Positions 1 through 64,000 of a stretch of DNA of 64,000 bases are shown here, in pieces. The position numbers were made by a program, and so were the translations under genes. This DNA is from Octopus sinensis (Eukaryota). Numbering within the stretch: the first letter of the stretch is position 1; each line of letters begins with the position of its first letter. The stretch lies in assembly GCF_006345805.1 (NCBI RefSeq), contig NC_042999.1:116932001-116996000 (forward strand), written 5' to 3'. A model generated the notes under the pieces. It did not search any database and was not told the origin of the DNA. It saw only the letters and a list, made by a program, of their open reading frames with translations.

Positions 1-1377
1 TCCCAGTTATTATCCCCAGTCTTTTTACCTGTCCACTTTTTGATTGACTGGTTCTTTTCTAACTCAAGCAGTCCTTTGTTGTAACTTCTGAAAATTATGA
101 ACTTGCCCTGTAGATTCTCCTATCTCCTGGTAGCTTCTGAAAGTGCTGGCTTTTTGTTTCTTTTATCATTTTTTTTCTTTTCTCCTGTAACAGTTTGCCA
201 TTCTTTGTCAGCCTTCATTTGGTCCTCATTCTTGCAAGTGGATAGAGTGATATTGCTGAGAGGAGAAGTCTTCAGTATCATCTACTTTTGAGATCAAAGT
301 CAATTTCAGCCATTTGTAGATGTAACTAATGATGCAGCCCCCTGTCTGTTTTACTTATCAATTATTAAAACCAAGAATGAGACTAAGTCTTTTAGCTATC
401 CACAGCAGCCGCCATGACGTACTGTCTCTTTTTTTGTGTTTCAAACATTTTGGGTCAGAGAATTATCGTTACAGCCTCAATTATAAAAGCTGGGCTTTTT
501 GACCATGCACTGTCAGACTCATAATTTTTTTTTTTATCTCTGTGTCCATGACACAAAGGAGCACAGCTCCAGAATGACTATAACAGTCTTGGAGTGTCAT
601 AAACATTCAAAGTTTACGCTGACCCTTCTCAATCATATGACATTCATCTTCTCTTCTACGCTTGTCACCCAGCCACCTTATACTATAAAAGTAAAAATGA
701 GTCCAGGTAAGTGCCAATATTAATGCCTCTGACATGTGTTACACTGGTCCATGTGAATCTATGAACAGATGTTGCACACTGTTTCTACCTAATGTTGAAA
801 GTCAAGCAGATGATAGCAGAACTCTCTTTAATTGGTTTCCTGAGGACACAGTGAACTCCCCACTGTCTTCTTTCTGTGAAGGAAAGGTAGATCAGTTTTA
901 TTCCTTGCTCACTTCTGAATAAGTTCACCAGACAAAGAATCAAAATTCCTCGTGACACTATTCTCTTGCAGCTTCTCTAACTAAACTTAGTCCATCTTCT
1001 GAATTTCTTGGAGGCAATTTTTGCAAAACAATTTTTTGAAATTCCCACTTGCCATTGTGGAGGAGTGTTATTGCTGTTACTGAATGCTATTTTTTTCTTC
1101 TGGAAAACTCACTACCATTCTCTTTCACACAATATATTTCCCAATATAACCAAGTTTGTTCACATTATTTTACGTTGTACTCTGTAGAATTCTTTTTATT
1201 TTTATTCTATTCTCTCGTTGCCATTATTGTATGCAAAGAAAATCAGACCAAAAATGTTTGAGAGAAGTTGTTTCCCACCAACTGAAAGAGATGTAAAATA
1301 ATTAAATAAATTCTCAGCATGCTGTGTAAGTTTAGGTTACATCTCACACACACACACACACACATACACACACAATA

Positions 1378-1411
<34 letters not shown>

Positions 1412-1676
1412 CGAAACAACCAATTCCTTGGAAAAGATGGTAAACCCAAAAAGTACAGTGAGAATGAATGAAAACAGCCATTCACAGCTCAATACTACTA
1501 CTACTACTACTGCTGCCACCACTACCGCCACCACCTCCACCACTATCGCCACCACCTCCACCACTGCCACCGCCGCCACCACTACTGCTGCTGTTGACGA
1601 TGACATTGATGATGATGGTGATGACGAGGAGAAGGAGAAAGATAGAAAAATTAAGGTTTCTTACATAAGCTCAAAG

Positions 1677-1796
<120 letters not shown>

Positions 1797-2597
1797 ACAT
1801 ACATACGTACATACATATATAAATACATATGTATGTGTATATATATATATATATATGAGAGAACATTTGTTTACAACAGTTTTTATAAGAGAAATTCTAC
1901 CTCATTGCTAATACAAAAAAAAAAACAACATGTAAAAGACTTTGTTATCAAGCTATTTGTAACTACTATTAGCACAAACCACCAATACAGGCTGTTTTAG
2001 ACAACAGAAGTTAAATGATGCCACAGCTACTGAGTATAGGAATTGTTCTATGGCTACTAATGCAAGCAAATAACTGCCAAGATTATTGAAGAAAAACATC
2101 CTCTACAGACACAACCAAGCAACAGATGATTCTGTAGACATACAGAATATTTCCAGATAACATGTAAACATCTAAATATAGGTTTTACTGATATCACTGA
2201 AGAATAACTATATTTTTTATCGAAAAAAATTTTTTAAAAAAAACATTGATACTGTAATATTAATTAGGTGTAAAATATATAAATTTTATTGCTGAGAAAT
2301 ATATTTCAGGTGAGCATTCTACATACTAAAAACAAATAGTATGAAGTTACATATGTAATATAAGTTAAAATTTTTTGGTTGTTTGAGATTATCTTGGCAA
2401 TTAATGGGCCAAAATTAAAGGAATATCTGAGAGCCTACCATGTCTGTATTTAATATACAAAATTTTCCCCTGAGGTATTTTTCCACTGCTGCATTGTTGA
2501 TATTTATAACCAATGTTATTACATATTGATTACTCTTACTAATTAAGTATATGTTTCACTGAGGTGGTCTAACGAGACTGAAAATTGCTTTCGTTAA

Positions 2598-4098
2598 TCT
2601 CTTATTATAAAAGGCAGATTTTATCTGCCTCCCTTTGGGAGTTATACAAATCTACAATATAGGATTTCTTCAATTACAATTTACCTAGCATTTTTAAGAG
2701 TACAATGCATCGCGTCATGGCAGGTCCAGTTTTTAAAATTTAAACTCCAATTAAGCAAAATTTACAGAAAACTCACATTCTGGTGTGTGTGTCAAATGCT
2801 TTTCTTAGTCTGGTTTACACCACACGCAAACGCACACACACAGTGGGCAAGGAATAAAATGAAAGTAATTCACTTACTGTAGTGAGTGATTCTTTCACTC
2901 TGCCTCCCACTTCCTCTTTACACACATAGAAAAAACTTTTATTTTTTTACATAAGTAATGAGAGCGAAAGAGACTAAGAGAAAGCGATTGTATGACGAGG
3001 GAAGTTCCTTTGAAGTTACCGTGCATGGGACTCATTGATGTACATGTGTGTGTGTGTGTGTTTGATGGAGTGTGGGAGACAGACAGTATGTTGTGTAAGT
3101 GAAGTGCTTCTGTTAGTGTGTGTGAAGAGACAGAGAGAGTAATGTGTGAAAGAGAGAGATAACTGAAATTTTTTACTCGGTTTATGTGTATATGTATGTA
3201 TGCATGTATGTGTGTGTGTGTTTTTGTGTATGTATGTGTGTGTGTATGTATGTATTTATATATAAAAGAAAGGTTGTGTGTCTGTCTACTCCGATTTAGA
3301 TTCCTAACTACTCCCACATTTTGCGATGCAGTTTAACCAAAACCGGGTATCTTATAGTCGTGATTCATATCGAGCCCTTCTGGGTATTAGCGCGCGTTTA
3401 CGATGAGTCTATGATTTTACAAATAATTTACCATCATTTTTTTCCATTTTAATGTATATTTTTTAAAATAAACGGAAGTAACTCTCAAACTTCACACCAA
3501 TATGCGTGCTCATATGCGACGTAATATCACATCACCAGCATTTCCTCACACCCTCCTTGCACTTGGCGAAGGCAAAATACCAGGGGATGAAAATGGTAAT
3601 ATTGCCATCGATTCCATTTGTACCATTGTTAAGACGCCTTCTGATCTCAGAGATGCAGTGTTCCCAGATTTACAAGCTAATTATCAGAATATGGATTGGA
3701 TTGGCAAAAAGGCTATACTGGCCCCGAGGAATAAAACTGTTCACCATATTAATGATGAAATGCTAAAACTCATTCCTGGGGAAGTCGATGTATATCAGTC
3801 TATCGATACAACTCCTGACCCAGAGGACGTCATCAACTATCCAATAGAGGTACTCAATTCCTTTGAGCACCCCGGACTACCACCACACTTTCTCAAACTT
3901 AAAGTTAGTGCCCCTATAATGCTCATCAGAAATTTGGTTCCCCCAACACAATGCAATGGCACACGTTTGGCGTTAAGTCCTTATCTCCCACCGTAAGCTT
4001 ATTTCAATATTTGCCTGAATAATCATCATAATTCAGTGCAATCATTAACAGTACTTTCAAGCAATTCAGCCCCGAGCAACGCCGGGCAATTCTGCTAG
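2598..4098 (+). mobile_element. Non-autonomous Helitron carrying a Pif1 helicase fragment
   Basis: 5' TC(TCTTATTATAAAA) preceded by A at 2597; 3' CTAG (4095-4098) followed by T; subterminal GC hairpin CCCGAGCAACGCCGGG (4071-4086); no TSD; internal Pif1 fragment. Confidence 0.85.
3502..3996 (+). pseudogene. Fragment of Helitron RepHel Pif1-family helicase
   Basis: Motifs (LHT)NMR, AILAPRNKTV..IN and LPPHFLKLKVSAPIMLIRNL...CNGTRL are typical of Helitron Pif1 helicases. It lacks the Rep domain and Walker A, and the match is lost after CNGTRLA. Confidence 0.9.
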
Positions 4099-4203
4099 TT
4101 GGTTATAAATTTTAGATTTTTAACCCACAGTATCTATATTATCAAACTGATCCTATTTGAGTTAGCCCCCTTGCTTGTTGATTTTCGATTTTTAAACAAT
4201 ATA

Positions 4204-4382
4204 GGCATAGGTGAGGCTGTGTAGTAAGAATACACATGGTGTGGTGAGAAGCTTGCTTCCCAACCTCATAGTTCTGGGTTTAGTTCCATCGCATAATACA
4301 TTGGGTGTCTTCTACTATAGCCTCACGCTGACCAAAGCCTTGTGAGTGGATTTGGTAGATGGAAACTGAGAGAAACCCATCA
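4204..4382 (+). mobile_element. tRNA-derived SINE family A, 5' part
   Basis: Head GGCTGTG..GTAAG / GGGTTTAGTTCC and body shared with the copies at 10546, 20441, 26334 and 61621. Confidence 0.7.
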
Positions 4383-4629
4383 TATATATGTATATATATG
4401 TGGGAAAAATAAGTTCAAAAGAGAACAATTCAAACTTTTTCTACTAGTTCACCTGTTACATTATATTCTACTATATACACGTGGCCCTGTTTATTATACT
4501 TTGTCTTGACCTGCTACCATTTTTTTAAACATACCTGTTAGCGACCAATAAATGTGATAAGATATAATAAAAATTGTGCATCATTATTAAAGCTTAATGA
4601 GTCTTCTTTTTGTTTCATATTTATGAATT

Positions 4630-5709
4630 AGATAATGGTTATAGACCCAAATATAATCATAACCCTCCATAAAGGAGGCAAAGTAATACAGCTATAGCAC
4701 AAAAGCTTAAAATTAACCATTGTTAAGAAATTTCGAGAGACTGGTTTGACTGCTGATCAACCTGGATGAGGCTGAAAAAGAAATGTGTGGATCTCTCAGC
4801 TTATCAAAAGTACCAAAGAAAAGATACAGAAAAATCCTCATTATTCCATTAGAAAACTGACTGTTACAGTAAAAATAAGTTGAACATTAATGTATCGAGT
4901 GCTGAAGTTGATCCATTGTCATGAGCTCACACAAGTTTATAAAGCCATGAGACTGGAGAGAAGTCGTCTTATCCTGTGTCAGATTGCTGAAGGCACACTG
5001 CCCAACCTGGTGTTCTTGGATGAAAACATATTTGATATTAAACAAACAGTAAACCACCAAAATGACCGACGTTGGAATGTATCTGGTTCCATCGAGGGTA
5101 GACTCGTAAATCAATGTCAATTATGGTTTGGGTGGCTGTGACAGCCACTGGAAGCTCTCCCCTCGTTTTTGTGCCCTCACGTATTAAAATTAACACCCAG
5201 CAATACATTATCAACATTCTGGTAACTGAACTACTTCTATGGGTGAATGAGCACTTTCAAGGCACACCTTGAAGCTGCCAACAGGACTCAGTACCATCCC
5301 ACAGCACCAAACAGATACAACACTGGATTCAGAAAAACATACCATCATTCATAGACAAAGACATATGGCACTCAAGAAGCCCCGATCTCAAGCCATTGGA
5401 TTTTTCTGTTTGGTTCATTTTGGAGACAAGGGTCTCGAGCACTCCTCATGTTTCACTCAATGCTCTAAAGGCAAAGCTGCACCAAGAATGGGCTTCAATT
5501 TCGCAAGAGCAGCTGCATGCCACATATAAAGCATTTGCACCTAGACTTAAGACAGTGAATTGTAACAGAAATGGTCATATCAAATAAATGTGGTAATGTC
5601 ATAATTGTGTTTCCTTTACCACTGCATTGGAGTGTTTGAATCTGAAATGTAACAAGATTTTTCGCTGGCAAAATTGTAAAAAGTTGGTTGCCTTAATTTT
5701 GGGACACCT

Positions 5710-5712
<3 letters not shown>
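4630..5712 (+). mobile_element. Decayed Tc1/mariner transposon, DD37D (maT-type) transposase
   Basis: HTH-like IVKKFRETG; VFLDENIF..NHQNDR; QQDSVPSH...SPDLKPLDF with 37 residues between the second and third Asp; right TIR-like end TTTTGGGACACCTTG before (TA)n. Frameshifted. Confidence 0.85.
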
Positions 5713-5753
<41 letters not shown>

Positions 5754-5915
5754 AATATATATATATCAATGTGTGTGTCTTTGAGACTCACAAAGGCAAT
5801 GACTGGTGAGTGAGACCTTTGGTGATGTGCTGTTCTTGAGAGAACCTGTATAGAGCCTTGATTTGGTTGAGAGTAAGTAATATAAATTTTGTCCTATTGT
5901 AAAAATTTGAAACCA

Positions 5916-5955
<40 letters not shown>

Positions 5956-6510
5956 GAGTGAGAGAGCAGTGCATGCCATCAAAGTGACACTGGGGTAAAA
6001 TATATGAAGCCCAGTATACTCATCATGACTACCCGTCTGATAAGGGTACACCAGGCACATGCATCACAACCATATGTGTGTAACATAGTGATCTCATATC
6101 AAGATAAACAGTGCATAACCTTGCAGGTGGGGCCCAGTTAGAATTTTCTTCTGGTCGAGTAGCCTATCCTGCTCAAAAGGTCCCTGAATAAGGGTTGTTT
6201 AAGGATGTTGAACAAAACACCCGTGTTTCCAAAGGTGAATTATTCAAACCCCCCAAAATTCCACTCAATACATGGCTATGATGCTCCTCAACTACTTCCG
6301 CTTGTGATCAGAGATGCACATATCATCAGCCACTAAGGGACATGGCCAACTGGTTATGGTCAAGCAACTGAAAAGTAAATCTGTGGTATTGAGCAGAATA
6401 TTTGCTGTAGCCCATCTTTTATACCAAGACAAAACAACGTACATGATACTTCCAATCAGTTAAGATCAGAAGCCATGAGAGCCACTGCCTGGTACTGTAT
6501 CAGAGCATTT
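5956..6510 (-). mobile_element. ~555-bp interspersed element flanked by (TAA)n; second copy at 56691-57250
   Basis: Reverse-complement near-identity to 56691-57250 over the whole length, with the same ends; both copies sit in ATT/TAA microsatellites. Confidence 0.8.
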
Positions 6511-6548
6511 ATTATTATTATTATCATCATCATCATTATTATTATTAA

Positions 6549-6770
6549 GGTAGCAAGCTGGCAGAATTGTTAGCACATTGGAGAAAATGCTGAGCATCAT
6601 TTCTTCTGACACTTTACATTCTTAGTTCAAATTCAACTGATGTTGACTTTGCACTTCATCTTTTCGTGGTCAATCAAATGCATACCTGTTAAGTACTGGG
6701 TTTGATGTGACTGACTAACTATCCCAATTTCCCCTTAAACTGCTGGCCTTGTGCCTAAATTTGAAACTAG
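6549..6770 (+). mobile_element. tRNA-derived SINE family B (diverged)
   Basis: GCTGGCAGAATTGTTAGC head, AGTTCAAATTC box-B-like motif and a CTTCATCTTTTCGTGGTCAAT central domain shared with many copies. Confidence 0.7.
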
Positions 6771-7469
6771 TTGTGGTGGTGGTGGTGGTGGTAGCAGCAG
6801 CTGCAGGTGGGAATGGAGAAATACGTATGTTCTCTTCATTGTTGATATTGGCAACTCAAAAATAATTATTTTAATTCAGGCTATCCAGGCACTATCATCA
6901 TCATCATCATCATCATCATTTAACGTCCGTTTTTTTTTTAAAAAGTCGAAATAAAAAAAGACTAATTTTTTTTTACATAGCAAACTTTTTAATTTTCACC
7001 CATTAGTTCTAGCTTTGACTGAAGCATTTTTATGTTTATATATTTTTTGTTTTTAATTTGCCTTTAAATTTGTTTCTTTCTTTTTCTTTGTTTGTTTTTA
7101 TAATATTGTCTAAGTTCTAATTTTACAATTGATTGATCTTTTAGATTCTTTATTTTGCAAATATTGATGAGGGGGAAGCATAAAAATAATTAGTAAATTA
7201 AGTTTCTGATTGAGTTGTTTTCTTGCGGCTCTTGGTAATAACTCATTATTTATCAATTTTAATTATTGGGGTGAAGTCCAAGGGAGATTTAGCTACTATT
7301 TTTAGCATTTTGAGCTGCCTTGTACAAGCTTACTTCGTGGTTTGGGATCTAGTTTTAATTCCTGGTACTTAGCTAGATATTTCATTTCATTTCCATTGCT
7401 AATATCTGTTTATTTTCAAGTTAAGATTGTTAGAATACTAGCATGTCAGTATGTATTTATATATATATT

Positions 7470-7733
7470 CTTTTTTGCCCTTTTCAAGCCTAGTCAGGCT
7501 TATAGGCCTGGTTTCCCACTTTCTGTGGCGTATGTGTTCCCCCCAGCAGGAAGAAAGAGTGAGAGAAAGTTGGGACGAAAGAGTACACCAAGAGTCGCCA
7601 CCACCCCCTGCTGGAGCCTCGTGGAGCTTTAGGTGTTTTCAATCAATAAACACACACAACGCCCGGTCTGGAAATTGAAACCGCGATCCTCCAACCGTGA
7701 GTCTGCTGTCCTAACCACTGGGCCATTGTGCCT
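7470..7733 (-). mobile_element. tRNA-derived SINE family C
   Basis: Minus strand begins GAGGCACAATGGCCCAGTGGTTAGGACAG...GGTTTCAATTTCC (A/B boxes); homologous to copies at 40975, 51113 and 55725. Confidence 0.8.
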
Positions 7734-7740
7734 CTATATA

Positions 7741-7774
<34 letters not shown>

Positions 7775-7778
7775 CACA

Positions 7779-7956
7779 CGTCCTGTCGTTATGTTCTGAG
7801 TTCAAATTCCGCCAAGGTCGACTTTGCCTTTCATCCTTTCGGGGTCAATAAATTAAGTACCAGTTATGCACTGGGGTCGATGTAATCGACTTAATACCTA
7901 TGTCTGTCCTTGTTTGTCCCCTCTATGTTTAGCCCCTTGTGGGCAATAAAGAAATA
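7779..7956 (+). mobile_element. SINE family B, 5'-truncated, well conserved
   Basis: GAGTTCAAATTCCGCC; GCCTTTCATCCTTTCGGGGTCAATAAA central domain (resembles the conserved Meta/Nin-type SINE domain); tail ending GGGCAATAAAGAAATA. Confidence 0.85.
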
Positions 7957-7969
7957 TATATATATATAT

Positions 7970-8051
<82 letters not shown>

Positions 8052-8220
8052 TATATATATATATACACACACACATACAAAGTTTTATGTATCTCTGGTT
8101 TAGAATAGGTACACCACATCCTTGCCTGTTAAAAGACTTAACTAAAGGGGTTGGCAAGAGAATGGGTGTCTGACAGTAAAACCTCCATACATAAAAGGAG
8201 ATAGGCTGCACGAAGTTTCT

Positions 8221-8447
8221 TTAACCCTTTAGCATTTAAACTAACCATATCTGGCCCAAAATTTCTACTTGCTTTATGTTCAAATTGACAAGATCCAGGC
8301 CCTCTCACCTAACCTACAATGTCATTCTAAAAATAAACAATCACATCATCAAAACCTTCATGCTACAAATCAGTGCATGATTAATTCAAAACAATATGAA
8401 TAAATAAGCTTTAGATTTGACGGAGTGATATGAATGTTAAAGGATTA
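8221..8447. mobile_element. TTAA-flanked MITE (piggyBac-like ends)
   Basis: TTAACCCTTTAGCATT ... AATGTTAAAGGATTAA inverted ends; related copies near 33300 and 55215-55425. Confidence 0.65.
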
Positions 8448-8449
8448 AG

Positions 8450-9940
8450 CAAATCTGACTAGTGTAGTAACACAAATAAAGGAGGAAGTTAAAATACAAA
8501 AAGAAATTAAGATTCTGAGAGAGGAATTGTTCATTGTTTATAAGATTTTGAAGGAAATAAATGTCAAAACTAGAAAAACAAGAAGAGCAAAGTCTCCTTG
8601 CCATCAAAGAAACACTGAGACAATGCATACAAGTTAAAAGCTATGCAAAACCAAAAAAAATAGAAGTAAATTTTATACAAATAAATGATCCACTTTATAT
8701 GAATGAAGTTGAGGAATTTTGGAAGAAAATTCTGTAGTAGATAAAAACAATATAAGGAAGTAGGTTGGATTAACAAGAGAAAATGAGTGAATGAAAGATG
8801 TGGAAGAACGATGGATTGAAGTGGTAAACCTAAGAAAACTGGCACTCCATCGGTTACGATGACAAGGATTCCAGTTGATCTGATCAACGGAACAACCTGC
8901 TCGTGAAATTAACATGCATGTGGCTGAGCACTCCACAGACATGTGTACCCTTAACATAGTTCTCAGAGAGATACAGCATGACACAGAATGCAACAAAGCT
9001 GGCCCTTTGAAATACAGGTACTACTCATTTTTGCCAGCTGAAGGGACTGGAGCAATGCGTAACAAAGTGACTTGCTCATGAATATAATGCATCACTGGGA
9101 ATTGAACTCATGACCTTATGATAGTGATCCAGATACCCTAACCACTAAGACATGTGCCTTTATGGTAGACCTAAGGCATGGAAGTAGCCAGAAAAATAGA
9201 TCAAATCTTCAGTTATTGGTTTGACACATTTACAGGAATGCACAAGATATTTGCCAAGGGAAAGAGTGCACTAATACAAAATCCAACTGGTTGACAGCAG
9301 GCACAATATACCCCACCAAAAAATAAAGAATTATAGACCTGTTATATGCCTAGCCATTACTTACAAAATTCTGTCTTCAGTATTTATTGAAAGAAAACAT
9401 CTTCATTCCACAAGAACAAAACCAGAAGTAAACATGACTCCAATGGATGTAAAAGGCAACTGATGATTTAAAAAAATGATACTAGAACATGGATGTAAAT
9501 GCATGTGCACATAAGGATACACATCTTAGAAGAACTGAATGTAAGTGGGGTAAGAGGACAGACAACAACGAAAAGTGAAACTGAAGAGGGCACAGATGTG
9601 TGACAAAAGATTTCCGGACAATGGACATGAGTTAAATAAATAAATTAATTAATTAATTAATAAAAACAGTAATAAATGAGTGAAGAACAAATATATAGTG
9701 CATGTTTTTATTTGGCAAAAAAGAAATGATCATCCCGAAATACTACAATAAATACTTGAAAATAATCACACAAAGGATAAAGTTAAAGTGGATTGATTAC
9801 TGAAAAACTTTCGACAGTGTTCCCCATGAATGGATATTAAAAGCTCTTGAAATATACAAGGTCTCTCCAGTCATTTCTTTCTTTGATATGGTATGACAAA
9901 CTGGACAGTACATCTCTTTTTAAGTCGCAGTAAATGATAC
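8450..9940 (+). mobile_element. Decayed R4/Dong-clade non-LTR retrotransposon RT region, interrupted by insertions
   Basis: Translated remnants EVEEFWKKI, NYRPVICLAITYKILSSV and WIDY*KTFDSVPHEWILKALEIYKVSP are characteristic of R4/Dong RTs; many stops and frameshifts. Confidence 0.75.
8845..9165 (-). mobile_element. tRNA-derived SINE inserted in the R4-like relic
   Basis: Minus-strand head ...TTAGTGGTTAGGG...GAGTTCAATTCCC; its tail matches the 51320-51490 segment. Confidence 0.7.
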
Positions 9941-10476
9941 TTTATTTTTCTGACTCCAGAAGGAGGAAAAGCAAAGGTGGCCCTTTGTTGGGTTTGAATT
10001 CAGAGTACAGGAAGCTGAATCAAAATATTGTAAAGCATTCTAACAGATGCTTTAAAGACTTTCTCAATCTGTGACTGTCAACCTTATACTAGGGATAGCT
10101 ATTTGGTAAATGATTAGTCATAATTATTTTGTAAATACTGAGATTCTAACATTTAAATATTTAATGGTTGGCAAGGTTTTTAGCAAAATGGACGAATAAA
10201 CATTGAGGTACACATCAAGTTGTTGCAATAAATGAGTGTACATGAATAGACAAGTTGATGCATATCAGGAAAACAGAAAAGAAAACACTCAGAAAAGATA
10301 CGTAAAGGAGTGATTGAGAAAATAGTGGCTTAATGTTGTTTAACAACATAAAGCAAATTTCATTGACAATGTTAATTGTAAGGAAGACTAAAACAGAGAG
10401 AACGAGGTTAACAAGGTACAGAAGCAAAGTGTAGAAAATTGTTCTGTACTAGAAACAAACAATGTATATATATATA

Positions 10477-10539
<63 letters not shown>

Positions 10540-10545
10540 ATATAT

Positions 10546-10893
10546 GGAGTGGCTGTGTGGAAAGTAGCTTGCTTACCAACAACATGGTTCTAGGTTCAGT
10601 CCCACTGCATGGCACCTTGGGCAATTGTCTTCTACTGTAGCCTCAGGCTGACCAAAGTCTTGTCAGTGGATTTGATAGACAGAAACTGAAAGAAGCTTGT
10701 CATATATATATGTGTGTGTGTGAGTGTGTTTGTGCATCTGTGTTTGTCCCCCACCATCGCTTGACAGCCAATGTTGGTGTGTTTACATCCCCGTAACTTA
10801 GCGGTTTGGCAAATGAAACTGATAGAATAAGTACTAGACTTACAAAGAATAAGTCCGGGGTCAATTTGTTTGACTAAAAAGCCGTGCTCCAGC
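10546..10893 (+). mobile_element. SINE family A (tRNA head, CORE-like ACCTTGGGCAA segment, internal microsatellite, tail)
   Basis: Matches the copies at 20441, 26334 and 61621. Confidence 0.85.
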
Positions 10894-10954
10894 ATATATA
10901 TATATATATACATACATACATACATACATACATACATACATACATACATACATA

Positions 10955-11798
10955 CAGGATGCGATGGGTAAATTGTCGCCTTCTTATATTTTTAATTTCA
11001 TGCATACGCATTGTTTTTTTGTGAGAAAAACAGCACCATGATGCAATTCACCCTGCCAGAAATTTGGAAATGACATGGTGTGCTGCTTTGCATTTGCACC
11101 GGAAGCTCCAATATGAGTATTTCAGAGTGTTTGGGTGTCAATCTCAGGACAGTGCAATTTGAGGACATGTACCAAGAATGATAAAAATCAAACATCCAGT
11201 CAACATAATGGTATTCGAAATGATCACTAGTGATGATGACGTTATGCCTCCATTCATCTTCCCACACAGCCTCAGACTCAACACGGAGGCCTACATCAAG
11301 TGTCTGGAGGAGGTAGTGCTGCCCTGGGTCAAGAGGGTAGCTGTTGGAAGACCCTATGTCTCGTAACAGGAGTCTACACCATGCCACACAGGCAAGAGAA
11401 CCCAGTCATGGCTCTCATACAGTTTCTGCAACCACATCAACTGTAACATCTGAGTACCGCCTAACTCCCCAGACTGCAACCCCCTTGATTATTATGTGTG
11501 GGGTGCAGTTGAGTGAGAGACCAACAAAACTCTTTGTAACACCAAAGATGAACTAATGCTATAGAGTTATAGCATTATTCACCAACTTAAACAAGAAGAC
11601 CATCCAGAAAAGTTGCAGGAGATTCTGAAGTCCTCTAGTGGCCATGGTTGAAGCCAATGGTGATTTTATTGAATAAATTTACTCGTTAGTATTCAAGATA
11701 TTTTTATGTAATTTTGGTATATATATCTGCTAAAATGAGATGCCAGTGTTATTTTCATTTTTGCATAATTTAGACAATAGTTTATTCATTGCACCCTG
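10955..11798 (+). mobile_element. Internally deleted Tc1/mariner (DD37D-like) element with TIRs
   Basis: TA|CAGGATGCGATGGGTAAA ... TTTATTCATTGCACCCTG|TA; remnants KHPVNIMVF, YIKCLEEVVLPWV, QESTPCHT and PPNSPDCNPLDYYVWG. Confidence 0.85.
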
Positions 11799-11804
11799 TA
11801 TATA

Positions 11805-11840
<36 letters not shown>

Positions 11841-13271
11841 TTTCAAATTTTTGATAGAAGGCCAGCAATTTCAGGTGAGGACTTAAGTTGACTATATTCA
11901 CCCCAATGTTCAACTGGTACCTATTTTCTCAACCCAAAAAGGATGAAAGGCAAAGTTGACCTTGGAAGAATTTGAACTTAGAATGAAAAGATGGACGAAA
12001 TGCTTAGCATATTATAATATGCTTAGCATATTAAAAGTTTGGTTTCCTGAAAAAAGTACCACTTATAGTATGACCCCACTCAAACCCCATCTGCCCACCC
12101 ACATTTTTTTCTTAACTGAAAATTAATTTGCTTATAGAATTTTTCACATATTTTAATAGTATTTTTAGCATAGATTTTATTATATTTTTAAAGTAATTGA
12201 TACTCTTCGTTTTAAGTAATGATAAATTGCATTTATCTGTACTGCCAATTTGTCTCACCTTACCTTGCTATTTCCTTTTTGTTTTTTTCTTTCTTTCCCT
12301 TCCTCTTCAACCCCACTTTTCTTCTTCTCTTTTCATAATCAGTTATTTTATCACTAACCATACTGTTCACTATTCACTTTCACACCTTTCTAATAAATAA
12401 ATATATACCTCTCTTTTCTTTTCCTTTTTCCAATGTTTAACATCTTCTTTCTATTATCCATTTCCCTATCTATTTTCTTTCGCAGCAAGTTGGCCTTCCT
12501 TTTTTCTTATTAAACAAATTAACACTAAACTTTGTGTATTCAGTATCACACAGTGTTATATCCACATACTCCTTTTTCTTTTTTTATTTTTTCATTATCA
12601 TCTCTCTGTGTTTCCTTATCTATTATTTTCTCTTCTTTCTCTCTGCTTCTTCCTATCTACACCATGTTGTTTTTATCATTCTGTGCAGTTTATTTGCAGC
12701 TTTCGTATCTAAATATGCTTTCAGTTGTTAAATGTCGAAATTTTAGAATCTAAATGTTTACAAACCATGTTTTAACCAAATATTTATCATATATTTATTA
12801 CCAATACAAACATAGGGATTAAATAGAGTTCAATCATATCACAATACTGTAATGTGAAACCCTTAGTAACACCTAAAAAATGTTACAATTTCTATTATTA
12901 TTGTTGTCGTTGCTGCTACTATTGTTGTTGTTGTTTCGCAGATATGTTAGAATACCTGACAAAATTCCTTGAGTTATTTGTACAATACTTTTATATTCCG
13001 AATTAAAAATCCTACCATGGTCAACTTTGCTTTTCATCCTTTTGGGTTAATAAAACAACATATTATCAGGTGCTAAGATTATTGGAATTGGCTAACCCAC
13101 TTCCCTCAAAAATGCTTGCCTTGTACATAAATTAGAAGCAATTGTTGTTGCTGTTGTTATCCGTGATACTTTCACTCTGGCAGGTGTTATACCAACACTA
13201 TACCAAAAGAGGGAGCCATATCCAAGGGTCAAAGGTCCTTTGGGTCATTCCTTCTCTTTCAAGTTTCTGAC

Positions 13272-13484
13272 TTCTTTATTGCCCACAAGGGCTAAACATA
13301 GAGAGGACAAGCATATTAAGTCGATTACATCGACCCCAGTGCATAACTGGTACTTTATTTATCGACCCCGAAAGGATGAAAGGCAAAGTCAACCTCGGCG
13401 GAATTTGAACTCAGAAAATAACGGCAGATGAAATACCGCTAAGCATTTCGCCTGGCGCGCTACTGTTTCTGCCAGCTCACCACC
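13272..13484 (-). mobile_element. SINE family B, near full length
   Basis: Reverse complement of the family-B head, central domain and GGGCAATAAAGAA tail. Confidence 0.85.
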
Positions 13485-13646
13485 TTTTTTTTTTAAATTC
13501 AAAGGTAAACAATTCTCTTTCAAATTTCTAATACCTTCCTTAGAATCCTTACTGTTCCTAATAAGGCTTTTTTCTGCAACAGCCCCATTCTGATGATAAT
13601 TCTAAACTTCTCAAGCCATGCATCCAACCTTTTACTAACTGCTCTG

Positions 13647-13649
<3 letters not shown>

Positions 13650-13703
<54 letters not shown>

Positions 13704-14030
13704 CATTATTATTATCCTCTTCTTTCAATTTTGTTTCCATTTCTTGCCAAGTGTCTTCCTGACACCTAAGGCAAAGAAATTCACTGTATACATTGGTAGG
13801 CCATTAAAATAAACACACTAGATTGTTCATTTACAAAGTCATGTGGTAGAAAAAAAGGAGGAGGAGACAAAAAAGAATGAAAAAAAAAGAAGAAAAGAAT
13901 TGGCAAAAAAGAGAACAAAGAAAATAAGGGGGACAAAAAGGAAAGAAAATTCACAGTGACAATGCTCTTCTCAATACAGTTAAAACAAATCTTTTGCACT
14001 TCTTGCATGGATGGTAAGCCAGGGATCATC
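13650..14030 (-). mobile_element. 3' end of an R4/Dong-like LINE with (TAA)n tail
   Basis: Minus-strand IPGLPSMQEVQKI resembles the extreme C-terminus of R4/Dong ORFs; followed by a short UTR and a (TAA)n tract. Confidence 0.55.
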
Positions 14031-14059
14031 CTCTATTATCATCATCATCATCATCATCA

Positions 14060-14470
14060 TGGTAGTGAGCTGGCAGAATTGTCAGCAAACTGAATGAAAT
14101 GCTTAGTGGCTTTTCGTCCATGTTTACATTCTTAGGTCAAATTCTGCCAAGGTCAACTGTACCTTTCATCTTTTCAGGATTGATGAAATAAGTACCAGTT
14201 GAACACTGGGGTTGATGTAATCAACTAGCCCTTCCCCACAAAATTTCGGGTTGTATACATATAGAAAAAAAGGCATTATTATTATTATAAAGGCGGCAAG
14301 CTGGCAGACTCATTAGCATGTCTGGCAAAATGCTTAGCGGTATTTCGTCTGCTGTTATATTCTGAGTTCAAATTCCACAGAGGTCAACTTTACCTTTTAT
14401 CCTTTTGGGGTTAATAAATTAAGAACCAGTGAAACACTGGAGTCAATGTAATTGACTTATCTCCTCCCCT
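14060..14470 (+). mobile_element. Two tandem SINE family B copies
   Basis: Two heads (GGTAGTGAGCTGGCAG at ~14061, GGCGGCAAGCTGGCAG at ~14292), each followed by the central domain. Confidence 0.8.
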
Positions 14471-14477
14471 AGAATTA

Positions 14478-14536
<59 letters not shown>

Positions 14537-14772
14537 GTTGTTGTTGTTCACCACCCCTAGGTCAGTTATTAGGATGGGCATCCAGTCATAGAAACCATGC
14601 TAAAATGGACAATTGGAGCCTGGGCAACACTCTAGCTGTCCAGCTTCTGTCAAACCATCCAATCCATGCTACCATGGAAAACAATCATTAAATGATGATA
14701 TACATAGATGTGTGTGAATATATGTGTGTGTAAATCTATGTATATATATATAAAACATACATATATATATAA

Positions 14773-14831
<59 letters not shown>

Positions 14832-15310
14832 TATATATAGATGTATATAGAAAGGACTCGTCGTTGGACGACGAATGAGGTTTCGACAATTTCTAACTGG
14901 ACAACCACAAAGATGATTTGTTTATAGTGATCAAATGTTTGTATTGACATAAGCTCACTCCCTCCATGAAATCGACATTACCTGTGCAGGTGCAACTCAG
15001 CGCCACATGTTAAATGTCAAAATGATCACAGAACAATGTGAAACGAAGTGCTTTTCTCAAGAACACAACATAACGCTCGGTCTTGGTAATCGAACCCATG
15101 ATCACTAAGCCATGCGCTTTCATATATATATATATATATATATAGATATATAATTGTATATGGCTAAAATAACTTTTATTACAGAACAGACCTGCTCAGT
15201 CTGGACGGAGGAGGAGGAGGAGGAGAAGATAACATTGATGAAGAAGAAGCTTCAACTTCTCTAACAAATGTATATATAATTGTATATATGTATATATAAA
15301 AATGTATGTA

Positions 15311-16070
15311 TGGCACAGATGTGGCTGTGTGGTAAAAAGCTTGGTTCCCAACTCACATGGTTTTGCTTCAGTTCCAATTCATGGCACGTTGGCTATCTTC
15401 TACTTAAGAGTGGATTTCGTAGACAGAAACTAAGAGAAGCCCATCGTGTGTGTGTGTGTCTTTGTGTCTATGCTTGTTATTCCCCACCCCTGCCACGCTA
15501 CCACTTGACAACCAGTGTTGGTGTGTTTACTTCCTTGTAACTTAGCAGTTCAGCAAAAGAGGCCAATAGGATAAGTGCTGAGACTCCCTTTGGTCATGAA
15601 TGACCATGGGATTGCACCTAGAAAGTTACCCTCCCAGGCACAAGTCTGGGCAAGGTTGTTTATGGAAGACCAGCAGTCACCCATGCATACCAGCCTTCCC
15701 TCTCCACACCACCAGTGTTATCCAAGAGAAAGGCAAAGAGGCTGATACAGCTTGGCACCTGTGACATCGCAACTCATTTCTACAGCTGAGTGAACTGGAG
15801 CAACATGAAATAAAGTGTCTTGCTCAAGAACACAACACACAGCCTGAATTCGGACTGCCAACCTCACGATCGTAAGCTCAACGCTCTAACCACTAAGCCA
15901 TGCACCTCCACAATAGGATAAGTACTAAGCTCAAAAAAAAAAACATAAGTTCTGGGATAAGTACTAAACTCAAAAACATAAGTCCTGGAGTCAATTTGTT
16001 TGACTAAAACTCTTCGAGGTGGTGCTCCAGCATGGCCGCAGTCAAACAACTGAAACAAGCAAAAGAATAA
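15311..16070 (+). mobile_element. SINE family A split by a nested SINE
   Basis: Head at 15311; tail resumes after 15910 through GCTCCAGCATGGCCGCAGTCAAA. Confidence 0.75.
15584..15910 (-). mobile_element. tRNA-derived SINE family D with target-site duplication
   Basis: Minus head GGAGGTGCATGGCTTAGTGGTTAGAGCG; flanked by CAATAGGATAAGTGCTGAG (15565-15583) and CAATAGGATAAGTACTAAG (15911-15929). Confidence 0.8.
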
Positions 16071-17639
16071 AATAAAAAAATAAAAGAATATGCTCACACA
16101 CATACATACATGCATACATAAAATTATGTAACTAATGTGAACACTACATTATCATGATTAATCTACTAGTAATATTTATATATATGTTGTGTTGTTGGCA
16201 CTGATTGTCATTAATAAATGCATGTGTCCATCTAACAGCTGTGCCTATCATCAAATATGTATAATGCATGTAAGCATCAATGGACAGTGTGATGTTCTTG
16301 TTGAGTAGCCAAAATAATATGACACGGCATTATTTGAAGCTGTTATCTCCTACAGCCTGTATGAATTGCTGTCTTACCTCTATTATACACAGAAAAAGAC
16401 AAAAAAAAATAGTACCAGACTCTTTCAGTGCAATGAATTGAACAAGGGTGCGTCTAGCAGGGCAAGCAATCCGTGACCTGCTAGAAACAGTAGCTAAGTT
16501 TCTCTTGGGTCATACTTTACTATCTGTAGCATATTTGATAACGTAGTCTAAGAGATGCAGTATGTTTCCAGAAATGAGGGAGAGAGAGGGGGGGAAGATG
16601 GGGCTAAAACAACTTTGATCACAGAACAAACCTGGTCAGTTTGAACAGAGGTTGAGGAATGGATGAAGGATGGAGGGAAGGAGGAGGGGAGGAGAGGAAG
16701 AGGAGGAGGAGGAGGAGGAAACATTGACAAAGAAGAAGCTTCAACTTCTCTAACAAATGAAGAAATCTCTATGGCTTCTTGACCTGCCTAGAAATAGGAA
16801 TCAAATCTTCAAATTACACATTCTACCAGCTTGAGAGAAAAAAATGTGGTTGGTACATTGGACCACATAGTTCTGTAAAAATAAAAAGAAAAACAGAGGA
16901 GAGGGTTGTGGTTGGAATTTCTGTTGAGCAACAAGTTATCTCTTATAAGTAATCAAAAATTAACAACAAAAAACAACAGCAAAAATTCCTCCAACCCAAT
17001 CTATTTACCAGTATTGTTTCTGAGTGTGTATGTGTGTGTGAGTGTGTGTGTGTGTTTTCTGAAAGTAATCTTTGAATGAAGGCATTGATAACTAGGTCAA
17101 TAAAATGCTGTATAATTAACAAATAAGTCACGAGTTTGCATATTGTTAGCTCAGCTGTTCTGTTTGCAGAAATAGGCAAGCATTGTTGACATGCTCTTTG
17201 AGGATCAACTGTAAGTATTTTACAAAACGTTTGGCCTCACAGCTGAGCTCTGAATGAGAAGTTCTATAATTGAATACATTCCAGTCTTGACTATCTCATC
17301 CTTTTAGAGGTATGAAGGATTATCCAATAATGTTGTTTCTGTTTTGAAGCAGTAGAAGTGCAATTTGTGGAGGTGTGTGGCTTAGTCGTTATGGTGCCAG
17401 ACTCTTGATTGTAAGACTGTGGTTTAAATTCCTGGACCAGGTGATGTGTTATTTTCTTGAGCAAAGCGCTTCATTTCATGTTGCTCCATTCCACTCGGCT
17501 GACAAAAATAAATAATCCTGTGACCGCCCAGTGTGGGGAGTTGATATGACATGGAAACCAGAAAGCTGGCCCTTATGAGTTGGCATAACTCGAGATGGTA
17601 ACTAGAGAACTAAAAAGGAAGTGTAATTTTAGGGAATTA

Positions 17640-17897
17640 TGGCATGAAGGTGGCATGTAAAAAACACCATTTGAGCGTGGCCATTGCCAGTACCACCTGA
17701 TTGGCCCTCGTGCCGGTGGCACATAAAAGCACCCACTACACTCTCAGAGTGGTTGGCATTAGGAAGGGCATCGAGCTGTAGAAACTCTGCCAGATCGGAT
17801 TGGAGCCTGGTGCAGCCATCTGGTTCGCCAGTCCTCAGTCAAATCGTCCAACCCTTGCTAGCATAGAAAGCAGACATTAAACGATGATGATGATGAT
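17640..17897 (+). mobile_element. RTE-type LINE 3' UTR fragment with (GAT)n tail
   Basis: GGTTGGCATTAGGAAGGGCATC...GCATAGAAAGCAGACATTAAACGATGATGAT; the same tail is attached to RTE coding remnants at 52540-53455. Confidence 0.75.
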
Positions 17898-18327
17898 ATG
17901 CTATTTTTTTCATAAGGTTGGGCAACCATGTACTGTCTCTTTTGTTGGCTCATGTATTTAGGCAGTTAATCTAATTCCATATTTCTCACTTTATCTAGCT
18001 ATCAGGAATAGGTACCATATAATCTAAGCACATCGTATGCAATGCATTAGCATTCTAAAAGGAGCATTTATTTTTCACCTATTTAATCTCTTGGACCCAG
18101 AACTAATTTCCAACCATTAATGACCTTTGTAAGCTTAGAAGACACAAATTATATTTGGGTATGCCATATCCATTTTCAAAACACTTCACTCTAAAATGAA
18201 ACAGACCTTGTAGCATTATCTGTATATATCATGAAAAGTAACCAACAACTTACCACTATAAACAGTAGTAACACTGTAAAATTGATAAATATTTCAGTAG
18301 CTTGCAAAGCAGATTTCAAAATCTCTC

Positions 18328-18558
18328 TCAACCCTTTTGTTACCATATTTATGCTGAAATACCCTGCCTGTCTTTCAATTAATCTTGAAAATAATGAAGA
18401 ATTTAGTAAGATAACTTTGTTGCTATTAAGTTGGTATCTAGACCACAAATTAACATGAAAATTTTGACAGAAAATTTTAATTTAGATCACTTTAACACAG
18501 GGAATTTGTATCATAGAACTGTAGGTGGTTTCAGGCAGGTTGGTATTAAAAGGGTTAA
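18328..18558. mobile_element. TTAA-type MITE
   Basis: TCAACCCTTTTGTTACCA ... TGGTATTAAAAGGGTTAA inverted termini. Confidence 0.65.
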
Positions 18559-19468
18559 GTAAAGTTTGGAGAGGTATGGGCTCTTTCAACTTAAGAATAT
18601 TATTTCTTAGATTTTTTTCTTTACCAGTTCACCATTTCAATTTTGCATGTACACATAAGAAAAAGTAGTCATATATACAACACAATTTATTGCATGATAG
18701 CTTTATATTAATTTGATATTAACATCCTTAAAATAAACATTAAGGAAAATAAATTCTGCTAACACAAAGCAAACATTGATAACGAATTGTTCAACCTAAA
18801 AACAGATTTCTTTCTGAAATCTCCAAATTACCCCTGGAATTTTGAAATTTTGCCCCCAAGTTAATAATTACCACTTTAGAGATACTATGTGAAGACAATG
18901 TATATGGCATGCTAACAACAGAGCTTCTAGCAACAAAGAAGTTTTTCTCAACTGCTAGAAATAGCTGAGGCATATCTTTGAAATCATTCCTTATCACCTT
19001 AAAAAGGGAAAAGACATCGGCTCATACAGACTAAATTAAACTATTCCTAAAGAAATTACTGGAAGCTCAGGGCTTGAATGTTTGTTTATTAATTAATTTA
19101 TTTATTTATTTATTTAACATTGATGACTTACTTTGGACAAATGTGGATTTAAACCACAACTATAGCATAATTTGTGGTGTTACAGTGGCTTACAGTGTTA
19201 AGGAACTCACCAGTTTCCAGTAAAGAGGTAGTAGCTATACCCTTTATGCTATACCTGGAATGTGTGGAATGGTGAGAGGAAGTTAAATAATGCAGACACA
19301 GTAAGTTTTCAAAAGAGCATAGTCTTCTGTACTAATGCTGCATAACATTGATAGACAGACAGATAGACAAACAAACTGACGGAGAGATATGTTTGTGAAT
19401 AAACATTGTATGGAATGATAACAAGAAATAAATACTAGAGAGAGATGCATGAGAAAAAGAAATTTTAA

Positions 19469-19508
<40 letters not shown>

Positions 19509-20440
19509 TCATTGTTTTGCATCTGCTTTCCATGCTGGCATGGAATTAGTTTGCCAGTTGAACTTAGCACTTAGACTTTTATATATAGGCCTAAATTAAG
19601 TGATAGCATAATTAGTGTATAGTTAAGTGCTAGCATAATTAATGAGACAAAGATGTTCTAATTAATTGAAATTACACCCATGATAAAAAGAAAGGGTCAT
19701 TAGCTTACTCGTTGTCATTCAGAGTGTCACTCTGAATATTTTTCCTTATCTTTTATTTCAATGTAATTACACCTTTTACTCCCCAGCTACATCATCAACA
19801 TTGTATTTTTTTATAATTGATCATCTCCTCTGCCTTTCTTAACTGGAATTGATTATTAAGTTAATGATTCTTTTCCTCACCAAGTGTCTAATTTTAATAA
19901 ATTATAATTTTTTAGTTTGCTTGTATAACTTCAGAAAATATATGAAATATAAATGTTCAATAACATCATGTAGTCATGGACAAAAAATTAATTAATTAAT
20001 TAATTAACTATGAAAAATCACCTGGAGCATTCCCATGAAAGGAATTGGACTTAGTTGGGATAATTGCATAAAAAATAAAACTTCCTGTTGCTTGAATTGA
20101 TGGAATTATTTGAGATGTAAATTCTTAAATTTGTATTAACTATTGATTTATTAAATGTCTAAATGTATGAAATAGATTAATATTTACTCAGTTATAATTT
20201 TCCAAGACTATTAACCGCATTTTTAGAGATGGAAAATATTGTAATATTTACATCTGTGATATATTTTGATCAGTTTAATTTCTGGTCATTATTTGATTTC
20301 TTATTCTTGAACATTTTTATAGTACAGTACCAGATTGGATTCATTTAAAAAAAAAAAAGAAAAGAATATAGTATTAGCTAACTGTGGAAGTAAATACATT
20401 ATGTCAAAACAAATAAAAAAATATATGAAAAAGTAAATAG

Positions 20441-20581
20441 TATGGCTGTGTTGTAAGAACCACATGGTTCCAGATTCAGTCCCACTGTGTGGCACCTTGG
20501 GCAAGTGTCTTCTACTATAGCCTTGGGCCAACCAAAGCCTCGTGAGTGGATTTAGTAGAAGAAAACTGAAAGAAGTCCATC

Positions 20582-20637
<56 letters not shown>

Positions 20638-20669
20638 TGTGTGTGTATGTATGTATATATGAATGTATG

Positions 20670-20706
<37 letters not shown>

Positions 20707-20910
20707 GTGTCTGTCTTTGTCCCCTCCATCACTGCTTGACAATCAGTGTTGGTATGTTTATGTCCCTGTAACTTAGTGATTCAACAAAATAAGTACTAGG
20801 ATCAAAAAAATGAGTCCTGGGATCGATTTGCTCGACTAAAATCCTTCAAGGCAGTACTCCGGCATGGCCACAGTCAAATGACTGAAACAAGTAAAAGTAA
20901 AAGAAAAGAA
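20441..20910 (+). mobile_element. SINE family A, full length with internal (TG)n/(TA)n
   Basis: Complete head, CORE-like segment, microsatellite and tail ending GAAACAAGTAAAAG. Confidence 0.85.
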
Positions 20911-20961
20911 TAAACACCTGAGATTATAGTGGCTGAAATATCTTTCACTATAGGTATATTT

Positions 20962-21216
20962 TAGTGGTTTTCAACCATTTTTTGCCCAAAGACCTTTTGA
21001 TTCCTATTTTACTTGACTTAACCTCTTTAACCATTTGCTGTATATTAAAAAAATCTTACTGTATTTTTTATAATTAAATATTATTAGAAATTGTATTTAA
21101 AAAATTTTAATATTTCAAGTATTGTAGAAGTGTAACCAATTTATTGAAGATAAATTTTAACAACAAAATCTTATATCGACCCCCAAGGACTATGTGGACC
21201 CTGGTTGAGAATCATG
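20962..21216. mobile_element. hAT (Charlie-like) MITE
   Basis: TAGTGGTTTTCAACC ... GGTTGAGAATCA termini; same family as 24788-25183. Confidence 0.6.
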
Positions 21217-22145
21217 TGTTTAGATGATCTGGGTTGGCTTGGGGCTAATCAACAACAAGAAGGAAATCTTATTTAATGATCCAACACAGAAGCCTCTACA
21301 CTAGAGATGGCCAATCTGCAACCCAGGGGACTCTCTGAATGGTGTGTCAAACAAAAATATTACCTTGAATTTTTTCTTTTTTTTTTTTTTGCAGTGTGGC
21401 CTGCCTAATGATGAGTTTTGTCTCATGCAGCCCACTTCTTGGAAAAGATTGCCCATGCTCTATGCTGTCGTTAGTTCAGCTTGAAGTAGTAACCAAATAT
21501 TCCTTTGATCATAGATCTGCTGAATCTGATCTAACCCAGGGTTAAACAACAACAGTACATGATAAACAGAATTATTTAACTGTCATTTGCAGTAGTATGG
21601 TACATACAATGAAATACCATTTTACAAAAGCTTTAATGCTAAAAATAGAATATAAAAATAGACACCACAAATGATGGAGATGAATAATTGAAAAAAAGAA
21701 AAGCAAAAACACAAACAGAAATCAGAATTAAGTGTTTTTAATCTCATTAATTTTCTGTTCGCTCTTCAGAACGTGTTGCTGTACATTTCTGTGATACATC
21801 TGTTATTATACATACATACATATATATATTATATATATGTAGGGGGGGTTCGTGCATGTGTGTGTGTGTATGTATGTATCTTTTATGTTTTATTTGTTTC
21901 AGTTATTTGATTGCAGCCGTGCTGGGGTACTGCCTTGAAGAGTTTAGTCAAAACAAACCAACCCCAGCACATCTTTTTTAAAGTCTGGTACTTATTTTCT
22001 CAGTCTATTTTGCTGAAGTGTAAAGTTACAGTTACAGAGATGTAAACAAACCAATACTGGTTGTCAAGTGGTAATGGTGGTGGCAGTGGGACAAACACGA
22101 ATATGTGTGTGTGTATATATGTATGTATGTATGAATGTATATATA

Positions 22146-22540
22146 CAGAGTACAATGGGTAAATTGTCACCATATTATATTGTTAATTTCATGCATGTAC
22201 ATTGTTTGTTTCTGATTTTGTCAACTACACAATATAGAAGCCTTAGTTGGGCATCTTCCATGAGAAAAACAGCACCATGATGCAATTCATTCCACCAGAA
22301 ATTTGGAAACGACATACTGTACATCTCAAAGTGTTCGGGTGTCAATCTGAGGACAGTGCACAGGATTCAGAAAGAGTTGAATGAGTCTAATGGTGATTAC
22401 AAAAGTATGGTAGCTCAGAAAACTCACAATGATCATTCTAGGAAAAGGATTCTTGAATTTGTTGGTGAGATCCAGGCCATGATTGACAACAATTCCTCCA
22501 AGTCAATCAGGTCCATTACCAGAGATGAGAGTGTCTGAGT
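22146..22540 (+). mobile_element. 5' part of the Tc1/mariner family seen at 10955
   Basis: CAGAGTACAATGGGTAAATTGTC TIR and GAGAAAAACAGCACCATGATGCAATTCA shared with the 10955 element; truncated by an RTE fragment. Confidence 0.75.
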
Positions 22541-23463
22541 TACTACCAAGTTACTGTTGATTCGGGTAGCCGGTCCTCAACTGGGTTAACATTCGACAGA
22601 CTCTCCTCCTCCAATTCATTCTCCACATTCAACAGTCTTTTATAATGGCATTTCCAAGCCTCTATCTTTGCAGAATCCTTAAATGCAAGTGCACCATCAT
22701 CCATGTGGGCACATTTCTCTCCCATGTCATCGCACTTTTCTCTCACACCCTGTCTTGCAATCCGAAATACTTCAGCTGTTTGGTCCTCACTATGCTGAAC
22801 ATAGGCAAACTTCTTCTTTTCTACTTCTCCCTTATGCCTGTCTCCTAGCTTTCCTTCTAGCTATCTGATACAGTTCCCTGCTGCCCCCACTCTTCCAGGC
22901 CTTTCAGGCCTGTTTCTTTGCTCAAGTAGCCCTGTCTATTGTATTGTTCCACCACCACGTTACCCTGGCTCTGGAAGGGGCTTTGCACCAGCCACAGATT
23001 TGGTCTTTGGCACTCAGTAAGTTGTCTTGCAGGAATTCCTAGTTGCCCTCTAAGTCACAAGTTTGTAGCTCCTCCTCCTTCTCAAATTTCTCAATTAGGA
23101 TGTCCCTAAATATTTGACCATATGAAGCGTCCTTAAGCTTCCAAATCTTTCTTTTCCAGATTGATCTGCTCCTTGGCATCCTTGTGACCTGGAGTCTAAA
23201 TTTGCTAATGACTAGTCTATGCTGGGATGTACATTCTTCACCAGGAAGGGTCTTTGTATTTAAGAGTAACCATGCATCACCCTGTCTAGTGAGAATGAAA
23301 TTGATCTGGCTAGCAGTCACCTGATTTATAGATTATCAGGTGGCTGGCCTGCTTCCTGAAGTTGGTGTTGCAGATCGATAGGTTATTTGCATCACAGAAC
23401 TCCAGTAGCTTTATTTACATTATTTACAATTGACGGATATTTGTCCTCATCTTGTTTGTTGTT

Positions 23464-23509
23464 AACACAATGTTTCAGCTGATATACCCTCCAGCCTTCA
23501 TCAGGTGTC
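23464..23509 (-). ncRNA. Minimal type I hammerhead ribozyme motif (family A)
   Basis: GACAC-CTGATGA-A-GGCTG..CAGCT-GAAAC-ATT-GTGTT on the minus strand; stem III altered (CGT>CAT inferred). Confidence 0.7.
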
Positions 23510-23597
23510 TTGGAGAAATTTCGAACCTGGGTTCTCATTCCTAAGGTATTTTTTGATATTGTTGTTGTTGTTTGTTGTTGTTGTTGTTGTTGTTCTT

Positions 23598-23628
<31 letters not shown>

Positions 23629-23692
23629 TTATTATTATTATTATTATTATTATCATTATTATTATTATTATTATTATTGTTATTGTTATTAT

Positions 23693-23764
23693 TCAGGTCA
23701 CTGCCTGGAATCGAACTCAGAATCTTGGGGTTAGTAGCCTGTGCTCTAAATCACTATGCCATAT
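23693..23764 (-). promoter_or_regulatory. tRNA-derived Pol III promoter (A and B boxes)
   Basis: Minus strand TGGCATAGTGATTTAGAGC (box A-like) ... GAGTTCGATTCC (box B); no intact acceptor stem, so not called a tRNA gene. Confidence 0.75.
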
Positions 23765-23833
23765 AACAACAACAACAACAACATCATCAAAAAATACCTT
23801 AGGAATGAGAACCCAGGTTCGAAATTTCCCCAA

Positions 23834-23879
23834 GACACCTGATGAAGGCTGGAGTGTATATCAGCCGAAACATAGTGTT
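23834..23879 (+). ncRNA. Minimal type I hammerhead ribozyme motif (family A, inverted copy)
   Basis: GACAC-CTGATGA(23839-45)-A-GGCTG...CAGCC-GAAAC(23867-71)-ATA-GTGTT; stems I and II pair. Confidence 0.75.
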
Positions 23880-24381
23880 AACAACAAACAAGATGAGGAC
23901 AAATAACTGTCAATGTAAATAATGTAAATAATGTACATAATTCCTCATCTCTTAAATATAGAACTCCAGTAACCTTGTTCCTTCTTCATTTCAGGAGCCA
24001 ATTCCATGATCCCCCATGTCCACCATGGAAGATACCAGGCTGCCATCTGACATGCCTATTGAAATCCCCAGCCATGGAGATTCCAATGGGCATGTCGGAC
24101 AGCAGCCTGGTATCTTATATATATATGTATGTAATGTATGTATGTAATGTATGTATGTATGTATGTATGTATGTATGTGTATGTATGTATGTATGTATGT
24201 ATGTATGTATGTGTGTATGTATGCATGCTTCTATACGACTGAAATCTGAATCATTGCTGACACGGGATGAATAGCTAACATCTGAATGACTAATGTCATT
24301 AATGGTATGAATACATGAGTATAGTCACATATAATAAATACTCTGCTACTTTGATTATTATATGTTATTGTCATTGTTGTT

Positions 24382-24416
<35 letters not shown>

Positions 24417-24787
24417 CATCATCATTATTATTATTATTTATATATTTATTTATTTACTTTACACAATTTAATCAGAGTAGAAAGGTCAGAGGACATGACT
24501 TTTTTTTATCAAGGCCTCCAAGGCTAGTGAAAAGAAATTACCGTCAGACCAGAAACCAAATCTAAATACTTAGAACAGAGTGAACTGTACTAAAGACTCT
24601 CTACTAAAGAGCTAGGTAGTTGCATTAAACCTCATAATGAATTAGGTTTATTGCCCAATAATAGGAACTATCCTGTCAACAGTCTTCCACATAGTTTTCG
24701 TCAACTAAAAATTTTGCCCACAAGGCTTACAAACCAGAAACCACATAATAACAGTGAAATTCTTAACCGCAAAACCATGCCTTAGAT

Positions 24788-25183
24788 CAGTGATTCTCAT
24801 CTGGGGTCCACATGACCCCTGAAGGTCCATATATGATTTTTAGGGGTCCATGCAAGGAAAATAGACAATTGGAATCCATGGTTATAGTTCAAGGGTCAAT
24901 GAAAAAAAATTTTACTTCAGATGTATTTATTGCAAGAAACTGCTGTTTCTTTCTCTAATGTTTTACATTATTCAAATATGTTTCCACACTGAAACATACT
25001 CTCTCTGATAAAGCTAATGCAAACCTACACAAATGAATGGATGAAAAGCAAAAGAGGAATTTTGAAACAAGTGTCTGTAAAACTAGTTTTTAAACATTGA
25101 ATGGCTGTTGGGGTTCACCAGAATAAAATAGTACTCAAAGGGATTCATAAATAAAAAAAATAATAAATGGTTGAGAATCACTG
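24788..25183. mobile_element. hAT (Charlie-like) MITE with 8-bp TSD
   Basis: TIRs CAGTGATTCTCA / TGAGAATCACTG; perfect TSD CCTTAGAT (24780-87, 25184-91). Confidence 0.9.
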
Positions 25184-25916
25184 CCTTAGATAATATCAAC
25201 CCTGATCAAACAGACTTATATCAAAAGCATTCCAATAGTGACCATCTCATCTATCTCTATATAAGTTGTCTCTATATAAGTTTTTAAAGATGAATATTTA
25301 AAAGCTAAAAGTCAAATAAAAATTGAAAAATTTTTTGTTCACCTTGTTTAATTGCTTATGTTTAAGAAAGTGGTAAATTACATGTTTTTAAGACTCACAA
25401 GTATTAGTGAAGATTTTGCGATGCCTTAAATTATATTTTTTTTTATTTCAGGTGCAGTTGGATAGCCCCTAGGATAGGTAGGACTCCATAACCTAATAGT
25501 TCACAACTTCTGTTTTTACTTTTTATTCCATTATAGTATAGTGAAGTTTAAGGGAAATCTGGCTGCTGTTTTTAGCCTGCTGAGTAGTAGCATTGAATCT
25601 CCTAGATTGCTTAATGACTTTTGGTTGGGAAGAACATTCTCAACAATATTTGCAGTGCTGACCAGAAGTTCCTCTTTCAAGGAATTTGTATTTTTGTACT
25701 GCAGTTTTACTATGTCAAGCAGTGATTAAGTTTGTTGCTTTCTCAAGATGAATACCGCAGTTTAGAAGGCTTTCAATAGTATCATCATCATCGTCGTCAT
25801 CGTTTAACGTCTGCTTTCCATGCTAGTGCATTAGACTCTAGGAAGCTATTTATTACGTGCGCACACACACATGCACACACTGGGGATCTGAGAGATGAGA
25901 GTATGGCAAGCCTGAT

Positions 25917-25947
<31 letters not shown>

Positions 25948-26168
25948 GGAGGAGGAGGAGGAGGGCATAAGGTCTTAGTAAAAGTGATAAAAGAGGCAAG
26001 GTGTGGAAAGTTCACTTCTGCAACTTAGTGGGTTGTAGTTGTGTTAGTCAGTGAACCAGAGGCTTGCTGTGTTGTGTTTAAATTCTCTCCATGCAACAGA
26101 AAAGAAATGAGATACAGAATCCATGACCACATTTCAGAATGGAATAAGTCTGATTTTAGTGCCTAACC

Positions 26169-26890
26169 CAGTAGTTCTCAACTGGGATCCATATGGCCCC
26201 TGGTGGGAGGGGGGGGGCAGTGTGGCCCTTAGGGATCCATGTAAGATTTTCGTATTAAAATTTATATGCAATAAATTGGTTATATTTCTGCAATGCATAA
26301 AATATAAAAAATTTTTATGCAATTCCAAATAATAGGTGCAGGAGTGGCTGTGTGGTAAGTAGCTTGCTTACCAACCACATGGTCATGGGTTCAGTCCCAC
26401 TGCGTGGCACCTTGGGCAAGTGTCTTCTACTATAGCCTCGGGCCGACTAAAGCCTTGTAAGTGGATTTGGTTGACAGAAAGTGGAAGAAGCCCGTCATAT
26501 ATGTATGTGTGTGTGTGTGTGTGTGTGAGTGTGTGTGTGTGTGTATGTTTGTGTGTCTGTGTTTGTCCCCCCAACCACCCAACATCGCTTGAAAACCGAT
26601 GCTGGTGTGTTTATGTGCCCGTAAATTAGCAGTTCGGCAAAAGAGGCTGATTGAATAAGTACTAGGCTTACAAAGAATAAGCTCTGGGGTCGATTTGCTC
26701 AACTAAAGGCGGTGCTCCAGCATGGCCACAATCAAATGACTGAAACAAGTAAAAGAAAGAATAATATTTAATTATAAAAATACATTAGAACTTTTTTTTT
26801 TATATATTCATCAAATGGCTATGGAAGTTCAGTAGAGAATAATAGGAATCAAAGGGGTCCATAGGCGAAAAAAATGGTTAAGGACTACTC
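26169..26890. mobile_element. Same hAT MITE family, interrupted by SINE A
   Basis: CAGTAGTTCTCAAC start, AATGGTTAAGGACTACTC end, and internal similarity to the 24788 element. Confidence 0.65.
26334..26760 (+). mobile_element. SINE family A, young full-length copy
   Basis: GGTGCAGGAGTGGCTGTGTGGTAAG...GGGTTCAGTCCC...ACCTTGGGCAAG...(TG)n...GAAACAAGTAAAAG; many CpGs retained. Confidence 0.9.
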
Positions 26891-27122
26891 GTCTGATCTA
26901 TTCAGAAAGGAGTAATGTGTGAGTGAAAGATGGGATAGTCACATTTGGAACTCTGTTGATCATAGGTTTCCTTGGTCAGGGTTAATTTGTTGCTAAACAG
27001 CAAATAATAAAAGATGGGGAAAAACAAAACAAAGTGTATCAGTAGAAACAATATCCAGAGCCAAAATAGTAACAAAAGTTAATACAGAAAGGAAAAAATG
27101 GCAATGGCCTAAACAGCAATTA

Positions 27123-27126
27123 TAGC

Positions 27127-27157
<31 letters not shown>

Positions 27158-27162
27158 ACAGC

Positions 27163-27238
<76 letters not shown>

Positions 27239-27278
27239 ATAATAATAATAATAATATAATAATAATAATAATAATAAT

Positions 27279-27310
<32 letters not shown>
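27123..27310. repeat. Compound trinucleotide microsatellite (CAG)(CAA)(CTA)(TAA)
   Basis: Directly visible consecutive tracts. Confidence 0.95.
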
Positions 27311-27311
<1 letters not shown>

Positions 27312-30300
27312 GCTGAAAGAAGAGTAGTAACAGCAGAAGCTATAAGAGACACTAAAACAGTAACAGTAGCAGTAGCAGCAGCAATAGCAGCAGCAGCTGT
27401 TGTAGCTGTAGTAGTTCTAACAAGTATTAGCAGATATGACTGTTGTACCAACATCAGTAGTCATTGTAGTAGTAGTAGTAGTAGAAGTAGCAGTAGCACT
27501 AGTTTTAAGTGCAGCAACAGGAATACCAGTGAGGAGCCTTTAAATGGTCATGCAACCTATTAGAAATAGCTGTCAAATCATTTTTAAATCACACTCTACA
27601 GTGTTATGTAAAGAAGGCTACATTCAGCAATGGACTCATTGATATACAAAAAATGTGATGATCACCGATGGAATATCTTTGATCATAGGTCAACTGAATC
27701 AGAGATGAACGGGGACTAAACAACGATAAAAATAGTGGCTACTCGTATTGCTGTTTGTTTAACTCCAGATCTCTCAGCTACTGACGTCGGTCTTTATTTT
27801 TACCTCCAAACAGCACCAGATGGAAGGAGGAAAGTACAGCCAAAGAACAAAGAAGTGTTGGATTAACTTGTGTTGTTTAGGTCAAAACTGATAGCCAACT
27901 GAAGTATAAAAATAGCAGAGCTATACTAACCGCAATCTACAGTGTTAATGGGCTTTCTTCAGTTGTGTATGTACATAAATTTATGTGCAATAACTGGGCT
28001 TAAGATGATCCTTTCGGGCTTGTTGAGAACATGACAATCTCCCTAGTGCTGGTGTTTCAATGAAGTGCACTCAGTACACTCTATAAGGTGGTTGGTGATA
28101 GGAAGGACATCCAGCTGAAGAAACCAAGCCAAAAATGAAATACATGAGCAAGATGTGGGCCCCTGGGCTCATCTAAGACAGTAGTAGCAACCAATTAGAA
28201 TTGACTCAGATGATGATGACTCATCAAACCCTTGCCGAAATGGGAAAATGGATATAAAGCAATGATGAAGGTGATGATGATGGTGGTGGTGGTGGTGGAT
28301 GAGGAGGAGGAGTATGATGGAGAATTGGCATGGGTGTTACAGTATCAAATAAAATACCTAGCAGTATTCATTTCAGTTCTTTAGATACTCTGAGTTCAAA
28401 TCTTGTTAAGGGCAACTTTAGCTTTTATTTTTCAGGGTCAATAAATGAAGCACCCATCTAGGTGGCTATATTAGTAGGACATGGTGACTTGTGGTATGTT
28501 TCAGCCCTTTGTGTTCTAAGTTCAAACTTCACTGATGGTTAGAGCTAATAGCCTGAAAATAGCAGCATCCCTGCCTAACTGCAATTAGCCTACAACCAGC
28601 ATAGATGGCATGCTAAGGCTTTCATCCAACAACAACTCAACAATGGAAGTGTATGTGTATGAATTTGTGTACATATGTGTATGTGTGTATATGAATTTGT
28701 GTGTGTATATCACTGCTATTATGCATAAGTGTCATAAGTTCAAAACTTTGCTTTATCAGAAAACAAAAACACAAAAAAAATGTCTCCATTCTATAGCAAA
28801 ACCGTTGTACTACACTTTGACAATTTTTGATAGCTTAGCATCTGCAGCAGCTGGAGATATGATCATTTGACCAAAAGAACTGGCTCTTGGAAGCAAAGAT
28901 AAATATTGAAAAAAATGTATTTGGCCAAATTTGGACATATAACAGTTTAACATAATAGCAACGATATGTATGTGTGCATATGTGTATGTGTGTATATGAA
29001 TTGGTGTGCACATGTGTTTGTGTGCATATGACTTTGTGTGTATAGGTGTACATGGAATTTGTATTGCTATGAGTGTGCAGTTGAGAAATTCAATTTTCAA
29101 TCACATGGTTTCAGATTCAGTCCCACCTTAAGAAAATGTCTTCTACCAAAACCTTGTGAGTGGATTTGGTAGACAGAAACCGAAAGAATTGCATCATATA
29201 TGTGTGTATGTGATTGTGTTTTTTTTTGTCTTGGCATTGCATAAATAGTTGTTAGTGAACAGTGTTGTCCTTCATTTCCAATTTTTGTAAGAAAAGATTT
29301 CTTTGGGTAAATATTACCTTGCTTGGAAACAAGTGAAAGTTTGTAATAGGAAGGACATATGGTCATAGAAAATTTTCCCCAATGAATTCTATCTGACCCA
29401 TACAGGCATGGAAAAGTAGACATTGAAATGACGAAGATGATGATGATGTGGACATGTACATGAATTTATATGTATGTTTGTATACTGTTAAGATACAGAC
29501 ATCTGCCTTGCACTGTGCTACTCTTCTATGTATCCCTCTACTCTTGTGTGGCTACACCATATTGCACCACATTGAATTGAGCCCTGTAATACTTTTTGCT
29601 CTCCATCTATGTTGTAGAACAATATTAATGGCTAAGTTATCATTGTTGTCAGCTCAGCCCTGATAAAGAAGACTTACAATCAAAGGTGTTGAACAACAGC
29701 AGTTAGGTTGAATAGACTGTTGAGATTTATGTGTCATGGCCATCAACTCATTAGAGTGCTGGTAAAAGTATATGAACTACTGACCTCTCTGTGGGTTATC
29801 TCCTAACTTATGCAACTGGCCATTCTGTCAGATAGGATCAACAGTGATCTGCTATTGGTAATCATGTAAGCCTACACTACCTATTTCTTTGTTGGACCAT
29901 TAGCAACAAAACTGGGAATGTCATTCTAAGGTCTAACCCTAGTGTTTGAAAGGTGAATGAACACTCTGACAGGAAAAAAAATAATTACTGTAGATGACCT
30001 CAACATAGAGTCAGTAGTCATCCATCAAACTTTTTAATGGAGCAAGGTTCCATTAAAGCTTTTAAGTCTTGAATGCCAGCCACAAACATATTGGCCTAGC
30101 TCTTCTTCTAACTCAAAGAAATTAAAGAAAGAGAAACCTTTTGGTAGCTGTGAGGATCACCTAAGGTAGCTTGAACTAATGCTAGCTTAATATATTTGTT
30201 TTCTGTCACCTTATTGGAGTTACAGATACATTCCATTCCATCCAATTGGCCATCTATGTCATGTTTTCTTAGAAATAATCCTTTTTATTAAAAGTACAAG

Positions 30301-32504
30301 GCCTGAGATTAGGTGGGAGGCAACTAGTCGGTTACTTCAACCCCAGTGTTTCACTAGTACTTAAGTTTATCAATCCCGAAAGGATGAAAGGCAAAATCAA
30401 CCTTGGTGGAATTTGGACTCAGAATGTAAAAATGGATGAAATGCCACTAAGCATTTTGTCTGGCATGCTTATGATTCTTCCAGCTTGCCACCTTGGTTTG
30501 TTAGAAATAATAACAAATATTTACCTTATATCACACCCTAATATTTAAAAAGAAAATGCAGTCACATTGAATAATACACAATGAATAAAATTTGGGAACA
30601 CCATTGATTATAGGTGTGCTAGATCAAAATTAACCTGGGGAATAAACAACATCAAGATTGGTTGGTCCCATATAGTTGTTGTAGTTAAAGAAAAGGAGAC
30701 AGTTCATAGAGGTTTTTGTGAAATTCACACATCTAAATTTAACACTTCCAAATCAGCCATACTTAAATGCTCATACCTCTGAGATGTAGGAGTGTGCTAG
30801 ATGAGTGTTGCCCTTCCTTAAAGGTGCTAAATTTTCTAAATAATAATTCCGTTCTTGCAGTATCACGATATAAACTGACTGTAATTTGTTTTCATATGTA
30901 ACAATATACATTCAGACACGGATTCAGTCAGACTGAAGTCATGTTATGACTAGAAATAACTTTTAAAAAGTTTGTATATCTATTTTTGAGTAATTACTTA
31001 AGCCAGAGCGGTAAGTTCAGCAAGGAAGTACTCTCTGACAATAACAATCATATGCTCCTGCTGGGACAGTGCAGCTGTCACACACACACACATGCACACA
31101 TAAATGCACACACATGCATGTATGCAAGCAGGCATACATGCACATATGCTTACCCCTCCCAATTCCTCTCTCACCACTGCCACCACCAAACACACACCAT
31201 GCATTCACTGCTAATTGCCTGATAGGCAACCCTCTATTATCATTAAACATTCTAGTAGAAAGTATTCTCTCCTCTCTATTTCTTCTATACAAGTGAAACA
31301 GACTCTTGTGCTTTCTGAACTTGTTGACTCTCTGCCACCACACTTTACTAGTCTTTCACTTGATGGAATACACCTGCCTCTCTTCTTGTCATTACTTTTA
31401 CAGAACAGCTGACAATTGCTTTTATCCCTACCAAACCCCCTTCCCCATCCTACCATAGTAAAACATGATTTACAACCCATTTTTTCTCCACAGGGGAGCT
31501 TTATCTGAACCCCACTGTCCTATTTATATTTCCCTATTTCACTCTTCCAACTCCTCCTATGAAGTGAGGTGGACCTAAAAGAAAAAAAAAACCAATGGGA
31601 TTTCTACCTGTTATCATCTAAGGTTTTTATATAAAACATAGGTATAAGAGTTTATGATAAAGCCTCCATATAATCACTTACATTACTAAAAAGAGTAGCT
31701 AAATCTCCATCATACCACTCCCTACTTACTATCCTATAAATTGGAATTACTTATGCATTACAATATCTAGTTCTACATACATCACTATGCCTTGAAAAAA
31801 TATATAAACAGTTGTGATTATGGCTGGAATACCTTTGATCATAGTGCTGTCTGTTCAATCAGTTTTGACCTTGGGCTAATCGACATGTGTGCGTGTGTAT
31901 GGGTGTGTGTGTGTGTGTGTGTGTGTGTATCTGTGTGTGTGTGTGGGTGTGTCTGTGTGTGTGTGCATGATAGAATTAAAAGCCTGCTTTAGTAAAGAAA
32001 AGAATATTGCCAAAGTAGAGGGTAGCAGCTGTACAAAATAGAGAAACAGGAATAATAAAAGAGAGAATGGAAAGATATGAAAAAAAAATTAATAAAAATG
32101 AATGAAAGACAGAATGATGAAAGAAGGAAAGAGAAGCTCCAATCCATTAGACTGAGTTGTTCTTTGTTAGATAAATACAATAACAGAAGCAATAGGATGA
32201 ATATTGGACACTTCATAGAGCATACTGGCTCCTAACAAACAGACTTATGCACACATCTTCATACACATACACACAGACACAAACACACATGAATACATAT
32301 CCACAAATATACACATGCATAAATGCATACACATACAGGAACAAATATATTAATCCCCACACACATAAATACTTGTATACACACTCTTAAACACATACAT
32401 ACTCATACACAAGAATGCAGTTACATATACACATTAACATATATATGTGCATGTATATATATGTGTATATATATATTATATATATATATATATATATTGT
32501 ATAT

Positions 32505-32547
<43 letters not shown>

Positions 32548-33429
32548 TGTCTCTGTGTGTGTATGTATGTGTGTACTGTCAAATTCTAGTTGCCCTGGGC
32601 AACACAGATCAATCATTACAACAAAGTGAATGTTGAAGGTGATTGCTATTGAAAATGACTATTATTAATATTGATAAAAGAAAAATATACTTTTTGATAA
32701 CTGAAACGTTATATATTCTTGAGATTGCGAAAACATAAACTGTGCATTTTGTATCCAGTTTACTACCCCTCTTTCTTGAATCGGGGTTGAAGGAAGTGGC
32801 TGCAGGTCACATTGCTGTGCCTTACCCTTGTGCCCTCCCCACTGCAACTACAGTATAATTTATAATTATTTTTTACATTGGCACAAAGATTCAAATTTGT
32901 AGGTGGAGTATATATTTAATTACCATATATATCAGCATACAAGATGACCTTTAATAATATGTCCGACATTCACACTTAGCCAACAAAACAAAAAAAAAAA
33001 AGGGGGCATCATCATTGTTATCAGTCTTCCAAACCCAGGCAGGAAACATTGTTTTGACTAGTTTTTCAAATTATTGTTACTATCTGTTGGTCATAGCTTT
33101 TCATGAAAGTGTCACAATTTTACAGTGAAAGGCTGGAATTTAAATTCACAATGTACAGAGCTGGATTTTATACAAGACATCCCATCCAATGCATTTACAA
33201 TTCTACCTATCCACTGTCCTGGAATGGTCCCTTTTTTAGTGACCCCAGAAGGATGAAAGGCAAAGTCGACCCTGATATTACGAGGCATTTTATCCACATT
33301 TAACTCTTTACCATTCAGAATACTCTGTCACACGTAATGTTCATTTATTCATATCATTTTGAATTAATCATACATTATCTCATAACTTCAAGATTCTGAT
33401 GATGTGATGGCTATTTTTAAATATATATA

Positions 33430-34152
33430 ATGAAATTATTGTATACAGTACTCAGGTGCACCACAACTTGTCAGAAAGTGCATATAAAGTACATGCAGTA
33501 ATGTAAAAATGTCTGGAAAGCGAACAATGTATGAGTCAGATACATGCCTGTGTGTGTATGGAGGGGAGAAAATCAGGTGTAGTGTTGGCGAATCTCAGAA
33601 AGCATGGAAGTTTTGAAGGATGCAGTGCTCCGACAACTAACAACTGATGCCGATAGTTTGTTCCATGCTTCAGTAACTCACAGCATGAAAAAATGTTTCC
33701 TGAAGTCATGGGAGCTGTGCTGTTTTCTGACTTTGTAAATATGTCCACGGGTGTTAGATAGGTGGAGTTTGAAAAGGTGCTCAGAGCTATTGTTTGTACG
33801 ATGGTTGATAATTTTATGGGTGTCTGCCAAGTCAGCTGTCAGACGTCGGAGTTTCAATGTGTCCATGCCCAGGGAAGTAAGGCATTCAGGATATGGCAAA
33901 TGCCTGATGGAGGGTATTCTTTTGGTTGCATGTCGCTGAACAGCTTCCAGACGATTGATATCCTGAGCAAGATAGGGGTTCCAGACCGGTGATGCAAATT
34001 CCAGGTGAGGTCTTACCATAACTATATAAAGCCGCAGATAGATAGCCGGAGAGCGGCTCACAAAGGATTTGGTGAGTGATGCCAAGACACCCTCAACCTT
34101 CTTGACAATTTTAGCGATGTGTTTTGTCCAACGCAAATCACTGTCGATACCT
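33430..34152 (-). mobile_element. 5'-truncated CR1-clade LINE (RT C-terminus and 3' UTR)
   Basis: ORF 33678-34343 contains DLRWTKHI, LYIVMVRPHLEFASPVWNPY, LEAVQRHATK, TRGH and RKHFF, followed by WNKL; hallmark CR1 ORF2 C-terminus. Confidence 0.9.
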
Positions 34153-34806
34153 GAAAAGTCTGTCTTAGATAAAACATATTTGGGATAGAAAATTCTAGAG
34201 AGCTGTAACTCTAGGAAGGAAATATTAAGGAAAATGCTTAGTGCAGTATTTGAGAAGTGAGTGCCTGTAGGTGTGTTGAAAGAAGGTGGGATGAGTGGAA
34301 AAGTATCAGATTTGCTATTGGCGTATAAATTGCTGTCAGGCATCTAGTAAAAAAAATAACAACTAAATTCATACATTACTTGGATTTCATTTGCTTTTTA
34401 TCCTTCAAGTGTTGGCCAAAGTGATATGCCAATAAATATGAGTTAATCTTATTCAGTGTATATTCATTCTTCAACAAAATTTGGTCTTAGGTCTCATGAA
34501 AAATCCATTATTATTAACCCATTATTATTAATATGACTTTTTTTTTCATCTTCTTGTATAAAATTAGTTTTTCTAATTATTAACTTCATCTGAAGAAAGG
34601 AAAGATTTTTCAGCATTTACAGTTACACTGCATTTAAGTAGGTTTCATCTCTGAGCTTATAGGTGAGGCTGGATTCAAACTGGGCTCCTAGTGTTGATGG
34701 TCTTTGTATCCATAAGCCCACTGATACACACACACACACACGCACACATATATAAGATAAAACTTACTTGGAAATGGATGCGTGGCATTCGATCATATAG
34801 TAATAT

Positions 34807-34846
<40 letters not shown>

Positions 34847-35509
34847 TATATACATAGATATATGTACATGCCTACATATATATGTATATATACATGCATA
34901 TATGGGTACAGGATATCAAAAAACGTGAACATAAGAAACAAAAACATGGAAAAAGAATTTTTTTGAATAACAAAAGAAACAAATAGAGAAACGAGACAGG
35001 CAACATAAAGAACATTCCCTTCATCAGTTGTTCCCTGTTCTATCTACTCCGTGTTTCGAATGTAGGAACAAGACACAACTTCATTAAAACAGTCATTCCT
35101 GCAAAGCAAATTTTAAAAAATTTGGGATTTGCAGAGGGTTAAAGTGGTGACAAAAACAGGACAGTGACAACAAAACAGTAAAAACAAATGGTAAGCTTTG
35201 TTAAGCCATAATGAATGCTGGAGAAACGAACTTTGAGAAGAGACAGGCAAAAGCACATCTTGTCTTTAGGAAGGATGTGGAAGAAAGAAAGATTGATAGC
35301 CATTGATCACATGTGAGCAATGAGAGAGTCAAGGAGAAAGAGTGAGGGAGATAGAGATTAGAGAAATGGTGGGAGAGAAAAACAGAAAAGAAGAGGAGCA
35401 AGAGAGGGAGATAGAATAGAGGTAGGTTGTAGAGTACACATCAGAATTATTAAGATAAAACTTACTTGGAAATAGATGCATGGTGTTCGATCATATAATA
35501 ATATAAATA

Positions 35510-35556
<47 letters not shown>

Positions 35557-35756
35557 TATGAAATAGAAAGATGAATAATCTTGTAGTAGATTAATCAAAA
35601 GTTTAACCGATACCTTAGTAGCAAAAATCACAGCAGTAAACAGCACGGTTGGAGATACAACCATATGGTGTTGCACCGTGCTTTGGTGCGGATATTGAAA
35701 TTAAAACGTTATTGGTGATTGAAGAAATGGAGCTGAACACAGATTGAACCGATCTT

Positions 35757-35847
35757 TATTTCATTCTACACGTGTTTCGAAAGGCACAAATACCAAAATC
35801 CGATTGAAAATGGGACCATATTGTGTCTTTCTCTTCAGAAGAAAATA
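35757..35847 (-). ncRNA. Hammerhead ribozyme motif (family B) in the 3' pLTR
   Basis: Minus strand CTGAAGA-GAAAGACACAA...TTGTGCCTTTC-GAAAC-ACGT-GTA-GAATGAAATA. Confidence 0.8.
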
Positions 35848-36413
35848 GGAAATCCGTTGGAAAAACAAAAACAGAACAGAGGGAGCAAAAACAAATCGAA
35901 CTATGCTCCTAAGAGCCCATGGCGAAACTGTTTATCAGTGTATGTTGAGACCGGTGGCTGAAGATTTTAACGGTCAGCATCGGTCAATCATGTGGGTGAG
36001 GGTGTGTGGGTGTTCTTTGTGACCGAGAATAAAGTTCTGACTATTTAAGGATATTGGATGGTTATAAGGGGCGAGAAAAAATCTACTTAGAGACGTGTGT
36101 GTATACTGTTCTATATATGTGGTGTTGCGTAGGGGTAGAAACATTTTTTGTGTACGTGTGTGCGTTTGATTGTTCGGCTGTCAGTGGCTACTGCCGCGAG
36201 AACCGTTGGGTGGCAGAAAAAAAATATTATATATATTTTTATGTGTGTGTGTGTTCATCTAAGCCGCCTTGTCAAGGAAACCCGCTGTGAAAAAACCAAG
36301 CCCCGTTTGTCTAACAGGAGTAATTCCCCTTGCAGTGGTTAATCGTAGATATCTTAAAGGCTATTTCAGAATTTGTTACCAAGGGCTATGGGTGCCGGTA
36401 TTATTTATAAACG

Positions 36414-37720
36414 CTATTTAAAAGCCAGATAAGTGTAACGCCGCCAATGGGGGCATCGAAAAGCCGACTGTAAAAGCCCGTTTACCATCCGGCCTCTGGC
36501 AAACAAAATATGGAAGAGTTCGGAGACACAAAGGTTGCACTGCCTTCTGCCCCTATCAAATGGGAGGGCCACCGACAAATTGACCTCCAGCCTGTAGCTT
36601 AAGTTCGTACCTTCAGTCGCCATATTAGTTACTGAGTCCCGGGGTCTGGCGCGGTTCATGTCCCGAAAAGTGCGTAATGGGGAGACACGCAAAGACATCT
36701 TGAGGATGAGGCCCCTACATAAGTGAAGACATCTGAGTCCGTGTTGTAAACCTTGCATTGGTAGACGGCGTTTTTGATCTTGGAGTTCGCCGACGTGAAT
36801 CTTATTCTGCTAGGATTAGTTTTGAAATAGAACTGCGTTCCTGTCACTATATTCGTTCAGAGACCTGCAGCCGCTACTACTCTATTTTCCACTACGTCAC
36901 TATTAACTATAGGAATAACCCCTGATTCTCCACTATCTATCAGGGTGTTGTCATTGCTACTGCCCGTGGTGCTGCTATTGCGGGAATATGCTGGGGATGC
37001 TATTGGGGCTCTCTACCCTACTCCCATTGGTACCGCTCACCACAACACCCCTATTTATAACTATACCCCTAGTGGGTACTCCCTGGCTGGAGCTGAGATT
37101 ATGTGTCACTGTACTGGCTCTCATATCATTATTACTACTATAATTATTCCTACTGAGCATTAAACCGGGAGCGGAAGAGGCTTGTGCCTCGGAAAAAAGG
37201 TGATAGGTCTTAGTAAGTAGCCTATTATTATGGGAGGCGATTATCTGGGCGAGGTTTTTAGTGTTGGAGAAAGCTATCCTAACTTTATGCGAGTTAACCG
37301 TGGAGTAATATTTGGAATTTCTGGGGAATTTGGCGATGGCTTGTCTAAACATGGGGGAGGTTAGTTCTAATCTGCCTACCAAAGGGGATTACAACCAATA
37401 TGCTTATCCTATCAGTGTGATGGGTGGGACGCCAGCTCTCGCGTTCGGGTGGGTGATTCTCGGATGAATAACGGGTCTTGGTTAGTGTAAGACCTCCGGA
37501 CCCGATAATTATCCTGTTCGCTAAATTAAATGCGGGAGCGACTACCCCGGCATCGCCGCGCTCCCGTCCTTACTTAAAATGTTAATGTTATAATACGGCC
37601 CTATCCTGATGACCGAATGATGGCATCGGAAGGGCCGGATCAATATAAATTACCTTCTGCCTATAACCGGCCTTGGATAGTGCGGCGTTATAAAATTCCG
37701 CTTTCTGCATAAAAATATCG
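36414..37720 (-). pseudogene. Penelope RT C-terminus + GIY-YIG endonuclease, frameshifted
   Basis: DIFMQKAEFYNAALSKAGY; FPRNSKYYSTVNSHKVRIAFSNTKNLAQIIASHNNRLL; NAVYQC...TYVG (GIY-YIG); CNLCVSE...RCPH C-terminus. Confidence 0.85.
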
Positions 37721-37738
37721 GCTTTCCAACGGATTTCC

Positions 37739-37832
37739 TATTTTCTTCCTGAAGAGAAAGACACAATATGGTCCCATTATTCAAAAGGATTTTGGTAATT
37801 TGTGCCTTTCGAAACACGTGTAGAATGAAATA
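37739..37832 (+). ncRNA. Hammerhead ribozyme motif (family B) in the inverted pLTR
   Basis: Stem I TATTTTCTTC/GAATGAAATA; CTGAAGA 37749-55; long stem II GAAAGACACAA/TTGTGCCTTTC; GAAAC 37811-15; palindromic ACACGTGT stem III; GUA cleavage triplet ending at 37822. Confidence 0.85.
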
Positions 37833-38509
37833 AAACGATTTCTGTTCAATCTGCGTTCAGCTCCATTTCTTCAATTCACCAATAATGTTTTATATATATA
37901 TATATATATACATATATGCATACATATATGTACATACCTACATATATACGCTTACCAACTGAACTAGCAGTATGCATTTGTGTGTTTATTTGTGTCAGCA
38001 ACTCTCCATCCATTAGGATGGGAATTAATTTTTGTCAACTTTTGCCCTGAAGAGATTTTTACCTTTTAAATGCATAATGCAATCTTAATTGAAAAATATG
38101 GATGAAGGTAAGAAATTGAAACATACATAGGCAATATGAAATTGACTATTATATGAATAAATTGATTTTTTTCTGTGTTCAAACTCTCCATTTTCCTTAT
38201 ATTATATTATTAAAATTTTGTTCTATATCGAATGGATGCAAACATCTATAACGACTACTGGAACTTCATAAGTGTTAACACTAATACTAACACAAATTAA
38301 TGAATTCCAAGTATATTAATCGATATGGAGCTCAATGGTATATGCTTGGATAGAACCATCCTGTGAAAGAGCAACCTCTTTCCATATATATATAATATAT
38401 ATATATATATAATATATCTATATATATATTACACATATATATATATATATATTTATTATATATATATATATATATACATACATACATATATAATTATATT
38501 ATATTTTTA

Positions 38510-38702
38510 TATAGTCAATTCAATGAACAAGCAATACAATAAATGTAAAAAGAAAAACACGAGTGTGAGGACATGCACAGGAATTATATTAATTTGATGC
38601 TCAGTGAAAGGAGAGAGTTTTTAACATTTCAAGTATAGCTCTTTGTTGGAAAGAGAAAGGGAGAGGTCCAAAGAAGGAGAAGGAAAATCGCCAAGGCCCA
38701 CA
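38510..38702 (-). mobile_element. Diverged copy of the pLTR-like repeat at 42435-42642
   Basis: Reverse-complement similarity (TTGGCGATTTT, GAGCAT, GTCCTCAC); hammerhead core decayed. Confidence 0.6.
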
Positions 38703-38727
38703 TTTTTTTCTGAAATTATATATATAT

Positions 38728-38911
38728 CATCATCATCATTTAATATTTATTGTCCATGCTGGCATGGGTTGGATGGTTTGATAGGAGCTGACCAGACAGG
38801 AGCCTGTGCGATGCTTCTGTGTCTGTTTTGGCATGGTTTTTATGGCTGGATACCCTTTCTAACACCAACCACTCTGTAGAGTGGGCTGAATGCTTTTTAT
38901 ATTATATATAT

Positions 38912-38963
<52 letters not shown>

Positions 38964-39168
38964 AAACAATTTTTTTGTGGCCATTGCCTGTACCACCTGA
39001 CTGACCCTCGTGTCGGTGGCACATAAAAGAGTGGTTGACGCTAGGAAGGGCATCCAGCCGTAGAAACTCTCCCGGATCAAGATTGGAGCCTGGTGCTCAC
39101 CAGTCCTCTGTCAAATCGTCCAACCCATGCTAGCATGGAAAGCAAACATTAAATGATGATGATGATGA
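38728..39168. mobile_element. Two divergent RTE-type 3' tails around a (TA)n tract
   Basis: Minus copy 38728-38895 and plus copy 38978-39168, each ending in (GAT)n. Confidence 0.75.
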
Positions 39169-39192
39169 TATATATATATCATCATCATCATC

Positions 39193-39223
<31 letters not shown>

Positions 39224-39380
39224 ACATCAAAGTTTTATATAGAGTAACTCAAAGTGCAAAACCTTGGGTAACTCTATATAAAATTTTTTTGTAATAATTA
39301 CTGCTTTATTTTTTAGAGTGTGCTTCTTTCTGATACGTATATGCTTTTTTTTTTATCAACTGATTACCTATATATACACA

Positions 39381-40586
39381 CACATGTTAGAAGTAAATAG
39401 ACACCCCATAAAACATCGTTTTCTGTTTATTCTAACTTGTAAAGGTTTATATTTCTTATTAATTGACATTTTTATGTTTCAGATTCTATAAGTGATTGTT
39501 TAATCATGCCATGTACAAAAGAAGCCTTGGAACTGTCTGAATTTCAAAGAGGTCGCATTGTAGTTTGAAGGTGGATATAGTCAGTGTAAAATCACAGAAA
39601 ACCTTGGGATCTCACTTTCTACAGTTAATAGAGTGATTGTGCCATTCACCAGAGATGGGAAGGAGTCCACATCACCTCACCCAGATCAACCAGGATCCTC
39701 TAACAGGACCCTTCCCTTTGCTAAGAGAAGTGGGGAGGATAATCCTCATTGCAAGACCTCTGACATAGCAGAGCAAGTTGATGTCAGTCCAAGAACAGCT
39801 GTCAGGTATCTCCACAAACTTGGTTACTATGGCAGAGCAGCAAGAAGGAAGTCACATCTTTGACCAGCCAAAGTGGAGAAAAGATTGGGCCAGTGAGATG
39901 GTGGAGAGGCCATTAGCACACTGTCATATTCACTGATGAGCCCAGATTTGCTGTATTTCCTAACAGTGGTTGAGTGTGGGTCTGGAGACTCTGTGATCAA
40001 GAATTTGATGTGAAAAGATTGCAACCAGCAATGAAACACAGCAGCTATTCTGTGATGGTCTGGGGAACAATTTGAAGCAATGGTTGATCAGAGCTGGTGG
40101 AGTGTGAGGGAAAGATAAACACAAATAAATATGTGTCCATATTGCAGAAAGGACTCCTTCCAAACTTTTCCAGGGGTAAAATGATTAAAGAAGACTCTCT
40201 ATTTATGGAAGATGGGATTCCTTGTCACACAGTTAAAATGACCCAAGATATGTTGGAAAAGAATGGCATTAGAAAGCTTCCATAGCCAAGCCAGTCACCA
40301 GATATGAACCCTATGGAACACATCTGGGGCATAATGGACAGGACATTTCATGAACAGAACAAGAAAGCATCTTCAAAGCCAGATCTTTTGAGATTATTGC
40401 ATGAAACTTAGCAAGAAATTCCGCAAAAGAATATACACCAGCTTATCAGTAACATGCCTAAAAGAGCATGTCTACTAAATATTAAATGTTCACATTATAA
40501 CAACTAACAAATAATTTGAATGTATAATTTCAGATTTAAATAAATTCTAATGATTATAAGGGTGTCTATTTACTTCTTTCATGTCT
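39381..40586 (+). mobile_element. Full-length decayed Tc1 (DD34E) transposon
   Basis: TIRs ACATGTTAGAAGTAAATAGACACCC / GGGTGTCTATTTACTTCTTTCATGT; ELSEFQRGRIV, FTDE and EDGIPCHT...SPDMNPME with 34 residues between D and E; stops and frameshifts. Confidence 0.9.
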
Positions 40587-40590
40587 ATGA

Positions 40591-40633
<43 letters not shown>

Positions 40634-40974
40634 TTTAATAGAGAAGACGGAGTGTGCTGAAAAGCAGTTTATTATCATGACAATTGTTTCATCTTCATGA
40701 TGCTCTGCTCCTTAGTGGGCATGGAATGGTGCAATAACACCAGATGCAACAGACAGTGCAAAGAAGACTCTTCAGGTGGCATAATATGCTTTCAAGTTTG
40801 GGGATTTACATTTCAGTTTTGCTGCATTGAGAAATTCAGTCAGTTCAACTGGATATGTTCAAATGAAGAAGAAAAAAAAAATTCAGGAATGGAATTAGAG
40901 AGCACCTAACATGGGTGGGGTGTGGTGGGGTGTTTTTATTTGGGGTCATGATGTTATTATTAAAAATAAGAGTT

Positions 40975-41273
40975 AGTTCTTTCTTGAGCCATTCCTGGCT
41001 CATAAGGGCTGGTTTCCCGGTTTCCGTGGCATATAGGTTCCTCACCTGGACGGGACGCTAGTCCATCACAGGTAAGCTGCAAGATGCAGGAGGAAAAAGT
41101 GAGAGAAAGTTGTGGTGAAGGAGTCAGCAGAAGTTTGCCATTACCTTCTGTCGGAGCCGCATGGAGCTTAGGTGTTTCGCTCATAAACACACACATCACC
41201 CGGTCTGAGATTTGAAACCACGATCCCCCGACCGCGAATCCGCTGCTCTAACCATTAGGCTATGTGCCTCCAC
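40975..41273 (-). mobile_element. SINE family C
   Basis: Minus head GGAGGCACATAGCCTAATGGTTAGAGCAGCGG...GGTTTCAAATC; body as in the 55725 copy. Confidence 0.8.
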
Positions 41274-41856
41274 ATATTAAAAATAACAGATACAAAATAA
41301 AAAAAATAAATAATTGAAAAAATATATAGAATGTAGTGTATATGGAGGGGCCTGAGGATGTGTAAGTCTTTGATATGTGGTGGAAATGGCAGCCAAGTGT
41401 GATGACCTGCTCAGATTTAGGCCATTTGCCATCGTGGCTATGAACGTTTAAATAGACACACTACACAATCATAAGTTTATTCATACCTACACACCAGTAC
41501 ACTTTCTAATCCCTTAATCCTTTAACTTTAAAACCGACTTACATATATTTATATATATATTGGCCTGCTCACTTAGCCAGCGGGGTGGCATCATTTGAAG
41601 GCTAAAACAATGTGAAGCGCATTGTGACCAGCGATGTGTAGCAACATTTGATAGCTTGGTCGGTCACTGTGATCACGGTGATATATATAATAATAATAAT
41701 AAAAATAATAATAACAATAATAATAATGATAATAATAATAATGATAATAATAATAATAATTATAATAATAATAATAATATTAGGGAGTATAACTCCAAAC
41801 TTACAGGGTATAATTCAATTTAGTATTAAATCAAATTTCACAATACAAATATATAA

Positions 41857-42181
41857 AATATAAATTAGAGATAAAAACCACTATTATGCAATTCAAACAA
41901 TGATAGACATAAACCAAAACGTAAATAACAAATAAAATATATTTTTATAAAACATATAACTAGATCACAAAAAGTATAAAAATGAATAATCAATATATAA
42001 TAAGTAATTATTATATATATATTATTATAATTACTTATTATATATTGATTATTCATTTTTATACTTTTTGTGATCTAGTTATATGTTTTATAAAAATATA
42101 TTTTATTTGTTATTTATGTTTTGGTTTATGTCTATCATTGTTTGAATTGCATAATAGTGGTTTTTATCTCTAATTTATATT
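41857..42181. repeat. Near-perfect long AT-rich palindrome (~155-bp arms)
   Basis: Arms are reverse complements about ~42019; the ORF track shows near-identical peptides on both strands. Confidence 0.95.
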
Positions 42182-42188
42182 ATATATA

Positions 42189-42221
<33 letters not shown>

Positions 42222-42434
42222 ATCTATAGTTGTAGAAAACTGACTTTCATATTCTGTTTGTATGTATTCTTTTATTCTTTGAAAGCCTAGTACTTATTCT
42301 ATCAGTCTCTTTTACCAAACCACTAAGTCATGGGGACCATAAACACACCAACATCAGTTGTCAAATGGTGGTTGGGGATCAAACATAGACACACAAACAT
42401 ATATACATACATACACACATATATACATACATAT

Positions 42435-42642
42435 AATGTGACCGCGTGTGCACCGTTGGCGATTTCTTTTTTCCTCTGTCTTCCCTTCTCTGGATCTTTC
42501 CTTCTCCTATGTTTCTGACGAAGAGCTCCGCTTGAAACATTAAACCCTCCTTCTTTCCTTCTTTCCTGAGCATCCAAAATACTTTATTTGTTCCACGTCC
42601 TCGCGTTGTTGCGTTTTTTTGTGCTTTCTTGTTTGGATTAAC
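42435..42642 (+). mobile_element. pLTR-like repeat with a minimal hammerhead motif (family D) at 42511-42545
   Basis: GTTT-CTGACGA-A-GAGC-TCC-GCTT-GAAAC-ATT-AAAC; second diverged copy at 38510-38702. Confidence 0.7.
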
Positions 42643-42682
42643 TATATATATATATATATATTATATATATATATATATATGA

Positions 42683-42767
<85 letters not shown>

Positions 42768-42793
42768 ATATATATATTTTTATTTATAGAAGG

Positions 42794-42844
42794 AGCTTCT
42801 ACAGGACTAGAACTGTTTCATTCAAGAGAAATCTTCAGGAAGCT
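42794..42844 (-). ncRNA. Type I hammerhead ribozyme motif (family C, inverted copy)
   Basis: Exact reverse complement of 43920-43970. Confidence 0.8.
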
Positions 42845-43467
42845 AGTTAACAAGAATTGTATTGGCATTTATACATTTAGGCAGGTTTAAAGGGGTGTTG
42901 GTGGGGGACTTTTTGGGGGTAGGCATAGCGCAAAAAATCATACTTGGGGGAGTGGTCAAGGAGTCAGTGTTAAATTAGATAGGAGAATAAATAAAAAATA
43001 AAAAATAAAAAATAAAAAATAAAAAATAAAAAATAAAAAAAATAAAAAATAAAAAATAAAAAATAAAAAATAAAAATATATATATATATATATATATATT
43101 GTTTTAGGTAAATAAGGAGATTCTCACCCATACCTCTACACATACACACATATATACACTCACACATACATATACATATCTACACATACACATATATATG
43201 TATACATACACACACTCACTTGCATACACGTATACACACATGTATATATACACACACGACCACACATACATATACACACAGAAAAATATATATATACACA
43301 TACACACACATACTCACATACACGCATACACACACAACAAATCCATACACACACATGCACACACAGCACACTAGTCCCTATATACACATATATACACATA
43401 CACACATATATATACACCCACACATACACATACATACACATATATATACATACATACACATACATAT

Positions 43468-43528
<61 letters not shown>

Positions 43529-43919
43529 TATACACATGTGTACCCATGCATACCTACACATACACACATATATATATACATATACAAATACAGACCCATT
43601 CCCTAATTTTAATTTTATTATCTTCGTTTATTACTTTTGTTATCTTTGGCCGCTTGGTCACAAACATCTTGGCTATGACAGCCAGACCATTTATCCGTCT
43701 ACTGGAAAACAATTACTCATTTATTTTTTATTTTTTATTTTTTATTTTTTATTTTTTATTTTTTATTTTTTATTTATTCTCCTATCTAATTTAACACTGA
43801 CTCCTTGACCACTCCCCCAAGTATGATTTTTTGCGCTATGCCTACCCCCAAAAAGTCCCCCACCAACACCCCTTTAAACCTGCCTAAATGTATAAATGCC
43901 AATACAATTCTTGTTAACT

Positions 43920-43970
43920 AGCTTCCTGAAGATTTCTCTTGAATGAAACAGTTCTAGTCCTGTAGAAGCT
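43920..43970 (+). ncRNA. Type I hammerhead ribozyme motif (family C)
   Basis: Stem I AGCTTC/GAAGCT; CTGAAGA 43926-32; stem II TTC-TCTT-GAA closed by T.T; GAAA; stem III ACAG/CTGT; GUA triplet ending at 43964. Confidence 0.85.
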
Positions 43971-44056
43971 CCTTCTATATAATAAATTAATTTTACTCTG
44001 CTATGTATTGAGTACCTTATTTACTGTGGTTAACCCCGAATCAACCCGGGACCTAC

Positions 44057-44089
<33 letters not shown>

Positions 44090-44490
44090 AGGCTTCGAAT
44101 GATTTGTCTGTGTTCCGTGTTCGTCCCTTCCTGTATTTCATGTTCATTATATATAAAAACATTCATTCTTATATTATTGCGGCGTTACGTGCACCCCCCC
44201 GTTTGTTTGTCCAATTTTAAACCCTGCACGACTTCTATACACACTGTCTTTCCTACCCGCCATTGCTTCTTCACCAAACTATTTTGGCGCCCTCCGATTC
44301 TTCCCCCCTCTTCCTCCCATCCTCCTTAATCCCTCTTTCTCCTTTTCTCTTGGTCACTGATTCTGTCCCCTGCCTCCACCCTCTTTGATTCCCTCTCTCT
44401 CTGTCTCTCTTTCTCTCTCTCTCCTGCGACCTGCTGATTCTTAACCATTCTGTTGGCCATCGTATCTTGACCAACATGTGTCCCCGCGGA

Positions 44491-44525
44491 TCAGTTGTCT
44501 GTTCGTCAGTTTGAGTTCGGTCGTG
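44491..44525 (+). promoter_or_regulatory. Putative internal Pol II promoter (Inr + DPE-like)
   Basis: TCAGTT initiator 3 nt inside the element's 5' end and GGTCGTG at about +27 to +33, as in internal LINE promoters. Confidence 0.5.
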
Positions 44526-44685
44526 TTTTTTACGCTCGTAAAATTCGGTAAAAAAAGATCAAAAAGAATTGTTGTTGTTGTTGTGGAAATTTTGAACGGC
44601 GTTAAAGCGGTTTCGCGTTCCACTGGTTCTGCGCGTTACACTTTTTCTGTTTTGACGGCCGTTTTGGCCTGTCAGGCGGGAGGAG

Positions 44686-46074
44686 ATGGATGACCACTCC
44701 CTAGTAGAGGAGTCGGAGGAAGAATGGATATTTGAGAGCTTGTCGGAGACATCGAACTCTGAAGACGAGCAAATCGGTGATGTAAATAATGTGGAGACAA
44801 AAAACAGGAAAACGTACGCAGGAGTTGCAAAAAAGAAGACGGAACAGGAAAAAGAAATAAACCTAGAAAAATTGCCAGGTTTCCAGAGGTATATGAGGAA
44901 GGACAGCGGCGAGGTGGAACTGGAACCACCACCAAAGAGAAAGGAATGGTACAATAAGAGGACCATAATTTACAGGGTGTTCGTGAACGAAAGAAAGAAA
45001 ATAGAGATCGTAAACATGGAATGGATAGAGGAGGCCCTGAGAAGATCGGAGGAGGAAATCATTTTTCTGACTCGAGGATCGAAGTACGGTACTGTAGTGG
45101 TGCATTTTAAAAGTGAGACTGCAGCGAGGAGGATGGCGGTGAAGGCGGTGAAGTCAGAAAGGGTAACACTTTTACCTATGTACTTGAATAGAAGGATCAC
45201 ACGAGTAAGGGTGGAGGGAGTGCCACCAAACGTGGAGGCTGAGTGGATTGTGGCGGCTGTGATCAGCGGCCACGAGGAGAAAGTAGATATTCTCCATGCC
45301 TCGGTCAAGACCGAGGGCTGGAGAGGCGTAATAGTGGAGCTGAACGCGCAGGCGGAGAGCGAGGTACTGGTGGACCTGGCGGAGAGCATTAAATTGGGAG
45401 ACGTGATTATGAGAGTGTGGGTGGAGGGCAGAGCTCCACGTTGTTACAAGTGTGGCCTGAGGGGCCACATAAGAGCCTTCTGCCCTCCCCCACCAAGAGA
45501 AAAGGAAATCGTTGAGGAAACTCCAAAAGAGGAGGCCCCAAAAGAAGAAATTAAAGAGAAGCAGACGGAAAGGGAAATGACAGAGGAGGAGGAGATGCAA
45601 AAAGAGTGTGAGGAGGGCAGAAAGAAGAGAAAAGGAAAGAAAAGGAAAAACTGTGCGAAGCCCCAACCCACCCCAATACCACCCACACCCTTGGAGACCC
45701 ATCCTGCCCCCGCAAACAGCAATCCCACCCACTCCCCGCCTACAAGAAAAACGAAAACAGACACACAGAACATACAAAAGCCCCAGTCCTACTTTTTATG
45801 TGTTGTGGGGAAGGGGGATACTGAGAACGCAAGAAGGCTTTTTGAAGACGATGTATGGCAGGAGTATGAGGACGGAAGCTATGCGGTATTCGATTTTGAA
45901 CTCATGGGCTCTTTGATGAGCAAGTGCAATGAACTACGTATAAATTGTTTATCAGCATATATGAAGGATGATATGATAGAGAGATATGAGAGAGAAATGA
46001 AAGGTGAGGTGAAAAACTTTGGAATCGTGATAGGAAACGGAAAGGTAAGTGATGCTGGCGGAGGGGGCCGTTAG
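44686..46074 (+). CDS. 462-aa ORF1p/Gag-like nucleic-acid-binding protein with a CCHC zinc knuckle
   Basis: Uninterrupted ORF; TYAGV motif, RRM-like segments (RITRVRVEGVPPNV), RVWVEGRAPR-CYKCGLRGHIRAFC (CX2CX4HX4C) as in Tx1/L1-clade ORF1p; basic KKRKGKKRK patch. Confidence 0.85.
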   Translation: MDDHSLVEESEEEWIFESLSETSNSEDEQIGDVNNVETKNRKTYAGVAKKKTEQEKEINLEKLPGFQRYMRKDSGEVELEPPPKRKEWYNKRTIIYRVFVNERKKIEIVNMEWIEEALRRSEEEIIFLTRGSKYGTVVVHFKSETAARRMAVKAVKSERVTLLPMYLNRRITRVRVEGVPPNVEAEWIVAAVISGHEEKVDILHASVKTEGWRGVIVELNAQAESEVLVDLAESIKLGDVIMRVWVEGRAPRCYKCGLRGHIRAFCPPPPREKEIVEETPKEEAPKEEIKEKQTEREMTEEEEMQKECEEGRKKRKGKKRKNCAKPQPTPIPPTPLETHPAPANSNPTHSPPTRKTKTDTQNIQKPQSYFLCVVGKGDTENARRLFEDDVWQEYEDGSYAVFDFELMGSLMSKCNELRINCLSAYMKDDMIERYEREMKGEVKNFGIVIGNGKVSDAGGGGR

Positions 46075-46629
46075 CATCGCTTTCATGTTATCATTTTTTC
46101 ATTTTAACATTCATTTAATCATAATTTTAATCGCATTGTTTTATGTCCCCCATGTTTTGTAATGTTCCCTCTTCGTGGCCCCTAGTGGGTAATAAAGAAA
46201 TAGACCAACATGTGTCCCCGCTACCGAAACGGTAATTATTTCTACGTCAGCTGCTATGTTGTTGTTGTTTTGTCTCATTTGGTCTAAAGTCGTATGACAA
46301 CCACCGTTATATATATTTTGTTTATTCATTACTGTTTTCAATTTCGTTTTCGTCTCTTGTATTTACATCCGTCTTGTGCGTTCACATTCCTGTCTTCTAC
46401 CAAGAAATCTAATGCTTACAGCTTAGTTTTTTTCTTGGGGCTGGCCGAGTTGGAGCAAATATCAGAATTGAACAGCCGAAATTTGCTATGATGATTCGGT
46501 GTCTGACTGAAGATTGAAGGCTTCGAATGATTTGTCTGTGTTCCGTGTTCGTCCCTTCCTGTATTTCACATTCATTATATATAAAAACATTCATTCTTAT
46601 ATATATATATATATATCTTTATATATATA

Positions 46630-47015
46630 TACGGTGGGCTTCTTTCAGTTTCTGTCTCCCAAATCCACTCACAAGGCTTTGGTTAGCCTGAGGCTGTAGT
46701 AGAAGACATTTGCCCAAGGTGTCACACAGCAGGACTGAACCCGGAACCATGTGGTTGGGAAGTAAGGTTCTTACCACACCTGTAACTTAGAATCAACATA
46801 AAGCAGTGACCTGGTAGAATTGTTAGCGAGTGGGGCAAAATGCTTATGAGTATTTCATCCGTCTTTACATTCTGGGTTCAAATTCTGCTGGGGTTGACTT
46901 TGTCTTCATCCTTTCGGGGTCAATAAAATAAGTACCAGTCAAGCACTAAGGTTGATGTAATCAACTAGTCTCCTCCCCTGAAATTTTAGGCCTTGTGCCT
47001 ATAGTAAAAAGGGTT
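46630..47015. mobile_element. SINE A head (minus, 46630-46780) and SINE B (plus, 46805-47015)
   Basis: Family-diagnostic motifs as described above. Confidence 0.8.
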
Positions 47016-47109
47016 TTAGACTCAACACTAGATTGTGGTTATAGAAGGATTCAACCTATGTACTTTTAGACATAAGAATTTCCAGCATCTCTGACACCTA
47101 GAACACCCT

Positions 47110-47990
47110 CAGAACAGAAGGGCTTTTTTTTTCATTATTATATCAACTAATACTGTTAGACAGTTAACAGAGAGTACTTTATGAATGTTTTGAGAGAGTT
47201 TAGGAAGAAATTCTGTCACAATGGGTTAAAGCAGCTGCACCAGCAGTGTTGGATTAACCATTAAGCAAAATAAGCACGTGCTTGGGGCATCAAGGGAAAA
47301 AGGGGGCACCACAGAAATGGTAAACAGTTTACGACATAAAAGACATCACTTTGCTAAAATAATATTCAGGATGCCTTTACCTCTACTAAGTATAGATGCA
47401 GATGTGTTACCTAAGATTTATTTTGAGGATCTGATCAAAGACTTTGCAATTCAAAAAAGTAGGAGGAAACTTTTCAAATATAAATAAAGTGGAAGTATAC
47501 AAAAGTAAACATTATTTTTCCTCTTACTGTTTTGAAAAATAAAAATTTATTTCATGGTTTGTTATTGTTCATATTTTGAATTACATAATCTTTTATGGGG
47601 ACACCAAAATCTTTTAAGTGCTTAGGGCCTTGATGGATCTTAATCCAGCCCTGTGCACCAGGACAGTTCACTAGTTTATAAACTCATCTGGGTAAACAAC
47701 TATTTGATAGAGATGGGTATCAAAACTATTCCTCAGCCTCCCTATGGTCCAGACCTTGCTTCCTGTAACTTTTGGTAATCACCTAAGCTGAAAAAGAAGA
47801 TGAAGAAGGGTGTGACAAAGGTCCTGGAAACCTTTGCCTTGGATGATTTCCAAGAAAGGGTTGGGGGCAGGCTTCATGAAATGGCTAGAGTGCTACAACA
47901 AGTGCATTTAATTCTACTTTGAGGAGATTAGAGTTCTGTACTACTTTGAAATTAATTAATGCCTCTCCTGAAGTTCTGGAGTACACTTTG
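47110..47990 (+). mobile_element. Decayed mariner (DD34D-type) transposase 3' part, split by a hAT element
   Basis: TVNREY, LHQ|DS and MGIKTIPQPPYGPDLASCNFW*SPKLK match the mariner HPPYSPDLAPCDF motif. Confidence 0.75.
47244..47653 (+). mobile_element. Non-autonomous hAT (Tip100-like) element with 8-bp TSD
   Basis: TIRs CAGTGTTGGATTAA / TTAATCCAGCCCTG; TSD TGCACCAG (47236-43, 47654-61); LLSIDADVLPKIYFEDLIKDFAIQKSRR resembles the end of the hAT dimerisation domain. Confidence 0.9.
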
Positions 47991-48172
47991 TATGCATGTA
48001 TGCTTATGTAGTATGTATGTGTATGTGTGTATGTATGTAGGTAGGTATGTATGTGTGTGTGTATATATGTATGTATGTATGTAAGCATGTATATATGTAT
48101 GTATATGTGTATGTGTGTGTATGTATGTAGCCAGACAGACAAACAGACTGACAGACGGACGGATGGACAGAC

Positions 48173-48175
<3 letters not shown>

Positions 48176-48257
<82 letters not shown>

Positions 48258-48262
48258 GGATG

Positions 48263-48327
<65 letters not shown>
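48176..48327. repeat. (AGAT)n microsatellite, internal tract of a minus-strand SINE A (48328-48460)
   Basis: Directly visible. Confidence 0.9.
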
Positions 48328-48328
<1 letters not shown>

Positions 48329-49917
48329 ACAATCTTCTTTCAGTTTCCATCAACTGAATCCACTTACAAGGTCTTTTGGTCAGCTCTGGGGCTATAGCAG
48401 AAGACACTTGCCCAAGATGCCTTGTTGTGAGACCAAACTCAGAACAATGTGATTGCAAACAATACATAATTTTGATAGTTTAGGAGTTTTAATTATGTGA
48501 AGACTAGAAGAAATAAAAATATCTTACTAGAAAAAACAGGTAAAGTTTAGCAAGAGAAAGGGTCTCCTCCCCTAGAGAATTCTGCTGTAATAAATCTTGC
48601 TCAACTTATGCCAGCATGGAAAAACTAGAGGTTAACATGCTACTGCTGCAGATGATGATGATGAAGATGATGATGCTGGGTAGATATGTTAGCAGTGTTG
48701 GTGGCAATGGTATTGATGGTGACAGCAGCATTTGTAGCCTGGATATTGGTAGTAGCAGTGGTGTTGGCGGCGGTGATGTTTTCTAATATAAGCCATAGGC
48801 CATAAAGTTAGGGAGAAGATATTGTCGGTTAGACTGATCTAAGGTACTTAACTGGTTCTTATTTCGTCAACCTTATTCAAGTCCAGTCTCATAAAGTTAT
48901 GTAAAAGGAAGTGACTACATACATTGAAGTACTCTTGTCAGATGTTTGACCAACTGTACAAGCTTATTTATTTAATCGTATTTATTTAATCGTATTTATT
49001 TAATCGTCAACTTAATCAAATAGTATAGCCCTTCCCCAGAGACTGAGCCTTGTACCTAGTCAAAAGAAAGCATGGTAAAGTTTGATCATGTTCACTAAAC
49101 TAAATGATTGGATTGTCTTACAATGGTCAATCCTATTCATCTTTATTCCTTTACAAGAAACCAAAAACAAATAAGCAAAAAAGATACAATAAATCTGCTA
49201 AAATTGCAAAGGAAAAAAAACATCAATTTATCATTTGGATAGAAAAGATAATTTTCATGAACAATTCAGTTCAGTTGTTTCTTCCTCTAGAAGATTAAAG
49301 AACAAATAAATTAGAAATACGAAAGCAAAATATATATATATAAAAAAAAAAAAAAACGAAACCAAAAGAAAGCCCAAAACTGCACAGACATCAAGTATAG
49401 TCTTTCAGCAAGTTAACGATCAAGTTTTATTCTTTTTTTTTTTTTGTAAATAGTTATCATAGGAAAGATTAAAAGTGAAATAACATTGGCACTTCACCAA
49501 TTAAAGTAAATTAAATTTAGCTTATTTAACTCTACTCAGTGCCAACCCAACACTGATAAAGTGGTTATAAAGAATAATTGATTGATAAGATACAATAGGA
49601 AAACAGAACGGGATTTATTTTATCTGAATATTTTATAAGATATCATCATCATCATCATCATCATCTTTTTAATATCCACTTGTCTCTGCTTGCATGGGTC
49701 AGACAAAGTTTAATGAGCCAGATTTTTCTATGGCCAAATGCCCTTCCACCAGTTTTCAAGCAAAATAATATTTCTCCATAGCCAGACATGTTCTCAAAGA
49801 ATTCTGGAAAGGAACGACACTAATCGTATGGCAATGACAATCATTTACAATCATCACATAATGTTCAAAACAAGGAAGCAGAAATATGCACAAGCACACA
49901 TGATCACACACACACAC

Positions 49918-49959
<42 letters not shown>

Positions 49960-49964
<5 letters not shown>

Positions 49965-50178
49965 AGGTGCTGAAAAGTTTCTGGCTTTGGGTAAAATAAA
50001 ATATGGGAGGATCGGTTAATTATGATTTTACTCAACATATTTTCCTTTCAAATTCACACATTTATTGCAGCTGTCCTTCTGTTTATCTGAGCCCTGTAAA
50101 AGAACTCAGAAAGTTGAGCCTCCAGCCAGGCCTTTTGCAGTACTCTTATAGTCAGGAAATTTTCAGCACATCTTCATA
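49960..50178. mobile_element. mariner-type MITE
   Basis: CGAGGAGGTGCTGAAAAGTTTCTGGCT / AGTCAGGAAATTTTCAGCACATCTTCA inverted ends. Confidence 0.65.
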
Positions 50179-50531
50179 TATAACAGACATCTTTCAGTTT
50201 CCATCTACAAAATCAACTCACAAAGCTTTGGTTGGCCTATGGCTATACAAAAGGACAGAACCCAGATCCATGTGGTTGGGAAGCAAACTTCTTACCACTC
50301 AGTCACATCATCATCATTGATGTTATCAATGTTGGCAGATTGAATTAGCTCTTATTTGAAGCAACTACCCTCCCAGACATGTCAAGAATATAATCTCTCT
50401 CATAGACTTTACTTTGGCTTAGTTTTTACATCTGGATATCTTTCCTAAAACAGCCATTTCCCAGGGTGTATCAGATGCATTTAATAGTAGTGTGGATACT
50501 AGAGAGGCTGTCATGTCCTTAATAAGATAGG

Positions 50532-50766
50532 CAGGGCTGGTTTTAAGCCAATAGACATATTTGTTCAAATTAGGTCCTGTGCCATGACAGGGCCCGGCAA
50601 ACATGTCTGAGTTTTTCATTGTGACTAATTGTAGAGCCTCAAGCCTTTTTGGCTGGGACTGAAGTACTACACAAAACGTAAAACATAAATTTTCAGCTTT
50701 TGTGGAGTAGAGCCCCCCCACAAACAGTTCTCCCATTGGGCCCCGCAAGTCCTAGCACTGGCTTTG
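50532..50766. mobile_element. hAT-type MITE
   Basis: CAGGGCTGGT ... ACTGGCTTTG ends; 8-bp TSD AAGATAGG / AAGACAGG. Confidence 0.7.
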
Positions 50767-51112
50767 AAGACAGGACTAAAGGGTCCTCTCAACCTTACAT
50801 CATCCTCACTCATTTGCCAATCATTTTTACAATGTTCTGAGTGAGCTTCATTATGACACTAACCTTATGTGACAGTCTTAGACCTTAAAAGTTAAGAGAG
50901 GTCCTCACTAGATTGGGACAAATGTGACCAATAGTATGGATGATGAACTAAGGTGAGAGGGGAGAGTGAAGTGACAGTATGGTGGAGGAGACAGAGTGAT
51001 GAGTGTGACAGTGTGGAAGAAAGGAGAATTGAGAGATACACTGTGAGAGGGAATGAGTAAGAGGTGGGTGTATGTATTCTTTTATTATACTTTTATTAGT
51101 TTCTCTCAATGA

Positions 51113-51495
51113 CGGAAGCACAATGGCCCAATGTTTAGGGCAGTGGACTCACGGTCGTAGGATGGTGCTTTCGATTCCCAGACCAGGCATTGTAAGTGTT
51201 TATTGAGTGAAAACACCTAAATCTCCATGAGGCTCTGGCAGGAGGTGGTGGCAAACCCTGCTGTACTCTTTCCCCACAATTTCCTCTCACTTTTTCTTCT
51301 TGTTTTTGTTGTACCTGTATTTCAAAGGGCCAGCTTTGTCACACTCTGTGTCATGCTGAATCTCCCCAAAAACCAAGTTAAGGGTAAAACATGTCTGTGG
51401 AGTGCTCAGCCACTTGCACATTAATTTCACAAGCAGGCTGTTCCATTGATTGGATCAACTGGAACCCTCGTCATCATAACTGACAGAGGGCCATG
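51113..51495 (+). mobile_element. SINE family C head with an alternative tail
   Basis: GGAAGCACAATGGCCCAATGTTTAGGGCAG...TTCGATTCCC; the tail matches that of the 8845-9165 SINE. Confidence 0.8.
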
Positions 51496-52132
51496 ATTAG
51501 TTTTTCTCATTGAAGTGCAGTCACACTGGAGTTACCACCTTTTAGACCGTTCTATCAACCCCAGCATTTATTTCAATCTGGTACATATAAATCTTTTATC
51601 TATCTCTGTTTATTGAATGGCTAAGTTTCTTATTCGACATAAATGTTCCATTTTACACTGATATACATAATGCAGACACACACACAAATGTGTGTGTGTA
51701 TGTATGTATGTATGTATGTATGTATGTATGTATGCATTTATGAATGGATGGATGGATGGAAGTTTGCATGTATATGTGTGTGTGTGTGTGTGCGTGTGCA
51801 TTGTAATTGGGTCATCACATACAAAATCATTTGCTTCGTCTTCAGGTCAGGCACTATCCAAATATTGTGTTGAAATTTGATATAGGCCACTTACTCTCAT
51901 TGTCAATTTAAATCTTTTAATATTTGGTCATCTACACTATCCCACATACAGAGTGAATTGTATCAGAAAAATGAATGAAAATTCAGCAGTAACTATATTA
52001 TGATGGGAAGGTAGAGAAAAGTTTGGTAAGATTGACTAGTAAATAGAGATAGAGAGAGAAATGTGAGGTTACAAATAAAAATAAAAATTAAATAAAATAA
52101 AATTGAAGGCCTTGTCCTGTATATATACATAC

Positions 52133-52189
<57 letters not shown>

Positions 52190-52195
<6 letters not shown>

Positions 52196-52383
52196 ATAGA
52201 AGGAGCTTCTACAGGACTAGAACTGTTTCATTCAAAAGAAATCATCAGGAAGCTTCCTGGTGATTTCTTTTGAATGAAACAGTTCTAGTCCTGTAGAAGC
52301 TCCTTCTATAAAATAAATTAATTTACTCTGCTATGTATTGAGTACCTTATTTACTGTGGTTAACCCCGACTCAACCCGGGACC

Positions 52384-52390
<7 letters not shown>
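52190..52390. mobile_element. Family C element reduced to a 126-bp palindrome of two back-to-back hammerheads plus the 3' extension
   Basis: 52190-52315 is a palindrome centred on AAGCTT (52250-55) with one mismatch; minus arm CTGATGA, plus arm CTGGTGA. Confidence 0.9.
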
Positions 52391-52480
<90 letters not shown>

Positions 52481-52494
52481 ATGTATATGTATGA

Positions 52495-52529
<35 letters not shown>

Positions 52530-52539
52530 ATTATATATC

Positions 52540-53452
52540 ATCATCATCATCATTGTTTAATGTCCGCTTTCCATGCTGGCATGGGTAGGACGGTTTGACA
52601 GGAGGCTGCATCAGGCTCCAATCTGACATAGCAAGGTTTCTGCATCAGGATACCCTTCCTAACGCTAACCACTCTGAAAATTTAATGTGTGCTTTTTATG
52701 TGCATCTGGTATGTGGACCAGTCAGGTGGCACTGGCATCAACCATGCTTGAATGGTGCTTTTTACATGCCAGTCAAGCAGCACTGGCATCAGCCATAACT
52801 ACGATTTTACTTGACTTGACAGGTCTTCTTAAGGTACTTTTAAACGGGCCGGTTATGTGATACTGGCATTGGCCACGGCTACAATCTCACTTCGCTTACT
52901 GGCTCTTCTCAAGAACAACATATCTCCAATGGTCTCAGTCACTTGTCGTTGCCTCTGTGAAGCTCAATGTTTGATGGTTGTGCTTCACCATCTCATTCCA
53001 AGTCTTCCTGGGTCTACCTCTTTCACAGGTTCCCTCCACTGTTAGGGTGTGATACTTTTTTACACAACTGCCCTCATTCATATGCAACACATGATCATAC
53101 CAAAGCAGTTATCTCTCTTGCACACCACATCTGATGCTTCTTATGTCCAACTTTTCTCTCAGGGCACTTACACTCTGTCATGTATGCACACTGATAATAC
53201 ACATCCAGTAGAATATACCAGCTTAATTTCTTTCAAGCCCACACATGTCCTCGGCAGTCATAGCCTATGTTTCACTGCCGTGTAGCATGGTAGTTTGCAC
53301 ACATGCATCATACAGTCTACCTTTCACTCTGAGCAAGAGGCCCTTTGTTACCAGCAGAGGTAGGAGCTGTATGAACTTTGCCCAGGCTATTCTTATTCCT
53401 ACCCCAGCTACTGACTTGATCACCTAGGTAATGGAAGCTATCAACTACTTCT

Positions 53453-53455
<3 letters not shown>
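52540..53455 (-). mobile_element. RTE-clade LINE 3' fragment (RT C-terminus, UTR, (GAT)n tail)
   Basis: WAKFIQLLPLL..RVKGRLYDACVQTTMLHGSET and RGRPRKTW remnants on the minus strand. Confidence 0.85.
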
Positions 53456-53508
<53 letters not shown>

Positions 53509-54004
53509 AATTGGCAGGTTTCTGTACAGTTTCCTTCATGTATAACTTTTCAAGTCAAGAACAACAATAACTGTCTGATAGAAGTTTATGTGATGCTTTT
53601 AAATATTACAACTAACATTTGTTAATATTAATTTCTCTTGTAAGCACAAGGCTTATAGTAGGCAAATGGTATGTGTTTTATTGATACTCGATAGAGGAAA
53701 TGCAAACTGGTACCTGGGGATTCCAAAACAAGAGATTGAGGGATGAAACATAACATTTCAAGGCATTTTTTGAGATCCAGTGGGAAGAAGTTGTTAATAT
53801 ATGTTGATATTAATCTTTAATACCACAGATAATGGAATAGCAGTATCAAAGGAACCACTGTGGATTGATGTAGTTGGTAGAGTATCAGCTAACAACTATA
53901 TGGTATTTAAGCTGCATCCTTTTGCGTTTTGAGTTCAAATCACATCAAAATTAACTTTGCCGTTTGTCCTGAGGATCAGAAAAATAAGTACCAATAAATT
54001 ATTC

Positions 54005-54212
54005 TTTTCTACTCTAGGCACAAGGCCCAAAACTTTTGGGGAGGCGGCCAGTTGATTAGATTGACCCCAGTATGCAACTGGTACTTTTATCGACCCTCAA
54101 AAAATGAAAGGCAAAGTTGACCTTGGCAGAATTTGAACTCAGAACATAGCAACAGGCAAAATACCGCTAAGCATTTCACCTGGCATGATAATGTTTCTGA
54201 CAGCTTGCCGCC
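54005..54212 (-). mobile_element. SINE family B
   Basis: Reverse complement of the family-B head and central domain. Confidence 0.8.
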
Positions 54213-54329
54213 TTGTACCAATAAGGTATTAGTATAAGAAGGAAGGTGATATTATTGATTGTTTTCACACCATCTAAATGTGTGACTAAAGGCCAAAATC
54301 ACCAGTTCCATGTTAAAAGCATTCAGCAT

Positions 54330-54905
54330 ACCACTGTAAAGTGGTTGGCATTAGGAAGGGCATCCAGCTGTAGAAACCAAGCCAAATCAGACTGGAACCT
54401 GGTGCAGCTCTCCAGCTGCCAGCTCTGGTCAAACTGTCCAACCCATGCCAGCATGGAAAACTGATGTTAAATGATGATGATGATGATGATGACATAATTA
54501 TAAGATAAAACTTAAAAACATGTGCAACATGAGCTAATATGTTATGTTTGAGATTGTATATCATCGTTTAACGTCCGTTCTCCATGCTAGCATGGGTTGG
54601 ATGATTCGACCGGGGATCTGGGAAGCCAGAAGGCTGCACCAGGCTTCAGTCTGATCTGGCAGTGTTTCAACAGCTGGATGCTCTTCCTAACGCCAACCAC
54701 TCCATGAGTGTAGTGGGTGCTTTTTACGTATCACCTGCACAGGTGCCAGGCGAGGCTGGCAACGGCCACGATCAGATTGGTGCATTTTACATGCCACCGG
54801 CACGGAAGCCAGTCGAGGCGGCACTGGCATCAGCCACGATTTGGATGGTGCTTTTTATGTGCCACCGGCACGGAAGCCAGTCGAGGCGATGCTGGCATCG
54901 GCCCT
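54330..54905. mobile_element. Convergent RTE-type 3' tails; the minus copy contains ~58-bp tandem repeats
   Basis: Plus copy 54330-54491, minus copy 54560-54905; unit GGTGCTTTTTA(C)GTGCCACCGGCACGGAAGCCAGTCGAGGCG..CTGGCATC repeated ~3x. Confidence 0.8.
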
Positions 54906-55724
54906 ACACTAATATAATTGTGCATACAATAAAAAGGATAAACTCTTTACTTAGGCACAAGGAAAAATTTACTTCTCTCTTTATGTCCAAGCTGTGCAGT
55001 CTAAACCAGTGGTTCTTAAACTGAGCAGCAGCATACCCTAGGGAATACAATTACGTCAATGGGTAAGAATCATCAAGAGGGAGCTACAAGTATTAGAAGG
55101 GTTGGGATTTTTTTTTGAAGTAAAATTATTTAAATGAGGCTCAATAACTTATTTGTATTTTTAGCATATTAATCTTTTTACTGCAGAAATCAGGTACGTC
55201 CTCTCAGCATTTCATTACCCATTCAGATTACACTATCAAATGTAATGCTTGTTTATTCATATTGTTTTGAATTAATCATTTAGCCTTGAGATTTCAATGG
55301 TATGATGGTTTACTTTTAGAATGACATTATAGGCTAGGTGTGAGAGACCAGATTTAGCCAGTTTGAACATCAAACAAATAAAATATTTTGTTTGGATATA
55401 GCCTGTTTAAATGCTAAAGGATTAAATGTGGAAAACAGTTTTGTATACCAATCTATCTTTTGTTTGAAACTAATTTAGTTGAAATATGTCAAGTTTATTG
55501 AGGCAAAGTGACTTGAAAGAAGATACCAATTCTATTTGTTGGTAGATATTTAACATCAGTCCTAAAATAACTGTGAAATTTAATTTCACATTTAAAGGGT
55601 TAAAAAAAAAAGCCTCTCAGTCTTAGGGTATACGCAGGACATTAAGTTATCAGTAGAAACATGATTGATGATGTATCAAGATCTAGTATTTGATTATATA
55701 AGTTCTTTATTTATTTTATTTATG

Positions 55725-56025
55725 TGCCCTTTTCAAACCTAGCCAGGCTCATGGGCTTGGTTTCCCGGTTTCTATGGCATATGTGTTCCCCCCAGCTGGA
55801 TGGGACGCCAGTCCATCGCAGCATTACTCAAGAAACAGGAAGAAAGTGTGAGAGAAAGCTGGATCAAAAGAGTAGAACAGGGGTCGCCACCACCCCCTGC
55901 TAGCGCATCGCGGAGCTTTAGGTGTTTTCGCTCAATAAACACACACAACGCCCGGTCTGGGAATCGAAATCGCGATCCTCCAACCGTGAGTCCATTGCCC
56001 TAACCACTGGGCCATTGCACCTCCA
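55725..56025 (-). mobile_element. SINE family C, full length
   Basis: Minus head GGAGGTGCAATGGCCCAGTGGTTAGGGC...TTCGATTCCC; matches the 7470 copy. Confidence 0.85.
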
Positions 56026-56209
56026 CATATAAGTTCTTACCTTAAGTAATTTCCATAAAAGTTCAACACAAATATCTAAAAAGTGGTGCATGCAGGATGG
56101 GATAATAAAATATTGCAATTAGCTTCTGTCTGATTATAATATTTTGTTTTAACACACAAAAAATAAAATAATAAATGATTTCTTTAGTAGTAAAAATACT
56201 AATAATCCT

Positions 56210-56630
56210 TTCTTTCTACTATAGGCTCAAGGCCTGAAATTTTGCGGGAGGTGGGCAGATACAATTTCATTGTCTCCAGTGCGTAACTGGTACTTATTTT
56301 ATTGACCCCAAAAAACTCAAAATGTGAGGGCAGACGAAATACTGCTAAGTATTTTGCCTGATGTGCTGATAATTGTGGCAGCTCACTACCTTCGTAATAA
56401 TAATAATCATAATCCTTTTTACTATAGGCACAAAGCTGGAAATTTTGTGGGAAGGGGTAAATCGATTACATTGACCCCTGTACTCAACTGGCACTTATTT
56501 CATAGACCCCCTAAAGGATGAAAGGCAAAGTGGACCTTAGCAGAATTTTAACTGAGAATGTAAAGATGGGTGAAATGCACCCACTAAGCATTTTTCCCAA
56601 CATGCTAACAATTCTGCCTGTTCACTGTCT
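56210..56630 (-). mobile_element. Two tandem SINE family B copies
   Basis: Family-B motifs occur twice, separated by (TAA)n. Confidence 0.75.
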
Positions 56631-56644
56631 TCATAATAATAATG

Positions 56645-56690
<46 letters not shown>

Positions 56691-56694
<4 letters not shown>

Positions 56695-57250
56695 GCCCTG
56701 ATGCAGTACCAGGCAGCGGCTCTCATGGCTTCTGATCTTAACTGATTGGAAGTGTTATCATGTACATTGTTTTGTTTTGGTATAAAAGATGGGCTACAGC
56801 AAATGTTCTGCTCAATACCACAGATTTGCTTGTCAGTTGTTTGACCATAACCAGTTGAGCATGTCCCTTAGTGGCTGACGATATGTGCATCTCTGATCAC
56901 GAGCAGAAGTAGTGGGGGAGCATCATAGCCATGTGTTGAGAGGGATTCTTTGGGGTTTGAATAATTCACCTCTGGAAACATGGGTGGTTCTTTCAACATC
57001 CTTAAACAACCCTTATTCAGGGACCTTTTGAGCGGGATGGGCTACTCAACCTGAAGAAAATTCTAACTGGGCCCCACCTGCAAGGTCATGTGCTGTTTAT
57101 CTTGATATGAGATCACCATGTCGCGCACATATGGTTGTGATGCATGTGCCTGGTGTACCTTTATCAGACGGGTAGTCATGATGGGTATATTGGGCTTCGT
57201 ATATTTTACCCCAGTGTCACTTTGATGGCATGAACTGCTCTCTCACTCAA
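56691..57250 (+). mobile_element. ~560-bp element inserted in (TAA)n; second copy at 5956-6510
   Basis: AAATGCCCTGATGCAG ... CTCTCTCACTC(AAT)n; same boundaries as the other copy. Confidence 0.8.
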
Positions 57251-60200
57251 TAATAATAATAATAATAATGATAATAATAATAATATATAACATGGGAAGG
57301 GACATGTGTAAAATGCCATTCTGTGAAAAGAATCACTGAGCTTCAAAGCACTGAGGGTCTACACCAATTATCATCATCATTTAACATTCATATTCCATAC
57401 TTGCATGGGCTGAACAGTTTGACGGATCCAATGAGATGAAGGACTGCATTGTGCTCCAGGGTTTGCTTTGGCATGGTTTCTGTGGTTGCATGCCCTTCCT
57501 AATGCCAACCATTTTACAGTGTGTACTGGGTGATTTTTTTCATGCCACCAGTACTAGTGAGGTCACTATGTTGCTCGCAAGTCAACAAACTCATGGAAGG
57601 AAGATGTTGCGTCCATATGTTAGATGAGGGTTACAGCAAGAGGGAAGAGGTCACAGTAGAGCAGGTTCTTGTAGAGGAGGTGCATGGCTACTCACATTTA
57701 GGAAAGAGAATGAGAGGGAATTAGAGACATCTCCACGGAAAATAGACAGTAGTAATGAGGTATCCAGGTGGCACCCCAGGTAACAGCAGTAGTAGTATAT
57801 AGGGAGAGTAGAGGTTTGCAAGAGTTCATAAGGGAAGAGATAGGGGGAGTGGGAGAGGGAAGTAGGCAACATCTGTAAAGACTGGGGAAGGGGGACGCAC
57901 AAGTTGGTGGCAGGGGTGTTGACTACAGGGATATTAGCAGTAGGGTATATTAATGACACTATTGACATGTGGTGAGAAGAGAGATGACATGTTTGGGCAG
58001 GCTTAGAGTAGTAATGATACTATTGACAGAGGAGAGAAGAGCGAGATGATGTGTTTGGGTAGGCTAAATAAATCAAACTCATTTTTGTAGCATTCTATGT
58101 TGAACTGAAGTTTCATTAAATTGATTTTATGGTCATGAAGATATTTGAGAGAAGAGGTTCTATCAGAAATCTATTTTACAATGTTGGCACTGGTTTAATA
58201 AAAGTGGTTGATTGAACCAGTAGGATGTTGTACTTGTGGTTCCATCCACTATTGTTCCATCACTTTACATTCTGGGGTTAAATGCTACTGTCACTTTTGT
58301 TGTTAGTACTTCTGGTTAAAAAACAAAAGCACCAGTTAAGTACTGGGGTAATTGTTGTTGTTGTTGTTGCTGTTGTTAAGGCAGATTTGATTGCATGCTG
58401 GGCAAAATGTTTAGTAGCATTTCTTCTGTTTTTATTATTCTGAGTTCAAATTCTTCTGAGGTCAACTTTGGCTTTTGTCTTTTCAGGGTTGATAAAATAC
58501 ATACCAGTTGCATACTGGAGTTGATATAATCAACTTATCCCATCTCCTGAAATTGCTGGCCTTGTGTCAACATCTGAAACCAATATTATATTTCTTCTTT
58601 CCATTCTGTTTCTCTCTCTTTCTGGCTTAATGAGCTTAATGTATGGTAAATTACCCCTCTTTTTTCAATCCTGTACGACCCACTATCTTAAAATCTGGCC
58701 TCACTATCTTTTAGTATGTATTTCTCAGTCTTACTCTGAGGAACTTCTGCTGTCAGCTTACAGCACTTTTTCAGCTATTACAGACATTGTGCATTTTATA
58801 CATAGACAGTGCAGCTTGTCTCTCTTGTATAGCAGCTGGTGCCTTTTGTGCTCAGCTATTCTCTTAAGGTTTGCCTCTCAAGCAGTTTAAACCTTATATA
58901 TTCAACAGCCCACACTTAATCCATTTTATTCATTCTTCACAGGTTTTTTCCCCATTCGATGACCATATCTTATTAATGTGCAGTATCAAATAGGTAAATT
59001 CATTATTATTGAGACATTGTTTTATAGTTGGTTACTCTTCTTGTCACTTTCTTACCTATTTTTCAAGTAAGGGATCTCTTATTCTACATGCAATCAAAGG
59101 CATAATGTGAGGAGATAATTTATTAACAAGCTGGTAACAATAATACTACCTGTACATAGCAACTTTCATTGAAGTAAACATGTAAACACACACACATATC
59201 ATTTATTCATGTGATCATATATTTAACCAGATGTATGTTAATATTTTATATGTTCGGTTATATAGTTACATAGGTGTATGTCAATATTTTATATGTATGG
59301 TTATATAGTTACTTAGGTGTATGTTACATTTGTTGGATTTAATTGCATGATATTGGCATTGTATTGGATTACATTATAAGTTTGATTTTCTGTTGTCCTG
59401 TAGCAAATGAAAATATTATTTTTAGCACAAGACATAAACTCCCTGCAAGCTAAGTCTACAAGGTATTAATGTATTAGTTGTCCATTAATAGTATTTTAAA
59501 GTTATTTATGTTGTTGGCTATTTCTGTACATATGTTGCAACTAAGGCTTTGAATTCTCATAATTTTACTAGAGAGATTTCACATTACCTTTTTGTGTCCT
59601 CATTGATTTCACTAACTAATCAATTTTAAATTTTGACTGACTTCTTTCTGCTGCACAGAACAAGGTCACTTCACTATCAGCACAGGAGTTCCGTGATCTC
59701 TTCTACTGTTTATTACAGCCTTCTCCTATGTCATCTCTCCTGCAATTTATTACCAAACAAATAAAATCACTGAGTTACTGAGTTCAAGTCCTGTATGACC
59801 CACTATCTCTTAGTATTTATTTCTCAGTCTTACTCTGAGGATCTGCTGTCAGCACTTTTTTGGCTATTACATACATTGTGCATTTTTATTGCAGTTATGA
59901 ATGTCTTATCAGAGACTTTTTTGAAACTTACTCATGATTGAATTGGATCCCATATAGAAGGTGATTTGACTTTCATTCATGTAAGTTAAGTTGTAGGACC
60001 TTGGACTCCTGAGGTTTAGGAAATGATTAATTTGGTTCAAGTAATATAAACAATAAAGTTTTGATTCACAGATATTTTCTCTCTAATTTTCAGTTTTTAC
60101 CATTTTAGACATTGTACAATAAGATTCAGAGCATCAGCATAAAAACGGTCCTGAATTATTTTGCTTTTGCCTCAGAGACTAAGATACATACACACACACA

Positions 60201-61620
60201 CACATGTATATATATATGCATAGGTGTAGCTGTGTGGTAAAAAGTTTACTTTCCAACCACATAATTCTGGGTTCAATCTCACTGCATACCACCTTGAACA
60301 AGTACCTTCTACTACAGCTCTGGGCTTACCCCTAGCTTCATGAGTGGATTTGGTAGGTAAAAAATGAAAAAGCTCATTGTATGTATGTGTGTGTGTGTGT
60401 GTGTGTTACTGCCACCTTGTCTTCAGATTGCATGATAGTTGGAAATGAATGCCATTCAAGCAAAGTCTTTCATTCCCAGTCATCTGTGAAAGCATAAGGA
60501 AATATTACATTACATGGAAACAAGTGAGAGTTGATGACTGGAAGGGCATCCAGCTGGTGAAATCATGCCTCAACAAAATTTCTTGAGAGCCATGCAAATA
60601 TGAGAAAGGGGACATTAAATCATACATATATATATATATATATGTATAAATCCAAGAAGACTTCGTCCCATGTCTTCTTGGGGCTACCTCTTCCATAGGT
60701 ACCCTCCAAAGTTAGAAATTGGCACTTCCTTACACAACTATATATATATATTTATATATATATATATATATATATATCTGTATAGTGAGGCTGGTTTTGA
60801 CATGTAGGGTTAAGGGAATGCATGTATACACATACATATATATATATACATACATATACTCAGCAGGATGGTTGGTGTTAGGAAGGGCAGCCAGCTGTAA
60901 AAACCATGCCAAAACCGTACTGACGCCATGGGTCTTCTGCCTAGCCTGCTCCTGTCAAACCATCAAACCCATGCCAGCATGGAAAGTCGATGTTAAATGA
61001 TGATGATGATGATGATACACATATATGTAGAGGCGTATACCCATAGATGTAACACAGACAGATACACACACTTATGCAGCCATACATATATACATATGTA
61101 TATGTGTAGAGATGAACACAAACGTGTGTGCGTGCATACATATATATGCACACACATACACATCATCATCATGTATACATATGCAGGAAAAGAGTGGGGA
61201 AGGAATGTTTAGTGACAAGGAGTGAGGAAAAGCAGATGTATAAATACCAGTTAGCCTCAATATATGTTTTACCTCCAGTGTGTGCTAGGGTCATGAAATA
61301 ACCAGAGGTGAGGAAGTTGATAGAGGGTGGTACAAGTGGTTTTAAAAGATACTGAAGTTCTCAGAAGGTAGCCTTTGATGAGAGTGAATGTGATAAGGCA
61401 GGAAGTGGGGGGGGGGAGATCTGAGGTTCACCTAGTTGAAATGGTGTTAGCTGTTGAAGCAAATAATATTAAAATATTAATTTTTGAAATATTTGTGAAA
61501 ATGTATGCTTATTGGGAATAAATAAATCCCCCAAAAATTATCACAAGGTTCCAGTAGAGTGAAATATAAGGTCTAGGGATGTAAAAAATAAAGAAACAAT
61601 GACTAATATGTATGATAATC

Positions 61621-62030
61621 AGGCATGGCTGTGCAGTAAGAAGCTTGCTTACCAACCACATGGTTCCGGGTTCAGTCTCACTGCATGGTACCTTGGGCAA
61701 GTGCTTTGTACTATAGTTTTAGGCCAACCAAAGCTTTGTGAATGAATTTGGTATACAGAAACTGAAATATATATATATATATATATTTATGTATGTATGT
61801 ATGTATTTAGGTGTGTGTCCTTGTGTCTGTGTTTGTCCCCCACCATTGCTTGACAACCGATGTTGGTGTGTTTACATCCCCACAATCTAGAGGTTCAGCA
61901 AAAGATACCGAAAGAATAAGTACTAGGCTTACAAAGAATAAGTTCTGAGGTCAATTTCTTCAACTAAAAAACCCTTTCATGCAGTGCTCCAGCATGGCCT
62001 CAGTCAAATGATTGAAACAAGTAAAAGAAT
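61621..62030 (+). mobile_element. SINE family A, full length
   Basis: Head, CORE-like segment, microsatellite and tail. Confidence 0.85.
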
Positions 62031-62249
62031 GATGTAATAGAGTAATTCAATATGTTGATTAAAAAAATCTGGTAAGATAAACATATATTTTTTAATTAAT
62101 GTTTAATCATAGTAGATGAAAAGGAAGTTGTAAACCAGGATAGATGTGGATAAGGGTCAAGGGAAGATAATAAAGTATCGATCTTTTAAATAAAAATGAT
62201 ATGATCATAACGTAAATCCAGTAATTTAATTTATCTCATCACCATATGA

Positions 62250-64000
62250 CCTCACCAGTCAGTGAATATTTGTAAAGTTTAACAATGATGCCCTTCTCCT
62301 TAAACTGAAATATACTAAAAAACATTCTTTACTGACTGTTCTGTTGATTTTAGTACCCTTATACGTAGCACTGACAACTTTTGCAAACCACTAATTTACA
62401 CCTAACCTTTTCATTGTCCTCCACCGGACAACAGATCATAGGACTCTGTCAGAAATCCTCTTTTTATCAACAAGTCAGTTGCTCTTTACTAAGTATTTTT
62501 CAAGTGTTTCTTCATAAAATGCTCAGTAAAGCAATTTCTAAGATTTTCATAACAAAAATACAAAAATCTATAATTTACACTACCTGTTTATAAATAAAAG
62601 AAAAAGCTATTTCCCTCCCAAACATTATACATTTTAGTGCTTCATTCTCAAGCTTACCAGAATCCAGTTAGACATGGATCAGATTCCTTTTCGTGACTTC
62701 CACAATATCAAGTAGTGCAACTAAATTGTTTCTTACAGACTTTTGTGCTTATGTGACCCATAGATCTTTTGTTGATTGCATAGTCACAATTAAGCAAACT
62801 TTGAAAATTTCTTTCCATTGGTTGTCAAGTGTTTTATTCCTTCATAAGTTTTATGCTATCTTGAGATCTAAAGAGTGTTAGACCTGTTATAGTCAGACCT
62901 TCAATTGCTTTAGATATGCTGAAGGAACCTTTTATGTTATGCATGTCATCTAGTTTCTGGATTTCAAGTGCTGTGGTTTGCCACCAATTATTCTTCATTG
63001 CAAGTGTTTGTTTCTGGACTACAGCCTTTGTTTGTTGGCAAACAATTCTTTTATGCTCATTATTCTTATTATTTTGGTAAGGCATGAAAATCTGCTCTCT
63101 TTCTGTTATCAGCTCTTTGTTGTAAAGGTTCTCATTGACCTAGTCTTGGTGTTTTCTTGCCATAAATCCCAAGGATTCCTGATTAGGTGCATACTTTTAA
63201 ATGTACCATGCATTTTCAATGATGTCACAATATTCCAGACGGATGGATGATGACCTAAGCATTGCTAAAGACACCTTGCTTTTTTGGGTCTGAGGATACA
63301 ATGTAGATTTTCTTCTGGTATAATTTTTGCTAGCAACATTACTGTGGCATCATTAGAATTGTCTTATTAGTTTATATTTGACTATGGTCAAATGTTAGGA
63401 TGCATGTTAGGTACCCATCCATACAATGGTATTGTCAATGCTAGTACTTTGATTGCTGATACTGCAAGGGATCCTTGTATCTGTTTGTATGAATGGTGTA
63501 TTAGTGATTAACTAGCTGTATTTCTCATTTAATTAGGAGTAGAATACTATTTAAGTTGAACCTTTCCCAGCCTTTATTTCTAAGTGTATAATTTTAGAGC
63601 CTTGAATGTTTGCCAGCTTTGATACTGAAGTTACACATAAGATGATTTTGCCTTGTTTTAGTATTCCGGGTAAGGTACAGTCAAAGTTAATGTAAAATTC
63701 CTCTTTAGCTTTCTTATATGCATCACATGCACCATTTGAGTGCATATGTACTGATGACTGTTATGTATCTGTTAGAGTCAATAAGCATTAAGCAAGGAAT
63801 CATTACTATTACATTGATGCCAGTAGGTAGTCCATGTAGCCTATTGACCAAACTGTTGCACACTGCAAAGCCTATTCCCTGTCAGTCCTATTTTTCTAAC
63901 TGATTTTCTTTCTAAAAGATATATCCACCACCATGCTTCTTCTGCTGTGCCTCATTGGTTAATCTTGTTTTGCTAAGGCTCACAATGTCAATATTAAAAG
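62250..64000 (-). mobile_element. Old RTE-clade (RTE-1/BovB-like) LINE: APE endonuclease, linker and RT start; runs off the window
   Basis: GIGFAV, KEEFY, LGFMARKHQD*VNE and AMKNNWWQTTALEIQKLDD..FSISKAIEG match the RTE pattern RKHQDWFDE / WW..KA.EIQ..AD / LKAVYGP; heavily decayed. Confidence 0.7.

Follow-up and report, generated by a model that had tools for sequence, protein, structure and literature searches.

A short insertion in the window, by which we mean the whole 64,000-nt stretch of Octopus sinensis DNA that was analysed, joins a tRNA-like head to a minimal hammerhead ribozyme of the kind carried by Penelope-like elements (PLEs). The preliminary description took it for a SINE head fused to a tail borrowed from a PLE. 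The locus thus raises the question of whether a SINE of this kind exists as a structure separate from its mobilizer, and of which promoter and which enzyme would have produced its copies.

The insertion in the window

The insertion is flanked by a 12-bp target-site duplication, the two copies of which lie at 23396..23407 and 23960..23971, with a 3-base gap (23408..23410) between the left copy and the end of the element. All of the component parts reported earlier are present at this locus. On the minus strand, the tRNA/SINE-derived head (23691..23764, corresponding to family head positions 5–78) contains an A box at 23761-23751, in which the last G is replaced by A in the window copy, and a B box at 23718-23708. 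It is followed by an expanded (AAT)(AAG)(AAC) microsatellite (23561..23690), at a position occupied by a short (AAT)n spacer in most family copies, and by a module of about 150 bp (23411..23560). This module is the first arm of a pseudo-LTR and, according to the end classes given below, has the short 3′ end, approximately +58 from the predicted cut. Its minimal type I hammerhead (23464..23509, minus strand; stem I of 5 bp, stem II of 6 bp), has lost the stem III CpG (GAAACAT) and has T in place of C11.1. In full-length elements, the 842-aa frame begins with the ATG seen here at 23536..23538 on the same strand, and the majority frame runs from it through the hammerhead.

The two arms are joined head-to-head at 23764/23765. 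The second arm, on the plus strand, starts with an (AAC)n tract (23765..23784) and continues as an inverted copy of the module (23785..23965), which matches the first arm over 144 nt with 94% complementarity. It contains another minimal hammerhead, at 23834..23879 and also reading GAAACAT, and is terminated by a PLE tail of roughly 27 nt (23940-23965), assigned by the tail classes. The first six nucleotides of the right duplication (AGAACT) double as the terminus of the element, so what was described as an "inverted copy" on the plus strand represents a complete 3′ end with its PLE tail. Both hammerheads of the insertion are likely inactive, judging by their sequence, and Rfam and ARAGORN called neither the head nor the ribozyme at this locus. 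Opposite-strand ribozyme pairs 100–700 bp apart have been described as truncated PLEs (PMC4209133), and the window copy is one of these pairs, consisting of two pseudo-LTR copies of an autonomous Penelope-like retrotransposon inserted head-to-head.

Several other structures were noted in the window. A near-perfect hairpin at 24029-24116 (42-nt arms, 86% complementary, 4-nt spacer), beside a (TATG)n tract, is possibly a small palindromic mobile element. A further minimal-hammerhead-like motif at 42511 on the plus strand, in a short repeat between TA-rich microsatellites, is likely the end repeat of another PLE family; similar sequence lies beside the genomic loci L015 and L038. A third family of hammerhead-like motifs is represented at 43922 (plus strand), 42842 and 52252 (both minus strand), two of them being located approximately 1.1 kb apart on opposite strands.

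An autonomous element with the same head and module

The 2.72-Gb genome was searched with the head, and the hammerhead module was found downstream of it at 28 of the 30 loci recovered, in line with the co-occurrence anticipated earlier; three of these loci extend upstream into a reading frame. A search with a piece of the protein encoded by this frame gave 3,739 candidates in the genome, from which 30 loci were fetched: the head directly follows the stop codon at 28 of them, and the module comes next at 27. At four loci (L138, L140, L152, L162), the head or the module is also found ahead of the ORF, on its 5′ side. Present both after the stop codon and before the ORF, the head–hammerhead module is therefore the pseudo-LTR of the element.

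The frame of one real copy, with 551 open codons, has 1,665 homologues, many with the RT domain PF00078 and some with the GIY-YIG domain PF01541, and those of full length measure approximately 810–855 aa. The assignment of both domains to the ORF follows from these homologues; direct Pfam and PDB searches with the ORF itself returned no significant match. The majority unit of approximately 2.7 kb contains an 842-aa frame with RT and endonuclease motifs, the length of the majority frame depending on the reference used (240 aa with one, 842 aa with another). Its ATG lies inside the module, and the frame passes through the ribozyme. The order of parts in the unit is head, (AAT)n, minimal hammerhead, tail region, 842-aa RT/GIY-YIG ORF, and then the same repeat. 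We rejected the idea of a short intron in the tail region, because no splice junction could be upheld at any locus, the unspliced frame is open over 842 aa, and the segment includes residues shared with relatives. Contigs from four runs taken to be RNA cover the element and are uninformative on starts, strand and level.

Membership of the element in the EN+ PLEs is near certain, with its placement in the Penelope/Poseidon type based on homologue matches rather than on an RT tree. The features shared with canonical EN+ PLEs of this type, including the anole PAc element, are a single ORF of approximately 840 aa for RT and C-terminal GIY-YIG, the pseudo-LTR, inverted 5′ copies, a one-end tail, two 3′ end sites and an ORF running through the hammerhead (PMC11167929; PMC8557442); of these features, the one-end tail and the inverted 5′ copies have been reported for PLEs before (PMC8557442). 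In contrast to these elements, the pseudo-LTR of the window family has an A/B-box head with a sharp 5′ boundary, and the unit contains no runs of four T (T4). Amino acid identity to other PLE families of the genome, which we take to be Neptune-like, is about 30%.

The autonomous PLE sharing the module, which the preliminary description had proposed to look for, was thus found, and from that reading the shared module, the co-occurrence and the intact consensus survive. The separate SINE structure does not, the autonomous element itself having both head and ribozyme (28 of the 30 loci found by the ORF).

Two observations concern other elements. The closest long homologue (P0003, 56% identity) has the lowest Phe content among 22 long homologues, and at its N-terminus the frame likewise seems to run through a hammerhead. 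At loci L283–L287 (e.g., L286, C1:207475200-207478800), young PLE families were seen whose open frames are long (775–883 aa); a 781-aa frame and an identical score are common to several places, and these families may have been recently active.

The tRNA-derived head and the absence of T4 runs

The window head aligned with the best tRNA gene of the same genome at a score of 58.5, compared with 19.4 ± 5.8 (maximum 36) for 300 shuffles, and is tRNA-derived beyond what such comparisons yield by chance; the comparison set was limited to Arg, Ala, Cys, Lys, Thr and Phe genes and does not fix the parent tRNA. A different tRNA-headed SINE-like repeat was observed at L150 (around 351-409) and L147. The window head scores 70.5 against the head of this repeat in L150, above the best tRNA gene and closer than any tRNA compared, which makes the repeat a candidate relative of the head's donor. 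The A/B-box pattern was found in 20 of 30 family copies, which served as a positive control, in 2 of 50 relatives (with a chance rate of 2.2%) and in none of 14 other PLE loci of the genome. Being rare in relatives and other PLE loci, the head is peculiar to the family of the window element, where it likely represents a Pol III internal promoter. At L013, L015, L030 and L060, the (AAT)n spacer has received repeated insertions of other repeats, with head–module distances of 400–850 nt.

The sense strand of the majority unit (2,714 nt) contains no T4 and 31 runs of four A. A synonymous-codon shuffle of this unit gave a mean of 3.1 T4 (P = 0.019, or P = 0.005 with Phe codons reset); the element protein is Phe-poor, like its closest long relative. 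Four full-length frames from other PLE families of the genome have 9–13 T4 each at a similar T content. All of the 52 related ORF stretches of at least 1.5 kb from metagenome contigs contain T4 (median 4.3 per kb), in a comparison that leaves out 28 shorter stretches of 80, one of which (747 nt) is without T4. Four of the 52 relatives have a single T4 (0.43–0.64 per kb), and single decayed family copies have 0.32 per kb; in one decayed copy, with two T4, the depletion is not significant (P = 0.44). The depletion of T4 runs in the family is thus of moderate extent. Among 30 tRNA genes of the genome inspected by eye, 25 have T4 or a longer run within 40 nt downstream, which is a weak point because the DNA is AT-rich.

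Ends and starts of the copies

Module arms were sampled on contig C1, the selection using either a head pattern or a module pattern free of CpG. The 3′ ends of 166 module arms, measured from the predicted cut, fall mostly at +50..+60 (79 arms) and +81..+86 (73 arms), the two end sites of the family being approximately 27 nt apart. Inverted insertions account for 45 of the 86 sampled, and 28 of the 30 with both ends defined have one short and one tailed end. Exact duplications of at least 8 nt were identified at 11 of 30 inverted insertions, at 3 of 37 direct ones and at none of the shifted controls. Tandem arrays are absent as a rule; copies are single or head-to-head, with occasional direct module repeats (L077, L200). 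The arms differ in the base at N7, a free position of the hammerhead core, in 6 of 53 informative pairs, and some pairs therefore likely derive from two RNAs.

Exact 19-mer counts in the genome drop from 5,401 inside the head to 966 just upstream of it and 880 another 117 nt upstream (for a head 21-mer and a module 25-mer, the exact counts are 4,919 and 5,922). The start lies at −24..+9 in 56 of 88 head arms and inside the head in 21, and the other 11 extend into the ORF. Arms that seem to start at −16 and −13 represent fold-back joins, so that the real starts lie at −7..+9, most copies beginning 5–6 nt upstream of tRNA +1 or close by. Pol III starts transcription just upstream of the A box. 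The position at which the copies begin therefore fits a Pol III start, and a start at the tRNA head, seen in most copies, is what the Pol III transcription proposed earlier would predict.

Our preferred reading of these starts, to which we assign a probability of about 0.55, is that the head sets a Pol III start and that the short copies would be run-off cDNAs extending to it from internal RT start sites. Some considerations count against Pol III. An uncapped Pol III RNA is a poor mRNA, and in this family the head also includes a short upstream ATG-stop. In addition, the promoter of the characterised Penelope resembles that of LINEs, being internal to the repeat and without a TATA box (PMC2377424).

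The native ORF/head junction is an imperfect inverted repeat, predicted to fold into a hairpin of −13.9 kcal/mol over 55 nt. The head could accordingly be a SINE remnant with no role of its own, lying in the 3′ UTR of a PLE that is transcribed by Pol II in the ordinary way, with the copy-number step arising where the hairpin or palindrome at the junction stops RT or anneals two cDNAs. Translation would then pose no difficulty, many inverted pairs are indeed joined at this palindrome, and ten arms start at +13..+19, near the base of the hairpin. However, the main peak at −7..+9 is located past the loop and not at the base, where a stalled RT stops, and clean direct copies with duplications (L062, L076, L252) start at the head as well. 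Only two inverted joins are of the native type, which keeps the native upstream sequence, versus 24 of the fold-back type, and the absence of T4 is left unexplained. We regard this origin of the step as unlikely.

The short copies, of about 250–280 nt and with SINE anatomy, length and duplications, might instead be Pol III templates in their own right, with the PLE protein copying their RNA again in trans; they would then make up a SINE lineage that depends on the PLE and arose from its repeat. Consistent with such a lineage, any part of the ORF is present in only 16 of the 86 sampled insertions. A reversed loop, as expected from an inverted-copy source, occurs in 4 of 43 arms classed as direct, but none of the reversed-loop copies has duplications. 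The arms of pairs share 59 derived changes where 30 are expected, some of them in the ribozyme and the window copy included, yet the excess amounts to only about 0.5 per pair and could reflect gene conversion. N7 is A in 18 of 74 head-start arms versus 7 of 71 ORF-linked arms, the latter having been picked by likeness to one protein; both N7 variants nevertheless occur in both classes, no diagnostic subfamily splits short from ORF-linked copies, and their divergence is similar (4.2% vs. 5.0%). The template of the anole element requires the first 172 nt of the ORF (PMC11167929), and if the window family is similar in this respect, short copies that end at +86 may be missing some of the binding region. 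With signs of second-round copying being rare, we consider a separate lineage improbable.

Lastly, the copies could be run-offs to a start of the autonomous RNA that is set by a Pol II internal promoter at the head, in keeping with the promoter of Penelope (PMC2377424), or by RNase P cutting of a tRNA-like fold. Nine arms aligning from +1 would favour such a start, but several of these arms are fold-back joins, clean starts are at −6..−3, no cloverleaf forms in the predicted fold of the family RNA and the T4 absence is not accounted for, so that this origin is highly improbable.

The hammerhead and deletions at the predicted cut

The majority sequence derived from 42 ORF-linked copies contains a full hammerhead core and the AACGTT palindrome, the latter as had been expected for the family consensus. 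Like the minimal hammerheads of metazoan PLEs (PMC4209133), the family hammerhead has an extra base before stem II, a G10.1-C11.1 pair, a long stem II, a short stem I and a palindromic stem III. Stem III reads ACGTT in 65, ACATT in 13 and ATGTT in 10 of 138 arms, and the core is intact in 42. The only common core variant outside CpG sites affects N7 (T in 105 and A in 29 of 141 arms). This core variation is as expected if the source elements were selected for ribozyme function. A family of dead ribozymes was considered and rejected, given that the G-to-A change at the stem III CpG is neither rarer nor commoner than at other CpGs and is about equal to C-to-T (17 vs. 16). Stems I and II form in the predicted fold, and a two-strand folding prediction of the dimer did not return the catalytic fold.

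According to alignment counts, small deletions affect positions −6..+4 of the predicted cut in 45 of 240 arms, compared with at most six at any other position and 1–2 at upstream sites having equal microhomology. They are distributed over both classes of arms (18 of 74 head-start and 14 of 71 ORF-linked) and both N7 backgrounds (35 of 181 and 9 of 48), and among 60 pairs they are found in a single arm in 16 and in both arms in 5; such a distribution indicates that the deletions are recurrent and not inherited. These scars hint at ribozyme cutting in vivo followed by an RT jump over the break. Slippage after insertion is an alternative source that may also apply. In the published account of metazoan PLE hammerheads (PMC4209133), we found no description of cut-site deletion scars such as those of the window family, and ribozyme cleavage was unnecessary in vitro for the anole element (PMC11167929).

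A possible course of transposition

Under the preferred reading of a Pol III start, a tRNA-derived SINE head would have been fixed behind the ORF and would then have taken over the role of promoter. The RNA would begin at the head of the 5′ repeat and could read the entire unit. The element protein would bind near the start of the ORF and prime reverse transcription at two positions within the RNA, using both strands of a target cut in a staggered manner; twin start sites and staggered-cut priming on both strands have been observed in vitro for the anole element (PMC11167929). A cDNA reaching the 5′ end of the RNA would yield a SINE-like copy of roughly 250 nt, and two such cDNAs, joining often at the head-start palindrome, would give rise to an inverted pair. 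The minority of copies containing the ORF would result from a cDNA crossing a cut-and-rejoined or tandem template. The hammerhead would likely cut some of the templates as a dimer and leave small deletions behind, and the window copy would have been generated in this way and have decayed since. The protein may come from separate transcripts made by Pol II read-through.

In a fuller version, which we offer only tentatively, a coding Penelope would have acquired its promoter in the form of a tRNA/SINE head and eliminated the Pol III terminators throughout its 2.7-kb unit. Pol III would make the full-length RNA, and the same promoter would flood the genome with SINE-like hammerhead copies, the deletion scars recording cleavage during transposition.

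Comparison with known systems and implications

Several known systems resemble the window family in part. In Schistosoma, Sm-alpha and Sj-alpha likewise have a Pol III promoter followed by a type I hammerhead within a short repeat (PMC6765202; PMC6155905), and the pairing of a tRNA-type promoter with a ribozyme is thus already known. These repeats are non-autonomous and often tandem, with a canonical ribozyme (PMC6765202), whereas the module of the window family is a dispersed part of a coding element, and its ribozyme is of the minimal type. The TRIMp3 elements (Cassandra, Helenus, Ajax) have a small-RNA-derived Pol III promoter in the terminal repeat, probably from a SINE insertion, but are non-coding LTR elements, while the head of the window family is located in the coding element itself; the autonomous partners of TRIMp3 have been argued to require Pol II (PMC10886601). 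Animal non-LTR retrozymes are non-coding hammerhead units related to PLE pseudo-LTRs as well; they are defined by tandem arrays, in contrast to the single or head-to-head copies with a tRNA head described here (bioRxiv 10.64898/2026.07.22.740005).

With respect to the definition of a SINE (SINEBase, PMC3531059), the short copies are under 700 bp and have a tRNA-derived head, but their partner is a PLE and not a LINE, and because this partner holds the same head the short form falls outside the definition. An octopus repeat annotation, in the part available to us, lists PLE and SINE families without such detail (PMC13282606). A search of the main text of openly available papers found no PLE with a tRNA-derived promoter, and an existing repeat-database entry under another name is possible.

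To our knowledge, autonomous retrotransposons are assumed to depend on Pol II (or on read-through by Pol I), and a Pol III promoter is regarded as the hallmark of their non-coding parasites. If true, the control of a coding PLE by a tRNA-type promoter would break this split between Pol II and Pol III, and would provide one route by which a SINE-like family arises inside its own mobilizer. The recurrent cut-site deletions suggest that the ribozyme cuts in vivo, a point that experiments in vitro with the anole element left open. Across the genome, the start of PLE transcription may be marked by the sharp 5′ boundary, and thousands of such short copies would be mis-annotated as SINEs.

Follow-up and report, generated by a model that had tools for sequence, protein, structure and literature searches.

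Three types of non-autonomous LINE in which ORF1 is present were named by Kojima in 2018, i.e., HeT-A, which comes from Jockey, HAL1, which comes from L1, and Ag-Sponge, which comes from CR1 (PMC5786205). HAL1 encodes ORF1p only and depends on ORF2p supplied in trans, and its coding capacity has reportedly been retained over long periods (PMC5753468, PMC3627910). Ag-Sponge, which arose by internal deletion (PMC3414825), is a bipartite non-autonomous LINE of the CR1 clade in Anopheles gambiae with ORF1 kept (PMC5786205), and about 40% of drosophilid telomeric families are without ORF2 (PMC13534243). Tx1 LINEs, e.g., the crocodilian Tx1/SINEU, insert into other repeats and have tails in common with SINEs (PMC4494074).

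Here we describe an element in a 64-kb window of Octopus sinensis DNA, the window being the whole stretch that was analyzed (64,000 nucleotides). Like HAL1, the octopus element encodes an ORF1 protein only, without ORF2. The ORF1 of HAL1 is, however, of the mammalian L1 type II (coiled coil-RRM-CTD), whereas that of the octopus element is predicted to be of type I (RRM-RRM-CCHC), and the octopus element differs further in its host, its lack of poly(A) and a tail held in common with a SINE; mammalian L1 and HAL1 carry a poly(A) tail. With HeT-A and the drosophilid telomeric elements (Jockey clade) it shares an ORF1-only layout with CCHC, and some head-to-tail joints occur in the octopus family too. 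In contrast to HeT-A, the octopus copy is interstitial, single and TSD-bounded, its 3' UTR measures 128 nt, its ORF has a single knuckle instead of three, and there is no telomeric array here. Ag-Sponge, likewise a LINE that kept ORF1, is CR1-derived and from a mosquito, and is set apart from the octopus element by description rather than by sequence. Tx1 resembles the element in the RRM/CCHC layout of its ORF1 (PMC5203782), insertion in a repeat and SINE-type tail, but carries an APE-RT ORF2 that the octopus element does not have. The octopus family is likely to work like HAL1, HeT-A and Ag-Sponge yet to be a member of none: it is not HAL1 because the ORF1 type and poly(A) differ, and not HeT-A because telomeric arrays are absent. 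The literature searched contained no report of an ORF1-only LINE from cephalopods or any other molluscs; it included passages of PMC5753468, PMC3627910, PMC9115989, PMC3747384, PMC11203168, PMC3414825 and PMC11481361; most subscription journals, Repbase, Dfam, bioRxiv supplements and the O. vulgaris consensus library lie outside this scope and may hold an entry.

Structure of the element and its insertion site

The initial annotation, made from the sequence alone, had described a 1715-bp unit with a perfect 19-bp TSD, a 5' UTR of about 200 nt, one intact 462-aa CCHC ORF and a 3' UTR of about 130 nt, all of which we recovered, the UTRs measuring 198 nt and 128 nt. The locus and its surroundings are organized as follows:

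44089..44468, no strand assigned: left part of the interrupted host repeat, its 86-nt terminal direct repeat spanning 44089-44174; summed contig depth thousands to tens of thousands (DNA-like runs)
44469..44487, + strand: left TSD copy, exact match to 46203-46221
44488..44685, + strand: 5' UTR, 198 nt, with an Inr-like TCAGTT at 44491-44496, a second at 44506-44511 and a DPE-like GGTCGTG at 44519-44525
44686..46074, + strand: single intact ORF, 462 aa, predicted to be type I LINE ORF1-like (ORF call, structure model, 319 relatives at E<=0.001)
44929..45435, + strand: predicted pair of RRM-type domains, covering roughly aa 82-168 and 168-250 (model and fold matches)
45442..45483, + strand: single CCHC zinc knuckle (C253, C256, H261, C266), invariant in 8/8 close relatives
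46039..46074, + strand: last 12 ORF codons, a block kept in sister subfamilies with differing upstream sequence
46075..46202, + strand: T-rich 3' UTR, 128 nt, with a small predicted hairpin at 46178-46190 followed by AATAAAGAAATA; last 42 nt in common with a SINE tail
46203..46221, + strand: right TSD copy, exact match to 44469-44487
46222..46602, no strand assigned: right part of the interrupted host repeat, its 86-nt terminal direct repeat spanning 46517-46602; summed depth 2.7e4-4.2e5 (DNA-like runs)

The two copies of the 19-bp direct repeat, GACCAACATGTGTCCCCGC, are 100% identical, and the element is the 1715 bp between them, 44488-46202. Among 1904 random window pairs of similar spacing, the longest common stretch was most often 6 nt and usually 5-8 nt; 17-19 nt was reached by 6/1904 pairs, which may overlap the element's own TSD. 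At its 3' end the element terminates in AATAAAGAAATA, which abuts the TSD, and poly(A) is absent. The tail hairpin, of 4-5 bp, displayed zero two-sided compensatory changes in the three sequences compared. Apart from the main ORF, only one 80-aa out-of-frame ORF was present among + strand ATG ORFs of at least 80 aa inside the element, and neither an RT nor an endonuclease was matched when the main ORF was scanned with Pfam. Given that only 128 nt separate the ORF stop from the TSD, there is no space for ORF2, the absence of which had been correctly noted in the initial annotation.

The proposed start at an Inr/DPE-like promoter holds loosely. Both TCAGTT and GGTCGTG are present, but the DPE-like motif lies at +27 relative to the Inr-like start, one base short of the canonical DPE spacing of +28. 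The stretch 44492-44570 is covered by contigs in 3/4 sequencing runs, and the 5' UTR is, by its motifs, likely to be an internal Pol II promoter. Towards the other end of the element, a perfect splice-donor-like motif, AAG/GTAAGT, was found at 46042-46050 within the last 12 codons. In another subfamily these 12 codons resemble 3' UTR, with an in-frame stop just upstream (loose letters of public run X1).

The element lies inside another repeat, a nesting that the initial annotation had missed; this outer repeat is 780 bp long, has terminal direct repeats of 86 nt and is itself set in (TA)n. This host repeat has no second copy in the 64-kb window, yet is very deep in public runs, and by contig depth in three large DNA-like runs it is far more abundant than the element. 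In run X6, which is small (64 million letters) and of a kind not on record, element depth exceeded host-flank depth, the opposite of the three large runs. An Rfam scan of the whole window yielded zero matches at gathering score, with two chance-level matches only around the element (E 0.54 and 0.67). The idea of a hammerhead ribozyme in the host repeat was thus unsupported.

The ORF1 protein and its relatives

Pfam analysis of the 462-aa ORF returned only the CCHC knuckle, C253-C256-H261-C266, which is present but under the cut-off (E 0.056), and a weak DUF4833 match; zf-CCHC was matched in 18/38 aligned family members. A structure model built from the 38-row alignment had a pLDDT >90 over aa 61-270. 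The best Foldseek matches of this model were tandem-RRM proteins (E 7e-5 to 2e-3), and VIA-align resolved two distinct RRM/ferredoxin-like units with Z scores of 7-8, which count as middling. At the level of fold, and with no sequence match to a named LINE ORF1, the protein is predicted to be a type I LINE ORF1, i.e., RRM-RRM followed by one CCHC knuckle. Type I ORF1s are defined by one or more RRMs directly upstream of a CCHC knuckle and are carried by I, Jockey, R1, Tad1, L2, CR1 subgroup 3 and plant L1 elements (PMC4120745). Tx1 is among the clades with an RRM/CCHC ORF1, and non-mammalian RRM/CCHC ORF1s have been described as consistent with Tx1 (PMC5203782). As type I ORF1s are spread across many clades, the layout shows the protein's kind and not its clade. 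The label "Tx1/L1-type" given initially is compatible with the RRM-RRM-CCHC layout, but this layout also occurs in I, Jockey, R1, Tad1, L2, CR1 and plant L1, and there is no RT by which to place the element.

Transposase_22, the mammalian L1 type II ORF1, had no Pfam match in the ORF or in the 38 aligned members. The Atlas neighbours of the ORF protein included ZCCHC3-like RBD clusters (score 0.90); despite this, RBD_ZCCHC3-type Pfam models matched 0/38 aligned members at E<=0.05. Matches in a PDB sequence search were essentially to the knuckle and low-complexity parts only, and a viral fold library gave generic RRMs only. LINE ORF1 structures were absent among the fold matches listed, with which kinship is still compatible.

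HMMER searches identified 319 relatives at E<=0.001 (50%-identity cluster level), with short fragments making up the majority of the best 150 of the 319. Nineteen homologues were looked up, and the organism-named ones were octopod in 13/13 cases, i.e., Octopus sinensis, O. vulgaris, O. bimaculoides and Argonauta hians. The best near-full-core relatives were only 36-51% identical to the 462-aa protein, and an O. vulgaris gene model showed 98% identity over 48 residues close to the ORF C-terminus. No RT or endonuclease Pfam domain was found in the best 150 of the 319 relatives, which is uninformative as to neighbouring ORF2s because ORF1 and ORF2 are separate frames even in ordinary LINEs. Contigs of distant relatives measured up to 1703 nt for P0011 (6 contigs), 1849-1930 nt for P0015, P0154, P0155 and P0156, and 2209 nt for P0026; these lengths of 1.7-2.2 kb may fit an ORF1-only form, or truncation. 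For another distant relative, P0151 (861 aa), the contig measures 6159 nt and is large enough for ORF2. In O. bimaculoides gene models, P0033 is fused to LDL-receptor repeats, P0085 to WD40 repeats and P0058 to sequence that has no Pfam match, and fusion to seemingly unrelated sequence is the pattern expected of transposon exons.

Relative P0002 was excluded from alignment A1 owing to a repeat-driven knuckle match, and 31/38 rows (at least 140 core residues) were kept for the tree. The tree was poorly resolved: the window protein fell outside any supported subgroup, and O. bimaculoides and O. vulgaris members were scattered over several places. A word-indexed protein search gave 0 matches for the single ORF and 3 for the alignment, and 0 among proteins of 1508-4305 aa, the latter being a weak search. 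Four metagenome loci with knuckle-only matches were rejected, L001 and L003 as LTR-type gag/pol and L002 and L004 as unrelated knuckle proteins.

Copies and subfamilies in public sequencing runs

At least 20 public runs, under three organism labels, contain part of the element, and at least 13 contain half or more of its words; no RNA run is among those listed. Contigs were compared in 4 of at least 24 runs (X1, X3, X5 and X6), with contig depth taken as a proxy and not as copy number. The ORF was tiled by contigs 99-100% identical to the element. Contigs covering the ORF end and 3' UTR, at 46057-46172 (X1), 46061-46172 (X3) and 46057-46200 (X5), were unbranched, had 0 differences and began just 14-18 letters 5' of the stop codon end. 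Their depth was 259.6 in X1, 1473 in X3 and 1322 in X5, as compared with 162-238 in X1 (n=5) and 548-1070 in X5 (n=3) for the near-identical ORF-body contigs listed; the rarest contigs had depths of 3-7 (X1), 12-21 (X3) and 23-25 (X5). No contig among the pieces listed spans the entire element. Contigs with a variant at 46015 cross 46039, the variant lying 68 letters from the contig end in X6 and 31 in X5. In both X1 and X5 the junction contigs reach or exceed the depth of the ORF-body contigs, so that the short form is no less common than the body of the ORF, and with depth as proxy the ORF1-to-3' UTR short form is likely to be a multi-copy family norm. From the ratio of junction depth to that of two low-depth joints common to X1, X3 and X5 (about 6, 40 and 23-52, respectively), we infer roughly 25-60 near-identical copies. 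The core of the initial annotation, a young, multi-copy, ORF1-only non-autonomous retroelement, is supported by this junction at family depth. No second ORF1 copy was found in the 64-kb window.

Diverged contigs linked the Pro-rich region of the ORF to 46039 or 46178 in 4/4 runs, one of them at a depth of 736, the length skipped not being given. The joints run from 45750, 45804 and 45807 to 46039, and loose ends also lie before 46039. These diverged joints into a common 3' block suggest further ORF1-only subfamilies, and the 3' end would appear to be common to sister subfamilies. In X6, the tail was followed by two unrelated sequences, and the letters immediately preceding 46203 were of host type, a pattern like that of an unoccupied site. 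Other sequences also follow the tail in X3 and X5; those in X6, X3 and X5 alike are not assignable to the element's subfamily, and the loose ends could come from SINEs or sister families. Two tail-to-5' UTR joints (X3, X5) resume at about 44520, at the DPE-like motif, in differently diverged sequence, and could reflect copies inserted into the promoters of sister elements, an arrangement in tandem arrays, or chimeras between a SINE and a half-LINE.

Listed ORF substitutions were synonymous in 13/26 cases against 8.4 expected (p=0.045), a weak test that drew on 26 ORF rows among 40 of 184 differences and mixed subfamilies. These substitutions create no stop, and the sole listed ORF indel is of 3 nt. 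Eleven fell at second and 2 at first codon positions, unlike the usual pattern of purifying selection.

Common tail, candidate partner and competing explanations

Two SINE copies in the window carry the element's type of tail:

7783..7956, + strand: SINE copy with a tail matching the element 3' end (sequence match)
13272..13427, - strand: second SINE copy with a tail of the same type (sequence match)

The last 42 nt of the element matched SINE positions 7915-7956 at 81% identity (E 6e-4), and this tail match was reached in 0/5000 shuffles for both SINE copies, in agreement with the tail sharing first proposed. Minus the last 12 nt the match was weak, being reached in 179/5000 shuffles for the 7783..7956 copy and 814/5000 for the second copy. 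Judged on these alignments, the SINE tail match is beyond chance overall and is carried mostly by the last 12 nt and the 4-5-bp hairpin. Of 12 SINE copies reaching the end of the common body in the window, 2 have the element's tail and 10 have other tails. We take this SINE to be a tRNA-derived CORE-type element. An octopus CORE SINE, OR2, has been listed (PMC4758252).

No LINE or ORF2-bearing element with a matching tail was found in the 64-kb window, the CR1-like fragment there is without the element's tail, and the tail pattern matched nothing among viral contigs or prokaryote genomes. Thus, of the three-member LINE/half-LINE/SINE system originally envisaged, the common tail was seen but no autonomous partner was found in the window. 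Among LINEs recently active in O. vulgaris, L1-Tx1 and CR1 are the groups known for a separate ORF1. Recently active L1-Tx1 elements of that species comprise 13 families with 421 insertions and 2.29 Mb (PMC13282606), which on division gives an average of about 5.4 kb per insertion; active CR1, RTE and Dong-R4 families are described as well. With 13 active L1-Tx1 families in O. vulgaris, candidate partners are present in the genus.

We consider it very probable that the locus belongs to a self-mobile ORF1-only family in octopus. More specifically, it probably represents a young, multi-copy, non-autonomous non-LTR family that is ORF1-only and copied by a separate full-length LINE of the L1/Tx1 group. 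The family is likely to have been recently active. The partner is most likely an L1/Tx1-group LINE, which is favoured on three counts: the TSD is long, there is only one knuckle and the element sits within another repeat; a TSD length of 19 bp fits Tx1 habits. According to this model, the internal Inr/DPE-like promoter would drive a 1.7-kb Pol II transcript encoding the element's own RRM-RRM-CCHC protein, the fold of which is predicted, and this protein would coat and chaperone the RNA, the known function of ORF1. The ORF2 protein of the partner would then recognize the conserved 3' end, i.e., the hairpin and AATAAAGAAATA that are shared with one SINE tail class. Target-primed reverse transcription at staggered nicks is an established route to a TSD, and at nicks staggered by 19 bp it would have left the TSD observed, at the one site where an element copy landed inside a very abundant repeat.

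A different ancestor or RT donor, from the CR1/L2 group, the I group or ORF1-less RTE/Dong-R4, is an unlikely variant of this model. Type I ORF1s are known from I, Jockey, R1, Tad1, L2, CR1 subgroup 3 and plant L1 (PMC4120745), CR1, RTE and Dong-R4 are active in O. vulgaris (PMC13282606), and an element without poly(A), whose conserved hairpin end is common to a SINE, would suit such a donor. On the other hand, type I ORF1s of the Jockey lineage have three knuckles rather than one (PMC4120745), non-mammalian RRM/CCHC ORF1s are consistent with Tx1 (PMC5203782), and the window's CR1-like fragment does not have the tail. The 19-bp TSD and the insertion into a repeat, a habit reported for Tx1 (PMC4494074), also fit Tx1. 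A single insertion could instead have gained copies passively, either carried along by the abundant host repeat or through duplication in tandem or of a larger segment, in a family that is itself immobile. The abundance of the host repeat, the tail-to-5' UTR joints in X3 and X5, which indicate some head-to-tail arrangement, and a TSD read at one copy only speak for this. It is nevertheless very unlikely in view of the two unrelated sequences behind the tail and the empty-site-like host letters before 46203 in X6, as well as the existence of several subfamilies that have diverged but have a 3' block in common, although loose ends may come from SINEs or sister families.

Internally deleted or spliced LINE copies arise routinely, and the full-length reading comes from one copy only, so that the locus might be a lone derivative of an ordinary two-ORF LINE. 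A one-off lesion would be expected to be as shallow as the rarest contigs (depths of 3-7 in X1, 12-21 in X3 and 23-25 in X5), whereas the ORF-end/3' UTR contigs are identical across three organism labels, and in X1 and X5 their depth equals or exceeds that of the ORF body. The possibility raised in the initial annotation that only this copy is without ORF2 is therefore highly improbable. Its other proviso, a retrocopy of a host gene, is just as remote; a domesticated ZCCHC3-like RNA-binding gene that gave rise to a processed copy would be an example. Such an origin would account for an intronless ORF with a TSD and AATAAA, for the ZCCHC3-like clusters among Atlas neighbours at 0.90 and for relatives annotated as genes in Octopus assemblies. 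However, poly(A) is absent and the tail is common to a SINE. The protein family is rich in paralogues and fragments rather than a single host gene: its best near-full-core relatives are 36-51% identical, most of the best 150 of 319 relatives are short fragments, and O. bimaculoides and O. vulgaris members occupy several places in the poorly resolved tree. Loose ends inside the ORF (24 of 450 rows) resemble diverged homologous sequence and not intron starts.

Beyond the young L1/Tx1-copied family that we favour, a more speculative and rather doubtful scenario is an old octopod-wide ORF1-only radiation. Its many lineages, ranging from Octopus to Argonauta with only 20-50% protein identity, would have endured with no ORF2 of their own, each serving as the obligate part of a divided LINE system that packages the RNA. 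The partner might then be ORF1-less, the same tail would recruit a SINE, and new copies would favour insertion at the DPE-like motif of sister promoters.

RT-based TE classifiers are blind to ORF1-only elements, whose ORFs surface as 'uncharacterized' genes or host-gene-fused exons in Octopus annotations. If the proposed explanation is true, a young, intact octopus family would extend the short list of HeT-A, HAL1 and Ag-Sponge to a mollusc, and to an ORF1 of another type. It would also provide a natural three-way comparison of full LINE, half-LINE and SINE on one tail, and so address the question of why some LINE parasites keep ORF1 while SINEs manage without.

Joints and a conserved block in the element

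In the sequencing runs X3 and X5, head-to-tail joints were found in which position 46203, immediately past the ORF1-only element, is connected to approximately position 44520. These joints pick up at the DPE-like motif of the 5' UTR (GGTCGTG, 44519-44525), and do so in two 5' sequences of different divergence. The block 46039-46074, which contains a perfect splice-donor-like AAG|GTAAGT, is kept across subfamilies whose upstream sequence differs, and it is here that the match of the O. vulgaris gene model P0017 stops.

Amongst the protein relatives of ORF1, the gene models P0033 and P0085 of O. bimaculoides, and likewise P0058, consist of ORF1-family fragments joined to other sequence. Many distant relatives (P0006, P0009, P0013, P0018, P0026, P0051) share a short C-terminal motif ending F-P-x-D-V-G or similar, of which the ORF1 protein of the window has no clear form.

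Host repeat and other sequences of the window

The element interrupts a 780-bp host repeat, which is surrounded by (TA)n, lacks a long ORF and had no match in Rfam. Its layout is reminiscent of Penelope-like or circular-RNA-derived elements. In contigs of DNA-like runs its depth was 10-100x that of the element, contig depth not being a copy number. The host repeat, further repeats, a helicase fragment and open frames lie at:

44089-44487 and 46222-46602: the two parts of the host repeat, in which a 694-bp unit is followed by 86 nt that repeat its start
42779-43040 and 43724-43986: a pair of inverted repeats (263 bp, 99.6% identity) flanking a (TA/CA)-rich interior; ends similar to a shorter repeat at 52120-52420
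23411-23579 and 23765-23931: another pair of inverted repeats (169 bp, 94% identity)
5919-6708 and 56468-57285: 800-bp repeat, two copies in opposite orientation, 85% identical, with SINE parts inside
3472-3993 (+): likely a Helitron remnant, with part of a Pif1 helicase that matches PF21530 in Pfam (E 2.6e-12)
33681-34343 (-), 36417-37388 (-) and 13096-13428 (+): open frames

The open frames look like terminal portions of retroelement proteins of the CR1, Penelope and RLE types; a Pfam scan of all three gave zero matches at E<=0.01.

SINE bodies and their tails

The SINE body that is found with the element-type tail also carries at least two further tail types within the window:

6619-6716, 11883-11983, 14129-14226, 14354-14459, 30326-30424, 46861-46966, 54050-54155, 56264-56313, 56458-56566, 58438-58537: SINE body copies with other tails

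Since one SINE body occurs with several tail types, an exchange of tails has taken place.
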